Of a DNA stretch of 51,902 nucleotides, positions 1 to 51,902 are shown piece by piece. The DNA is taken from the sequence record DRR723986_6741; one strand, 5' to 3'. The position numbers and the translations under genes are program-made. The stretch's first letter is position 1. The number at the start of each line of letters is the position of its first letter. A model generated the notes under the pieces. The model ran no database searches. It was given only the letters and a program-made list of their open reading frames with translations, and was not told the DNA's origin.

Positions 1-527
1 TCGTGTTTTTTAGCGATGGTTTTTACCCAACTATAATCGTGGATCTCACAGAGAAAGGGATCCAATGCATTGCCAATTAGTAAAATTTTGCGTGGTGATA
101 GCTCATCAGATAGTTCTAAGCAAGATTTTTTCCATTGCACAAAATTTAATTGAGTAGAAGGATATAACTCATCAGGTACAATTGCAGAATGTGCATCAGG
201 AGCGATCCAAATTACTTCAGCATTTTTATAGCAGGATTTCCATGCAGCGATTCCTGCCAAATAACCTGAACTAAAAACCGCCGCTGCTGGAGCTCCAGCG
301 GATGCAGCAAAGGCTTCTTCAAACTCATCGAATATAAGGAGGCGAATATTATTAAGTCGACTTTGCCCATGGTTGGAACCAAAATCAAACAATCGATCAG
401 CCAATATATCCAGAAAGTCATTGTTTTGAACAATTCCCAGATAGGATGTACCACTGAAATAGAGATGCTCTCTGCCCTCTATTTCTATCATCCTTCCTAT
501 GCCGGTATCTAGGTAGTGATTTTTCAA
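1..527 (-). CDS. PLP-dependent aminotransferase class I/II, 8-amino-7-oxononanoate synthase (BioF)-like; 3' end runs off the window
   Basis: Not in the ORF track. Manual translation from TTG at 527: MKNHYLDTGIGRMIEIEGREHLYFSGTSYLG...FGSNHGQSRL...AAVFSSGYLAG. These match the AONS-family motifs (F.S..YLG, G...SRL, FSSGY.A). Confidence 0.75.
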   Translation of the reverse strand, partial: MKNHYLDTGIGRMIEIEGREHLYFSGTSYLGIVQNNDFLDILADRLFDFGSNHGQSRLNNIRLLIFDEFEEAFAASAGAPAAAVFSSGYLAGIAAWKSCYKNAEVIWIAPDAHSAIVPDELYPSTQLNFVQWKKSCLELSDELSPRKILLIGNALDPFLCEIHDYSWVKTIAKKH

Positions 528-536
528 AACGAAGTA

Positions 537-959
537 TTACTTGGCGAAAATCTGAGTTTCATCCTGAAAGGATTTGAATTCCAGTGCGTTTCCACAAGGA
601 TCCAAAAAGAACATAGTAGCTTGCTCGCCCACTTCTCCTTGAAATCGAATGTATGGTTCTATAACAAACTCGATTCCATGTGCTTTGAGTTTGTCGGCTA
701 ATTCATGCCACTCTGCCCAGGGTAGTATTGCTCCAAAGTGCCTAACCGGAACATATTTCCCATCCACAGTATTGGTATGCGCCAAGGCTAATTCTTCAGG
801 TTTGATATGAGCGGATAGCTGGTGACCAAAGAAGTTGAAATCTATCCATTTATCAGTGCTTCTACCGATCTCACATCCAAGTAAATCACCATAAAAGGCG
901 CGGGTTTCTGCAATATCCCGTATCGGGAAAGCGAGGTGGAAGGGTTTAAATTGGCTCAT
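537..959 (-). CDS. VOC/glyoxalase family protein
   Basis: FHLAFP...FYGDLLG, HFG, and [13 protein letters not shown] with His/His/Glu metal ligands. Confidence 0.9.
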
Positions 960-1019
960 AATGTGTACTTTCGTTGAGGGTTTTTCGGCGCCAATTTAGT
1001 TGTTTATTCCCTAAAAAGT

Positions 1020-1931
1020 ATGGAGAAAAGGAAATCTGTATCATTGGTTTTGAGCAGCGGTGGAGCGCGGGGATTAGCGCATGTAGGTGTCATCGAAGAG
1101 CTTGAAAAACGTGGCTATCACATTGCTGAGATTGCGGGCTGTTCAGCTGGCGCATTAGTTGGTGGAATGTATGCTGCAGGAAAATTGGCCGAATTCAAAG
1201 ATTGGATTTGCCATTTGGATCGGCTGGATGTGTTTTCTTTGATGGATTTTACGTTTTCTTCGAGAGGATTTATCAAAGGAGAAAAGGTTTATAATGCCTT
1301 GAAAAAAGTGGTTCAGGACTGTCAAATCGAGGATTTTGAGATCCCCTTTTATTGCAATGCAGTAGATTATATCAGTGGAAAGGAAGTGGTTTTTCGAGAA
1401 GGAAGCTTGTATACTGCCATTCGTGCATCAGGAAGTATACCTACTGTTTTTCAGCCTGCACGCTTTCATCGTCAAGAGTTAATTGATGGCGGCGTACTAA
1501 ATCCTGTACCCCTTTCACTTTTGCGGCAGTCCGACGAAAATATGATCGTAGTAGTAGGATTAAATGCCGGGGATTCTGAACTGGTTATTCCACCTAAAAA
1601 AGATGCAACTGGTAAAAGCTTTATTTCTATGCCAGCTTGGGTAGCAGATTACCGCACAAAGATGAGACAGTATTTTCCTGAGCAGGTGAAAGAACAAAAG
1701 AAAACCTCGCTCAGCTCCATAAGCCTGATGACACGCTCGTTTGATTTGCTTCAAGATCGGTTCTCTGCTTTGTTGATTGAAAAACATAAAGTTGATATAT
1801 CGATTCAAATAGCAAGAAATCAAGCTGGAACATTGGAATTCCATCGAGCGGAGGAACTGATAGAAATTGGGAGAAAAAAAGCAATTCAAGCCGTAGACAA
1901 CTGGGAAAATGAACATTTCCGAACTCAATAA
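1020..1931 (+). CDS. Patatin-like phospholipase (RssA/NTE family)
   Basis: GGARG oxyanion motif, GCSAG nucleophile elbow, catalytic DGG. Confidence 0.92.
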   Translation: MEKRKSVSLVLSSGGARGLAHVGVIEELEKRGYHIAEIAGCSAGALVGGMYAAGKLAEFKDWICHLDRLDVFSLMDFTFSSRGFIKGEKVYNALKKVVQDCQIEDFEIPFYCNAVDYISGKEVVFREGSLYTAIRASGSIPTVFQPARFHRQELIDGGVLNPVPLSLLRQSDENMIVVVGLNAGDSELVIPPKKDATGKSFISMPAWVADYRTKMRQYFPEQVKEQKKTSLSSISLMTRSFDLLQDRFSALLIEKHKVDISIQIARNQAGTLEFHRAEELIEIGRKKAIQAVDNWENEHFRTQ

Positions 1932-2526
1932 ATTACTTGGTAATATCGACATCTACCTCTTGGATCAGATTCTGAAGGGAAGATTTTCTACCGATATGAA
2001 AATCCTCGATGCAGGCTGCGGGGAAGGTAGAAATGCAGTTTACTTCATCAATGCTGGTTATCAGGTTTTTGGGGTTGATCAGAACGAAACGGCAGTTCAA
2101 TACTGTCGCTACCTGGCAAAAAGCCTGAATAAAAGTTATGATGCATATCGATTTCAGGTTGCTGGCTTGGAAGAGATACCTTTTCACCAATCGGCCTTTG
2201 ACGCTGTGATCTGTTCTGCTGTTCTACATTTTGCCGAAAATGAAAGTAAGTTCTGGAAGATGATAGATGAAATGCTCAGAGTTCTAAAACCTGGCGGGAC
2301 CTTGTGGTTTCGAATGACGACGGCTTTTGGGGGAATTTTGGAAAAAAGCCATGATCTTGGAGGAGGAAGATTCGCGCTACCTGATGGGTCTGAAAGGTTT
2401 TTACTTAGTGAAGCACATCTGGAGAAATTTAAGCAACTTGGATTGACCTACTTGGAAGCGCCTAAAACAGTTCTGGTGCTGGATCAAAGGGAAATGGGAG
2501 TTTTTGTGATGAAAAAAGAACTGTAA
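1909..2526 (+). CDS. Class I SAM-dependent methyltransferase
   Basis: ILDAGCGEG motif I, FDAVIC, LRVLKPGG; overlaps the upstream gene. Confidence 0.9.
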   Translation: MNISELNKLLGNIDIYLLDQILKGRFSTDMKILDAGCGEGRNAVYFINAGYQVFGVDQNETAVQYCRYLAKSLNKSYDAYRFQVAGLEEIPFHQSAFDAVICSAVLHFAENESKFWKMIDEMLRVLKPGGTLWFRMTTAFGGILEKSHDLGGGRFALPDGSERFLLSEAHLEKFKQLGLTYLEAPKTVLVLDQREMGVFVMKKEL

Positions 2527-2549
2527 ACAGCCAACAAAAAGCTCAGACT

Positions 2550-3152
2550 ATGGATTTACAATACGCATTAGAACTGGTTGGAACATTTGTATTTGCAATT
2601 TCAGGGGCATTGGCAATCCGAGAGCTTGAGCATGATTTATTTGGTGCTGGGTTTACAGGATTTATTACTGCCATTGGCGGCGGTACACTTAGAGACATTT
2701 TGTTGGACAGTTATCCACTGGTTTGGATCGCAGATGTAAAGTTTCTGTATGCAATTCTTATCGGTATTTTAGCTGCCTTTATTTTTCCACGCTTCCTGAG
2801 TAGACTTCGTAAAACTTTCTTTCTTTTTGACACTCTGGGAATTGCTTTCTTCACAGTACTTGGTGTGGAAAAAGCGCTCAGTCTAGGCATGAGGCCTGAG
2901 ATTGCTGCTATCATGGGGATGTTTTCTGCAGTGATGGGTGGGGTAATTCGAGATACCTTGACAAATCAAATACCTATTCTATTTAGGAAGGAAATTTATG
3001 CTTCTGCTTGCTTGGCAGGTGCGATAGTTTATTTAATTATCAATTCATTTGAAGTCGCGAGAGATATTAATTTACTGATCTCGATCTCAGTAATTATTGC
3101 AATCCGCATGCTGTCGATGAAATATAAATTGAGTTTGCCTAGACTGGACTAA
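2550..3152 (+). CDS. Trimeric intracellular cation channel (TRIC/UPF0126) family membrane protein
   Basis: Duplicated motifs FAISGA..GGGTLRD and MGGVIRD..P..F.KEIYA; about 7 TM helices. Confidence 0.9.
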   Translation: MDLQYALELVGTFVFAISGALAIRELEHDLFGAGFTGFITAIGGGTLRDILLDSYPLVWIADVKFLYAILIGILAAFIFPRFLSRLRKTFFLFDTLGIAFFTVLGVEKALSLGMRPEIAAIMGMFSAVMGGVIRDTLTNQIPILFRKEIYASACLAGAIVYLIINSFEVARDINLLISISVIIAIRMLSMKYKLSLPRLD

Positions 3153-3207
3153 GTCAATTTTCAATTGGCAAATTCATTTCTCAGGTTTAAAACTGATCAG
3201 GATTTGA

Positions 3208-3786
3208 TTACCAAAACTTTGGAATAAGCGCAGGGACTTTTGATTTATAGTTTTGGTAAGCTTCGCCAAATTGGAGTACAAGATTCTTTTCCTCAAAGTA
3301 TATCCCAAAAGGTAGATAGAGAACCAAACAGCTTAGGTGTACCACGGAAGTTAGGCTTCCTGAGAATAGAAAATACCCTAGAAAAACCAACACCAATCCA
3401 GAATAGAGAGGATGCCGGACCTTGGCATAAAGACCAGTTGTAATCAATTCTTCAGAACTCTCTACACTAGGGGTAATTCCAAGGAATCGCTTCATTGAGT
3501 AGTTTTTGCTTGATTTAGTAGCTATGATTGTTCCAAATCCTGCCAGCATATATCCAAGATAGTCTGTAAAGTCGCTTTTTGAAATCAAAGTAGTTTTCGG
3601 AATAAAGACTGCTTGAACCATGATGCCAATGAATAGTATCAGTGAAATTAAGGTATAAACTAATCGATACCATTTGTAAGCGTCTCCCCATTTTACCTCC
3701 AAAATTCTTTTTAACTTGGATGCTGCCATCAGAGAATGGGCTGTGTAAAAAATGATCCAACTTAGTGCTAGCAGTACATAACTCAT
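3208..3786 (-). CDS. Isoprenylcysteine carboxyl methyltransferase/PEMT-like membrane protein
   Basis: LITTGLYAKVRHPLY and EEKNL...FGEAYQNYKSKVP motifs. Confidence 0.85.
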   Translation of the reverse strand: MSYVLLALSWIIFYTAHSLMAASKLKRILEVKWGDAYKWYRLVYTLISLILFIGIMVQAVFIPKTTLISKSDFTDYLGYMLAGFGTIIATKSSKNYSMKRFLGITPSVESSEELITTGLYAKVRHPLYSGLVLVFLGYFLFSGSLTSVVHLSCLVLYLPFGIYFEEKNLVLQFGEAYQNYKSKVPALIPKFW

Positions 3787-3913
3787 TGTAGTATATTAAT
3801 TTCGTAGCCACTATAATTTTTATGAAATCGAGCATGTCGCAAACGATACACGAAGGAATAATTAGTAACCATGCGAGATTCCATATGGCTAATAAAAGTC
3901 AAATTATAAACAG

Positions 3914-5122
3914 ATGAAAATCGGAATAATCCGCGAAGGAAAAAACCCACCAGATAAACGTGTTCCTTTTACGCCAGAGCAACTGAAGAGGATTCAGGAG
4001 GAATATGCCGGGAAGATCAGCATACAAGTGCAAGCTAGTCCTGTTAGGGCTTTTACAGATCAGGAATTTGTTGATTCAGGGATTGAAGTAGTTGAGGATA
4101 TTTCCACTTGTGATGTTCTTTTTGGGGTAAAGGAAGTTCCTATTTCCAATTTAATTGAGGGGAAAACTTTTTTTTTCTTTTCGCATACGATCAAAAAACA
4201 ACCTTACAATAGGAAACTACTCCAAGCAGTACTGGACAAAAAAATCCGATTGATTGATTATGAAGTATTGAAAAATGAGCTGGGAAATCGTGTAGTGGCT
4301 TTTGGAAGGTGGGCTGGTATAGTTGGAGCATACAATGCGTTTTGGACGTATGGAAAGAAGACTGACCTTTTTGAGATTAAGCGGGCTTATGAATGCGCAG
4401 ATCTGAAGGAACTCCATGCTGAGCTTGCCAAAGTGCAATTGCCACCGGTGAAAATTATTCTTACTGGTTCGGGACGTGTTGGAAGCGGTGCCAAGGAGAT
4501 TTTGAATTCATTAAAGATTCGCGAAGTTTCGGTGCATGATTTCCTGCATCTTTATTTTGAAGAGCCAGTGTATGTTAATTTGAGCTCTGCAGATTATAAT
4601 AGAAGGAAATCAGATGGAGGGTTTGACAAGGAGGAGTTTTACACCTTCCCTGAAAAGTATGAAAGCCACTTCCAGAAATTTGCAGAGGCGGGCGAGATGC
4701 TTATTTCCGGAGCTTACTGGGATCCAGATGCTCCAAGATTATTTGAATTGAAGGATATCTCAGGAGAGGATTTTCAGCTTTCCGTGATTGCTGATGTGAG
4801 CTGTGATGTGGGCGGATCAATTCCGACTACGATCACGTCCAGCACAATCACTGATCCAGTGTATGATGTGGATCGCCAAACGGGAGAGAAAATTCCTGCC
4901 TTTGGAAGTCAGACAAGCATATCGGTCATGGCTATTGATAATTTGCCTTGTGAGTTGCCTCGAGAAGCTAGCCAGGAATTTGGAATTCAATTGATGAAAT
5001 GGGTGATTCCAGCGCTTTTGGAAGATAATTCTGGAATTCTAGAGCGAGCGACGATTGCACGGGATGGGGACTTGACTATTGAGTTTATCTATTTGAATGA
5101 CTTTGTAAATCAATATGAATAA
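3914..5122 (+). CDS. Lysine-ketoglutarate reductase/saccharopine dehydrogenase-like NAD(P) oxidoreductase (AlaDh/PNT fold)
   Basis: GVKE, FFSHTIKKQPYN, LIDYE, AFGRWAG, GSGRVG, DVSCD, MAIDNLPCELPREAS. Confidence 0.8.
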   Translation: MKIGIIREGKNPPDKRVPFTPEQLKRIQEEYAGKISIQVQASPVRAFTDQEFVDSGIEVVEDISTCDVLFGVKEVPISNLIEGKTFFFFSHTIKKQPYNRKLLQAVLDKKIRLIDYEVLKNELGNRVVAFGRWAGIVGAYNAFWTYGKKTDLFEIKRAYECADLKELHAELAKVQLPPVKIILTGSGRVGSGAKEILNSLKIREVSVHDFLHLYFEEPVYVNLSSADYNRRKSDGGFDKEEFYTFPEKYESHFQKFAEAGEMLISGAYWDPDAPRLFELKDISGEDFQLSVIADVSCDVGGSIPTTITSSTITDPVYDVDRQTGEKIPAFGSQTSISVMAIDNLPCELPREASQEFGIQLMKWVIPALLEDNSGILERATIARDGDLTIEFIYLNDFVNQYE

Positions 5123-5774
5123 GTTGAATCGCTTTTTGGAATCCACACTTTTGAAGCCTACGATGACTGGAACGGAGGTGGATTTATTAGTTAAAGAAGC
5201 TATTGATGAGCAATTTGTGGGAGTTTGCGTTCCTCCCTTTTGGGTGAAAAAAGTAAGGAGAGACTTAGGCGAAGAAAACATACAATTAGTCACGGTGGTT
5301 GGGTTTCCTTTTGGATACACCGATACCGCGACGAAGGTATTTGAAGCCAAAGAAGCAATCCGTCAAGGTGCAGATGAATTAGATTTGGTGTGGTCTCAAA
5401 CGGCTTATCATTCTGGGATGATTTGGCCAAAAATAGAAATTGCTCAGATAGCCAAAATTTGCCACGAGGAAGAGAGAATTCTCAAGGTCATTATAGAAAC
5501 AGCCAATTTGAATGAAGAGCAAATTATTGAGGCTAGTTTGATGTGTCAGGATGCTGGGGCAGATTTTGTGAAAACATCTACTGGCTATGCCTCCGCTGGC
5601 GCAAAAGTGGAACATATCAAATTGATGCGGGAAAATTTATCTTCCAATGTGGGTATCAAAGCAAGTGGAGGCATCAAAACGCTGGATTTTGCTCTGCAAC
5701 TCATAAATGCTGGTGCTGATAGGATTGGGACTAGCTCTGCAAAAGCATTAATGAATTCCTGGCGAGCTACTTAA
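5115..5774 (+). CDS. deoC: Deoxyribose-phosphate aldolase
   Basis: VVGFPFG, GADELD, KVIIET, FVKTSTG (Schiff-base Lys), IKASGG, RIGTS. Confidence 0.93.
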   Translation: MNKLNRFLESTLLKPTMTGTEVDLLVKEAIDEQFVGVCVPPFWVKKVRRDLGEENIQLVTVVGFPFGYTDTATKVFEAKEAIRQGADELDLVWSQTAYHSGMIWPKIEIAQIAKICHEEERILKVIIETANLNEEQIIEASLMCQDAGADFVKTSTGYASAGAKVEHIKLMRENLSSNVGIKASGGIKTLDFALQLINAGADRIGTSSAKALMNSWRAT

Positions 5775-6880
5775 TCGTTACTGAAATATATCAGTAGAAA
5801 CGGAATAATGAAGAAAGTCAAAAGGATATAGGCAAAACCTAAAAATTTACTTTTCACCGATTCTTTTCCCATAGACAGAGCCAGTCTGATCGGAATATTT
5901 CTCACTGCAGGAAAAGGCAGAAATATCAGAGCCCCAATAAAGTTGAAAAGAAAGTGAACTAAAGCTAGCGCAATGGCGGCTTCTGTTTTATAAATAGCAG
6001 CAATAGCAGCAGTTATGGTCGTGCCAATGTTTGCTCCAATGATAAAAGGGAAGGATTTTTTGACAGATACCTTTTTATTGGCTACAAGAGGGACAACCAG
6101 GGAAGTGGTGACTGTACTCGATTGTACAGCAGCGGTGAAGAAAGTCCCATAAATGAAAGCCATGTAAGGGTTTTTGAAAATCAGTTTATTAATGTCCTGA
6201 AAACTGTTCAGAACGAATGCCTTATAAACTGATGTAGATAAGATCTTTATGGCGGCAAAAACCATGAAAATGGAGATAATCATGGTCAGGAATGGAATAT
6301 CTATAGTGCTCGAGATCCATTCTGTAATCGGTCTGGTAAATACTTTATTGTAGACGATGGGTCCTGTGTAGGATTCATCCGGAGTGAATAAATGTGCAAT
6401 CTGGATTGAAACCTTAGATAAAAAACCAAAATAGATCTCAAGCGGCAAAAGAAGAATAACTGTGAAAATATTAAAGATATCATGCAGCATTCCCGCAGAC
6501 AGGGCACGCTTGAATTGCTTTTTATTCATTATATAAGAAAGGGAAACCAGCGTAGAGGTTAACGTCGTTCCGATATTGGCACCCATGACCATAGGTACTG
6601 CTTGCTCTAAGGTAAGGTTGCCCGCTGCTACCACTGCTACAACACTAGCAGTGACGGTAGAGCTACTTTGAATTAGGGCAGTCATCAAAAGCCCAATAAA
6701 TAAACTTACAAAAGGGTTTCTTGTAGCGAGTAGGATATTTTCGGCTACGTCATTATTCAAATGACTCATTGCTACTGTGAGCAAATCAATAGCGAAGATG
6801 AATAGCAACAGTGCCAAAAGCATCATGATATAGCTTTTGGTCTTATTAATTTTATCTTTTTCCGGCTCTAAGCTCTCCAT
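5771..6880 (-). CDS. Na+/phosphate symporter (NptA/SLC34 family)
   Basis: Two QSSS/QSST...GANIGTT repeats. Confidence 0.92.
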   Translation of the reverse strand: MESLEPEKDKINKTKSYIMMLLALLLFIFAIDLLTVAMSHLNNDVAENILLATRNPFVSLFIGLLMTALIQSSSTVTASVVAVVAAGNLTLEQAVPMVMGANIGTTLTSTLVSLSYIMNKKQFKRALSAGMLHDIFNIFTVILLLPLEIYFGFLSKVSIQIAHLFTPDESYTGPIVYNKVFTRPITEWISSTIDIPFLTMIISIFMVFAAIKILSTSVYKAFVLNSFQDINKLIFKNPYMAFIYGTFFTAAVQSSTVTTSLVVPLVANKKVSVKKSFPFIIGANIGTTITAAIAAIYKTEAAIALALVHFLFNFIGALIFLPFPAVRNIPIRLALSMGKESVKSKFLGFAYILLTFFIIPFLLIYFSND

Positions 6881-7054
6881 CTTTTAGTTTAGAATAAATC
6901 TCCCGCTTTCTATTTTACCTCAGGATTAGGGATTTATAAAAGAGTCTTGAACTATCCTAGAATCCAAATTTTTAATAAAATATTGGGCAAAAGTTGAAAT
7001 TTTTTTGCGAAAAACAAGGCAAAACTTCCTTTTTGAAGAGGAATTGTAGTTACT

Positions 7055-7099
7055 TAACAATTTGATAACATGGATAGAAGGATATCTTCTTTAATTTTG
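7055..7099 (+). promoter_or_regulatory. TAACA direct repeat with 11-bp period (Pho-box/OmpR-like) upstream of a Bacteroidota -7 element
   Basis: TAACA at 7055-7059 and 7066-7070; TAATTTTG at 7092-7099; lies between two phosphate-transporter-like genes. Confidence 0.45.
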
Positions 7100-7122
7100 C
7101 GCGACCGACCAAAAGGCAAATC

Positions 7123-8253
7123 ATGGCCAAGAAAAAAATAGACCAAAATATTAATCAGGATAAGCTCTCCAAAAGTGCTTACTCCCTCTTTGATTTCACC
7201 AAGAAAGAGAAACCCTTTCTAATCATCATTTGTGTACTCATATCCATCGCTGCGGTAATCACTCCTTATACGTATGCAGCTATGTGGTTTGGCTTTGCTT
7301 TGGCTGCATATTCTGCTATCGCCAATGACAGTATTCAGACGATCGGTACTTTTATCGCTTCCAATCATAATAAGAAGTGGTATTGGTTATGGCTTTTCAT
7401 GGGCCTTATATTCGTAGGCACGGTTACCTACAGCTGGTTTACCTATAGTGGAGACGTGAGTTACCAGAGATTATCTGTTCCAGGTCTGGATAAAGCGCCG
7501 ACAAGCTTTGTATTTCTTCAGCTTGCTGCTCCTATCGTTCTTTTGATTATGACCAGGCTCAGAATGCCTGTTTCTACTACATTTTTGTTGCTGAATGTCT
7601 TTACATACAAAGCTGGGACTATTGTTAGTGTGATGTTTAAGAGCTTTGTGGGGTACCTGCTTGCATTCTCTATTGCAATAGCTGTATGGTTTGTACTTGA
7701 GCGATTTGTTAAAAATTACCTAAAAGGGAAACCAGCACCTTATTGGATTTACCTGCAGTGGATTACCTCTGGGACACTTTGGGCAGTGTGGATCATGCAG
7801 GATGCTGCAAATATTGCGGTATTTCTTCCAAGACAATTGGATGCAGTAGAATTCTCTATTTATGCAGGGTTTGTATTTATAGGATTAGGCTTCCTTTTCT
7901 ACATGAAAGGTGATAAAATCCAAGGAATTGTAAACGAAAAGTCAAGCGTTACAGATGTTCGTGCGGCGACGATTGTTGACTTCGTTTATGCTATTATACT
8001 GTTCTACTTTAAGCTTTATAGCAATGTTCCTATGAGTACTACTTGGGTATTTATAGGGTTACTCGGAGGTAGAGAAATCGCAATTGCACTTGGTAAGCAC
8101 GCGAAGGCAGAGAAGAGAAATGCTTGGTTATTTAGGGCCTTTAAAATGGCTAGAAATGACGTGTCCAAGGCATTTATCGGATTAGTGGTATCCCTGATTC
8201 TCGCATTCATTATCAATTATGGCGTGAGAAACGAGATTCTGGATTTTTTCTAG
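7123..8253 (+). CDS. Polytopic membrane protein, divergent PiT/PHO4-like transporter
   Basis: Pseudo-duplicated ANDS...MPVSTT and QDAAN...VPMSTT resemble the PiT signatures GAND..N and PxSTT; about 10 TM helices. Confidence 0.6.
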   Translation: MAKKKIDQNINQDKLSKSAYSLFDFTKKEKPFLIIICVLISIAAVITPYTYAAMWFGFALAAYSAIANDSIQTIGTFIASNHNKKWYWLWLFMGLIFVGTVTYSWFTYSGDVSYQRLSVPGLDKAPTSFVFLQLAAPIVLLIMTRLRMPVSTTFLLLNVFTYKAGTIVSVMFKSFVGYLLAFSIAIAVWFVLERFVKNYLKGKPAPYWIYLQWITSGTLWAVWIMQDAANIAVFLPRQLDAVEFSIYAGFVFIGLGFLFYMKGDKIQGIVNEKSSVTDVRAATIVDFVYAIILFYFKLYSNVPMSTTWVFIGLLGGREIAIALGKHAKAEKRNAWLFRAFKMARNDVSKAFIGLVVSLILAFIINYGVRNEILDFF

Positions 8254-8259
8254 GCCATT

Positions 8260-8709
8260 TTGGAAATAGAACTATACAGCCACGAGTACTTTATGAATGA
8301 AGCCCTGAAGCAAGCCAAAATTGCTTTTGAAGAGGGTGAAATTCCTGTTGGGGCTGTTATAGTTTCTAAAAACAGGGTCATTGCCAAAGCTTACAATCAA
8401 ACGGAAAAGCTCAATGATGTAACAGCTCATGCAGAAATGCTTGCAATTACTTCCGCTGCGAATTACATGGGGGCAAAATATCTGAATGATTGTAGGCTTT
8501 ACGTAACTCTTGAGCCTTGTGTAATGTGTGGGGGAGCACTTTTTTGGTCCCAAATCGGTGAAATTCATTATGGTGCATCTGATCCTAGAAGAGGGTATTT
8601 GCAAAGCAATCCGGGAATAGTCCACCCCAAAACCAAAGTTTTCACAGGAAGTCTTGCCTTAGAATCTGAACAGCTTTTGCTGGAATTTTTCAAAAAACTG
8701 AGAAAATAA
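8260..8709 (+). CDS. tadA: tRNA adenosine(34) deaminase / nucleoside deaminase
   Basis: GEIPVGAV, TAHAE, TLEPCVMC; TTG start. Confidence 0.88.
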   Translation: MEIELYSHEYFMNEALKQAKIAFEEGEIPVGAVIVSKNRVIAKAYNQTEKLNDVTAHAEMLAITSAANYMGAKYLNDCRLYVTLEPCVMCGGALFWSQIGEIHYGASDPRRGYLQSNPGIVHPKTKVFTGSLALESEQLLLEFFKKLRK

Positions 8710-8812
8710 AAGGAAATTGATCTGTAAAGAACCTTTTTCGTTTTCACTTGGTTGCTAAGGCAGATTATTTGTAAGATTTTTAATCAATCTTTTAACCTTA
8801 AAATAAAACAAA

Positions 8813-9424
8813 ATGGCTTTCGAACTTCCAGCTTTACCTTATGCCACTACGGCTTTGGAACCACACATTGATGCAAGAACTATGGAAATCCACCATGGTA
8901 AGCACCACAATGGATACGTAACTAATCTTAACAATGCAATCGCAGGAACTGACTTGGAAAACAAGTCGCTAGAAGAATTGCTTCAACTTGCAGGCTCAAA
9001 CACTGCCGTAAGAAATAACGGTGGTGGTCATTATAATCACAGCCTTTTCTGGAAAATCATGTCTCCAACTGGAGGCGGAGCACCAACTGGTGATTTGGCT
9101 AATGCGATCAATGCAAAGTTTGCCAACTTCGATTCTTTCAAAGAAGCTTTCAATAAAGCAGCAGCGACTAGATTTGGGTCTGGCTGGGCTTGGTTGATTT
9201 TAACTGCAGCTGGTACTTTGGAGATTGTATCTACTGCAAATCAGGACAATCCTCTTATGGATGTAGCTGAAATCAAAGGAACTCCTATCATCGGTCTTGA
9301 TGTGTGGGAGCATGCTTACTACCTGAATTATCAAAACCTTCGTCCTAGCTACATTGCCGCTTTCTGGAATGTGATCAACTGGGATCAGGCAAATGCGAAC
9401 TACGCTGAAGCGTTGAAGAAATAA
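8813..9424 (+). CDS. sodA: Superoxide dismutase, Mn-type signature
   Basis: [36 protein letters not shown]. Confidence 0.95.
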
Positions 9425-9444
9425 GCTTTTAAAGCTAAAATTGG

Positions 9445-9475
9445 AATCCCCGGACATTACGTTCGGGGATTTTTT
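9445..9475 (+). terminator. Intrinsic terminator after sodA
   Basis: AATCCCCGGA/TTCGGGGATT stem followed by a T-run. Confidence 0.85.
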
Positions 9476-9627
9476 ATGTCCAAAGCTGAAATAACACTGT
9501 ACGTTTTCGATACACTCTTATTTTGCTGAGAAATAAAAAATGTCGAATAGGGCTATTTTAGGCGGTTTTTAAGCCTTGGCATTTCTTTTTCAATAGGTGG
9601 TACAATAACACACAAAGTACTATTGAG

Positions 9628-12066
9628 ATGAAAACTACCAACTTACTTTTTCTTTCGCTTTTCACCTATCTACTAGGGATTAGCAACCTTGCTGCTGCAG
9701 ACAAAGATGTCAGCGTAATTACCGGAAAAGTTACTGATCAAAACGAACTGTCCGTTCCCTATGCTAATGTGGCATTGATCGACGCTACTAGTGGTAATCT
9801 TGTAGATGGTGCGGTATCCGATGAAAATGGGCAATTTCTAATTGAATCTACAAAGACTGCTAAGGTGAAATTGGTGGTTTCTTCTATTGGCTTTACTGCT
9901 TTTGAATCAGAAGTGTTTCAACTTGAACCTGGATTGAAGAAGAACTTTGGGCCAGTCACTATCCAGGATGAAATGACAGGTCTGGATGAGGTAACTGTAA
10001 GATCCACCCGTCCGGAAATCATCATTGAGCCTGATAAGACCACTATTAATGTGGAGGGAACCGTAATGGCTGAGGGATCAAATGCGCTGGATGTGATCGG
10101 AAGATCTCCTGGAATCTACGTGGATCAGGATGGGATCATCAATCTGAATGGACGTACAGGTGCTACAGTGATGATCAATGATCGGTTGACCTATATGAGT
10201 GCCACAGACTTGGCGAATTTTCTTCGATCTATGCCTGCTGAAAATATTAAAAGCATAGAAGTGATCAATAATCCTTCGGCGCGATTTGATGCGGAGGGAT
10301 CTGCTGGTGTGATCAACATCAAATTGAAAAAGAATACAGTGGATGGAATGTTTGGAAATATACAGGCAGGAGCTTTATATAACGGGCAGTGGCTACCTAA
10401 TACCGGTGTAGCACTGAATGTGAAAAAAGGCAAGTGGAGTACAAATGCTAACTTGAATTACAACCACTACGGCAATTTCAATGATCTTGAGATTTACAGA
10501 AATTTCACCTTGCCAGAAGGCATTTCTAATTTCAGTCAAGAGTCCAGAATTGTGACCAGAAACAAAAATCTCTTTTTTACCGGAGCGGCGAATTATGAGA
10601 TTAATGAGAATCAGAATATTGCCATAAATGTACAGGCTTCGGATTCCCATGATAGAAATGACAATAACTCACTGACAGATATCATTACTCCTGGCATGGA
10701 TGAAATTAGTTATCTAGAATCGATTAATGATGCTACAGGAACAGGAAGTAGATATTTTGCTAATCTTCATTACGATGCAAAACTTGACACCTTGGGCACT
10801 AAAATTAGTTCCGATGTGGACTTTACCCGTATGAATTCTGATAGTAAATCTTTGCTTACCAATCAACAATGGGTTGGCGCAAATATGACAGATGCGATGA
10901 ATAGTAATATACTGACTCTGAATGAGATGTATTACAATATCTTAACAGCGAAGGTGGATTTTGTAAAACCAGTAGGAAAAGGAAATACAATCGAGACGGG
11001 AGTAAAAGGTAGCTGGGTAAAGTCTGATAATAACCTGGATCTAAGTAAAGCATTGGAGGATGGTCCTTTTATTCCTGACCCAAGCAGCAATAGGTTTATC
11101 TACAATGAAAATGTCCTAGCTGCATATGTTTCCTACAAAGGGAAATTCTCAGAAAAACTTTCCTATCAGGCAGGTCTAAGAGGTGAGCATTCGAATATCA
11201 CCGGTAACTCAGTGACACTGGACCAAGTAAATAAACAGAAGTATTTCAACTTATTTCCAAGTGCTTTCTTGCAGCATAAAATCAGCGACAACTACCAGAT
11301 CATCTACAATGTCAATCGCAGAATCACCAGGCCTAATTATCGATTATTGAATCCTTTTGTATACTATATCGATCCTTTGACAAGTGAAACGGGTAACCCG
11401 AATCTCAAGCCCCAGTACTCCAATAATATTGAGATGAATCATGTGGTGAAGGGTATGTACCAATTCACACTTGGGTACAGCGAAACGGAAGATGCGTTTA
11501 TGCAGGTGTTTGTACAGAATGATGAAGACCGGACTACGACTACCTATACTGACAACTTTGATAAAACAAGAAACGCAAACTTCAGAGCGATTATCCCTGT
11601 AGATATCAAAGAATGGTGGTCTACTTCGAATATGGTGCAGGTGAATTACAATCGCTTTCGGTCACAGATTGGTGATGATTACCTAGACAATTCACAGACA
11701 TCATTCATGGTCCGTTCGCAGCACAATTTCGTTTTGCCACTAGGCTTTAAAGTGGAAGTGATGGGAATGTATTTGGGGCCGCAGATTTGGGGACAGGGAG
11801 AGATAGCCGGATTTGGATGGGTAGATGCAGGCGTTACCAAGTCTATCATGAAGGATAAAATAACCCTTTCGGTAAATGGAACTGACCTTTTTCGCACACA
11901 AGTAATAAAAGCAAATGTTGACTTCGCTGATATCGACACGCGTTTCCGTCAGTATCGAAGCAACCAGGGAGTTCGATTTACATTGAAATATAACTTCTCA
12001 AAAGGGGAAAGCTTCCGTGTGAAAAGTAACTCAGGAAGCTCCGAAGAGCGAAATAGATTAGACTAA
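9628..12066 (+). CDS. TonB-dependent receptor / outer-membrane beta-barrel with N-terminal CarboxypepD_reg-like domain
   Basis: Signal peptide; ITGKVTD..VPYANV; LDEVTV; plug motif IKSIEVINNPSARFDAEG.AGVINI; GNPNLKP. Confidence 0.9.
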   Translation: MKTTNLLFLSLFTYLLGISNLAAADKDVSVITGKVTDQNELSVPYANVALIDATSGNLVDGAVSDENGQFLIESTKTAKVKLVVSSIGFTAFESEVFQLEPGLKKNFGPVTIQDEMTGLDEVTVRSTRPEIIIEPDKTTINVEGTVMAEGSNALDVIGRSPGIYVDQDGIINLNGRTGATVMINDRLTYMSATDLANFLRSMPAENIKSIEVINNPSARFDAEGSAGVINIKLKKNTVDGMFGNIQAGALYNGQWLPNTGVALNVKKGKWSTNANLNYNHYGNFNDLEIYRNFTLPEGISNFSQESRIVTRNKNLFFTGAANYEINENQNIAINVQASDSHDRNDNNSLTDIITPGMDEISYLESINDATGTGSRYFANLHYDAKLDTLGTKISSDVDFTRMNSDSKSLLTNQQWVGANMTDAMNSNILTLNEMYYNILTAKVDFVKPVGKGNTIETGVKGSWVKSDNNLDLSKALEDGPFIPDPSSNRFIYNENVLAAYVSYKGKFSEKLSYQAGLRGEHSNITGNSVTLDQVNKQKYFNLFPSAFLQHKISDNYQIIYNVNRRITRPNYRLLNPFVYYIDPLTSETGNPNLKPQYSNNIEMNHVVKGMYQFTLGYSETEDAFMQVFVQNDEDRTTTTYTDNFDKTRNANFRAIIPVDIKEWWSTSNMVQVNYNRFRSQIGDDYLDNSQTSFMVRSQHNFVLPLGFKVEVMGMYLGPQIWGQGEIAGFGWVDAGVTKSIMKDKITLSVNGTDLFRTQVIKANVDFADIDTRFRQYRSNQGVRFTLKYNFSKGESFRVKSNSGSSEERNRLD

Positions 12067-12079
12067 GGTTATCTGAAAT

Positions 12080-12110
12080 AGAAAAGCCGGACCATTGGTC
12101 CGGCTTTTCT
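12080..12110. terminator. Bidirectional intrinsic terminator
   Basis: Perfect inverted repeat AGAAAAGCCGGACCA-T-TGGTCCGGCTTTTCT between convergent genes. Confidence 0.9.
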
Positions 12111-13273
12111 TAGTTTATCTCTACTTTATAGAGAGTAAAAAAATCTTCTTCGACATCTGTGTTTGGCTTACCCATAAACCATAGTGCACCTTCACGACTA
12201 ACGAACAAATCGCTTAGGTTTTCGGGTACTTCAGCATCAGTGAGCATGGTGCCATCAAGATCAAGGATCTGATAGCGCATTTTGTAGGTGTCCTTCATAC
12301 GGCTATAAAAGTCTTCCCATTCAGATTGAGACATGTTTTCGCGAGAGCGGGTAGCATCTTCTTCGCTATACCCGGTTTCATATATGATAAACAGCTTGTC
12401 TCCCACCTTCACTAATTTTTGAATGATACCAAATGATGGATCATAACTTATTGCTCTTGGATCTGCTTTCTTAGGATCCTCTCCTGCGTTTAGTTTGTAA
12501 TCCGTGAGGTTAAGAGGGATTCGCCCAAGCTTACTATATGGAGAATCGAGCTCGTAAATATTCAAAAACGGGTCTGTTCCACTGATGATGTATAAGCGGT
12601 CATTTATCACTTCAAATGTTGGTGAAAGCGTCGTCGGCTCATGGGACATATTGTTTTGAAAAATACTAGCAGAATCCAGGGGTAGAAATTGCTCAAAGGA
12701 CCCTGTCTTAGGATCAGCCCAGACAAGCTGTAAAAAAGTGTCGTAAAATTCTGGCTGGGTCTTGTTGTATTCTCCACGCCCAATCGTTCCGCTTAGAAGA
12801 ATTTTATCCTTTACAAATTGAATTTCCCGCTTAGCATCTGCTCTACCACTGAAGGATTTTGCCTCATCTCTTGGGATTTTTTTACTAGTCACTAGATTTC
12901 CCGTAAGATCGTACTCGTAGATGCCAAACATCGATACAATCTGGATGTTTTGTGATGCATTGAATCTTCCGGCAGCCATTGGATAAAAACCAAACCCATC
13001 CGGTGCATCTCGGTCTTTGCTGAACTCACCTAGAATTTTTCCATCAAAATCTGTACTGACAAACTTCATATTCTGCGGATCAAAGAATAAAATTTTCTTA
13101 AACTCAGGATTGACATCCATCAGATTGAGCTTACCAATATAGTCGACGCGGATGGAGTCCTTGATCTCTAAGTCGAGATCTAATTTTTCTGAGTTGTCGG
13201 AAGTATTAGCTGTTTCGCAGGCAAAAAAGATAAACGGAACAAGAAGGATGAGAAGACCGGGAGAAAGTTTCAT
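12110..13273 (-). CDS. Lipoprotein, DUF4221-like putative beta-propeller
   Basis: Lipobox-like FIFFAC after a hydrophobic stretch. I prefer ATG 13273 over the track start at 13294. APDGFG resembles GPDGIG in the 39755-40885 protein. Confidence 0.6.
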   Translation of the reverse strand: MKLSPGLLILLVPFIFFACETANTSDNSEKLDLDLEIKDSIRVDYIGKLNLMDVNPEFKKILFFDPQNMKFVSTDFDGKILGEFSKDRDAPDGFGFYPMAAGRFNASQNIQIVSMFGIYEYDLTGNLVTSKKIPRDEAKSFSGRADAKREIQFVKDKILLSGTIGRGEYNKTQPEFYDTFLQLVWADPKTGSFEQFLPLDSASIFQNNMSHEPTTLSPTFEVINDRLYIISGTDPFLNIYELDSPYSKLGRIPLNLTDYKLNAGEDPKKADPRAISYDPSFGIIQKLVKVGDKLFIIYETGYSEEDATRSRENMSQSEWEDFYSRMKDTYKMRYQILDLDGTMLTDAEVPENLSDLFVSREGALWFMGKPNTDVEEDFFTLYKVEIN

Positions 13274-13383
13274 ATAATTGGAGGTTAGCTCCAACTAATA
13301 TATTTGCTCATCAGCTAATTACCTAATCGATTTGTTGATTAAGGCAGGTAACTTACTATAGATTAAGGAGATTCTGTATTGAC

Positions 13384-13848
13384 TTACTGAAAATGATATA
13401 GAAATATCAACACACCTGTAAAAGCTGGCTTTTTTTGGTCTTTGATTTCTAGTTTTACTTCCACTTCAGCCTTTACCGTTCCTCGCAGGTTAGCTACATT
13501 TTTTAAAGTGGCTACCAGACGAACTTCACTATTTACCAAAACGGGATTCGCAAATCGCAGGGATTCAATTCCATAGTTGATCATCATTTTCAGATTTCTT
13601 ACATCTACGATTTGTTCCCAAAGATGCGGGACAATACTTAGTGTGAGGTAACCATGGGCGATTGTATTTCCAAATGCTCCTTCAGCTTTAGCTCTTGTAG
13701 GATCGGTGTGAATCCATTGGTGATCATGCGTGGCCTTTGCAAATATATTTATCTGTTCCTGAGTGATTTGGAAGTATTCAGACATACCTAATTTTTGTCC
13801 ATTGTACTTTTCAAACTCTTCAAAACTACCTATGATCACTGGTTGCAT
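13384..13848 (-). CDS. MaoC-family dehydratase
   Basis: FAKATHDHQWIH.D, TIAHG, NYGIESLRF..PV; ATG 13848 preferred. Confidence 0.9.
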   Translation of the reverse strand: MQPVIIGSFEEFEKYNGQKLGMSEYFQITQEQINIFAKATHDHQWIHTDPTRAKAEGAFGNTIAHGYLTLSIVPHLWEQIVDVRNLKMMINYGIESLRFANPVLVNSEVRLVATLKNVANLRGTVKAEVEVKLEIKDQKKPAFTGVLIFLYHFQ

Positions 13849-14037
13849 GGAATATTTTTTTTTGTAATAAACCAAATTAGGGAAGTTTTAGTGGGATTTA
13901 CAAACTCATGTACTTAGTACCAGAGTGATTTATCCTGTTTGCGCAACGTTCATTTTATCCTAATAATTTATTTTAATATGGGCTTAGTTTTAATGGTAAT
14001 TAAATCTATTTTGCACAAATTTAACTATGACTTTCGC

Positions 14038-15897
14038 ATGCTAATACTTGTAGCAGCCTATTTATTCTTAGGTCTTCAAGCCCCTGTTGATACAATTCCA
14101 ACCAAAGAGGATCCCACCATCTATTCTTTACTAACAGAGGATCAGCGAATAGAAATTTCAGAATCCTATGAAGTTACCTACAAAATAGAGCGCAAGTTTA
14201 CCATCTTTTCGCCTGATGGATTAGGCCATGCTTTTACCTCCGTTTTTTACAATAATTTGAATGACATTGAAAATGTTGAGATAGAAATTACCGATCCGCT
14301 GAGTGGTAAAACTATAGAGAAGGCGAAGACAAAGGACATGACTGATGCAGCTATCTATTCTACCAGCAGCATTTTTGATGATAATCGGCATAAGTATTTT
14401 GAGGTAAAAAGCAGTAAGTTCCCAATACAGGTTACTATTAATATAGAGACTAAATCTTCCACTAATTTTCATTTGAGAGATTGGATACCTGTACATCGCT
14501 ATAATCAGAAGGTGTTGAAATCCACGCTAACTGTGGTCTATCCAGAGCAAATTGGCTTAAGGTATAAAGCGGTGAATTTGCTAGGCGAGAGAACCGAAAA
14601 GGCCATTGACAATAAAATTGAAATTACCTGGGTAGAAAAAGATCTTCCAGTTCAAACTCCTGATTTGAAGAAGGAAGATGATCACAAGCTATTGTTAGCA
14701 CCTATTGGTTTTGGGATGGGGGATTATGTAGGCAAAATGGAAGATTGGTCTGGGCTTGCAGCATGGCAGTTTAAGCTAAATGAAGAGCGAAAAGCTCTTC
14801 CGGAGGATTTTCAAGCCAAGCTTTTAAGTATGGTGTCAACTGCTTCGAGTGAGTACGAGAAAATTCAGATTCTCTATGACTACCTGCAAAAAAACTACCG
14901 CTACGTCAGTATCCAATTAGGAATTGGTGGGTGGCAAACTATGCTAGCTTCAGATGTGGTGAAATATGCATATGGAGACTGTAAAGGATTGACAAATCTG
15001 ATGCAAGCAATGTTGAAGGCTGTCGGGATCAGCTCCAACTATACCTTGGTACAAGCTGGTAAGGATGCGGATGATATCGAGATAGATCTTCCCTCCAATC
15101 AATTTAACCATGTGATCCTGCAGGTGCCAATGAAAGAAGGACAGAGTCCAGTTTGGTTGGAATGTACTTCTAACTCTCTTCCCGCTGGGTTTCTAGGAGA
15201 CTTTACCAAGAATAGACACGTTTTGGTCATTGATGGAGAAGGAGGTTATTTGACTAAAACACCTTCCTATAATTCACTCGACTGGAATACTATCCACAGC
15301 AAAAATGAGGTGAAAATTGATAATAATGGAGACGCTTCCATTGGAACGAGGCTTAAAGTTGATGGCAATTTTGCGGAAGACATGCTTATGGTAAAGCAAC
15401 ATCTCGATACCAGAGAACAGCGCGATTATTTCAACCGAAATTCACCTGTTGCAGGATTAATTATTCAGCAATATGAGCTGTCTGTTGATCATAAAGATTC
15501 CCTTTTGCTGGCAGAGGTAAGCTATAATGGATTTATTCAAAAGTTTGTCCAGAATACAGCTAAACGAATGATTTTAAAACCATTTCTGGGGAAAGTAACT
15601 GATGAGATGCTGGTCAATAATTCACTTAGTCAAATTGATGAGTATGTAATTGAGCTTCCTGAGGTGATGGAAGCAGAAAATCTTCCAGGTAATTTATCGA
15701 TTGAGGAAGAAGGAATAGCGGTGACATTATCTGCGTCGCTAGATGGTAAATACCTACATGTAAAAAGAGAAATGAAACTCTCAATCGGTGAAGAAATGAC
15801 TGATGAATCTAAATCAGAACTTATTAAACGAATTAATACGCTAGGCGCTTCTAACTTCTATTTTATCAAAAACACAGCCGCAAGTAGAAATGAATAA
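14038..15897 (+). CDS. DUF3857 + transglutaminase-like domain protein, catalytic motifs intact
   Basis: RYVSIQLGIGGW, YGDCKG (Cys), FNHVI (His), WLECT; signal-like N-terminus from ATG 14038. Confidence 0.85.
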   Translation: MLILVAAYLFLGLQAPVDTIPTKEDPTIYSLLTEDQRIEISESYEVTYKIERKFTIFSPDGLGHAFTSVFYNNLNDIENVEIEITDPLSGKTIEKAKTKDMTDAAIYSTSSIFDDNRHKYFEVKSSKFPIQVTINIETKSSTNFHLRDWIPVHRYNQKVLKSTLTVVYPEQIGLRYKAVNLLGERTEKAIDNKIEITWVEKDLPVQTPDLKKEDDHKLLLAPIGFGMGDYVGKMEDWSGLAAWQFKLNEERKALPEDFQAKLLSMVSTASSEYEKIQILYDYLQKNYRYVSIQLGIGGWQTMLASDVVKYAYGDCKGLTNLMQAMLKAVGISSNYTLVQAGKDADDIEIDLPSNQFNHVILQVPMKEGQSPVWLECTSNSLPAGFLGDFTKNRHVLVIDGEGGYLTKTPSYNSLDWNTIHSKNEVKIDNNGDASIGTRLKVDGNFAEDMLMVKQHLDTREQRDYFNRNSPVAGLIIQQYELSVDHKDSLLLAEVSYNGFIQKFVQNTAKRMILKPFLGKVTDEMLVNNSLSQIDEYVIELPEVMEAENLPGNLSIEEEGIAVTLSASLDGKYLHVKREMKLSIGEEMTDESKSELIKRINTLGASNFYFIKNTAASRNE

Positions 15898-17824
15898 AAC
15901 CTTATTAACCCTTATTTTGATCCTAATTTCGAGGATTACATTTTCTCAAATAGCTAAACTGGGAGAGTTTAGCGACAGTGAGATTTCTTTGACTGAGGTA
16001 GCATTTGAGCCAGATGCATCAGCTGTGATATTAGTGTCTTATGGGAATTCTAAATTCTTACCTGGGCTACTCGAAACCACTTATTTTATCCGCATGAAAG
16101 TGCTTTCCGAAGCAGGTAAGGCAAATGCCGATATCCGTATTCGCTATTATGCCGGGGACCAAAGAATGGAGGACATTTCAGGGGTGAAGGCCCAAACAAC
16201 AAATTTTGCAAATGGTAATGCAGAAACAGTAAAGGTTTCTAAGGATGGTATTTTTGAAGTAGATCTGGATGGTGGATATAAGGAACTGAGGATTTCTTTT
16301 CCGAATGTACAGGTGGGGTCTATCATCGAGTATCAATACAAAAAAGTGGATAAAAATCTCACATTTATTGACGGGTGGACATTTCAAAATACACTTCCTA
16401 CTCTATACAGTCAATATGGAATTAAAATGAACCCTAACCTGGAATATAGGACCATGGGACAAGGTCAAAATTTCGCTAGTAGTGTAGAGAAAACCCACGA
16501 ATTTGATAATTACACTTGGACTCTAAAGGACTTACATTCCCTGAAAGAAGAGCCATTTATGAAGAATTATAGAGACTATGTGGACCGAATAGAATTTCAA
16601 TTGGCTCAATATAGAACCTCTGGAGATATGGGTATACAATGGAAGGATGTGCTCAATACTTGGGAGGTGCTGGGTGACGAAGTTATTTCTCACTATACGC
16701 AGAAGGGATTTTATAGAAATAATCCCATAACAAAAGAATTCCTTGACGTTGATTTGAAGGGTGCTACACAGCTGGAAACAGCCCAGAAGGCCTATTATTA
16801 TTTGAGAAATAACTTTAGAGTAGAAGGTGAAGACTGGATTTATCCTCAACAAAATCTCAATCAATTGCTAAAGTCCAAGGGAGGTACCCCTGGAGAACTT
16901 ATGCTCGCACTAATGGGAGTTCTCAAGTCAGAAGGAATTCCTTGTGAGCCAGTTCTTATTGGCAGTAAAGGCTATGGAAGAAGCGACTTGGTGCCGTTCC
17001 CATTTCTTAATCAGTTTGATGAAATATTGTTGTTAGCAGTACTTGATGGGAAGCCTCAATATCTTGATTTATCGCAGCCTGACGCACCTTTTGGATACGT
17101 TGACTTAGATAAACATGTGAAGGGAGGCTTGTATTTACAGGAAGATCAAAGTAAGCTCATCCCTATAGATATCCAGCATAATTCTAATTCTCAATATTTT
17201 GGTCGGGTTGAGATGAATGAGGAAGGACAACTAATAATGACCAATTCTCACCGAAATTATAGATATAGAGGTCTTAGTTTGGCTCAAGAAATAAGTGGAA
17301 TCGAAAAAAGAAAGGAGTCTTTAGAGGAGTTATTTGATAAGGAGGATGGAGTAGTTTTTGAAAATTTTGAGGTCAATAATTTGCTTGAGGAAAAAGACTT
17401 TCTCGTTATGAGTTTCGACACAAAGTTTACCGATTTTGGAGCGAATGAGATGATTTTATTTAACCCACTTAAATTTTCTTCTTTCTCTGAGAATCCTTTT
17501 ACTCAAGAGTACAGGATGTTTCCTGTCGATTTTGGTTATGCTTTTACAGAAACGTACAATACTGTCGTTAATATTCCAGAAGGATATGAATTAGATGATT
17601 ACCCTTTGGAAGCTGGATATACTATTAATGGAGAGTATGTACTTTTTATTTACTCCCCTTTTGTGGTTAATAATGGTCTGACAATTTCAGCGAAGTTCGT
17701 AGTGAATAACCCACTTATTCCTGCAAGTGAATATGAAAACCTTAAGTATTTTATGGAAAGTGTTGCTTCAAAACTTTCAGAACCTGTGATTCTGAAAAAG
17801 AAGTCATCTCCTTCACCAAACTGA
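15890..17824 (+). CDS. DUF3857 + degenerate transglutaminase-like protein
   Basis: PDASAVIL, FPNVQVGSIIEY; Cys/His positions appear as GGTPGE and FDEIL; 8-nt overlap with the upstream gene. Confidence 0.8.
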   Translation: MNKTLLTLILILISRITFSQIAKLGEFSDSEISLTEVAFEPDASAVILVSYGNSKFLPGLLETTYFIRMKVLSEAGKANADIRIRYYAGDQRMEDISGVKAQTTNFANGNAETVKVSKDGIFEVDLDGGYKELRISFPNVQVGSIIEYQYKKVDKNLTFIDGWTFQNTLPTLYSQYGIKMNPNLEYRTMGQGQNFASSVEKTHEFDNYTWTLKDLHSLKEEPFMKNYRDYVDRIEFQLAQYRTSGDMGIQWKDVLNTWEVLGDEVISHYTQKGFYRNNPITKEFLDVDLKGATQLETAQKAYYYLRNNFRVEGEDWIYPQQNLNQLLKSKGGTPGELMLALMGVLKSEGIPCEPVLIGSKGYGRSDLVPFPFLNQFDEILLLAVLDGKPQYLDLSQPDAPFGYVDLDKHVKGGLYLQEDQSKLIPIDIQHNSNSQYFGRVEMNEEGQLIMTNSHRNYRYRGLSLAQEISGIEKRKESLEELFDKEDGVVFENFEVNNLLEEKDFLVMSFDTKFTDFGANEMILFNPLKFSSFSENPFTQEYRMFPVDFGYAFTETYNTVVNIPEGYELDDYPLEAGYTINGEYVLFIYSPFVVNNGLTISAKFVVNNPLIPASEYENLKYFMESVASKLSEPVILKKKSSPSPN

Positions 17825-17876
17825 CGTGCAGTATTTGTTCTTTTATTGATAATTTTGAGAGCAAATATCCAAGGAC

Positions 17877-18671
17877 ATGACTGCATATTTACATGGATAC
17901 ATTCCTAAGGAACAACAGCGGCTGATGGACCAAGCCGGTGTGCTTGGTTCTTTAATTTACCCTAGGGTTGATTTTTCTGGCTGCAAAAAACTTCTTGAAG
18001 TAGGTTCTGGAGTAGGGGCGCAAACTGAAGTTCTGTTAAGGCTATTTCCTGACCTTGAGATTACCTGCGTAGATTACTCCCAAAGTCAAATTGATAGAGC
18101 CAGACAGAATTTAGCGTTTGCTGGGGATAGAGTTAAATTTGTCTGTCAAGACGCCCGAAAACTACAGGTTGAGGAGAACTATGATTCAGTATTCATTTGC
18201 TGGGCATTAGAGCATATTCCTGATGCAGCTCAAGTTTTGGTAGCCATCAAGCCCTATCTTCTTCCTGAGACTAAGCTCTGGTTCACAGAGGTTTTTAATT
18301 CTAGTTTCTATTTTCATCCTGCACTTCCAGGGTTGACAAAATACTATAAAAACTACAATGATCTGCAGGTATCTTTGGGTGGTAATCCAGATATTGGGGC
18401 TAATCTTGGTAATCTGTTGAGGAATGCTGGCTACAGAGAAATTGGGCTATTTCATGGAGGGTTTCACTTAGATCAGCGAAACCCTGAGGAGCTTAAAGAA
18501 ATTACTCAATATTGGAAGGAGTTAATGAAAAGTGCTGCTTCTGGAATGATCGAAGCAGAATTGGTTACAGAAGAAGATGTTTTGGCAATGGAGCATGATC
18601 TTGATTCTATTGCCTTGGATGATAATGCAGTGTTTTTCTACCATTTTATACAGGTGAGTGCTACCGTTTAA
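17877..18671 (+). CDS. Class I SAM-dependent methyltransferase
   Basis: LLEVGSGVG motif I; WALEHIPD; N-terminal YLHGY..EQQRL. Confidence 0.88.
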   Translation: MTAYLHGYIPKEQQRLMDQAGVLGSLIYPRVDFSGCKKLLEVGSGVGAQTEVLLRLFPDLEITCVDYSQSQIDRARQNLAFAGDRVKFVCQDARKLQVEENYDSVFICWALEHIPDAAQVLVAIKPYLLPETKLWFTEVFNSSFYFHPALPGLTKYYKNYNDLQVSLGGNPDIGANLGNLLRNAGYREIGLFHGGFHLDQRNPEELKEITQYWKELMKSAASGMIEAELVTEEDVLAMEHDLDSIALDDNAVFFYHFIQVSATV

Positions 18672-18680
18672 AACGAAAAT

Positions 18681-19376
18681 ATGAAAGTTCTTAAGTGGCT
18701 ATGGCGATTGGTTTGGAAAACGCTTATGTGGTTTTTCATTTTATCCGTGGGGTTGACTGTTCTCTATCGTTTCGTTCCTGTGCCACTCACACCATTAATG
18801 GTTATTAGAGTTTTTGAACAGGCATTTGATTCTGAAAAAGAGGTTCGTCTTCGGAAAGACTGGGTTCCATTTAGTGAAATATCCAAGAACGCACCCCAAG
18901 CTGTGTATGCATCGGAAGATCAAAAATTTCTTGACCATAATGGGTTTGATATTGAAGCGATGGAAAAGGCATGGGAAAACAACAAGAAAGGAAAGCGTGT
19001 AAAGGGAGCGAGTACCATTACCCAGCAGACAGTTAAAAATGTCTTTCTATGGCAATCGCGTAATTATTTAAGGAAAGGACTTGAGGCATATTTTACCGTG
19101 TTGGTAGAGCTAATTTGGCCTAAAGAGCGCATCATGGAAGTTTACCTGAATGTGATAGAGATGGGCGAGGGAATCTACGGTATTGAAGCTGCTTCTCAGG
19201 AGTTTTTCGATAAACCAGCAGCCAAACTAACCCGAAATCAGGCAGCCTTGATAGCTGCAGTTCTTCCTAATCCAAGAAGATGGTCGCCAGCCAGACCAAC
19301 CCCATATATCTTAGGGAGGCAAGTCTGGATTCTAAGGCAGATGAACAATCTTCCTCCAATTGGTATGGGAATATAA
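18681..19376 (+). CDS. mtgA: Monofunctional peptidoglycan transglycosylase
   Basis: SEDQKF..H.G, GASTITQQTVKN, RKGLE, EVYLN, AVLPNP. Confidence 0.95.
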   Translation: MKVLKWLWRLVWKTLMWFFILSVGLTVLYRFVPVPLTPLMVIRVFEQAFDSEKEVRLRKDWVPFSEISKNAPQAVYASEDQKFLDHNGFDIEAMEKAWENNKKGKRVKGASTITQQTVKNVFLWQSRNYLRKGLEAYFTVLVELIWPKERIMEVYLNVIEMGEGIYGIEAASQEFFDKPAAKLTRNQAALIAAVLPNPRRWSPARPTPYILGRQVWILRQMNNLPPIGMGI

Positions 19377-19624
19377 ACGTTGGATTTGTACTATTAAAAT
19401 AGGATTATTTGATGTAAAAGTTTGAGGGATTTCAATTTCTTGTTTTTGTACTCCTGTTTTTCTCAATTATTTAAAAGGAATTGAAGCCCTACAAAATTAT
19501 CTTTTAGCATTGATCGAAAATAGGTGTTTTCCAGGTTAAATTTTGGAGTTCAAACTTGTATCTATTTAATCATGCGATCCTTGTTTTTGGGCTCTATTTG
19601 AGGTTTAAAAAAAGCAAGTATTTT

Positions 19625-19789
19625 TTATCCACATTTTCGATAATTTATCCACACTTGTAAATATTCTATAGCTAACCGCCTGTAAAACAGCTAAATATAT
19701 AGAGTTTTTTAAAGGTAATTTTGTGGATAAAGCAGCCTAACTTGAAAAAATCAGTTAAAACACAGAGGTAAAAAAGTGGATAATCCACT
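19625..19789. promoter_or_regulatory. DnaA-box cluster (candidate oriC or DnaA titration site)
   Basis: TTATCCACA at 19625-19633 and 19645-19653; TGTGGATAA at 19722-19730; 1-mismatch AGTGGATAA at 19775-19783; AT-rich 438-bp gap between convergent genes. Confidence 0.7.
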
Positions 19790-19814
19790 CTTCCAAATAT
19801 TATTCTTAATTACG

Positions 19815-21593
19815 TTAATCTTGCTTTTGCTTGATGAGCCGTTTTCGGTATGCATTGAAGATTCTTGACTTGGAAACAAAGCCCAAATACTTGCCATCTT
19901 CGATTACAGGGAGGTTCCATGCACCAGACAATTCAAATTTTTCCATAGCTTTTTGCATATTCTCAGTAGCCAATAGGATTTCAGGGGGACTATGCATTAG
20001 CTCTTTAATCGTCAAGTTCTCTTGCTTCTCTCGATCAAACATGATGTCCCGAATATCATCTAAGGTGACTATACCTCTTAGAGCTTTAAACTCATCTACT
20101 ACAGGAAAAATATTGCGCTTGGATATTTTCACTAAGTTGATCAAATCTTTCAATTTCGAATCAGGGTGTATTGGAAGCAAGTCTCGCTCAATTACATGGG
20201 AAATGGTTATGAGTTCCAAAAGTTCTTGATCTTTTGACTCAGGTAAGTTTCTGCCTTTTTCTTTCAGTTGAATCATGTAGATGCTGTCTTTCTGATAGGC
20301 AGTCTTAGTTACATAAGAAATCGCCGAAACAAACATCAATGGGACAAAAAGCTCATAACCTCCTGTTAATTCAGCTATTAAAAATATCGCAGAAAGAGGT
20401 GCGTGCTGAGCTCCTGCCATCACTCCACACATAGCAACTAAAGTAAAGTGAGCGAGAGGAAGAGGAATTGTAAAATCAAAAAGATTACTTGTGTAGGCAA
20501 AAAGAAAACCTAAAATACCACCTACATATAAGGAAGGAGCAAATATTCCTCCGCTTCCACCTGCCCCAAGAGTGACTGCAGATGCTATTGGCTTTACTAA
20601 GATGATAAAGGCTAAGAAAATAATGATGATATAGGGGTTCTCAATAATCGAGAAAAAAGGACTTCTTTCAAGTAATTGGCTTGAGTTTCCATCGATTAGC
20701 GTGTTAAGTGTTTCGTACCCTTCTCCATAGATAGGAGGCAGGAAAAAAACCATGATTCCCAAGATTGCCCCGCCGTAAAGTATTCTCAAAGTTTGGCTAT
20801 CAAAACTCTCCATCAAAGATTCTGTTTTTCTTACAGCCTGACTAAAATAGAGAGATACTATACCGCAGGTTATTCCCAGCAGCAAATAATAAGGCATGTG
20901 GGAAGCCTGGAAGTTTTCAGTCAATTTGAAGTTGAAAACGGAGTCTTTGCCGATAAGAACCATGGATGTCAAAGAGCCGGTAACAGATGCAATCAACAGG
21001 GGAATAAAGCTAGCAGTGCTGATTTCCATCATGATTACTTCTATCGCGAAAATCACTCCGCCTATCGGAGCGCCAAATATGGAAGAAATGGCAGCGGCTG
21101 CACCACAGCCTATCAGGAGTGTCCTCTTTTTTGCATTCAGGTGAACAAGAGATCCAACATTAGATCCGATCGCCGAGCCTGTTACTAACATTGGTGCCTC
21201 AAGACCGACAGATCCACCGAATCCAACAGTTATAGCAGAAGTAACTACACGACTGTACGTTTTTACTCTTGCAATGATGCTTTGCTTTTTGGAGATGTTG
21301 AACAGGATATCCGGGATTCCATGCCCCCCCCAATCTTTGAAAATATACTTTCCTAAGATGTAGGCTGTCACAATACCGATAAGTGGATAGATGATATAAA
21401 GGAAATTGGCATATTCCTTATAAAACCCTTCCGTTAGAAAATGCTGAATAGCATGTACTCCTTCCTTTAGAATCACTGCGGCAAGACCTGATAATATACC
21501 TATGATCCCGCTGAGAAGTAGGATAAAGGTTTGGTTACTCATGTGTCTGAGTCTCCATATCAAAAGCCTGGTGATAAAATCAGTTTTAGCCAA
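19815..21593 (-). CDS. CLC-family chloride channel/transporter with C-terminal CBS pair
   Basis: GHGIP, GGSVGLEAP, GGIFAP motifs; CBS domains (FPVVD..GIVT.DD, LPVIE..GFVS). Confidence 0.92.
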   Translation of the reverse strand: MAKTDFITRLLIWRLRHMSNQTFILLLSGIIGILSGLAAVILKEGVHAIQHFLTEGFYKEYANFLYIIYPLIGIVTAYILGKYIFKDWGGHGIPDILFNISKKQSIIARVKTYSRVVTSAITVGFGGSVGLEAPMLVTGSAIGSNVGSLVHLNAKKRTLLIGCGAAAAISSIFGAPIGGVIFAIEVIMMEISTASFIPLLIASVTGSLTSMVLIGKDSVFNFKLTENFQASHMPYYLLLGITCGIVSLYFSQAVRKTESLMESFDSQTLRILYGGAILGIMVFFLPPIYGEGYETLNTLIDGNSSQLLERSPFFSIIENPYIIIIFLAFIILVKPIASAVTLGAGGSGGIFAPSLYVGGILGFLFAYTSNLFDFTIPLPLAHFTLVAMCGVMAGAQHAPLSAIFLIAELTGGYELFVPLMFVSAISYVTKTAYQKDSIYMIQLKEKGRNLPESKDQELLELITISHVIERDLLPIHPDSKLKDLINLVKISKRNIFPVVDEFKALRGIVTLDDIRDIMFDREKQENLTIKELMHSPPEILLATENMQKAMEKFELSGAWNLPVIEDGKYLGFVSKSRIFNAYRKRLIKQKQD

Positions 21594-21662
21594 AATATCG
21601 CGTTAGTTGCGTGCTTAAAAGTCTAAGGTAAGTAAGAAGTAAACCAATGGAAAGGAGAGGCC

Positions 21663-22592
21663 TTACTCTTTGGGTAATTCCACATCCAATGCTCTTGTAC
21701 ACTTCAAGATAAGGTTGACAGCATTGATATAAAACTGTTCGTCTATATTTTCAAAAGAATCACTTGGTTTATGATAGTCTGGGTGATCTTCTACGCCGAA
21801 ATAAATATGTGGAATATTCGCATTAAAGAATGGTCCTTGATCTGAGGATTGAGTCCAGTTATCCCTTCCTGTGTTCGGTTCATCGTGGCCAAACATTAAC
21901 TTGGGAGTAGAACCAATAGACGCTCCTTCTAAGATGGTTTTAAAAGTGGGATAGTAGTAAGTACCCGAAGCATATAGCTCTCCCTTTTCATTTCTGGAAA
22001 TCATATCCATATTGATGTTGAGAAGAATTTGATTTAATTCAAAGGGGAAATCTTTAAGTAATGCTTTTGCACCTTGTAATCCCATCTCTTCGCCGTCCAA
22101 TGCAGCAAAAATCATGGAGTGCTCAGGTCTATGTTTTTTAAAATACCTGGCTAATTCTATCAATGCGGCAGTTCCTGATGCATTGTCGTCGGCACCGTTA
22201 TAAATAGTATCACCATCTGCATTGGGCCTGCCTATCCCCACGTGATCATAGTGTGCAGTAATTACAATCAGTTTTTTTGACTCCTTACCAGCTACAAACC
22301 CTAAAATATTAATAGCGTCTTCGTATGTTTTGTTATCTCTCCTACTTTCAAAAGTAAACTTTTGCTGATAATCGGCATATTGCGTCTTCAGTCCAATGCT
22401 TTTAAATTGATCAAGAATAAAAGAACGTGCTTCAGCATTTCCTTCACTGCCAGTTTTTCTGCCCTTAAGCTCATCAGAAGATAAATACTTGATATTTTCA
22501 ATGAGACTTTTTGGAGAAATACTTTGCCCATTCGCTTGAAAAATTAGTAGAAATAAGAAACAACTTATTGCGTTTTTGATTGAGAGTTGCAT
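21663..22592 (-). CDS. Secreted M28-family metallopeptidase
   Basis: AHYDH, GADDNASG, GEEMG, NMDMI, YHKPSD; signal peptide. Confidence 0.92.
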   Translation of the reverse strand: MQLSIKNAISCFLFLLIFQANGQSISPKSLIENIKYLSSDELKGRKTGSEGNAEARSFILDQFKSIGLKTQYADYQQKFTFESRRDNKTYEDAINILGFVAGKESKKLIVITAHYDHVGIGRPNADGDTIYNGADDNASGTAALIELARYFKKHRPEHSMIFAALDGEEMGLQGAKALLKDFPFELNQILLNINMDMISRNEKGELYASGTYYYPTFKTILEGASIGSTPKLMFGHDEPNTGRDNWTQSSDQGPFFNANIPHIYFGVEDHPDYHKPSDSFENIDEQFYINAVNLILKCTRALDVELPKE

Positions 22593-22661
22593 CAAGGAAA
22601 GTATTTTGCGTTATGTATATTGGTAAAATTAATAAGCTTAGTGGATCACACCTCTGAATTC

Positions 22662-23648
22662 ATGAAATATAATATCCTTTTTATTTTTATTCTTTTAGTA
22701 AATCACAAGCCGGTTTCGGCTCAAGGGGCTCTACCTCAGACATTTTTTGATGGAAAATCGGTGGTTTTAGTCTCAGCCGACCCTTCTGCTAGACCCATCA
22801 TGACTTGGGAAGAAGTGGCAGATAGCGTGCACAATTCACTGGTAAAGGCAGGTGGAGATCCTGTGGCCTATTTTGAACTAGAGAAAGTAGCGCTATCTGA
22901 GGCTGTGCAGACAGACTTTGCCAAGGCGTTTCAGCAGCGGCTTGTTAAGAATATTATTCTAATCACCAGGCAGAAAAATCAGATGAATATTCACGTAGGG
23001 TCTTTTACCGGTGACAAAAATATTATTCCAAGTAAATCGCTTTATGGCATAACAGGAGTTGATATAGGCGCGGTTACTGGCCAGTTTGCTAGTATAGGTG
23101 AACTTCAGCCGACACAAAATCTTCTTGTTTTAGAAGTGCCTGAGTTTCTAAGTATCAGTAATACTGAAACGACATCTAACCTCAAATTTATTCCCCAAAA
23201 TCCGCTCAACCTTGATGTGTTTAAGTTAGGGATTACAATTGAAGGCTCATCAGCAGAAACAGGCCTACTTAGTTACTTTAGGTATGATATGTATGGTAAG
23301 TCGCCCGAAGTTATCCTGGCTGAGCAGGCAGCTCAAAAAGCCGGAATCGAACAAGTGCTCAAGCAGGAATATCCATATGAAATTGAGTGGCTCACCGATG
23401 CAAAATCTGAAGCAGAATTAATTCAAGAAAAAGTCCAGTTTCTGTTGGTAAAAGTAGAAGGCAGAGAAGCAGATTTGATGAAAAGTATGGGGCTAGAACC
23501 AAGAACGGATGAAGCTGCTTCAAGGATAGTTGTAAAATATTACATCAAGCTTCTTGTTCGTGAGGAGCTGTACATAGGCCCTGAATGGGATGCTGATCCT
23601 GATTGGAGAGTAGCCTTGAATAACTTTCTAAAGAATTTAAAAAAATAG
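22662..23648 (+). CDS. Secreted hypothetical protein
   Basis: Signal peptide MKYNILFIFILLVNHKPVSA from ATG 22662 (the track start overlaps the divergent gene); no motif recognised. Confidence 0.7.
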   Translation: MKYNILFIFILLVNHKPVSAQGALPQTFFDGKSVVLVSADPSARPIMTWEEVADSVHNSLVKAGGDPVAYFELEKVALSEAVQTDFAKAFQQRLVKNIILITRQKNQMNIHVGSFTGDKNIIPSKSLYGITGVDIGAVTGQFASIGELQPTQNLLVLEVPEFLSISNTETTSNLKFIPQNPLNLDVFKLGITIEGSSAETGLLSYFRYDMYGKSPEVILAEQAAQKAGIEQVLKQEYPYEIEWLTDAKSEAELIQEKVQFLLVKVEGREADLMKSMGLEPRTDEAASRIVVKYYIKLLVREELYIGPEWDADPDWRVALNNFLKNLKK

Positions 23649-23670
23649 ACCTCTCCAATGAGAGGTCTAT
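23639..23670. terminator. Intrinsic terminator hairpin with U-tract on the minus strand
   Basis: ATAGACCTCTC-CAAT-GAGAGGTCTAT (23645-23670) preceded by an A-run on the plus strand. Confidence 0.8.
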
Positions 23671-23756
23671 AGCTACTTAATGATAGGGGTGATTTAAGCA
23701 ACTTCTACTAGTATTGATTTATTAGAGATAGTTGGAATATTCCGTCTCTATAGGAT
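23639..23756 (-). ncRNA. Candidate small RNA with three hairpins
   Basis: -7-like CAACTTTG (23761-23768, minus), two stem-loops, then a terminator; the middle stem pairs fully only on the minus strand via G-U pairs. Confidence 0.4.
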
Positions 23757-23849
23757 AAATCAAAGTTGTAAATTTCAATTATTCAATAATAATCAAATTT
23801 TTTTCGATTAAAATGTACTTAGCTAAAAAAATTAGAAAAATCGATTCTC

Positions 23850-24416
23850 TTAATACAGTTCTTTGTTCATAAAAGGAATCAAAGCCAGTATAATTGCTTG
23901 GTTATAATAGGTTTGTCTAGTAAGTACACCATGAGTTAGGATGCCCACAGAACCTCCATTTTGTTTTGAATTTTCTTGAGAAAAAACCTGGTCATCAGCT
24001 TCCCCCAATTCCATTCCAGATTGAATGAGTTTAGCAATGACTTCTGGGAGGTAAAAAATTCCAGTTTTTGCTTTGCCTTTTAACCCAGTTTTATCTTCAA
24101 TATATATCCAAGCAAAAGCGTACATGCCTCCTTCATCCTCAGCTATTCCTCCTTCTATACCCACCCAATAGTCTGCTTCAGGGAAGGTTTTTCTTGCATT
24201 GATTACTCGATTTCTTGCCCCCAAATAGGTCTCTTCATCACCTTTGGGTTGATCGGAAACTTGCGAGGCAGCATTGATGCCATTTACCACAAATCCCTTA
24301 GCAAAAGCTTCAGTAAAAGCGGATTCAGTACAATCTATTTTAACGGGGTTCTTACTTCCTACAATAATTAGTGGCTTTTCTACAGCCTGGAAATTTTCTC
24401 TTTTTGGGAAATTCAT
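23850..24416 (-). CDS. yjjX: Inosine/xanthosine triphosphatase
   Basis: VGSKNPVK, VSDQP...ET..GARNR, VGIEGG, G.ELG, G.VG.LT.G.LTR. Confidence 0.9.
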   Translation of the reverse strand: MNFPKRENFQAVEKPLIIVGSKNPVKIDCTESAFTEAFAKGFVVNGINAASQVSDQPKGDEETYLGARNRVINARKTFPEADYWVGIEGGIAEDEGGMYAFAWIYIEDKTGLKGKAKTGIFYLPEVIAKLIQSGMELGEADDQVFSQENSKQNGGSVGILTHGVLTRQTYYNQAIILALIPFMNKELY

Positions 24417-24441
24417 AAAATAAAAAAACCTAGGCGGGTGC

Positions 24442-25149
24442 CTAGGCCATGTTTGTGAAAATTTGATTTACGTCATCGTCATCTTCCATCTTTTCTATCA
24501 TCTTATTGATAATCTCTTCCTGCTCCTCATCTAGTTCTGTGAGGGTAGTCGGGAAGCGTTGAAAGTCCGCGCTGATAACTTCTATATTTCGTTCTTCTAG
24601 TGCTTTTTGCATGGTGCCAAAGTCTTCAAATTCTGTGTAAACGAAGATTTCTCCTTCGTTTTCATCAATGTCTACCAGGCCAAAATCAATTAATTCGAAC
24701 TCTAATTCTTCTAGGTCAAACTCCCCTTTTGCAAAGCGGAAAACAGCCTTTCTGTCAAACATAAAAACCACTGATCCAGACGTGCCAAGTGAGCCACCAG
24801 CTTTAGAAAAATAGCTTCTCACATTAGCGACAGTTCTATTGATGTTGTCTGTGGAGGTTTCTACCACGACAGCGATTCCGAAAGGGCCATAGCCTTCGTA
24901 AACCACTTCTTCGTAATCTTTCTCATCCTTATTTGAGGCGCGCTTGATAGCTGCTTCAATTCTGTCTTTGGGCATTTGTGCTCCCTTCGCATTCTGGATG
25001 ATTGTACGAAGTCTTGGATTAGAAGCAGGATCGGGACCACCCGATTTCACCGCCATCACGATCTCTTTTCCTAGACGCGTAAAAACTTTGGACATTTTGT
25101 CCCAACGCTTGAATTTTCTCTCTTTTCTGAATTCAAATGCTCTTCCCAT
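24442..25149 (-). CDS. yebC: YebC/PmpR family protein
   Basis: GGPDPASNPRLR, MPKD.IE.AIKRA, YEGYGP.G, TDN.NRT, DDDDV. Confidence 0.95.
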   Translation of the reverse strand: MGRAFEFRKERKFKRWDKMSKVFTRLGKEIVMAVKSGGPDPASNPRLRTIIQNAKGAQMPKDRIEAAIKRASNKDEKDYEEVVYEGYGPFGIAVVVETSTDNINRTVANVRSYFSKAGGSLGTSGSVVFMFDRKAVFRFAKGEFDLEELEFELIDFGLVDIDENEGEIFVYTEFEDFGTMQKALEERNIEVISADFQRFPTTLTELDEEQEEIINKMIEKMEDDDDVNQIFTNMA

Positions 25150-25295
25150 GGTTATAAACTATTAGCGTGGTAAAATTAGCAATTCTTTTCGTTTAGGCTG
25201 AAAAATGAATAACTCAGAAGAAAGTTTTGGTAATTTAATCCCAGAAATCTGCCCAAAATAGCTTATAAATCGTAAGCAATTAAAACACTTTTATT

Positions 25296-26627
25296 ATGTC
25301 GGATTTTCTTTCCCATCCTCTCCCAAACATTCCCAAATCAGATTTACCGAAAGTAGTTATTGTAGGCGCAGGTTTTGGAGGTTTAAAGCTTGCAATGAAG
25401 CTGATGAAAAAGAAGTTTCAGGTGATCCTTTTGGATAAGCACAATTACCATCAGTTTCAGCCCTTATTTTATCAAGTGGCTACAGCAGGCCTGGAGCCCA
25501 GCGCTATTTCATTTCCGCTACGCAAAATATTTCATGGGTCAAAAAATGTGACTTTTCGGATGGCGCAGGTGGAGTACTTTGATCCAAAAATTAAGCGGGT
25601 CTATACCGACATGGGATACTTGGATTATACTTATCTGGTGATGGCAATGGGGGCGGACACTAATTATTTTGGAAATAAAAATATAGAAGAATCTGCCTCT
25701 CCAATGAAAACTGTTTCTGAGGCGCTTTACATCAGGAATAAGATCATCTCCAACTACGAGCGTGCTATCAATATTGAGAGATCTGAGGATCGAAAATCAT
25801 TGATGAATGTAGTGATCGTCGGTGGCGGACCAACTGGAGTAGAGCTGGCCGGAGCAATGGCCGATTTGAGGAATACTGTGCTTCCAAAGGATTATCCCGA
25901 GTTGAATTTCCATAATATGAAGATAGTGCTTATAGAGGCAGGCCCAGATTTACTAGGTTCTATGTCTCCGGAGTCAAAAGCACATGCATTGAAGTATCTG
26001 CAGGATCTTGGGGTAGAAGTGATGCTGAAAACCTTGGTGAAAGACTATAATGGAGAGGAAGTAATTCTAGCAGATAGAGAAGCAATTCAGACGCAAACCC
26101 TTCTCTGGGCTGCTGGTATCAAACCGAATCGAATTGGGGGTATTGAAGAGGATAGTTATGCCCCGAATGGTAGAATTTTCGTTGATGATTTTTCTGAAGT
26201 TAAAGGGTGTCCGGACGTTTTTGCCTTGGGAGATATTAGTTTGATGTCTCAGGCGGAGTATCCAAAGGGTCATCCTCAAGTTGCTCAAGTAGCTATTCAA
26301 CAAGCTGTTTGCCTTGCAACTAATCTTCAAAGAATCGAAGAGGGTAAAGAGAAGAAAATTTTTACATATAAGGATTTGGGTTCCATGGCTACTGTAGGTA
26401 GAAAATTGGCCGTGGTTGACTTACCATTTATCAAGTTTCAGGGCATTCTTGCCTGGTTTACTTGGCTATTTGTTCACCTGATGGCGATCCTTGGGGTGAA
26501 AAACAAAGTATTTATCTTCCTCGATTGGTCTTGGAATTATTTGAGCTTCGACCCAAGCCTAAGATTGCTTATCAAACCTAAAGCGGTGCGCCCTAGTGAG
26601 CAGAAAGAACTGACTGAAGAGAGATAG
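25296..26627 (+). CDS. ndh: Type II NADH:quinone oxidoreductase
   Basis: GAGFGG, FQPLFYQVAT, GGGPTGVELAG, ALGD, AQVAIQQ, YKDLGSMATVG. Confidence 0.9.
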   Translation: MSDFLSHPLPNIPKSDLPKVVIVGAGFGGLKLAMKLMKKKFQVILLDKHNYHQFQPLFYQVATAGLEPSAISFPLRKIFHGSKNVTFRMAQVEYFDPKIKRVYTDMGYLDYTYLVMAMGADTNYFGNKNIEESASPMKTVSEALYIRNKIISNYERAINIERSEDRKSLMNVVIVGGGPTGVELAGAMADLRNTVLPKDYPELNFHNMKIVLIEAGPDLLGSMSPESKAHALKYLQDLGVEVMLKTLVKDYNGEEVILADREAIQTQTLLWAAGIKPNRIGGIEEDSYAPNGRIFVDDFSEVKGCPDVFALGDISLMSQAEYPKGHPQVAQVAIQQAVCLATNLQRIEEGKEKKIFTYKDLGSMATVGRKLAVVDLPFIKFQGILAWFTWLFVHLMAILGVKNKVFIFLDWSWNYLSFDPSLRLLIKPKAVRPSEQKELTEER

Positions 26628-26668
26628 ATAATTTAGATTTGTTAACAAAAACAATTTTATGTGTGATT

Positions 26669-26695
26669 AAACTCATCTGTTCTAGGTCTGTCTAA
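26669..26695 (+). promoter_or_regulatory. ECF-sigma-like promoter
   Basis: AAAC (26669-26672), 17 nt, GTCTAA (26690-26695), about 25 nt before the start codon. Confidence 0.4.
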
Positions 26696-26720
26696 TTCGT
26701 GTAACTAAACACTAGAACAC

Positions 26721-27149
26721 ATGAACAAATGGATTTTCGCTACAGGTATGATGGTTATGATCAGCCTAAGCACAATGGCACAAAAGAGAGGTGGTGAAAG
26801 ACCAACCGCGGAAGAAAGAGCAAAGCGATCTACTGAGCAAATGGCTGAGTCACTTTCACTTACTGAAGCACAGAAAAAGCAGATCTTAGAAATCAACCTT
26901 GAGTATGCTAAAAAGAATGAGGCCGAAATGGCTGAAAGAAAAGCTGAAATGGAGGCACGAAAAGCAGAAATGGAAGCCAAGAGGGAGGAATTGAAAGCCC
27001 AGGATGCTAAAATCCAGGCGGTGCTAACTGAAGAGCAGAAAGCAAAATGGACTGAAATCAAGGCGGAAAGAATGGATGATCGTCGTAGAGGCAGACCAAA
27101 TGCGCAAATCGAAGGTGATCCACGGAAAGGGAGAAGAGGAGGTAATTAA
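26721..27149 (+). CDS. Periplasmic Spy/CpxP-like (LTxxQ, DUF4890-like) helical protein
   Basis: Signal peptide; LSLTEAQK and VLTEEQK LTxxQ motifs; charged coiled coil. Confidence 0.8.
   Translation: MNKWIFATGMMVMISLSTMAQKRGGERPTAEERAKRSTEQMAESLSLTEAQKKQILEINLEYAKKNEAEMAERKAEMEARKAEMEAKREELKAQDAKIQAVLTEEQKAKWTEIKAERMDDRRRGRPNAQIEGDPRKGRRGGN
26922..26984 (+). repeat. Three imperfect 21-nt coding tandem repeats (AEMAERK/AEMEARK/AEMEAKR)
   Basis: GCnGAAATGG at 26922, 26943 and 26964. Confidence 0.75.
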
Positions 27150-27172
27150 TTCTCCTTTTCTCATAATACTAG

Positions 27173-27205
27173 AAAAGCCATCCTGAACACTCGGGATGGC
27201 TTTTT
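27173..27205. terminator. Bidirectional intrinsic terminator
   Basis: AAAAGCCATCCTGA-ACAC-TCGGGATGGCTTTT between convergent genes. Confidence 0.88.
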
Positions 27206-27225
27206 GTCTTTGAAATACAGCTTAT

Positions 27226-28698
27226 TTAATCTAATATTTCCTCTTCCACTTGGAAGAACGATTCGTCTTTCTGTGGAAGGTTAGATTCTCCCATTAGGTA
27301 TTCATCTACCTTTACAGCAGCTTCTCTACCTTCAGATATCGCCCAAACGACTAAAGATTGACCTCTTCGCATATCTCCAGCTAGGAAAACTTTTGAATTA
27401 GTGCTTTGATAATTTTTAGACTTCGGAAGCGTGTTTTCCATAGTTTCTGCCCCAAATGCTGCTAGTAAACCATTCTGCGCCGGCCCAGTGTAGCCGATCG
27501 CCAAGAATGCGAGATCACATGGAACGGTACGTTCGGTTCCAGCAATTTCTTCGAAAACCATTCGACCATCCTTATGTACCCATTCTAGATCTACTAGACT
27601 CAAGCCAGTTACTTGCCCTTCATCATTTACGATAAATTCCTTGGTAAGGATCGAGAATACACGCTCAGCACCTTCTTCATGTGAACTAGAGGTACGCAAA
27701 GTCATAGGCCATTCTGGCCAAGGATTCAGAGTGTTTCTCTGCTGAGGAGGCTTAGGCAATAGTTCAAGCTGAGTAATTGAAGCAGCTCCATGTCTATTAG
27801 ATGTGCCTATACAATCACTGCCAGTATCTCCACCACCTATTACGATGACGTGCTTACCTTTAGCAGAAATTGGGTTTTCTTTAATTTCACCAGATACCAC
27901 CTTGTTTTGTTGGCCTAAGAATTCCATGGCAAAATGAACACCTTTTGCTTCAGCGCCTTTGATGTTTAATCCTCTGGGCTGTCCTGCTCCAGTGGAAAGT
28001 ACCACTGCATCAAAGTTTTTAAGAATATTCTCCGCTTTGATATTGAAACCTATTTCAGTATCACATGAGAAAATTACTCCCTCTTGTTTCATGAATTCGA
28101 TTCGACGATCAATCACCCATTTTTCAAGCTTGAAATCTGGAATGCCAAATCGAAGTAATCCTCCTGGCTTTGAGTCTTTTTCGAAAATCGTTACTTCATG
28201 CCCTGCTTGATTTAGTTGGTCTGCTGCTGCAAGCCCTGCAGGTCCAGAGCCTACTACAGCAACTGATTTTCCAGTTCGTGTTTTTGGCGGATTTGCTTTG
28301 ATCAAGCCTAGTTCGTATGCCTTCTCAGCGATGTTTTTTTCGATCAATTCAATCGCAACGGGATCTTTATTGATGCCTAATACACAGCTTGCTTCACACG
28401 GAGCTGGACAAATTCTCCCTGTGAATTCAGGGAAATTGTTGGTGCTGCGTAGAATTTTAATCGCTTGCTCCCATTCGTTTTTATAAACCGCATCATTGAA
28501 ATCCGGTATTACATTACCAAGTGGACAACCATTATGGCAAAACGGTACCCCACAATCCATGCATCGTGCAGCCTGATTATTTAACTTTTCGCCACTAAAT
28601 GGCTCATATATTTCCTTGTAGTCACCTATTCTAGCTTTCGCGTCACGGGTAACCGGAGTTTCTCTTTTGAATTGAATAAATCCTTCTTTCGCTCCCAT
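27226..28698 (-). CDS. gltD: Glutamate synthase small subunit
   Basis: RCMDCGVPFC, CPLGN, GRICPAPCEASC, GSGPAG, GGGDTG, GDMRRGQSLVVWAI. Confidence 0.97.
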   Translation of the reverse strand: MGAKEGFIQFKRETPVTRDAKARIGDYKEIYEPFSGEKLNNQAARCMDCGVPFCHNGCPLGNVIPDFNDAVYKNEWEQAIKILRSTNNFPEFTGRICPAPCEASCVLGINKDPVAIELIEKNIAEKAYELGLIKANPPKTRTGKSVAVVGSGPAGLAAADQLNQAGHEVTIFEKDSKPGGLLRFGIPDFKLEKWVIDRRIEFMKQEGVIFSCDTEIGFNIKAENILKNFDAVVLSTGAGQPRGLNIKGAEAKGVHFAMEFLGQQNKVVSGEIKENPISAKGKHVIVIGGGDTGSDCIGTSNRHGAASITQLELLPKPPQQRNTLNPWPEWPMTLRTSSSHEEGAERVFSILTKEFIVNDEGQVTGLSLVDLEWVHKDGRMVFEEIAGTERTVPCDLAFLAIGYTGPAQNGLLAAFGAETMENTLPKSKNYQSTNSKVFLAGDMRRGQSLVVWAISEGREAAVKVDEYLMGESNLPQKDESFFQVEEEILD

Positions 28699-28699
28699 T

Positions 28700-31600
28700 T
28701 TACGCCAATGATTTTGATTGTTCTAATGCTCTTTTCTCTAAAACTGCCTTGTAATCTCTAGGAATCACTTTAATAAACTTCTCTTTATAAGTATCCCATT
28801 CTTCTAGAAACTTAGTTCCTAACCCTGATTTAGTCAGTTTTACATGTCTTTTCAGGAATGTCTTGATTGTGCTGTAATCCTCATCTTCCAGAATATCGAT
28901 ATCGACCAATTCTGGATTGATCTCTGTAATGTAATCTTTAAGGATATAGGCAATCCCGCCGCTCATTCCGGCAGCAAAGTTTCGTCCTATCTCTCCAAGA
29001 TTCACTACCAAACCACCCGTCATGTATTCACAACCGTGATCACCAATTCCTTCTACTACAGTTTGTACACCGGAGTTTCTCACGCAGAATCGCTCCCCGC
29101 CTTTTCCATTGATGTATGCCTCACCAGAAGTAGCACCATAGAAAGCTACGTTACCAATGATGATATTTTCCTCAGGAACAAATTTGGCATTTCTGCTTGG
29201 GTAGATGATCAGTTTTCCGCCGGAAAGACCTTTTCCAAAGTAATCATTGGCTTCACCTTCTAGTTCGAAATTGACTCCCTTGGTAAGGAATCCTCCAAAT
29301 GTCTGGCCTGCAGACCCTGTGAATTTGAAGTTGATGGTATCCTCAGGTAATCCTGGACTACCGTATATTTTAGAAATCTCATTGGAAAGCATCGCTCCCA
29401 CTGACCTATCAATATTTTTGATCTGGAAACTTCCAGAGGAAGCCATCGCTTGTTCAAGTGATGGTAGTGCAGCTTTGATTAGCTGCCGGTCCAAAACTCT
29501 CTTCAGTTCAAAATCCTGATCAATTTGCTTGTGAATACCTACGTGATCTGGAACTTCTACCTTATGGAATATTGGACTTAAGTCCACTTTATCCCATTTC
29601 CAATGGTTCAGATGTCCGGTAGACTGAAGCACGTTGCTTTGTCCGACCATTTCATCTATTGTACGGAAACCTAGCGAAGCCATGATTTCACGTAAATCTT
29701 GTACCAAGAATTGGAAGTAGTTTACCACGTGATCTGGATCACCTGTAAATAATTTTCGTAGATCTGGATTTTGAGTTGCAATTCCAACTGGACAAGTGTT
29801 CAGGTGGCATTTTCTCATCATAATACATCCTTCCACTACTAGAGCAGCAGTAGAAATTCCCCACTCTTCAGCTCCTAGAAGGGTTGCAATCGCAAGATCA
29901 CGCCCAGTCCTTAGCTGACCATCGGTTTGAAGGACAACACGGCTACGTAAGTTGTTTTTCACTAGCGTTTGATGTGCTTCAGAGAGTCCAAGCTCCCATG
30001 GTAAACCTGCATGACGAATTGAACTCAATGGAGATGCTCCTGTTCCTCCATCTGCTCCAGAGATGAGGATCACATCAGCCATGGCCTTAGCCACACCTGC
30101 TGCTACAGTCCCGACTCCCGCTTGGGAAACAAGCTTGACATTGATTCTGGCTTTTCTATTCGCATTTTTCAAATCGTAAATCAGCTGAGCCAAATCCTCG
30201 ATAGAATAAATATCGTGGTGTGGTGGAGGAGATATCAAACCTACGCCAGGCGTGGAGTGTCTTACTCTACCGATCCAATCATCTACTTTATGTCCTGGAA
30301 GCTGACCACCTTCACCAGGTTTTGCCCCTTGTGCCATTTTAATTTGGAGCTCGGCGGCATTTGTTAGGTAATTACTAGTTACGCCGAATCTACCGGAGGC
30401 TACTTGCTTAATCGCTGAGCGTTCCCAGTCTCCATTTTCTTTTTTGGCAAATCGAATTTCGTCTTCTCCGCCTTCTCCAGAGTTACTCTTGGCACCTATC
30501 CTGTTCATGGCTATCGCCAAAGTAGAGTGTGCTTCGTGAGAAATAGATCCAAATGACATCGCACCAGTGGCAAACCTTCTCATAATGGAAGATGCCGGCT
30601 CTACTTCGTCAATTGGTACAGAGATTCGTTTTTTGAATTCAAATAAGCCCCTTAAGGTCAAAGCATCTTTACTTTGCTCATTGATTTTGGCTGCAAATTT
30701 CTTATACAAAGCAAAATCATTCAAGCGGGTAGATTTCTGAAGTAGGTGGATTGTTTCAGGATTGAATAAGTGTTTTTCACCCCTTCTTTTCCACTGATAC
30801 ACGCCTCCTTGCTCTAGAATAGGAGAATCTGTCTCATAAGCGGCCCTATGACGAATCAAGACTTCTTCAGCCAATTCGTCAAAAGCTATACCTGAGATTC
30901 TGGAAATTGTTCCTTTAAAACATCTATCAATAACTTCTGGTCCAAGTCCTACTGCTTCGAAAATCTGTGCACTTTGGTAAGACTGAAGCGTACTGATTCC
31001 CATTTTGGAAAGCACTTTCAGTAGTCCTTTTCCTATCGCCGCTTGATAATTTGAGAATAATTTCTTCTGGTTTTTTGCATTAGGCAATTCACCTTTTTCA
31101 AACATATCCAAAAGAGATTCCAATGCCATGTATGGATTGATGGCAGAAGCACCGTATCCAATTGCAGTTGCGAAATGATGTGTTTCGCGGATATCTCCAG
31201 ATTCCAGCACCAAGCCGGCGCTAGTTCTTATTTTCTTTTTGACAAGATGATGGTGAACTGCCCCGATCGCCAATAGAGATGGGATTGGTGCATATTCTTT
31301 AGTACTATTTCTGTCAGAAATAATGATGACATTTTTTCCTTCACTAATTGCTTTTTCAGCCTCATCACATAGCTTGTCAAGCGCTTCCAAAAGCCTTCCT
31401 GGCTGGTGATCTGCTAGGAAATGACTGGAAAGAGTAGCACATCTATAGCCTTGCCCTTCCATATTCTGAATCTTTTCCAGGTCTTCATTTAGCAGTACTG
31501 GCTGGGAAATATGGATTTGACGCGTGTGCTTAGGACTTTCTTCCAAAATATTCTGTCCTACGCCCAATCGGGTGAACAAAGACATTACCAAACGCTCACG

Positions 31601-33190
31601 AATCGGATCGATCGGAGGATTACTTACCTGCGCAAAGAGCTGCTTGAAGTAATTGGAAATATGCTGACTTTCTTTGGATAGAACAGCTAATGGGGTATCC
31701 GCTCCCATTGAGCCAATTGCTTCATAGGCAGTATCTCCCATTGGGCTCAAGACTACTTTGAGTTCCTCAGAAGTGTATCCAAATATAGTTTGGTGCTTTT
31801 TAATGTTCTCGGTAGAATATGGATGAGTCAGCGTTTTTGGGGCATCCTCCAGACGAAGTTTGATTCGCTGGTCTGCTACCCACTGCTCATAAGGCTGTTT
31901 TCTGCAGATTTCACCTTTTACTTCCTCATCAAATACCACTCGGCCTTTTTCCAAATCAGCCCAAATCATTCTACCTGGACTGATTCTGCCTTTTTCTAAT
32001 ATTGTAGCTTCCCGAATAGGCAATGCTCCTGCCTCGGAAGAAAGAATCAGTCTTTGATCTTTAGTAATAAAGTATCTAAGTGGACGCAGGCCATTTCTGT
32101 CAAGCGTAGCACCAACAGATTTTCCATCTGTAAAGAGCAAAGCAGCTGGACCATCCCATGGCTCAACAAGTGAAGCATGGAATTTATAGAATGATTTTCT
32201 GTCCCGATCCATCACTTCATTATCCTGCCAAGCTTCTGGCACAAGCATCATCATAGCATGAGGAAGGGATCTACCACTCAACGTGAGAAGTTCTACCATC
32301 GCGTCAAGATTCGCTGAATCAGACTTCTGCTTATCAGTAATAGGCATCAAGCGAGAAAGCTCCTCATCAGTGAAAAACTTCGATTTCATGAGGTTTTCCT
32401 TAGACTTCATCTTATTCAGATTCCCTTTGATCGTATTGATCTCACCATTGTGAGAAAGGAATCGGAATGGCTGTGCCAATCTCCAGTTTGGAAAAGTATT
32501 GGTAGAGAATCGTGAGTGTACAATTGCAAATGCAGAGCCTATTCTCGGGTTTTGTAAGTCTTTGTAAAAAGCCAATACCTGATCAGTCCGAAGTTGTCCC
32601 TTATATATAAGTGTCTGACTGCTCAAACTCGCAAAATAGAAGGACTGGTTTACTCCTGGAATCTTAGTGTTGATTTCAGAAGTGGAATAGTTTCTAAGCA
32701 CATAAAGCTTGCGCTCCAATTCAATTCCTGTGAGTCCCTTTTTATGCTTGACAAAAAGTTGCTCTATATTAGGCATCACTTCTAGTGCTCCGGAACCTGG
32801 TACGGTTTCGTCCACCGGCACGGATCTATATCCGATTAATTCAAAACCCAACTCATCAATAAGTTGATTAAGTAGTTCTTTTGACTTGTGGAATAGTTGC
32901 TTATTCTTTGGGAAAAACGTCATGCCCACGCCATAAGATCCAGCTTCTGGAAGCTCGATTTCTGTACGTGCAGTGATATCCTTAAGGAACTGATGTGGTA
33001 CCTGAATTAATATGCCAGCACCATCGCCAGATTTGGGATCAGCCCCTCTTCCACCACGGTGCTCCATGTTGCTCAGCATGTATAAGGCATCGCTAATTGT
33101 CTCATGTGAGGGTACTGCGCTCAAATCGACAACTGCACCTATACCGCAGGAGTCATGCTCAAACTCCGATCGATACAAACCTTCTTGCAT
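28700..33190 (-). CDS. gltB: Glutamate synthase large subunit
   Basis: EHDSCG N-terminal nucleophile, HSRFSTNT, HNGEINT, QGAKPGEGGQLPG, CIMMRKCHLNTCP, GXGXG domain; ATG 33190 preferred. Confidence 0.98.
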   Translation of the reverse strand: MQEGLYRSEFEHDSCGIGAVVDLSAVPSHETISDALYMLSNMEHRGGRGADPKSGDGAGILIQVPHQFLKDITARTEIELPEAGSYGVGMTFFPKNKQLFHKSKELLNQLIDELGFELIGYRSVPVDETVPGSGALEVMPNIEQLFVKHKKGLTGIELERKLYVLRNYSTSEINTKIPGVNQSFYFASLSSQTLIYKGQLRTDQVLAFYKDLQNPRIGSAFAIVHSRFSTNTFPNWRLAQPFRFLSHNGEINTIKGNLNKMKSKENLMKSKFFTDEELSRLMPITDKQKSDSANLDAMVELLTLSGRSLPHAMMMLVPEAWQDNEVMDRDRKSFYKFHASLVEPWDGPAALLFTDGKSVGATLDRNGLRPLRYFITKDQRLILSSEAGALPIREATILEKGRISPGRMIWADLEKGRVVFDEEVKGEICRKQPYEQWVADQRIKLRLEDAPKTLTHPYSTENIKKHQTIFGYTSEELKVVLSPMGDTAYEAIGSMGADTPLAVLSKESQHISNYFKQLFAQVSNPPIDPIRERLVMSLFTRLGVGQNILEESPKHTRQIHISQPVLLNEDLEKIQNMEGQGYRCATLSSHFLADHQPGRLLEALDKLCDEAEKAISEGKNVIIISDRNSTKEYAPIPSLLAIGAVHHHLVKKKIRTSAGLVLESGDIRETHHFATAIGYGASAINPYMALESLLDMFEKGELPNAKNQKKLFSNYQAAIGKGLLKVLSKMGISTLQSYQSAQIFEAVGLGPEVIDRCFKGTISRISGIAFDELAEEVLIRHRAAYETDSPILEQGGVYQWKRRGEKHLFNPETIHLLQKSTRLNDFALYKKFAAKINEQSKDALTLRGLFEFKKRISVPIDEVEPASSIMRRFATGAMSFGSISHEAHSTLAIAMNRIGAKSNSGEGGEDEIRFAKKENGDWERSAIKQVASGRFGVTSNYLTNAAELQIKMAQGAKPGEGGQLPGHKVDDWIGRVRHSTPGVGLISPPPHHDIYSIEDLAQLIYDLKNANRKARINVKLVSQAGVGTVAAGVAKAMADVILISGADGGTGASPLSSIRHAGLPWELGLSEAHQTLVKNNLRSRVVLQTDGQLRTGRDLAIATLLGAEEWGISTAALVVEGCIMMRKCHLNTCPVGIATQNPDLRKLFTGDPDHVVNYFQFLVQDLREIMASLGFRTIDEMVGQSNVLQSTGHLNHWKWDKVDLSPIFHKVEVPDHVGIHKQIDQDFELKRVLDRQLIKAALPSLEQAMASSGSFQIKNIDRSVGAMLSNEISKIYGSPGLPEDTINFKFTGSAGQTFGGFLTKGVNFELEGEANDYFGKGLSGGKLIIYPSRNAKFVPEENIIIGNVAFYGATSGEAYINGKGGERFCVRNSGVQTVVEGIGDHGCEYMTGGLVVNLGEIGRNFAAGMSGGIAYILKDYITEINPELVDIDILEDEDYSTIKTFLKRHVKLTKSGLGTKFLEEWDTYKEKFIKVIPRDYKAVLEKRALEQSKSLA

Positions 33191-33583
33191 TTTTATAGAA
33201 TTTATTAGGTTCAAAATTTCCAAAAATTACAAAAAAAAAATGTCCTATTAAAATTACGGCAATAAAACGGGTGCTTTAGTGCCTTATTACTTATGGATTT
33301 TAACTTTATTAAAATTTTGGCAATTACCTTTTTGGTGTGAAAAATTGAACGTAGCTGTAAATTTTATAGCGGTATTTGAATAGATAGGGTGTTTTTTGAC
33401 ACTTTTCCAGAAAAAAGTATGTCATGATTTTAGTTTTGGGGTACCCAAAATTAATCTTAAAAAAAATAAAATTATTTTCCGTGAATTTTCTTTCGAATTC
33501 GTCGATTCGTTGTTTAATGATTCAGCTGAAGAATATTATTCTGAATTCATTGAATAATTAAAAATATTGTAATTGGCTGCTTT

Positions 33584-34933
33584 TCAATCAGTATAAGGCC
33601 CTAATGAATCCTTGTCTAAAGAATTAATGTGAACCTTTACTTTTTTGATTTTCCGTGAATCCACTGCAAGGATGGTAAATTCAAAATCCTCAAACTTGAT
33701 CTTTGTGCCATTCTTTGGCAATTTGGAATTCAACTCTAAAAGCAAGCCTCCAAGTGATTCGCTTTCACCTTTTACCTCTTCGAAAATCTGTCCGTCTAAT
33801 TCCAGTTTTTTACAAAAATCATTGAGAGATACCTTTCCTTCAAAAATGAAGGTAGAAGGATCAATTTCCTGAAAGAAGATATCATCATGGTCATCAAATT
33901 CATCATTGATTTCCCCAATAATTTCTTCTATCAAATCTTCCAATGTGACCAAACCAGACGTTCCTCCATACTCATCCACAACGATAGCCATGTGGACTCG
34001 CTTCAATTGAAAATCCTTTAAAAGAGTATCTACTTTCTTATTTTCCGGTACGAAGAAACTCTTTCGGATTAATTCATTCCATGCAAAATCTTCGTCTTTT
34101 TCAATGTATGGAAGTAGGTCCTTTATGTAGAGTATGCCTTGAATATTGTCAATAGTTTCTTCGTAAACCGGGATTCTAGAATAGCCACTTTTATTGATTT
34201 TGTCCATCAGTTCATGGAAATCCATTTCCATATCTACTGCCGTGATGTCCATGCGGCTTTGCATCACCTGCTTTACTGTAAGGGTACCAAAGTTTACGAT
34301 TCCTCGTAGTATCTCTCGTTCTTCATTTGGAGCGTCCTCAGTTGTCAATTCCAAGGCCTGATTCAGTTCATTTACCGAGAGGGAATAGCCCTTTTTTTCA
34401 ATCCTCTTTTCGAGTAAATTACTAAAGGCCATCAAGAACTTAGAAAAAGGTCGAAGTATTGTAGAGAAAAAACTGATACTTGGAGCCATGATTAGGCTAA
34501 ATTCGACCTTGGCTTTATTCGCATATACTTTCGGTACTATTTCCCCAAAAAACACGATTGCGAAAGTTACTCCAACCGTTTGGACAAGGATGATGATAAT
34601 TCCTGTGGCATTTTGCCCAAAGATGGACCATGCCACAAATGTAGTTAATGTCACTATCCCAATGTTAATTAGATTATTGAGGATCAGAATAGTGCTGAGC
34701 AGGTTTTTAGGCGACTCTACTAAGTTTATCACTTTTTTACCGCGAGGCGTATTATCCTCGTCGATATTGCCTAGATCTTCATTGGTTAGGGAAAAAAATG
34801 CTACCTCTGAACCAGAAACCAGGGCAGAGCCTATTAATAGTAGTATAAAAAGCAATCCATTTAGAATCAAATAACTTACCGAAGGTGAGCTAATCTGAGC
34901 GAGTAAATGGTAACTCGGGTAGGGATCGTCCAT
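33584..34933 (-). CDS. gldE: Gliding motility-associated protein GldE (CNNM/DUF21 + CBS + CorC)
   Basis: SGSEVAFFSL, FGEIVPK, SGYSRIPVY, HMAIVVDEYGGTSGLVTLED; located next to ssb. Confidence 0.88.
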   Translation of the reverse strand: MDDPYPSYHLLAQISSPSVSYLILNGLLFILLLIGSALVSGSEVAFFSLTNEDLGNIDEDNTPRGKKVINLVESPKNLLSTILILNNLINIGIVTLTTFVAWSIFGQNATGIIIILVQTVGVTFAIVFFGEIVPKVYANKAKVEFSLIMAPSISFFSTILRPFSKFLMAFSNLLEKRIEKKGYSLSVNELNQALELTTEDAPNEEREILRGIVNFGTLTVKQVMQSRMDITAVDMEMDFHELMDKINKSGYSRIPVYEETIDNIQGILYIKDLLPYIEKDEDFAWNELIRKSFFVPENKKVDTLLKDFQLKRVHMAIVVDEYGGTSGLVTLEDLIEEIIGEINDEFDDHDDIFFQEIDPSTFIFEGKVSLNDFCKKLELDGQIFEEVKGESESLGGLLLELNSKLPKNGTKIKFEDFEFTILAVDSRKIKKVKVHINSLDKDSLGPYTD

Positions 34934-34956
34934 GTATTAAACCGCAATGGTTAATG

Positions 34957-34964
34957 CAAAATTA
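34957..34964 (-). promoter_or_regulatory. Bacteroidota sigma-A -7 element for gldE
   Basis: TAATTTTG on the minus strand, 23 nt upstream of the ATG. Confidence 0.55.
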
Positions 34965-35003
34965 AAAAATTCCCCTGAAAATAGCTTCCAGAGGAATAGA
35001 TTA

Positions 35004-35471
35004 TTAAAATGGTAGATCGTCATCTTCCGTATCTGAGACCATTTCTTGTGCTTTTGGTGCAGAAGTAGGAGCTGCAGATGCCGGTCTTTGTTGATTTGAT
35101 TGCTGTGGAGCATTAGTGTTTCCTCCCATCGCACCATCTGGCTTGGCTCCGAGCATAGTGAAGCTTAACACTCTGATTTTAGTACGGTAGCGATTTTGAC
35201 CTTGCTCATCTTGCCATTTGTCAGTTTTGAGTTTGCCTTCCACATAGATCTGACTGCCTTTTTTGAGGTATTGCTCAGCGATTTTTGCCTGAGCTCCCCA
35301 CATTTCCAGGTCGTGCCATTCCGTTTGCTCTACACGTTCGCCATTTCGATTTTTGTAAGCTTCGGTAGTTGCGATGCTAAGATTTGCTACTGCATTGTCA
35401 CCTTCCAAATATTTAACTTCTGGATCTGACCCAAGATTACCCACTAAGATTACTTTATTTACTCCTGCCAT
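35004..35471 (-). CDS. ssb: Single-stranded DNA-binding protein
   Basis: VNKVILVGNLG.DPE, TEWH, YVEGKL, C-terminal DDLPF. Confidence 0.97.
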   Translation of the reverse strand: MAGVNKVILVGNLGSDPEVKYLEGDNAVANLSIATTEAYKNRNGERVEQTEWHDLEMWGAQAKIAEQYLKKGSQIYVEGKLKTDKWQDEQGQNRYRTKIRVLSFTMLGAKPDGAMGGNTNAPQQSNQQRPASAAPTSAPKAQEMVSDTEDDDLPF

Positions 35472-35518
35472 AGTTTAGTTTATTTTAAAGTTTGAAAAAA
35501 TCTAATACTTGAAGGTAC

Positions 35519-36592
35519 TCAAATCCCTTGATCGTTCAAAAAGTTTACGATCAACTTCGGTTTAGCCAGATATTCAATTTTGTCCTCTGCTACCAGCATA
35601 AAACCCTCCTTTTCGCACCAGTTTTCAAGCTGATCCAAATTTTCTTCCTTTATTTCTATTTCTGAGAAAACAGCATTCAATCGCTGGTGTGACAGAATGT
35701 GTCTGTATTTTTTTGGGAATGGCTGAAATTCCTTCTCGCTAGCTGAAGGAATATCGATAGCTTGGAAATTTTGATCCTCTTTAGTTTCTTCCTGAGGAAA
35801 GTCAAATAGCCCTTCCCAGATATCACCGGAGGTTCTTTTTTTCCAAACCCATTTACCACCGCACTTGATCACATAGTAATGGAAGTGACGCTCTTTAATT
35901 TTCACTTTATTGATTTTCACAGGTAGATCCGACACCATATTATATAGGAGGGCAAAACAAGACGATTTGAGAGGGCATATTTCGCATCCTGGATTTTTGG
36001 GCGTACACATCCTTGCTCCAAAATCCATCATTGCCTGATTAAACTCTCCGGGTTGATCTATTGGGATAATTTGGTTGGCTAAAGCTTCGAATTCTTTCTT
36101 CGCCCTAGAACTCGCGATGTCTGTTTCTATACCGAAATATCGTGCTAGCACCCGGAATACATTTCCATCTACCACTGCCTTTACCTCACCATAAGCAAAA
36201 CTGGCAATTGCAGACGCGGTATAGCTGCCAACTCCTTTTAGTTTAAGTAGCTCATCATACGTGTTGGGGAAAATACCGTTCATGTCAAACCAGATACTCT
36301 TTGCACAAGCATGAAGGTTGCGGGCTCGACTATAATACCCCAGCCCCTGCCACAATCTCAGTACCTCTTCCTCTGGAGCCAAAGCGAGATCTTTTACCGT
36401 AGGATAAGCCTCGACAAAAGCATAATAATAAGGTAACCCTTGAGCGACGCGAGTTTGCTGAAGAATGATTTCTGAGAGCCAAATTTTGTATGGATTATGG
36501 GTTTCTCTCCATGGTAATTCACGTGGGTTTTCTTTATACCAAGTTAGTATTTGATACGAAAAAGTCTGATATTCAGTGGTTTTGTGATCCAT
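35519..36592 (-). CDS. mutY: A/G-specific adenine glycosylase
   Basis: LPWR, SEIILQQT, WQGLGYYSRARNL, HhH LKGVG.YTA, VDGNV.RV, C-X6-C-X2-C-X5-C; ATG 36592 preferred. Confidence 0.96.
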   Translation of the reverse strand: MDHKTTEYQTFSYQILTWYKENPRELPWRETHNPYKIWLSEIILQQTRVAQGLPYYYAFVEAYPTVKDLALAPEEEVLRLWQGLGYYSRARNLHACAKSIWFDMNGIFPNTYDELLKLKGVGSYTASAIASFAYGEVKAVVDGNVFRVLARYFGIETDIASSRAKKEFEALANQIIPIDQPGEFNQAMMDFGARMCTPKNPGCEICPLKSSCFALLYNMVSDLPVKINKVKIKERHFHYYVIKCGGKWVWKKRTSGDIWEGLFDFPQEETKEDQNFQAIDIPSASEKEFQPFPKKYRHILSHQRLNAVFSEIEIKEENLDQLENWCEKEGFMLVAEDKIEYLAKPKLIVNFLNDQGI

Positions 36593-36663
36593 GGTCAATA
36601 ATATTCTATCATACAAATCAAGCTAATTTTTATGAATAAGTTTTTTAATTACAATGGTTGTCT

Positions 36664-36671
36664 TACATTTG
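36664..36671 (+). promoter_or_regulatory. Bacteroidota sigma-A -7 element for the HU operon
   Basis: TACATTTG, an exact TAnnTTTG match. Confidence 0.6.
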
Positions 36672-36737
36672 CAGTCCCAAAAACACTTGGTTAATAGGTT
36701 GTTAAGCTTATTTCGTAATTTCTAAATTAATATTACA

Positions 36738-37046
36738 GTGACTAAAGCAGAAGTAATCACTAAGATTTCGGACAAAACAGGAATCCAGAAGGATGATGTT
36801 ACACAAGCCATTGAGGCGTTCTTCAAAGTAGTGAAGGATTCAATGTCTGAAGGAGACAACATCTACGTGAGAGGATTTGGTAGCTTCATCAACAAGAAGA
36901 GAGCTAAAAAAATCGCCAGAAACATCTCCAAAAACACAGCTATCGTGATCGACGAGCATTACATCCCGGCTTTCAAGCCATCTAAGGTGTTTGTAGAGAA
37001 GATCAAAAACAGTAAAAAAATCAAGGAACTAGCTCCTCAGGACTAA
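36738..37046 (+). CDS. HU/IHF-family DNA-binding protein
   Basis: MTKAEVI, VRGFGSF, RA.K.ARN, PAFKPSK; GTG start. Confidence 0.95.
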   Translation: MTKAEVITKISDKTGIQKDDVTQAIEAFFKVVKDSMSEGDNIYVRGFGSFINKKRAKKIARNISKNTAIVIDEHYIPAFKPSKVFVEKIKNSKKIKELAPQD

Positions 37047-37064
37047 GTCTGAAGAGTTTTTGAC

Positions 37065-37892
37065 ATGAAAAGATCTCAACTCATACTTATTGCACTAGGG
37101 ATCGTCGCAGTCGGAGGATTGTATGTTCTTCCTACTGTGGTCGTAGACAATGAAAGTAAAGCAGATTCAGTTTCCCAGGAAACTGGAGCCGCAGCCACTT
37201 CATCCGAGGATCCAGTAGCAATGCATGAGGCTGAGTTAAGTCCTGATCAGAGGCTTCAGATAAATACACTGAAACTTCAGATCGCTGAAAACACTTCGAA
37301 AGAGGAAATGAAATCTTCCTCGGAAGAAATCGCAGCAATCTATCAGGAACTTGGGAAGTACGATAGTGCTGGGTATTATCTTAGTTTAGCTGCTGATCAG
37401 CAGTCGGACCTGGTATTAGCAGAGAAAGCAGGAAACGCTTATTATGAAGCATTCAGTTTCGCGCTAGATCCAGAGAAAGTATCCTATACTGCCGAGCAGA
37501 CCCGAAAGTATTTAAATCAGGTGCTGGATAACGATCCCACCCGTTTGGATTTGAAAACCAAGGTAGCGATGACTTATGTGTCCTCGTCCAATCCTATGCA
37601 AGGGATCACAATGCTAAGAGAAATCTTGGAGCAGGATCCACAAAATGAGGATGGACTGTTCAACATGGGCGTACTATCTATGCAATCAGGTCAGTATAAG
37701 CGTGCCACCGAGAGATTTGAGGAATTAATCCAATATCACCCGGACAACCTTCAGGGGCAATTTTATCTGGCAGTGAGCTATTTCGAAGCCAAACAAAACA
37801 ACAAAGCGAAAGCCCAGTTTGAGAAAGTGAAAGCGATGACTACCGATGAAATGATTCTTGGAAGTATCGAAAGCTATCTCGACAAGCTATAA
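37065..37892 (+). CDS. Membrane-anchored tetratricopeptide-repeat protein
   Basis: N-terminal TM/signal; TPR-like helices (GLFNMGVLSMQSGQYKRA, GQFYLAVSYF). Confidence 0.85.
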   Translation: MKRSQLILIALGIVAVGGLYVLPTVVVDNESKADSVSQETGAAATSSEDPVAMHEAELSPDQRLQINTLKLQIAENTSKEEMKSSSEEIAAIYQELGKYDSAGYYLSLAADQQSDLVLAEKAGNAYYEAFSFALDPEKVSYTAEQTRKYLNQVLDNDPTRLDLKTKVAMTYVSSSNPMQGITMLREILEQDPQNEDGLFNMGVLSMQSGQYKRATERFEELIQYHPDNLQGQFYLAVSYFEAKQNNKAKAQFEKVKAMTTDEMILGSIESYLDKL

Positions 37893-37923
37893 ATTATTTG
37901 TATCACTACTAAATCCAAAGACT

Positions 37924-38013
37924 ATGCCTTGCGGAAAGAAAAGAAAAAGACATAAGATCGCTACGCACAAGCGTAAGAAGAGACTAAGAAAAAACAGACA
38001 TAAGAAGAAGTAA
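37924..38013 (+). CDS. 30S ribosomal protein bS22-like (AURKAIP1/COX24/mS38 family), 29 aa
   Basis: MPCGKKRKRHKIATHKRKKRLRKNRHKKK*; below the ORF-track cutoff; preceded by an A-rich Bacteroidota-style initiation region. Confidence 0.9.
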   Translation: MPCGKKRKRHKIATHKRKKRLRKNRHKKK

Positions 38014-38075
38014 TACACTTCTTCTTATTGTCATTTGAGTAAACGTTCATTTACATAGTATAATAAGACGAGATT

Positions 38076-39647
38076 TTGAGTACGGAATTGTTAATCGATT
38101 CTGCTCAAAACGGAAGTCGAATTGCCCTCCTTCAAGACAAGAGCCTGGTTGAGTTGCATTCCGAAGGAATGGACAATCAGTTCAAAGTTGGAGATATTTA
38201 TCTCGGTACGGTCCGCAAAATCGTCAATGGGCTCAATGCAGCCTTCATTGACGTAGGTTATGAGAAAGACGCCTTTCTTCATTACCAGGACCTCGGGGCA
38301 AATTTCAACAGCCTGACGAAGTTCACCAAAATGGTGCGCAACAACAACTACGGCAATTACAATTTGAAGGGTTTTGAGAACGAACCTGAAATCGATAAGA
38401 TTGGAAAAATATCTGGTCCTCTATCGAAAAACCAGCAAATACTGGTTCAGGTCGTCAAAGAACCCATCTCTACGAAGGGGCCTCGACTATCCTGTGAGCT
38501 CTCTCTACCAGGTCGCTACCTCGTGTTGGTTCCCTTCTCAGATTCGGTCAACGTATCCAAGAAGATCAGAAGCAACGAGGAAAGAAGACGTCTCCTGAGA
38601 CTCATCAATTCCATCAAACCAGCCAATTTCGGAGTAATAATCCGTACAGTGGCGGAAGGTCAGTCCGTTAGTGACTTAGATAAAGACCTTCGTAATCTTC
38701 TCACTAACTGGGAAGAAGGCATGGCAAAATTGTTGAAAGCCAAGAGTCGCGACAAAATAATTGGAGAGATGAGCATGGCTTCCTCACTTGTGAGAGACCT
38801 GCTCAACGAATCATTCGACGCAATCACCGTAGAAGAAGAATCTACTTACGATCAGATCAGATCCTACATCAGGAATATAGCTCCTGAAAAAGAAAAAATT
38901 GTAAAGCTTTACAATGGTAAAGCCAAGCTATTTGAAAATTTTGGAATAGAAAAGCAGATCAAAAGCTTGTTTGGACAAACGGTCAGCCTTCCGCAAGGAG
39001 GGTATGTGATCATCGAGCACACAGAAGCCCTGCACGTCATCGACGTGAACAGTGGTAATAAGTCCAACCAAGAAAGTGACCAGGAATCTACGGCCTTAAA
39101 AACCAATCTGGTCGCAGCTAAAGAAATTGGCAGACAGCTCCGACTCCGGGATATGGGAGGAATTATCGTGGTCGATTTTATCGACATGAAGAGGGCCGAA
39201 AATAAAAAAGCCATCTACGAAGCGATGAAGGACGAGCTTAAGTTTGATAGGTCTAAGCATACTGTTTTGCCGCTGAGCAAATTTGGGCTCATGCAGATCA
39301 CCAGACAGCGAGTAAGGCCTGAGGTCAATATTGTGACCAAAGAGACTTGCCCGGCTTGCAACGGCACCGGCAAAATTCAAGCGTCTATTTTGATAGCTGA
39401 TAAGCTAGAAAGAGACGTAGATCATATTGCTACTATCCAAAATGTGAGTAAAATACAAATTGGGCTGCATCCCTACCTGCACGCATACTTCACTACAGGC
39501 ATTATTAGCCGAAGAGTAAAGTGGTTTTTCAAGTATAATAAGTGGATAAAACTGATCAAAGATTCTTCCCTACCCGTGACGGAATACAGATTCTTGGATG
39601 AATCTGGAGAGGAAATCGAACTACAAGTAAAAAGCGAGACTGAATAG
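38076..39647 (+). CDS. Ribonuclease E/G family (short, RNase G-like)
   Basis: S1 domain GDIYLG.V...AAFIDVG, KEP..TKGPRL, IDVNSG, LRLRDMGGIIVVDFIDM, Zn-link CPACNGTG; TTG start. Confidence 0.95.
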   Translation: MSTELLIDSAQNGSRIALLQDKSLVELHSEGMDNQFKVGDIYLGTVRKIVNGLNAAFIDVGYEKDAFLHYQDLGANFNSLTKFTKMVRNNNYGNYNLKGFENEPEIDKIGKISGPLSKNQQILVQVVKEPISTKGPRLSCELSLPGRYLVLVPFSDSVNVSKKIRSNEERRRLLRLINSIKPANFGVIIRTVAEGQSVSDLDKDLRNLLTNWEEGMAKLLKAKSRDKIIGEMSMASSLVRDLLNESFDAITVEEESTYDQIRSYIRNIAPEKEKIVKLYNGKAKLFENFGIEKQIKSLFGQTVSLPQGGYVIIEHTEALHVIDVNSGNKSNQESDQESTALKTNLVAAKEIGRQLRLRDMGGIIVVDFIDMKRAENKKAIYEAMKDELKFDRSKHTVLPLSKFGLMQITRQRVRPEVNIVTKETCPACNGTGKIQASILIADKLERDVDHIATIQNVSKIQIGLHPYLHAYFTTGIISRRVKWFFKYNKWIKLIKDSSLPVTEYRFLDESGEEIELQVKSETE

Positions 39648-39661
39648 TCTCGCTTTTTTTT
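39629..39661. terminator. Intrinsic terminator overlapping the RNase E/G stop codon
   Basis: AAAAAGCGAGACT-GAAT-AGTCTCGCTTTTT followed by a T-run. Confidence 0.88.
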
Positions 39662-39754
39662 ATGAATTTTTTTATCCTGGAAGGCTCAAAGATTACCTGA
39701 TATTGCAAGGTTTTGTTTGAGCTGTGATCTTACTTCGATATTTGATTGTTTTGC

Positions 39755-40885
39755 CTACTTGGTTCTCGACTTTACTTCATTGATTTTTGAGAAGTCAATT
39801 ATCGCATATGCCACGATATCGTCTGTCGTTTTGGTATAAAGATTTAAGGCATAACCTTGGGGCGTGTTAAACCCAAACTTGGCCAATTCTACAGTATTGA
39901 ATTTTATTTCTGCTTCTGGATTCAACTCTTGATCAAAAACTAAAAGGCGATACTCTTGCCTCTTTGGGTAATCTTCATTAGGTCCTTTTATTCTAACCCA
40001 CCGTAAGATTTTTTCAGCATAGGCATCCAAATCCAGTCCTTCATATTTACTGCTTTCATAATTTGGTTGAAATACAATGTATTCTCCACTCGGAATAGTG
40101 ATCCCTTTTTTGAATTCTAGGGGAGCCGTCGTTCCTGCCCATTTCCAACTTTGCTTTCCATTTTTTAGGATAGCTAAAGAGTCTGAGATAGAAAAACTTA
40201 TTAGATGCTCATTGGATTTAGGGTTATAAACATGGCTAAATAACCCCAACTGGTCATCGTCGGTGTACTCTGTTATAGATTGAGGGTAAAGAAATTGGTA
40301 ATTTGAAAAGCTATTTGTTTCCCTATTGAAAACCATTCCCCACTTATCATAGTCCACAAAATCCTCTTTAAAAACAAAGGGGATGTCGACAAAAAATAGC
40401 TCATTTCCTGATTTTTGGAGGTTATTGTGTACGATGCTTGAGTAGTTTGCATACCCTCTTTTGCTATCTACTTCAGGTAAATCCCATCTCCCAAGTACAT
40501 TTCCATTTAAATCAGCTTGAATCAATTCTTTCTGCTGTGATAGAAAGTAAATACTACTATGATCCATGAAATTGCCGGTGATAAAGGAACCTATACCATC
40601 TGGCCCTTCTTTTTCGAAAGATTGTCTTTTTAACAGTTTTCCTTTTGGATAGCTATAAATTAGTAATTCATGATTTAGATAGGTTGCCATTATTTTTCCT
40701 GAATCAGTATCGGAAAATGAAAAATAGGAGCCGAGATTTTTGGTCAATGTATCCTTCTCCAAATACAGGGTATCTACAATCAAATCCTTCAGATCAAGGA
40801 TCGGCATTTCTTTTTGAGACTTTGTGGAGCAAGAAATGCCAATAATACAGAAGGCGAAAAAAGTGAGTAATGTAAATCTTTTCAT
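39755..40885 (-). CDS. DUF4221-like lipoprotein
   Basis: Lipobox IGISC; FEKEGPDGIG motif; beta-rich. Confidence 0.7.
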   Translation of the reverse strand: MKRFTLLTFFAFCIIGISCSTKSQKEMPILDLKDLIVDTLYLEKDTLTKNLGSYFSFSDTDSGKIMATYLNHELLIYSYPKGKLLKRQSFEKEGPDGIGSFITGNFMDHSSIYFLSQQKELIQADLNGNVLGRWDLPEVDSKRGYANYSSIVHNNLQKSGNELFFVDIPFVFKEDFVDYDKWGMVFNRETNSFSNYQFLYPQSITEYTDDDQLGLFSHVYNPKSNEHLISFSISDSLAILKNGKQSWKWAGTTAPLEFKKGITIPSGEYIVFQPNYESSKYEGLDLDAYAEKILRWVRIKGPNEDYPKRQEYRLLVFDQELNPEAEIKFNTVELAKFGFNTPQGYALNLYTKTTDDIVAYAIIDFSKINEVKSRTK

Positions 40886-40935
40886 TAATGGGAGAAGGAA
40901 GTGTTTTGTAAATTAACTATTCCGGTATGAAAAAC

Positions 40936-42153
40936 TTACCGTTTAATAAATTGAAACTGATCCCATTGGTTTACAATAATCAGAGTAGGCTCATTATCCA
41001 CAAATCCATATTCTAATAGTAGTTTTTGCACCCTCAGCGAATGGGTGCCATTTTCAAGATTAGAGATATCTATTCCTGTTTGATATATTTTTTGCTTAGT
41101 GGTTCCGATTCTATGTTTCGACCAAGAATCTATTTTAACTAATTGCTCATCTATATAAACCCTATGAAGGTCTGCAGTTTCTTTAAGGGTTTTCCATCCC
41201 AGAGAATCTAACTCATTAGCAAAATCCGTATTCAATTGCTCAATTATTTTTCCATCTCCCTCATATCTGGCAATGCCTAACCTTAGATAGTCGTCACTGA
41301 TTTCTTCGGATGGAATAAAGGTTCTTGGATACCTAGTATTGAAATCATGTTCTGTTTCATAATGCAGATACTTGGCCGACCACTCCAATTCCTTTTCAAT
41401 TAATCCTCGATCATTATTATAAGTAGTGAAGTCCTGAGTATCAGATATAATAATAGGAGTAGAGAAAGCAAAAATCAAAAAAGCGTAAACTACAGCTAGC
41501 CATTTACCTATGTTACTTTGATATATGGCTGAAATAGAATTTAACATACTTTGAGTATACCATGTTTTGAGTTTAGTTTTCTTTTTGGCAAAAGTCAATG
41601 CCATGAAACCAATCATACTCACCATGAAAATCACATAAATGATAAAAAAATTGAGATCGAACCAGACGTAAATACCAATCAATAATCCTAGATAGACTGT
41701 AAAAGTCAGGAAAACCAACACTAGTGAAACCGGATAGGCGAATGTCATACTGCAGACTTTTTCTAACCGGAGCACCATATCTGCTGGCTTTTGGTATTCA
41801 TAGTCCTGAGCCATTTTGAACAGGTTCTTATTGATGACACCTTCGGGAAATGCATAACTAAGTCCTAAGAGTCCTGCCCACACAAATCGAAGGCAAAGAT
41901 GTACCACAAAAAATATCTTAAAAACTGAAACGACCGTGGTCAGATAAAAAAGAATCAACAAACTCGGAAAATACCCCACACCAATTTCCTGAATAAGGTA
42001 AACAGAGAACTCATAAATTTTCGCCGGGAAGACAAACAAAAATGCAAGGGTAATACCCGATATAATCACCTCCGGTTCCCAGCTATTCCGCTGGAGATTT
42101 TCGAGCCAAGTGAGCTCTTCCTGCTTTCGTTCGTAATCTGTGCTTTTATTCAT
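40936..42153 (-). CDS. Hypothetical membrane protein (about 5 TM helices plus C-terminal soluble domain)
   Basis: LQRNSWEPEVIISG N-terminus, HLCLRFVWAGLLGL, several TM helices, beta-rich C-terminus. Confidence 0.75.
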   Translation of the reverse strand: MNKSTDYERKQEELTWLENLQRNSWEPEVIISGITLAFLFVFPAKIYEFSVYLIQEIGVGYFPSLLILFYLTTVVSVFKIFFVVHLCLRFVWAGLLGLSYAFPEGVINKNLFKMAQDYEYQKPADMVLRLEKVCSMTFAYPVSLVLVFLTFTVYLGLLIGIYVWFDLNFFIIYVIFMVSMIGFMALTFAKKKTKLKTWYTQSMLNSISAIYQSNIGKWLAVVYAFLIFAFSTPIIISDTQDFTTYNNDRGLIEKELEWSAKYLHYETEHDFNTRYPRTFIPSEEISDDYLRLGIARYEGDGKIIEQLNTDFANELDSLGWKTLKETADLHRVYIDEQLVKIDSWSKHRIGTTKQKIYQTGIDISNLENGTHSLRVQKLLLEYGFVDNEPTLIIVNQWDQFQFIKR

Positions 42154-42190
42154 CTTTCAAAAAATACATTAGAAATTCGATTTATCTAAA

Positions 42191-42943
42191 TTATTGATCG
42201 AGCCAGCTTTTGAAATCCGATACTTTTTCCCGGCTTATTAAAATATCCTGATCCCGGCAATTTTTCAAAGTCACTTTCAAACGACTATTGGAATAGGAGA
42301 AAATTTCATCAATCCCTTCTAGGCTGCTCAGGTATTTTCGGTTTAACCGAAAGAATTTTACTGGGTCTACCTGGGATTCCGTTAGTTCTAAAGTGCTTTC
42401 CAACACGTATTTTTTTCCATCCAGTGTATGCAAAAAAGTAATTCGTTCTTCGCTGTTAAAATACAAAATATCATCCACTGGTATACTTTGAATCTTCTCT
42501 CCAAAGCGTACCAAAAACCGGGATTTGTAGGTTGATTTTGTTGGATTAAGTAGGGTTTTCAAGACATCCAATTCTATGGATGATCGGATTTGGTTACTTT
42601 TAAACTTATCCACAGCTCTAGCCAAATCATTTGGATCAATTGGCTTCAAAAGGTAGTCGATAGCGTTCACCTGAAAAGCTTTGATGGCATATTGGTCGAA
42701 TGCTGTAGTGAAAATAATTGGTGTGGATAAACTTATTTTTTCAAAAATTGAAAAGCTGATTCCATCTGCTAATTGTATATCGCTGAATATTAAATCTGGC
42801 TGATTATTTTGTTGAAACCACCGAACAGAATTAGAAACGCTGTCTAAATTTTCAATTATTTCAGCATCTGGAAAATGCCTCTTTATTTGCATTTTAAGCA
42901 GATTGGCAGCAGGTTTTTCGTCTTCTATAATCACTATTCTCAT
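42191..42943 (-). CDS. LytTR-family response regulator
   Basis: IIEDE, DLIFSDIQL.DG, IFTTAFD, DYLLKP; LytTR domain FFRLNRKY, ISREK. Confidence 0.95.
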   Translation of the reverse strand: MRIVIIEDEKPAANLLKMQIKRHFPDAEIIENLDSVSNSVRWFQQNNQPDLIFSDIQLADGISFSIFEKISLSTPIIFTTAFDQYAIKAFQVNAIDYLLKPIDPNDLARAVDKFKSNQIRSSIELDVLKTLLNPTKSTYKSRFLVRFGEKIQSIPVDDILYFNSEERITFLHTLDGKKYVLESTLELTESQVDPVKFFRLNRKYLSSLEGIDEIFSYSNSRLKVTLKNCRDQDILISREKVSDFKSWLDQ

Positions 42944-44013
42944 GTGGATAACTCTAAAATTGGCAGTTTGACCAAGAACTCATCTTCCGTCTGAATTACT
43001 TCCATATTTCTTTCAGAAAGGAGTTGATATCTCATTTTTATATTATTCAATCCTATTCCTGTTGATGGCTCAGTTTGGCTAGACTTAGGCTGAAAAGTAT
43101 TGCTAATCCATAAATCATTACCCTTTCTGTAGATGTGGATAAATAGTGGTTCACTTTGGCTCACAATATTATGTTTGATCGCATTTTCCAATAGAAGTTG
43201 GAGCGAAAGTGGTGGTATAAACCCGTTTTGATTCTCAATTTTTATCGAAAACTGTAAGCTTTCTTCAAATCTAATTTTCTGAAGTTCGAGATAATTTTTA
43301 GCAAAACTCTCTTCCTTTTCCAGCTCGATTAATTCCTCTTTTTGTGCTTCCAACACGTAGCGATATATACGGGATAGCTTCTGAATGAAAGCTGCAGATT
43401 TGTCTGCATTTTCATAAACTAAACTGGAAAGCACATTAAGCGAATTGAATAAAAAGTGGGGGTTCAATTGATCCTTCAAAGACTGATATTGACTTGCCAA
43501 TTTTTCGTTTCTAAGAATCTCGGCCTCGAGGGCTGACTTTCTCCATTCCAACAGCCATGATCGAGTAGTAAACAAAGCCATAAACCCCAATGCTATTCCC
43601 ATTGGCATCAGAGAATAGTTGAAGATCATCTTCCAAGGGATATTGTCAAGTGTAAAATTACCTTTGACCCAGGAATATATTCCTACAATGATGAATGAGA
43701 CCGAAAAGGCATAACTGAGATAAGTTACACTTGTTAGTATGAAACGTTTTGCAGGATGATGAATCCACGATATTCTTTTGTCATAAAAATTCTCGACAAC
43801 ATTACCGCCATAGCTCATCGCAATGGTAATACTTAAGGAGAAAAGGAAATCTGGTGCAAGGCTTTTAATTCCTTCCCAGCTTAAAAAACAACTTGGGCAG
43901 AAATACAACATCAGGACAGTTGCAATACCTAAGTTGATGACAAGAAAGCTTGGTAATGTACTCCAAATACCTCCTTTTGTTTTGCAGATTCCTTTATGGT
44001 CGATTTCTGACAT
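42940..44013 (-). CDS. LytS/YehU-family sensor histidine kinase
   Basis: About 4 TM helices; LKDQLNPHFLFNSLN; LQLLLENAIKHN; GIGLNNI; 4-nt overlap with the regulator. Confidence 0.95.
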   Translation of the reverse strand: MSEIDHKGICKTKGGIWSTLPSFLVINLGIATVLMLYFCPSCFLSWEGIKSLAPDFLFSLSITIAMSYGGNVVENFYDKRISWIHHPAKRFILTSVTYLSYAFSVSFIIVGIYSWVKGNFTLDNIPWKMIFNYSLMPMGIALGFMALFTTRSWLLEWRKSALEAEILRNEKLASQYQSLKDQLNPHFLFNSLNVLSSLVYENADKSAAFIQKLSRIYRYVLEAQKEELIELEKEESFAKNYLELQKIRFEESLQFSIKIENQNGFIPPLSLQLLLENAIKHNIVSQSEPLFIHIYRKGNDLWISNTFQPKSSQTEPSTGIGLNNIKMRYQLLSERNMEVIQTEDEFLVKLPILELST

Positions 44014-44028
44014 ATTGGGAAATTAATT

Positions 44029-44076
44029 AAAAAGCCTCAATTCCTTTCTGTGGTTGACGCAGAAAGAAATTAAGGC
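44029..44076 (-). terminator. Intra-cluster terminator-like hairpin
   Basis: Minus strand GCCTTAATTTCTTTCTG...CAGAAAGGAATTGAGGC then TTTTT; G-U pairs form only on the minus strand. Confidence 0.7.
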
Positions 44077-44089
44077 ATGTTTTCTTTGC

Positions 44090-44734
44090 TTAATTACATT
44101 TAGATGCGACCTGATCAGCTTGGGTTTTTCCCCAAGTAGGTAGGATATATTCTTCTGTGATTTTTGCTTGTTCTTTTTTGTAAAGCTCTAGGCTCATTCT
44201 AGCCATTCCGCATGCTTTTTCCGGTCCTGTTCCAAAGAACTGAGACATCCCTAGTTCCATTTGAGACATCAGAGAAACTGCTCTTGGATTCTCACGATCT
44301 AGGTTTATTGCTTTTCCAAAAAGTTGCATTGCTTCTGGGCTCATCGTCTGACCACGACCTGCAGGATCCAAAGATATTTTTCCCATTAAAATATATCCAT
44401 TAAGGGCGGTGATTTCGGAGTTTCCTGGAGCTATTTTTTCTGCTTTTTTGATTAATTCCAAAGCTTCGTCCAGACTTTTATCTTTATCAATATCGAATCG
44501 AAAAGCTGCTTCTGTTTTCAATAAAGCCGCATAATAGAATGGAAGCCATTCTGACTCGGCAGCCTCAGCAATTCTCATAAACCCATTAGTGACTTCCTGG
44601 GATTGTTCAAAGGTTTCAATTGTTGCTTTCGCAGCTAGTTGCTTTTGCATAGCTGCTATGAAAGCCGGATCAGCTGCTTGTGCTAAAGAAATTAATATAA
44701 AGGAAAGAGCGATGGTTAGGATTGATTTTTTCAT
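44090..44734 (-). CDS. Secreted TPR-like helical protein
   Basis: Signal peptide (AQA); FMRIA..EWLPFYYAA, NPRA, PTWG. Confidence 0.75.
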   Translation of the reverse strand: MKKSILTIALSFILISLAQAADPAFIAAMQKQLAAKATIETFEQSQEVTNGFMRIAEAAESEWLPFYYAALLKTEAAFRFDIDKDKSLDEALELIKKAEKIAPGNSEITALNGYILMGKISLDPAGRGQTMSPEAMQLFGKAINLDRENPRAVSLMSQMELGMSQFFGTGPEKACGMARMSLELYKKEQAKITEEYILPTWGKTQADQVASKCN

Positions 44735-44745
44735 GATTTTATGGA

Positions 44746-46905
44746 TTAAAGGTTGTTTAGATTATTTGCTGTTTTGTCTTTGGAAAGTGTGAGGAAAACT
44801 CCTAAAAATAGGAATCTAGGAGCGACTTGACCTTGAGGAATGGATTCAAATACACCTTGGGAATTCGTTTTTGGACTGTAGGTATAGCCGAAGACATTGT
44901 CTCTGCCCAAAACGTTGGAGCATGCAAGATGAATGATAAGGTTCGGTTTTGGTAAGTAGCTCCAGGATAAGCTTAGGTTTTGGAAGCTTTTGGTTTTGGC
45001 GTTCATATCTGAATTATCCAAGTTTGGGTTGGTGTAGCTGTAGCCATCATTGAAGGCAAATGAAGCTCCGATTTGAGATTTGAGGGGAACGATAAAATGC
45101 TTTATTACGACAGAGACATTATGCTTCGGAGCGAAACTTGGTTGAACTTGGGTTTCATATTGGTTGAAGCTTCTTTTGCTATCTACAAAGCTGTAGGTGA
45201 TCCAGTAGTCCGTATTTCGGAAGGTCTCACGATCTCTGAAAAAGAAATCAATTCCTCGGGCGTAGCCAGATCCATTAGTTGCGAGTTCTTTTGGATCGTC
45301 TGGCAACCCTTCAAATGTCACCAGCTGATCGTATGACTTGTAAAATGTTTCTGCTCTGAAGGTGAAGCCTTCTTTGGAAAACAGGTAGTTTAAAATCAAA
45401 TGATTTGATTCAGCATTTTCTAGATTGGTATTCAACACACGGAAGTTTTCCAAAGGCAATTGATGAAAGCTTCCTGTCGCAAAAGACAGCTGACCTTTAT
45501 CGCCGAGCTGATAAGCTACAGAGAATCTTGGATCCAACCATTTCTCATTAGATACCGAACTTGCGCCACCTCTCAAGCCTCCTCGAAATACAAGATCCTT
45601 ATTCAAATAGAAATCCCATTCAGTAAATAGATAGGTCTCATGATCTTTAAAGTCTCTCTTCCAACCTTCAGCAACCAACTTTTCTGAATAGGGGTGGATG
45701 AAATGCTCAACACCGAATTTTGCAGAAAGCCGATCGGAAAAGTCCTTGATTGCAGTTCCTTTGATATGAGCCAGTTCACTCTTGCGCTCGATGATTAAGC
45801 TATCATAGGCGATCTTGTCAAAATTATTGGAGTATGATATCCCTGTAAAAACCATCCAGTCATTTTTCAATGTTGTTCTCCAATTGGCCTGAGCATAGCT
45901 GTAATTATTTTTTAGATCTACCAAAACCAGCTTTTCAGTTCCTGGAAGTGGCTGCCAGAGGCTCATTCCTCCTGACTCAGTTCTTGCCATTATTTTAAGG
46001 AGTCCATTTTCTCCGGTTTTCTTTTGCGCAGCGACTTCCAAATCCCAGCCATTTGGAGCTTTTTCAAAATCAACTTCTTGCTTAATCAAACCTTGGTATG
46101 GTCCAAGATTGAAGTAGTTTGCACTTGCAGTGATGCTTTGCTTTTCATTGGCAAGTGTATGTGAATATCCTCCGCCGATAGTCATCAAGCTTAGGTCTCC
46201 TTGGCTTCTTTTTGAGAGGTCTTTTGTATTTAAAGCTAGGGCTGAGGAAAGTGCTTGACCATATTCAGCTGAATAGCCTCCGGTGCTAAAAAATGTTCCT
46301 TTAAATAGGTTAGGATTGAAGCGGGTGCGGGTCGGCACATTCCCGGCGGTGGTTCCATAGGCATTTCCTACACGCATTCCATCGATGTAGATCCCTACCT
46401 CGCTTGCATCTCCACCTCTTACGAATAGGCGACCATCATTTCCTACGGTGCTTGTGCCGGGAAGTGTCTGAAAAGCCCCCATGATATCGCCCATTGCACT
46501 TGGTGTAGTCACGATGTCGAGTGGCTTAAGGATTACAGATTTGCTTGCATCAGAAGCTTCCATTGCTCCGGCAGAGATTGTCACGGAGTTCATTTCGGTG
46601 ATCGCCTCAATTAATTCGATTGGCTGAACTTCATTGGAACCTTGTGCAATAGTAATCGCAAGCTCTTGTGTTTTGAAGCCAAGAAATTTGAAAACCAAAA
46701 CTTGAGCATCCCTTGCAGAAGTTTCGAACTGATAACTTCCATCTTGGCTACTAGTAGCTCCATCATAGCTTCCTTTGAGCTGGATGTTTGCTCCTAGCAG
46801 TGGTAATCCTTTTTCGTCCAGCACTTTTCCTCGGATAGTTGCTTGCGCAAAAGCTTGAGTTTGCAAAAGAAGAAAGGCGATAAAAAGTAAAAGTCGTGGA
46901 TTCAT
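44746..46905 (-). CDS. TonB-dependent receptor
   Basis: Signal peptide; CarboxypepD_reg-like N-domain; TLPG, LFVRGG, IDG; plug end STGGYSAEYGQALSS; beta-barrel. Confidence 0.92.
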   Translation of the reverse strand: MNPRLLLFIAFLLLQTQAFAQATIRGKVLDEKGLPLLGANIQLKGSYDGATSSQDGSYQFETSARDAQVLVFKFLGFKTQELAITIAQGSNEVQPIELIEAITEMNSVTISAGAMEASDASKSVILKPLDIVTTPSAMGDIMGAFQTLPGTSTVGNDGRLFVRGGDASEVGIYIDGMRVGNAYGTTAGNVPTRTRFNPNLFKGTFFSTGGYSAEYGQALSSALALNTKDLSKRSQGDLSLMTIGGGYSHTLANEKQSITASANYFNLGPYQGLIKQEVDFEKAPNGWDLEVAAQKKTGENGLLKIMARTESGGMSLWQPLPGTEKLVLVDLKNNYSYAQANWRTTLKNDWMVFTGISYSNNFDKIAYDSLIIERKSELAHIKGTAIKDFSDRLSAKFGVEHFIHPYSEKLVAEGWKRDFKDHETYLFTEWDFYLNKDLVFRGGLRGGASSVSNEKWLDPRFSVAYQLGDKGQLSFATGSFHQLPLENFRVLNTNLENAESNHLILNYLFSKEGFTFRAETFYKSYDQLVTFEGLPDDPKELATNGSGYARGIDFFFRDRETFRNTDYWITYSFVDSKRSFNQYETQVQPSFAPKHNVSVVIKHFIVPLKSQIGASFAFNDGYSYTNPNLDNSDMNAKTKSFQNLSLSWSYLPKPNLIIHLACSNVLGRDNVFGYTYSPKTNSQGVFESIPQGQVAPRFLFLGVFLTLSKDKTANNLNNL

Positions 46906-46962
46906 TTCGATTTAGATTTGAATCAAAAGTGCACGACTTGTCCTGTTGAAAAAATTAAAGCT

Positions 46963-47010
46963 GACTGAAGTGTAGCAATTGGCGACTGAAGTGTAAAAAT
47001 GTAAGACTGA
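46963..47010 (-). promoter_or_regulatory. LytTR-type operator: three direct repeats with 21-bp period
   Basis: GACTGAAGTGTA at 46963 and 46984, GACTGA at 47005; -7-like CACTTTTG (minus) at 46924-46931. Confidence 0.75.
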
Positions 47011-47083
47011 GTAAAATCCTCAGAAATGCAAAATAGTAGGAAAACAACTTGTGGTCACCTTGAAATTCAATTTGGGACACATG

Positions 47084-47122
47084 ATCTGTTGAAAACCTGG
47101 CATTACCAGGCTTTCAACAGAT
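47084..47122. terminator. Long hairpin downstream of the M14 peptidase gene (terminator or REP-like)
   Basis: ATCTGTTGAAA-A-CCTGG-CATTA-CCAGG-C-TTTCAACAGAT; no clear U-tract. Confidence 0.5.
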
Positions 47123-47173
47123 TGTAGTCATTTATACAAAATGATAGCTATAAGTAATTATAAGGTGGTTTTA

Positions 47174-48973
47174 CTACCATTCTCTTCCTACAGGAATTAC
47201 TTTCCAGTTTTGGTCGAAATAAGGAGTTTGCTTATAGAACCAGGAATAAATGGTTCTAGGGGATTTTGCAAAGTCTGGATTTGAAGCTTTTTCTTCCTCA
47301 AATAGCATTTTCAAATCTGCATCTTCGGATAGCATCTTAGCGATCAAAGGCTCCATAATGTAGGTTTCCATGTATTCTGTCTGAGAAAATATCGAATTGA
47401 AATATCCCCACTGAAAAAAGCTATCCACAGATTCTGGCTCGAGCAAAATCACAGCAAGTTCACCGAGAGCTTGATCAGTAGGTACCCTTACAGATCCAGG
47501 ATTTAAAGTCAGCTTTCGGTATGTTTTATCCAATTCAAATCTTTGCACCCGCATTAATCCTTCATATGGCTGATTTCCCATGGAAAAACTGGTGACTGTG
47601 GATAACTCGACATTCACTTCTCTTGCTTCATTAATGGTTTCAAATTGAATTCCATGTTGTTTTAGCTTTGTGATTACATCTGTCCATTCTACTGGAACCC
47701 AGTAAGCTTTTGGAACTGAAACCGACAGCTCAGGCACATCCATGAAAATGCTAGGGACTGACTGGGTCACAGGTTTTCCTTCCCACTTCACATATTCTGC
47801 TCCAGTTATTTCGGATTTTACTTTTGAAGAAGCTATTCCAAGAAATTTCATTGAATCAGCCGGGGTATCCCGGAATTTGAATTTGACCGGAATAGACTCT
47901 TTCGGTTGATTGGAATCAGATTCGACTGCTTTTTGTAGTGCAGCATAATGATTCCCCAGAGATTTGATCGCTTGCTCTAAAAACACATAAGTGCCTAAAA
48001 CACGCTGCTCGAATGGTTTCAGTGAGTGATTTTCAATCAGGATAGAAGCCATGTGTCGGATATCACCATAGGTATGAGAGAATCGTGGACTGAAGGAAAA
48101 AGCGACATTTCCCGCAGAGAAATCATTGCCATTTGCTGCGAATAGCAAGGGGCCGGGAATGTGTCCTTGGTCCTTTAAGGCTTGATCTACTTCTGGCTGA
48201 AATTTGGTAGAAAGCCAAGATGAAATTTCCGGGGAATATCCGCCAGTGGCTACGTAGCCGTAAGTAATGTCATATTGATAGTCTGCCCCGTCAGTGACAT
48301 GGATGTCAATGTATAAATCAGGATCGTAGCTGTTGATAACTTCTGTCACAGCTTGTATTCCTGCAGTCTCCAACTTGGTATAATCTCTATTCAGATTGAG
48401 ATTTACGGCGTTTGTTCTCCAGCCCATTTCTTTAGGACCTCGCTGATTTACTCTCCCATATTCACTTCTTCTTTCATGACCGTCAACATTTAGAATTGGA
48501 ATGAAAAGTAGGTTGGCGTTATCTAATAAGCCTATTTTGCTCCCTTGGCTAATATCTCTAAGCAACATCATACCCGCATCTTTTCCATCTATTTCGCCTG
48601 CATGAATTCCTGCTTGAAAGAAAATCAGAGGTTTGGATGATGTGGATAATTTATCTGAACTGAATTCCTTATTCTTTGAACCAATCACAAGTTTAATCGG
48701 TCTTCCTTGTTCGCTTATACCTGCAGTGACTAGCTCGAGATATTCAGAGTTTGCGACTAATTTCTCTATCCATGCCATTGTTTCGGCATAAGTAGGCGAT
48801 TCTAATCCATCGGAAAGCTCAAAAGGAGTAACCCATTTTGCAGACTTATCCACAAGCAATTCTTTGCTATTACCATTCCAGGGAATAGTTGGAGGCATGA
48901 TATCTTGTGCAAAAATGAAGGTTGGTGTAGCGAAAAGAAGGAGAGCCAGAACTAGATGCTGAAGTAATTTCAT
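47174..48973 (-). CDS. Secreted M14-family zinc carboxypeptidase
   Basis: GIHAGE (HxxE), NVDG, NLNRD, DIH; signal peptide. Confidence 0.9.
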   Translation of the reverse strand: MKLLQHLVLALLLFATPTFIFAQDIMPPTIPWNGNSKELLVDKSAKWVTPFELSDGLESPTYAETMAWIEKLVANSEYLELVTAGISEQGRPIKLVIGSKNKEFSSDKLSTSSKPLIFFQAGIHAGEIDGKDAGMMLLRDISQGSKIGLLDNANLLFIPILNVDGHERRSEYGRVNQRGPKEMGWRTNAVNLNLNRDYTKLETAGIQAVTEVINSYDPDLYIDIHVTDGADYQYDITYGYVATGGYSPEISSWLSTKFQPEVDQALKDQGHIPGPLLFAANGNDFSAGNVAFSFSPRFSHTYGDIRHMASILIENHSLKPFEQRVLGTYVFLEQAIKSLGNHYAALQKAVESDSNQPKESIPVKFKFRDTPADSMKFLGIASSKVKSEITGAEYVKWEGKPVTQSVPSIFMDVPELSVSVPKAYWVPVEWTDVITKLKQHGIQFETINEAREVNVELSTVTSFSMGNQPYEGLMRVQRFELDKTYRKLTLNPGSVRVPTDQALGELAVILLEPESVDSFFQWGYFNSIFSQTEYMETYIMEPLIAKMLSEDADLKMLFEEEKASNPDFAKSPRTIYSWFYKQTPYFDQNWKVIPVGREW

Positions 48974-49215
48974 GTTTGGTGGTTGTTTGCTTAAATATCG
49001 GAAGTACTTCGATAGTAGCGAATCATTTTTAGTTAAAAAGCCAATTGTTCATTTAAACGCACAGAAGCCCAGTCTGAAATGGACTAGCCCCCAAAAGAAG
49101 ACCGGGCTTAGGGATTTTCAGTCGCTTACTGAGTGCTAATTCATAGGAAACACAAACGGCAGCACTTGGATATTTTTTGCTCAAATGCCCACTTGACTAA
49201 TCTATTCGCTCTGTC

Positions 49216-51747
49216 TTACTGTCCTACCATAAAGATCGCGTTACTCAAAATCAGTTTACCAGACTCCCAGAAACCTCTGAAAATTGGATCATCCACGAAG
49301 TAAACAATTTCTCCACGGCCAGCTCTCTCTACTCCTATTGCCAGTGACTCACCCATGCTGGATTTGATTTTAAATCCAATATAACCGGTTCTGTACGCAT
49401 CGTTATTTGCAATTATTCCGGCATTTGCTCCATTGCTTAGGTAGGTGAATTTGTTAGAATTGTTTTTAAGGGCATAGTATTTCCCACCAGTTCCATAGCC
49501 GAGTGGATGAGTTTCATCCATCGTTATTTGGTAAATTGCCCCGGCTGTTCCTCTTGAAATTGCCACACGTTCACCCTCTTGGTAGGGAGTTAACCGCTCT
49601 GCTTTTGCTAAGGAATCCAGTTTCTTTTTTGCAGCTTTTTTCTCATCATCACTATCGAAAGTCTTCAGATCAAAGCCCTCTTTGTCCGCGAATAAATTCA
49701 AAGCACCATCGATGGCAATTAGTTTTCCTCCGCCTCGAACCCATTGCATTACGTTTTCTTCAGCTGATTTGCTCAATCCTCCACCACGCATGGAAGGCAT
49801 GATGAGCACTGTGTATTTATTTAGGTCGTAGCGACCCATATTATCTAGTTCCAGATTTACCAGTGGATAATTCAGGTCTTTTTCGAAGAAATGCCATAGT
49901 GCACCGTAGTTCAGCGAATTTGTTCCTTCTCCGCCTACTAGCGCTACTTTTGGTGCTTGGATTACGCGGATATTAGGCGAGCCAAAGTCTTTTCCTTTAT
50001 CCACATAGCCGCTCATGGTGGTAGCAAGCGTCACCCCAAATTTATTGGCGATCTCAATTACCTTTTGGTCGAAATTCGGCACATACTCATTGCCTCCTTT
50101 GGTAATCATCAGAGATCCAGCGGAGAAGCTTTTTCCTTCTACTTCAAAAGGAAACTCATTGTATTTAACACGAATATCTGCCTTGAGTAAGGCTGATAGG
50201 AATGCCACATCATTGGTTCCTTGCCAAGAGGCAATGTATGCGACCGGAGTTTTGCCGGCCACATTTGCAGAAAAGGCAGGTTTCTCGTATTCTCCTGCTG
50301 CGTTCACACGGGTTTCTAAGGCATACGCCTCCAATCCGTAAGCATACGGCATGGACCAGCTTGTGATGTCATAAGTGATACTGTCATTTAAAACTGGATT
50401 TGGCTCAAATAATAGTTGCGTCAAAACTGCTTTTGGCTGGTAAGCATTGATGATAATGTCTTCCTCGCTTGTAGAGAAAGATTCACTTTTCCCAGAAGTA
50501 TAGGATAAGCCTTTCAAACCAGATTTAGCTCCTGCCTTTCCATAGGTGATTTTATTTTTATCCAGAAGTTCAAGCAGCTTGGCTACCTGGGCAGGATTGC
50601 TTTCTCCCTTGATTACAAAGCTTTTGTATTGGCCTTTTGGAGATGAAGAGTTTTCATCGAAGAATTTCTCAAACTCGGAAAGTAATTTTTCAGCGTTTTT
50701 GCTGGTTACTTCTGCAGCCGACATCGCTGCGGTATAGTGGCCTTGAATTCTGTAGCTCAATGTCACCGTGTCTCCTACAGCATCAAATCCGCCAACTCCA
50801 GCTTGACCGCCACCACCTTGCTCGATAGTCATGCCGATAGCTCCGTTGAACATCGGATAAGAATCCCCATAGGATGGGTAAAGTAGATCGAAACGCTCCT
50901 TGGTGAAATAAAACCTTCCCACTTCATCGAAGTATTTGGCAGTGTTTCTACCAAAAGTATCCTGAAACTCGTGCTGCCACTCAGTCAACTGCTCATGAAG
51001 TGGTTCGGCAGCTGGTGCCATGTAAAAGGGATTGTTGATGCCTTGCTCGTGGAAATCCAAATGAAGCTGAGGCATCCACTGGTTGTAAAGCTTCATTCTA
51101 GCTTGAGATTCTACTTGAACTTGCCATGCCCAATCTCGATTCAAATCAAATAAGTAGTGATTTGCACGTCCGCCCGGCCAAGGTTCATTATGCTCTACAG
51201 ATTGCAAATCAGGCTGAAGGGTAGTGTTCATTTTCTGATTGTACCAATTGGAGTAGCGATCGCGACCATCAGGGTTGATACATGGATCTATAATGACCAC
51301 CTGATTTTTCAACCATTCTTGTGACTTGGCATTTTCAGGATTTGCTAAGGTGTAAAAAGAAGAAATCGCAGCTTCCATGCCTACAGACTCGTTTCCATGC
51401 ACGTTGAAAGACATCCAGTTGATCGGAACAGAGGTAGAAGGATCGCCTTCAAGCATTCCTGTTCTCTTCAGGTTATCGGTTCGTATTTGTTCCAGATTGG
51501 CCATGTTTTCCGAACTCGAAAGAATAGCCACAATCAGCGGACGCTTTTCGTTTGTTTCGCCGTATTGGATGAGTTTCACATTTGGATTATTAGCTGCTAC
51601 ATGCTCAAAATAGTCAACCATGCGGTGATGAGGAGTGAAGCGATCACCGGGTTTGTAGCCCAAAAACTGCTCAGGGGTCTGAATTTGAGCCCATGAACTA
51701 ATGGTGTTCGAAAAAATGAATAATGATAAGAGTAAGAGTTTTTTCAT
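49216..51747 (-). CDS. Secreted M14-family zinc carboxypeptidase with C-terminal GATase-like domain
   Basis: VHGNE, NPDG, DLNRD, DFHE; C-terminal WVRGGGKLIAI; signal peptide. Confidence 0.9.
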   Translation of the reverse strand: MKKLLLLSLFIFSNTISSWAQIQTPEQFLGYKPGDRFTPHHRMVDYFEHVAANNPNVKLIQYGETNEKRPLIVAILSSSENMANLEQIRTDNLKRTGMLEGDPSTSVPINWMSFNVHGNESVGMEAAISSFYTLANPENAKSQEWLKNQVVIIDPCINPDGRDRYSNWYNQKMNTTLQPDLQSVEHNEPWPGGRANHYLFDLNRDWAWQVQVESQARMKLYNQWMPQLHLDFHEQGINNPFYMAPAAEPLHEQLTEWQHEFQDTFGRNTAKYFDEVGRFYFTKERFDLLYPSYGDSYPMFNGAIGMTIEQGGGGQAGVGGFDAVGDTVTLSYRIQGHYTAAMSAAEVTSKNAEKLLSEFEKFFDENSSSPKGQYKSFVIKGESNPAQVAKLLELLDKNKITYGKAGAKSGLKGLSYTSGKSESFSTSEEDIIINAYQPKAVLTQLLFEPNPVLNDSITYDITSWSMPYAYGLEAYALETRVNAAGEYEKPAFSANVAGKTPVAYIASWQGTNDVAFLSALLKADIRVKYNEFPFEVEGKSFSAGSLMITKGGNEYVPNFDQKVIEIANKFGVTLATTMSGYVDKGKDFGSPNIRVIQAPKVALVGGEGTNSLNYGALWHFFEKDLNYPLVNLELDNMGRYDLNKYTVLIMPSMRGGGLSKSAEENVMQWVRGGGKLIAIDGALNLFADKEGFDLKTFDSDDEKKAAKKKLDSLAKAERLTPYQEGERVAISRGTAGAIYQITMDETHPLGYGTGGKYYALKNNSNKFTYLSNGANAGIIANNDAYRTGYIGFKIKSSMGESLAIGVERAGRGEIVYFVDDPIFRGFWESGKLILSNAIFMVGQ

Positions 51748-51902
51748 AAGGAGTAGGTTTTTAATCCACCTGAAATTTAAGATGATTTGTGAATTGCCTT
51801 ACCACCGATTAAAAAAAGACTTGGTAAGCAAGGTTAAATAAGTAAAAGCTAATTTTCTTATATGATTATCCCCAATGATGCCAGTCACCTTAGATTCTTT
51901 GC

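What the first reader, a model, noticed from the sequence alone, without database searches (positions are those of the whole stretch)
40994..50005. Nine perfect DnaA boxes written into coding sequence over 9 kb: a dispersed, codon-encoded DnaA-binding array
Seen: TTATCCACA at 40994, 42606, 48846 and 49997, and its reverse complement TGTGGATAA at 42722, 42943, 43134, 47597 and 48641. All lie inside ORFs and span five genes. By eye I found no perfect copy in coding DNA in the first 40 kb. They occur in both orientations and three registers: xVD(K/N), LST and FIHI. All four Leu-Ser-Thr tripeptides I see in this segment use exactly TTA-TCC-ACA, while LST in gltD, gldE and the Spy-like gene uses other codons. 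Assuming about 40% GC (judged by eye), a rough i.i.d. expectation is about 0.1 copy in 9 kb on both strands. Established: TTATCCACA is the high-affinity DnaA box, and E. coli datA and B. subtilis DnaA-box clusters titrate or inactivate DnaA. Inference: synonymous codon choice is selected here to build an origin-proximal DnaA reservoir, an arrangement I do not know to be described in Bacteroidota.
Basis: partly seen in the sequence, partly recalled or inferred. Interest (0 to 1): 0.8.

Follow-up and report, generated by a model that had tools for sequence, protein, structure and literature searches.

The report
DnaA boxes written into genes near oriC
Nine exact copies of the binding word for the replication initiator DnaA are built into the coding sequence of five genes about 100 kb from the replication origin of an Algoriphagus bacterium, they are kept across species against synonymous drift, and they probably help to buffer free DnaA.

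Summary
All nine TTATCCACA copies sit at the stated coordinates inside five ORFs. A synonymous-codon shuffle gives a mean of 0.7 and never 9 (0 of 2000). Nine of the 11 places where these proteins permit a box carry one, against 0 of 10 in the first 40.9 kb of the window.

The organism is an Algoriphagus (Bacteroidota). In the near-identical genome G001 the array lies 94-103 kb from a conserved oriC candidate.

It is the densest cluster of a genus-wide field. In four genomes, perfect boxes concentrate within about 300-400 kb of oriC, roughly 90% of them inside ORFs.

Individual boxes persist in species where only 41-62% of synonymous codons match. At one site the tripeptide itself follows the box.

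Orthologous loci 103-161 kb from oriC keep 2-13 boxes (14 genomes). One nested clade whose locus lies 347-402 kb away has none (4 genomes, one evolutionary event).

DNA-level selection and origin proximity are shown here. DnaA binding and titration are inferred. I class this as a new variant of the known origin-proximal DnaA-box clusters.

The parts
40994..41002 (+). Perfect DnaA box in ORF 40936-42153(-). It encodes F-V-D-N (aa 384-387) and reads TGTGGATAA on the coding strand.
   Evidence: This looks like a recent gain: only 1 of 8 orthologues has it.
42606..42614 (+). Perfect DnaA box in the LytTR response-regulator gene, encoding A-V-D-K (aa 110-113).
   Evidence: It is kept in 8 of 12 orthologues, which is all 8 that have the AVDK peptide.
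42722..42730 (-). Perfect DnaA box in the LytTR response-regulator gene, encoding L-S-T (aa 72-74).
   Evidence: It is kept in 7 of 12 orthologues, which is 7 of the 10 that have LST.
42943..42951 (-). Perfect DnaA box formed by the last three codons (L-S-T) of the histidine-kinase gene. Its last base is the A of the regulator's ATG.
   Evidence: It is exact in 8 of 14 orthologues and reads TTATACACA in 2 more. In L090 the HK end reads TYPH... and still spells the box word in another reading frame (one search lists boxes in that locus).
43134..43142 (-). Perfect DnaA box in the histidine-kinase gene, encoding F-I-H-I (aa 291-294) in register 1.
   Evidence: It is kept in 10 of 14 orthologues, which is all 10 with FIHI. 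The other 4 have FIKI or FIQI.
47597..47605 (-). Perfect DnaA box in M14 peptidase gene 47174-48973, encoding L-S-T (aa 457-459).
   Evidence: Only the two closest relatives have it (2 of 33 orthologues, one of them gapped at this site), so it is a recent gain.
48641..48649 (-). Perfect DnaA box in M14 peptidase gene 47174-48973, encoding L-S-T (aa 109-111).
   Evidence: It is kept in 21 of 33 orthologues. Of the 22 orthologues with LST, 21 use exactly TTATCCACA. Species without the box have LKA, FAK, LAN, LAK, IKN and similar at this position.
48846..48854 (+). Perfect DnaA box in M14 peptidase gene 47174-48973, encoding L-V-D-K (aa 40-43).
   Evidence: It is present in 11 of 33 orthologues, including ones whose peptide is IVDK, IVDN or LVDN.
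49997..50005 (+). Perfect DnaA box in M14 peptidase gene 49216-51747, encoding Y-V-D-K (aa 581-584).
   Evidence: It is present in 2 of 17 orthologues. It is polymorphic within the species: G001 has TTGTCCACA here, a synonymous GAT/GAC change.
40936..51747 (-). The block of seven co-oriented ORFs that carries the array: a 405-aa ORF with no Pfam hit, the LytTR regulator, the His_kinase, a TPR protein, a TonB-dependent-receptor-like protein, and two M14 peptidases. The TPR and TonB-like genes carry no box and also have no place where their protein would permit one.
19625..19730 (.). A related intergenic DnaA-box cluster. It has three perfect boxes (19625+, 19645+, 19722-) and an imperfect palindromic pair near 19776-19790. 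It lies between a transglycosylase gene (18681-19376+) and a ClC channel gene (19815-21593-).
   Evidence: The same three boxes, with spacings of 20 and 77 bp, occur in G001, G002, G003 and G004. The boxes and their A/T-rich flanks align with A. halophytocola.

Best explanation
The nine 9-mers are high-affinity DnaA boxes that selection has written into, and keeps in, coding DNA. They form the densest patch of a genus-wide field of several dozen perfect boxes within roughly 300-400 kb of oriC in Algoriphagus.

Most likely mechanism: each box binds one DnaA molecule, in either the ATP or the ADP form, as perfect consensus boxes do in model bacteria. Because the field lies close to oriC, its copy number doubles soon after each initiation. 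That draws down free DnaA and delays re-initiation. This is initiator titration, and it occurs in a lineage where I found no Hda, SeqA or YabA.

Shown here: non-random excess, DNA-level purifying selection, origin proximity, specificity for the exact 9-mer, and a canonical DnaA that is the only protein with domain IV in these genomes.

Inferred: that DnaA occupies these sites in vivo, and that the net effect on initiation is negative (titration).

The confidence given is for the whole statement, including titration. That these are selected DnaA-binding sites I hold at about 0.85.
For: 1. Excess. There are 12 boxes in the window against 0.44 expected. Nine lie in seven CDS, against a mean of 0.71 and a maximum of 4 in 2000 synonymous shuffles. 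Nine of 11 protein-permitted sites are realised, against 0 of 10 in the rest of the window (Fisher p = 2e-4). Background codon usage predicts 0.7% for TTA-TCC-ACA.

2. Conservation. M14 LST109 is a perfect box in 21 of 33 orthologues, HK FIHI in 10 of 14 and RR AVDK in 8 of 12, while synonymous-codon identity to the window is only 0.36-0.62. Among 4139 non-box 9-nt windows with an identical peptide, the mean fraction with an identical 9-mer is 0.145 and the 99th percentile is 0.857. The four oldest boxes score 0.70-1.0.

3. Both orientations and three registers occur, there is no extended flank motif, and no strand bias relative to replication: 22 boxes in co-directional ORFs against 19 in head-on ORFs.

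4. Origin proximity. The window equals G001 C2:52233-104133 at 99.17% identity. The oriC candidate at C2:156830-157234 has 7 boxes with at most one mismatch. Its homologue in the complete A. halophytocola genome has 9 boxes in 400 bp at the cumulative GC-skew minimum. The same spacer has 5-11 such boxes in 23 of 23 Algoriphagus genomes.

5. The field. In G002, 56 of the 100 listed boxes (107 in total) lie in 2.854-3.558 Mb, around oriC at 3.154 Mb. Similar zones exist in G001, G003 and G004. Realised over permitted sites in G001 are 29 of 112 at 50-300 kb from oriC against 3 of 116 beyond 300 kb.

6. Specificity. The perfect word occurs 80 times in 957 kb of zone against 18 times in 1123 kb outside it. 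Most of the 27 single-mismatch variants have a ratio near 1.

7. Relocation. Loci 103-161 kb from oriC carry 2-13 boxes (14 genomes). Loci 347-402 kb away carry 0 (4 genomes).

8. The binder. DnaA is canonical, with domain IV reading GGRDHSTVIHA. There is one PF00308 hit in G001 and one PF08299 hit per genome in 6 of 6. No SeqA and no YabA were found in G001 or G002.

9. Box-bearing genes elsewhere in the zone are functionally unrelated: ileS, an SNF2 helicase, glycosyltransferases, MoaA/MoaC, PurK, a MutS-domain-V protein and a type III PKS.

10. Okumura et al. 2011 (PMC3245932, passages read) showed that oriC-proximal DnaA-box clusters restrain initiation in B. subtilis, and predicted such clusters in bacteria that lack SeqA and Hda.
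Against: There are no binding data.

The boxes are mostly more than 100 bp apart, so cooperative DnaA filaments of the oriC or datA kind are unlikely. In B. subtilis a strong in-vitro site inside the rplB ORF was not detectably bound in vivo (PMC4447404, passages read), so transcription might clear such sites.

The 50 kb nearest oriC are not the richest part of the field: 2 of 34 permitted sites are realised in G001 and 5 of 30 in G002.

The relocation-and-loss pattern rests on a single clade, which means one event. That tree is a quick single-gene tree, because the careful search did not finish.

The G002 samples more than 1 Mb from oriC show 10 of 101 permitted sites realised, so the background is not negligible.

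Nine of G002's zone boxes come from one 321-bp tandem repeat. They arose by duplication, not by independent selection.

The window's own genome is not held, so origin distance is inferred from G001. G001 contig C2 has an anomalous skew stretch at 200-420 kb.
Confidence: 0.55

Rival explanations
1. The boxes do bind DnaA, but their net role is positive or architectural. They might hold a local pool of DnaA next to oriC, which would matter because dnaA itself lies about 1 Mb away. Or they might help organise or segregate the origin region. In this reading they do not act as a sink that delays re-initiation.
For: The sequence evidence is the same as for the main reading. In addition, dnaA lies about 1 Mb from oriC in G002, G003 and G004. 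In B. subtilis, removing the clusters together with spo0J gave an additional phenotype (abstract of PMC3245932). The field spans both sides of oriC.
Against: In the only systems tested, B. subtilis DBCs and E. coli datA, extra boxes restrain initiation (passages of PMC3245932). Nothing in the sequence separates a sink from a pool.
Confidence: 0.2
2. DnaA acts here as a transcription factor or a roadblock. The boxes would couple expression of the two-component system and the peptidases to replication status.
For: One box overlaps the HK stop codon and the RR start codon. Four boxes lie within 540 bp across the HK-RR junction. DnaA is a known transcription factor in other bacteria (abstract of PMC4447404).
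Against: Boxes occur in unrelated genes throughout the zone. Their presence tracks distance from oriC, not gene identity: the same M14 genes have no box in the clade where they lie about 350-400 kb away. Individual boxes turn over, with recent gains at 40994, 47597 and 49997. There is no preferred orientation relative to the gene.
Confidence: 0.1
3. Some other origin-region DNA-binding protein, not DnaA, reads the 9-mer. In that case the match to the DnaA box would be coincidental.
For: No binding data exist. Other origin-proximal, codon-embedded sites such as parS are known (recalled, not from a call).
Against: The word is exactly the DnaA consensus. The organism's own oriC candidate is built from the same word and its one-mismatch variants in 23 of 23 genomes. 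DnaA domain IV is conserved and is unique in each genome. The word is not a palindrome, so it is unlike parS, whose consensus I give from memory.
Confidence: 0.05
4. The pattern is chance, shared ancestry, local composition or repeated DNA, and nothing is selected.
For: The 40-44 kb stretch has lower GC, 0.355-0.364. Related species share ancestry.
Against: None of 100 dinucleotide shuffles and none of 2000 codon shuffles reach the observed count. The flanks of the copies are unrelated. The boxes persist where only 36-62% of synonymous codons are unchanged. The reversed control word is not enriched: 0-1 per locus in these 15 box-rich loci, against 5-14 boxes in the 15 full-length Algoriphagus loci that are box-rich.
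Confidence: 0.01

Closest known systems
oriC-proximal DnaA-box clusters (DBCs) of Bacillus subtilis (Ishikawa 2007, PMC2533591, abstract only; Okumura 2011, PMC3245932, passages read)
   Same: Both are DnaA boxes outside oriC, concentrated near the origin, in a bacterium without SeqA or Hda. The B. subtilis clusters were shown to restrain initiation in a position-dependent way. The authors predicted such clusters in other bacteria that lack SeqA and Hda.
   Different: The six B. subtilis clusters are compact and intergenic, and some double as promoter regulators. Here about 90% of the boxes are inside ORFs, they are mostly single and more than 100 bp apart, there are several dozen of them spread over hundreds of kilobases, and only the exact consensus is enriched.
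E. coli datA
   Same: Both are non-oriC loci with several high-affinity DnaA boxes a few hundred kilobases from oriC. datA negatively regulates initiation (as described in passages of PMC3245932, and the abstract of PMC4585315).
   Different: datA is a non-coding locus with five high-affinity boxes. Its compact size and its action through IHF-dependent DnaA-ATP hydrolysis are recalled, apart from a cited title that names IHF at datA. The array here spans 9 kb of coding DNA, and I did not search for an IHF site.
Initiator-titration model, with dispersed chromosomal DnaA boxes in E. coli (Hansen, Christensen and Atlung; recalled, not read here)
   Same: The idea is the same: many single high-affinity boxes spread along the chromosome, mostly within genes, buffer free DnaA, and their replication resets the initiation potential.
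   Different: As far as I recall, the E. coli boxes are spread around the chromosome without marked origin clustering or demonstrated codon-level selection. Here the boxes are confined to the origin-proximal 15% of the chromosome and are conserved against synonymous drift.
Streptomyces DnaA-box cluster near oriC (Smulczyk-Krawczyszyn 2006; I saw it only as reference 40 of PMC3245932, and its content is recalled)
   Same: Both are extra clusters of DnaA boxes outside oriC that are proposed to regulate replication.
   Different: It is a single cluster in a different phylum. I could not check whether it lies in coding DNA.
parS, Noc-binding and SlmA-binding sites (recalled)
   Same: This is an analogy only. 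These are regional fields of protein-binding words that are embedded in coding sequence and positioned relative to the origin.
   Different: They involve different proteins, different words and different functions (segregation and nucleoid occlusion).

Membership tests
High-affinity DnaA box | Exact match to the 9-bp consensus TTATCCACA | tested here: met
   Nine exact matches in the array and 12 in the window.
High-affinity DnaA box | The organism's own origin is built from the same word | tested here: met
   The oriC candidate has 9 boxes with at most one mismatch in 400 bp at the GC-skew minimum of G002. There are 5-11 such boxes in the homologous spacer in 23 of 23 Algoriphagus genomes. 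The window's own genome is not held, so this is inferred from G001 at 99.17% identity.
High-affinity DnaA box | A DnaA with a conserved DNA-binding domain IV is present | tested here: met
   The 474-aa DnaA of G001 aligns end to end with B. subtilis DnaA (8btg, E = 7e-114). Domain IV reads GGRDHSTVIHA against GGRDHTTVIHA. There is one domain-IV gene per genome in 6 of 6 genomes.
High-affinity DnaA box | DnaA occupies the site in vitro or in vivo | not testable with these tools
   This needs EMSA, ChIP-seq or IDAP-seq.
oriC-proximal DnaA-box cluster (B. subtilis DBC type) | Several boxes outside oriC, close to the origin | tested here: met
   Nine boxes lie 94-103 kb from the oriC candidate, about 2% of a 5-Mb genome.
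oriC-proximal DnaA-box cluster (B. subtilis DBC type) | Compact intergenic cluster | tested here: not met
   All nine boxes are inside ORFs and spread over 9 kb. The closest four span 540 bp. The separate triple box at 19625-19730 does meet this feature.
oriC-proximal DnaA-box cluster (B. subtilis DBC type) | Deletion advances initiation | not testable with these tools
   This needs genetics and flow cytometry or marker-frequency analysis.
E. coli datA-type DnaA-inactivating locus | Compact non-coding locus with an essential IHF site between the boxes (feature recalled) | tested here: not met
   The compact, non-coding layout is not met. I did not search for an IHF site.
oriC | Intergenic box cluster at the GC-skew switch | tested here: not met
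   The array is in coding DNA. The skew minimum and the densest cluster of boxes with at most one mismatch lie elsewhere, at G002 3.1536 Mb and G001 C2:157 kb.
parS (ParB centromere site) | 16-bp palindrome of the TGTTNCACGTGAAACA type (consensus recalled) | tested here: not met
   The conserved unit is the non-palindromic 9-mer, with no conserved flanks.

The most novel reading that the evidence does not exclude
Algoriphagus, and judging from box excesses in many other genera of its family, part of the Cyclobacteriaceae, times replication mainly through a chromosomal titration field. This field is several dozen exact-consensus DnaA boxes encoded inside ordinary genes within roughly 300-400 kb of oriC.

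Selection to maintain the field is strong enough to fix codons, and even amino acids, in unrelated proteins. Boxes are replaced by new ones elsewhere when genes move away from the origin.

This would be a natural, codon-embedded implementation of the initiator-titration model in a phylum that has none of the known DnaA regulators (Hda, SeqA, YabA).
Probability: 0.4. Interest if true: 0.75.

Novelty: new variant of a known kind. Interest (0 to 1): 0.65.

Why it matters
How bacteria outside the model groups prevent re-initiation is largely unknown. The initiator-titration idea is still debated because E. coli has several overlapping controls.

Here comparative sequence evidence alone shows that a lineage has paid a measurable cost in codons and amino acids across dozens of unrelated genes. 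That cost keeps exact DnaA boxes near its origin, in genomes where Hda, SeqA and YabA were not found.

This gives a clean natural system for testing titration. The sites can be recoded without changing the proteins.

It is also a clear case of a non-coding function constraining protein sequence. That matters for codon-usage models, for annotation, and for oriC prediction in Bacteroidota, because here dnaA lies about 1 Mb from oriC.

Tried and rejected
1. I asked for the window's own genome, but none is held. I used the 99.17%-identical G001 instead.

2. The first codon-shuffle script timed out. I re-ran a faster version.

3. From GC skew and ORF strand alone I first placed the G001 origin at C2 about 400-420 kb. 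I rejected that after three results:
- The complete A. halophytocola genome put the skew minimum at 3.14-3.15 Mb.
- The densest cluster of boxes with at most one mismatch sits at 3.1536 Mb.
- Its G001 homologue is at C2:157 kb.
G001 C2 200-420 kb has an unexplained negative skew, and the oriC segment is inverted between G001 and G002.

4. I rejected an extended motif or repeated element. The flanks of 74 unique box contexts show no conservation beyond a weak A at position -2.

5. I rejected relaxed boxes of the TTATNCACA type as the selected unit. Position-5 variants are not enriched in the zone.

6. I found no strand or replication-direction bias.

7. Outside the genus, a Bacteroidia chromosome (26 boxes against 49 control, no cluster) and Pseudochryseolinea (55 against 33, weak clustering) do not show the strong pattern. 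A one-genome-per-genus survey of 61 genera in the family gave ratios from below 0.5 to about 3.9, but totals alone cannot show clustering.

9. Four genomes (G070, G078, G083, G085/G086 type cases) had oriC and the M14 locus on different contigs, so they gave no distance.

10. I ran no structure prediction, complex prediction or read mapping, because none bears on the question.

Full report
**1. The observation**

It also finds three unlisted intergenic copies at 19625, 19645 and 19722. That is 12 in 51.9 kb, against 0.44 expected. None of 100 dinucleotide-preserving shuffles reached 12.

All nine array copies lie in ORFs on the - strand. By Pfam the ORFs are:
- a 405-aa protein without a family (40936-42153)
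- a LytTR response regulator (42191-42943)
- a His_kinase (42940-44013)
- two M14 peptidases (47174-48973 and 49216-51747)

A TPR protein and a TonB-dependent-receptor-like protein lie between them and carry no box.

The boxes occur in both orientations and in three registers: LST, FIHI and xVD(K/N). The word is the commonest 9-mer both of the segment (9 copies, next 4) and of the whole window (12 copies, next 11). Its flanks share nothing, so the 9-mer itself is the unit.

The array ORFs hold five LST tripeptides. Four use TTA-TCC-ACA and one uses CTT-TCT-ACC.

**2. Is it more than codon usage allows?**

I shuffled synonymous codons within each of the seven genes. This keeps the box codons in the pool and is therefore conservative. 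It gives a mean of 0.71 boxes and a maximum of 4. None of 2000 shuffles reached 9.

I then listed every place where the protein sequence would permit a box in any register or orientation. The array genes have 11 such places and 9 are realised. ORFs in window 1-40.9 kb have 10 such places and none is realised (Fisher p = 2.2e-4).

Background codon usage predicts 0.7% for TTA-TCC-ACA. Permitted places are also about four times denser in the array genes than in the rest of the window. That is a first hint that amino acids have been shaped as well as codons.

**3. Whose genome, and where is the origin?**

The window's own assembly is not held. The window aligns end to end with G001 contig C2:52233-104133, reversed, at 99.17% identity (428 mismatches and 1 gap in 51,902 columns). 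Relatives found with the M14 protein name the genus as Algoriphagus (Cyclobacteriaceae, Bacteroidota).

In the complete genome of A. halophytocola (G002), sampled and then contiguous GC skew puts the cumulative minimum at 3.14-3.15 Mb and the opposite switch near 0.8 Mb. The densest cluster of boxes with at most one mismatch in 3.0-3.5 Mb is 9 boxes in 400 bp at 3,153,614-3,154,018.

Its homologue in G001 is the 460-bp spacer C2:156,773-157,235, with 7 such boxes. It lies between an AMP-binding-enzyme gene and a Big_5-domain gene. The same spacer carries 5-11 such boxes in 23 of 23 Algoriphagus genomes examined. I take this to be oriC.

The array therefore lies 94-103 kb from oriC in G001 and about 137-143 kb from it in G002.

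My first estimate, from G001 skew alone, was C2 about 410 kb. It was wrong or at best ambiguous. That contig has an unexplained negative-skew stretch at 200-420 kb.

**4. The array is part of a field**

- G001 has 82 boxes against 56 of the reversed control word. Thirty-nine are on C2, and 35 of those lie between 43 and 438 kb.
- G002 has 107 against 47. Of the 100 listed places, 56 lie in 2.854-3.558 Mb, which is 15% of the chromosome, centred on oriC. The 7 unlisted places follow 4.15 Mb if the list is ordered, as it appears to be. Nine of the 56 belong to one 321-bp tandem repeat, so they are duplicates rather than independent sites.
- A. formosus (G003) has 74 against 45, with a zone at 0.88-1.54 Mb around oriC at 1.168 Mb. 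It includes 18 boxes in 14 kb.
- A. halophilus (G004) has 71 against 54, with a zone at 2.62-3.32 Mb around oriC at 3.021 Mb.

About 90% of zone boxes lie inside ORFs: 34 of 39 on G001 C2 and 41 of 45 in G002 3.0-3.5 Mb.

| Realised over permitted sites | Count |
|---|---|
| G001, 50-300 kb from oriC | 29 of 112 |
| G001, beyond 300 kb | 3 of 116 |
| G001, nearest 50 kb | 2 of 34 |
| G002, contiguous 3.0-3.5 Mb | 41 of 156 |
| G002 samples, 400-1000 kb away | 2 of 54 |
| G002 samples, beyond 1 Mb | 10 of 101 |

The G001 comparison of 29 of 112 against 3 of 116 gives Fisher p = 2e-7.

The enrichment is specific to the exact word: 80 in 957 kb of zone against 18 in 1123 kb outside. The 27 single-mismatch variants mostly have a ratio near 1, including the position-5 variants of the relaxed TTATNCACA consensus.

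Box-bearing genes elsewhere in the zone are functionally unrelated. They include ileS, an SNF2 helicase, glycosyltransferases, a polysaccharide exporter, TatD, MoaA, MoaC, PurK, a MutS-domain-V protein, a type III polyketide synthase and a methyltransferase. There is no bias for co-directional or head-on genes (22 against 19 boxes).

**5. Conservation against synonymous drift**

I built codon alignments of the five array genes with orthologues from 8 to 33 Algoriphagus-group loci. Amino-acid identity to the window is 53-95% and synonymous-codon identity is only 0.34-0.62.

| Site | Orthologues with a perfect box | Note |
|---|---|---|
| M14 LST109 | 21 of 33 | 21 of the 22 with LST use exactly TTATCCACA |
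| HK FIHI | 10 of 14 | all 10 with FIHI |
| RR AVDK | 8 of 12 | all 8 with AVDK |
| RR LST | 7 of 12 | |
| HK C-terminal LST | 8 of 14 | 2 more read TTATACACA |

In L090 the end of the kinase reads TYPH... and still spells the box word in a different reading frame.

For comparison, among 4139 non-box 9-nt windows whose peptide is identical in at least five orthologues, the mean fraction with an identical 9-mer is 0.145 and the 99th percentile is 0.857.

Where the box is absent, the peptide differs. M14 aa 109 reads LKA, FAK, LAN, LAK or IKN, and HK reads FIKI or FIQI. So the DNA word appears to dictate the amino acids, not only the codons.

Other boxes are young:
- 40994 is present in 1 of 8 orthologues.
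- 47597 is present in 2 of 33.
- 49997 is present in 2 of 17, and is polymorphic within the species, because G001 has the synonymous TTGTCCACA.

The picture is a mix of long-held sites and turnover.

**6.

For 18 genomes, the M14 locus and the oriC homologue lie on the same contig.

- In 14 of them the M14 gene is 103-161 kb from oriC, and the locus (gene plus or minus 10 kb) holds 2-13 perfect boxes.
- In 4 of them (A. formosus, sp. CAU 1675, A. zhangzhouensis and sp. PAP.12) it is 347-402 kb away and holds none.
- The reversed control word occurs 0-1 times per locus in these.

On a quick maximum-likelihood tree of the M14 protein, the box-free loci form one well-supported clade (9 rows, SH-aLRT 100) nested among box-bearing lineages. 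The careful search did not finish, this is a single gene, and the root is a midpoint root.

The pattern fits loss after relocation away from the origin, but it is one evolutionary event and not four. A. formosus, the one genome of that clade whose boxes were mapped, still has an origin-proximal field, carried by other genes.

**7. Who reads the word?**

G001 encodes one canonical DnaA of 474 aa. It aligns end to end with B. subtilis DnaA (8btg, E = 7e-114). Domain IV reads GGRDHSTVIHA against GGRDHTTVIHA. My assignment of base-contacting residues is recalled, not tested.

There is one PF00308 match in G001, so no Hda paralogue. There is one PF08299 match per genome in 6 of 6 genomes. No SeqA or YabA match was found in G001 (99% complete) or G002, with positive controls ringing.

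The organism's own oriC is built from the same word, so DnaA is by far the most likely reader.

**8. Mechanism**

The best-supported reading is a field of independent high-affinity DnaA sites near the origin. Its copy number doubles early in each round of replication, and it buffers free DnaA. This is initiator titration.

The closest experimental precedent is B. subtilis. There, six intergenic clusters, generally located around oriC with one exception (yqeG-sda), restrain initiation in a position-dependent manner. The authors predicted similar clusters in bacteria without SeqA and Hda (PMC3245932, passages read).

Several points count against the reading or remain open:
- No binding data exist.
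- The sites are mostly more than 100 bp apart.
- A strong in-vitro site inside the B. subtilis rplB ORF was not detectably bound in vivo (PMC4447404, passages read).
- The 50 kb nearest oriC are not the richest part of the field.

A positive "local pool" or origin-organising role cannot be separated from a sink by sequence. The transcription-factor reading fits poorly with the unrelated gene functions and with the dependence on position.

**9. Comparison and novelty**

The kind is known: extra DnaA boxes near the origin, such as datA, the DBCs and the titration boxes.

What is new here:
- The boxes are embedded in coding DNA.
- They are dispersed over hundreds of kilobases.
- Only the exact consensus is enriched.
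- They are kept against synonymous, and even non-synonymous, drift across a genus.
- They occur in Bacteroidota.

Full-text searches of the held library returned no description of this. The searches were: "DnaA box clusters/titration/oriC-proximal", "DnaA boxes/coding regions/overrepresented/origin", "DnaA box/Bacteroidetes/oriC", "DnaA boxes/within genes/synonymous/titration", "DnaA boxes/distribution/enriched/near oriC/genomes" and "Algoriphagus/DnaA". The library omits most subscription journals, and I read no supplements, so an earlier description elsewhere cannot be excluded.

Outside the genus the strong pattern was not seen in two genomes. Across 61 genera of the family, box-to-control ratios range from below 0.5 to about 3.9, which suggests that some other genera share the feature.

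**Verdict**

I class it as a new variant of a known kind.

Noticed in passing
window 19377-19814 (boxes at 19625, 19645, 19722; imperfect palindromic pair near 19776-19790): This is a compact intergenic DnaA-box cluster between a transglycosylase gene and a ClC-channel gene, about 72 kb from the oriC candidate in G001. The three perfect boxes, with identical spacing of 20 and 77 bp, recur in G001, G002, G003 and G004. The boxes and their A/T-rich flanks align with A. halophytocola while the sequence between them diverges. It resembles a B. subtilis-type DBC or a DnaA-regulated promoter.
   Followed up: partly
G001 C2:156773-157235; G002 3,153,614-3,154,018; loci L202-L226: The Algoriphagus oriC candidate lies in the spacer between an AMP-binding-enzyme gene and a Big_5-domain gene. 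It is built mostly of one-mismatch boxes, with 0-2 perfect boxes among 5-11 per genome. dnaA is about 1 Mb away: G002 2.134 against 3.154 Mb, G004 3.962 against 3.021 Mb, and G003 0.031 against 1.168 Mb on one contig. So oriC prediction based on dnaA would fail in this genus.
   Followed up: partly
G002 (A. halophytocola) 3,438,239-3,440,486: Eight perfect boxes at an exact 321-bp period, with a further box 204 bp upstream at 3,438,035 that I counted with them as nine, all on one strand, inside long + strand ORF sequence. This is a tandem protein repeat in which each unit carries a box. I did not identify the gene.
   Followed up: no
G003 (A. formosus) C10:1,287,403-1,301,391: There are 18 perfect boxes in 14 kb, about 120-130 kb from that genome's oriC candidate. 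This cluster is twice as dense as the array studied here. I did not fetch the sequence.
   Followed up: no
G001 C2 200-420 kb, and C2:155.5-158.7 kb against G002: GC skew and ORF strand bias are negative across C2 200-420 kb, although this stretch lies to the right of the oriC candidate. The oriC segment itself is inverted between G001 and G002, while the array keeps its orientation. This could be a recent inversion or an assembly join. It misled my first origin estimate.
   Followed up: partly
window 49997-50005 against G001 C2:54,130: This box is polymorphic within the species. The window has TTATCCACA and G001 has TTGTCCACA, a synonymous Asp GAT/GAC change on the coding strand.
   Followed up: yes
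window 40001-44000: GC content drops to 0.355-0.364 here, against about 0.40 elsewhere in the window. The stretch covers the DUF4221 gene's neighbour, the no-Pfam ORF and the HK-RR pair.
   Followed up: no
G001 C5:161,219-169,449: A second cluster of six perfect boxes in 8 kb lies on another contig. It sits in genes for an FAD oxidoreductase, a type III PKS, a methyltransferase, a MutS-domain-V protein and PurK. The position of contig C5 relative to oriC is unknown.
   Followed up: partly
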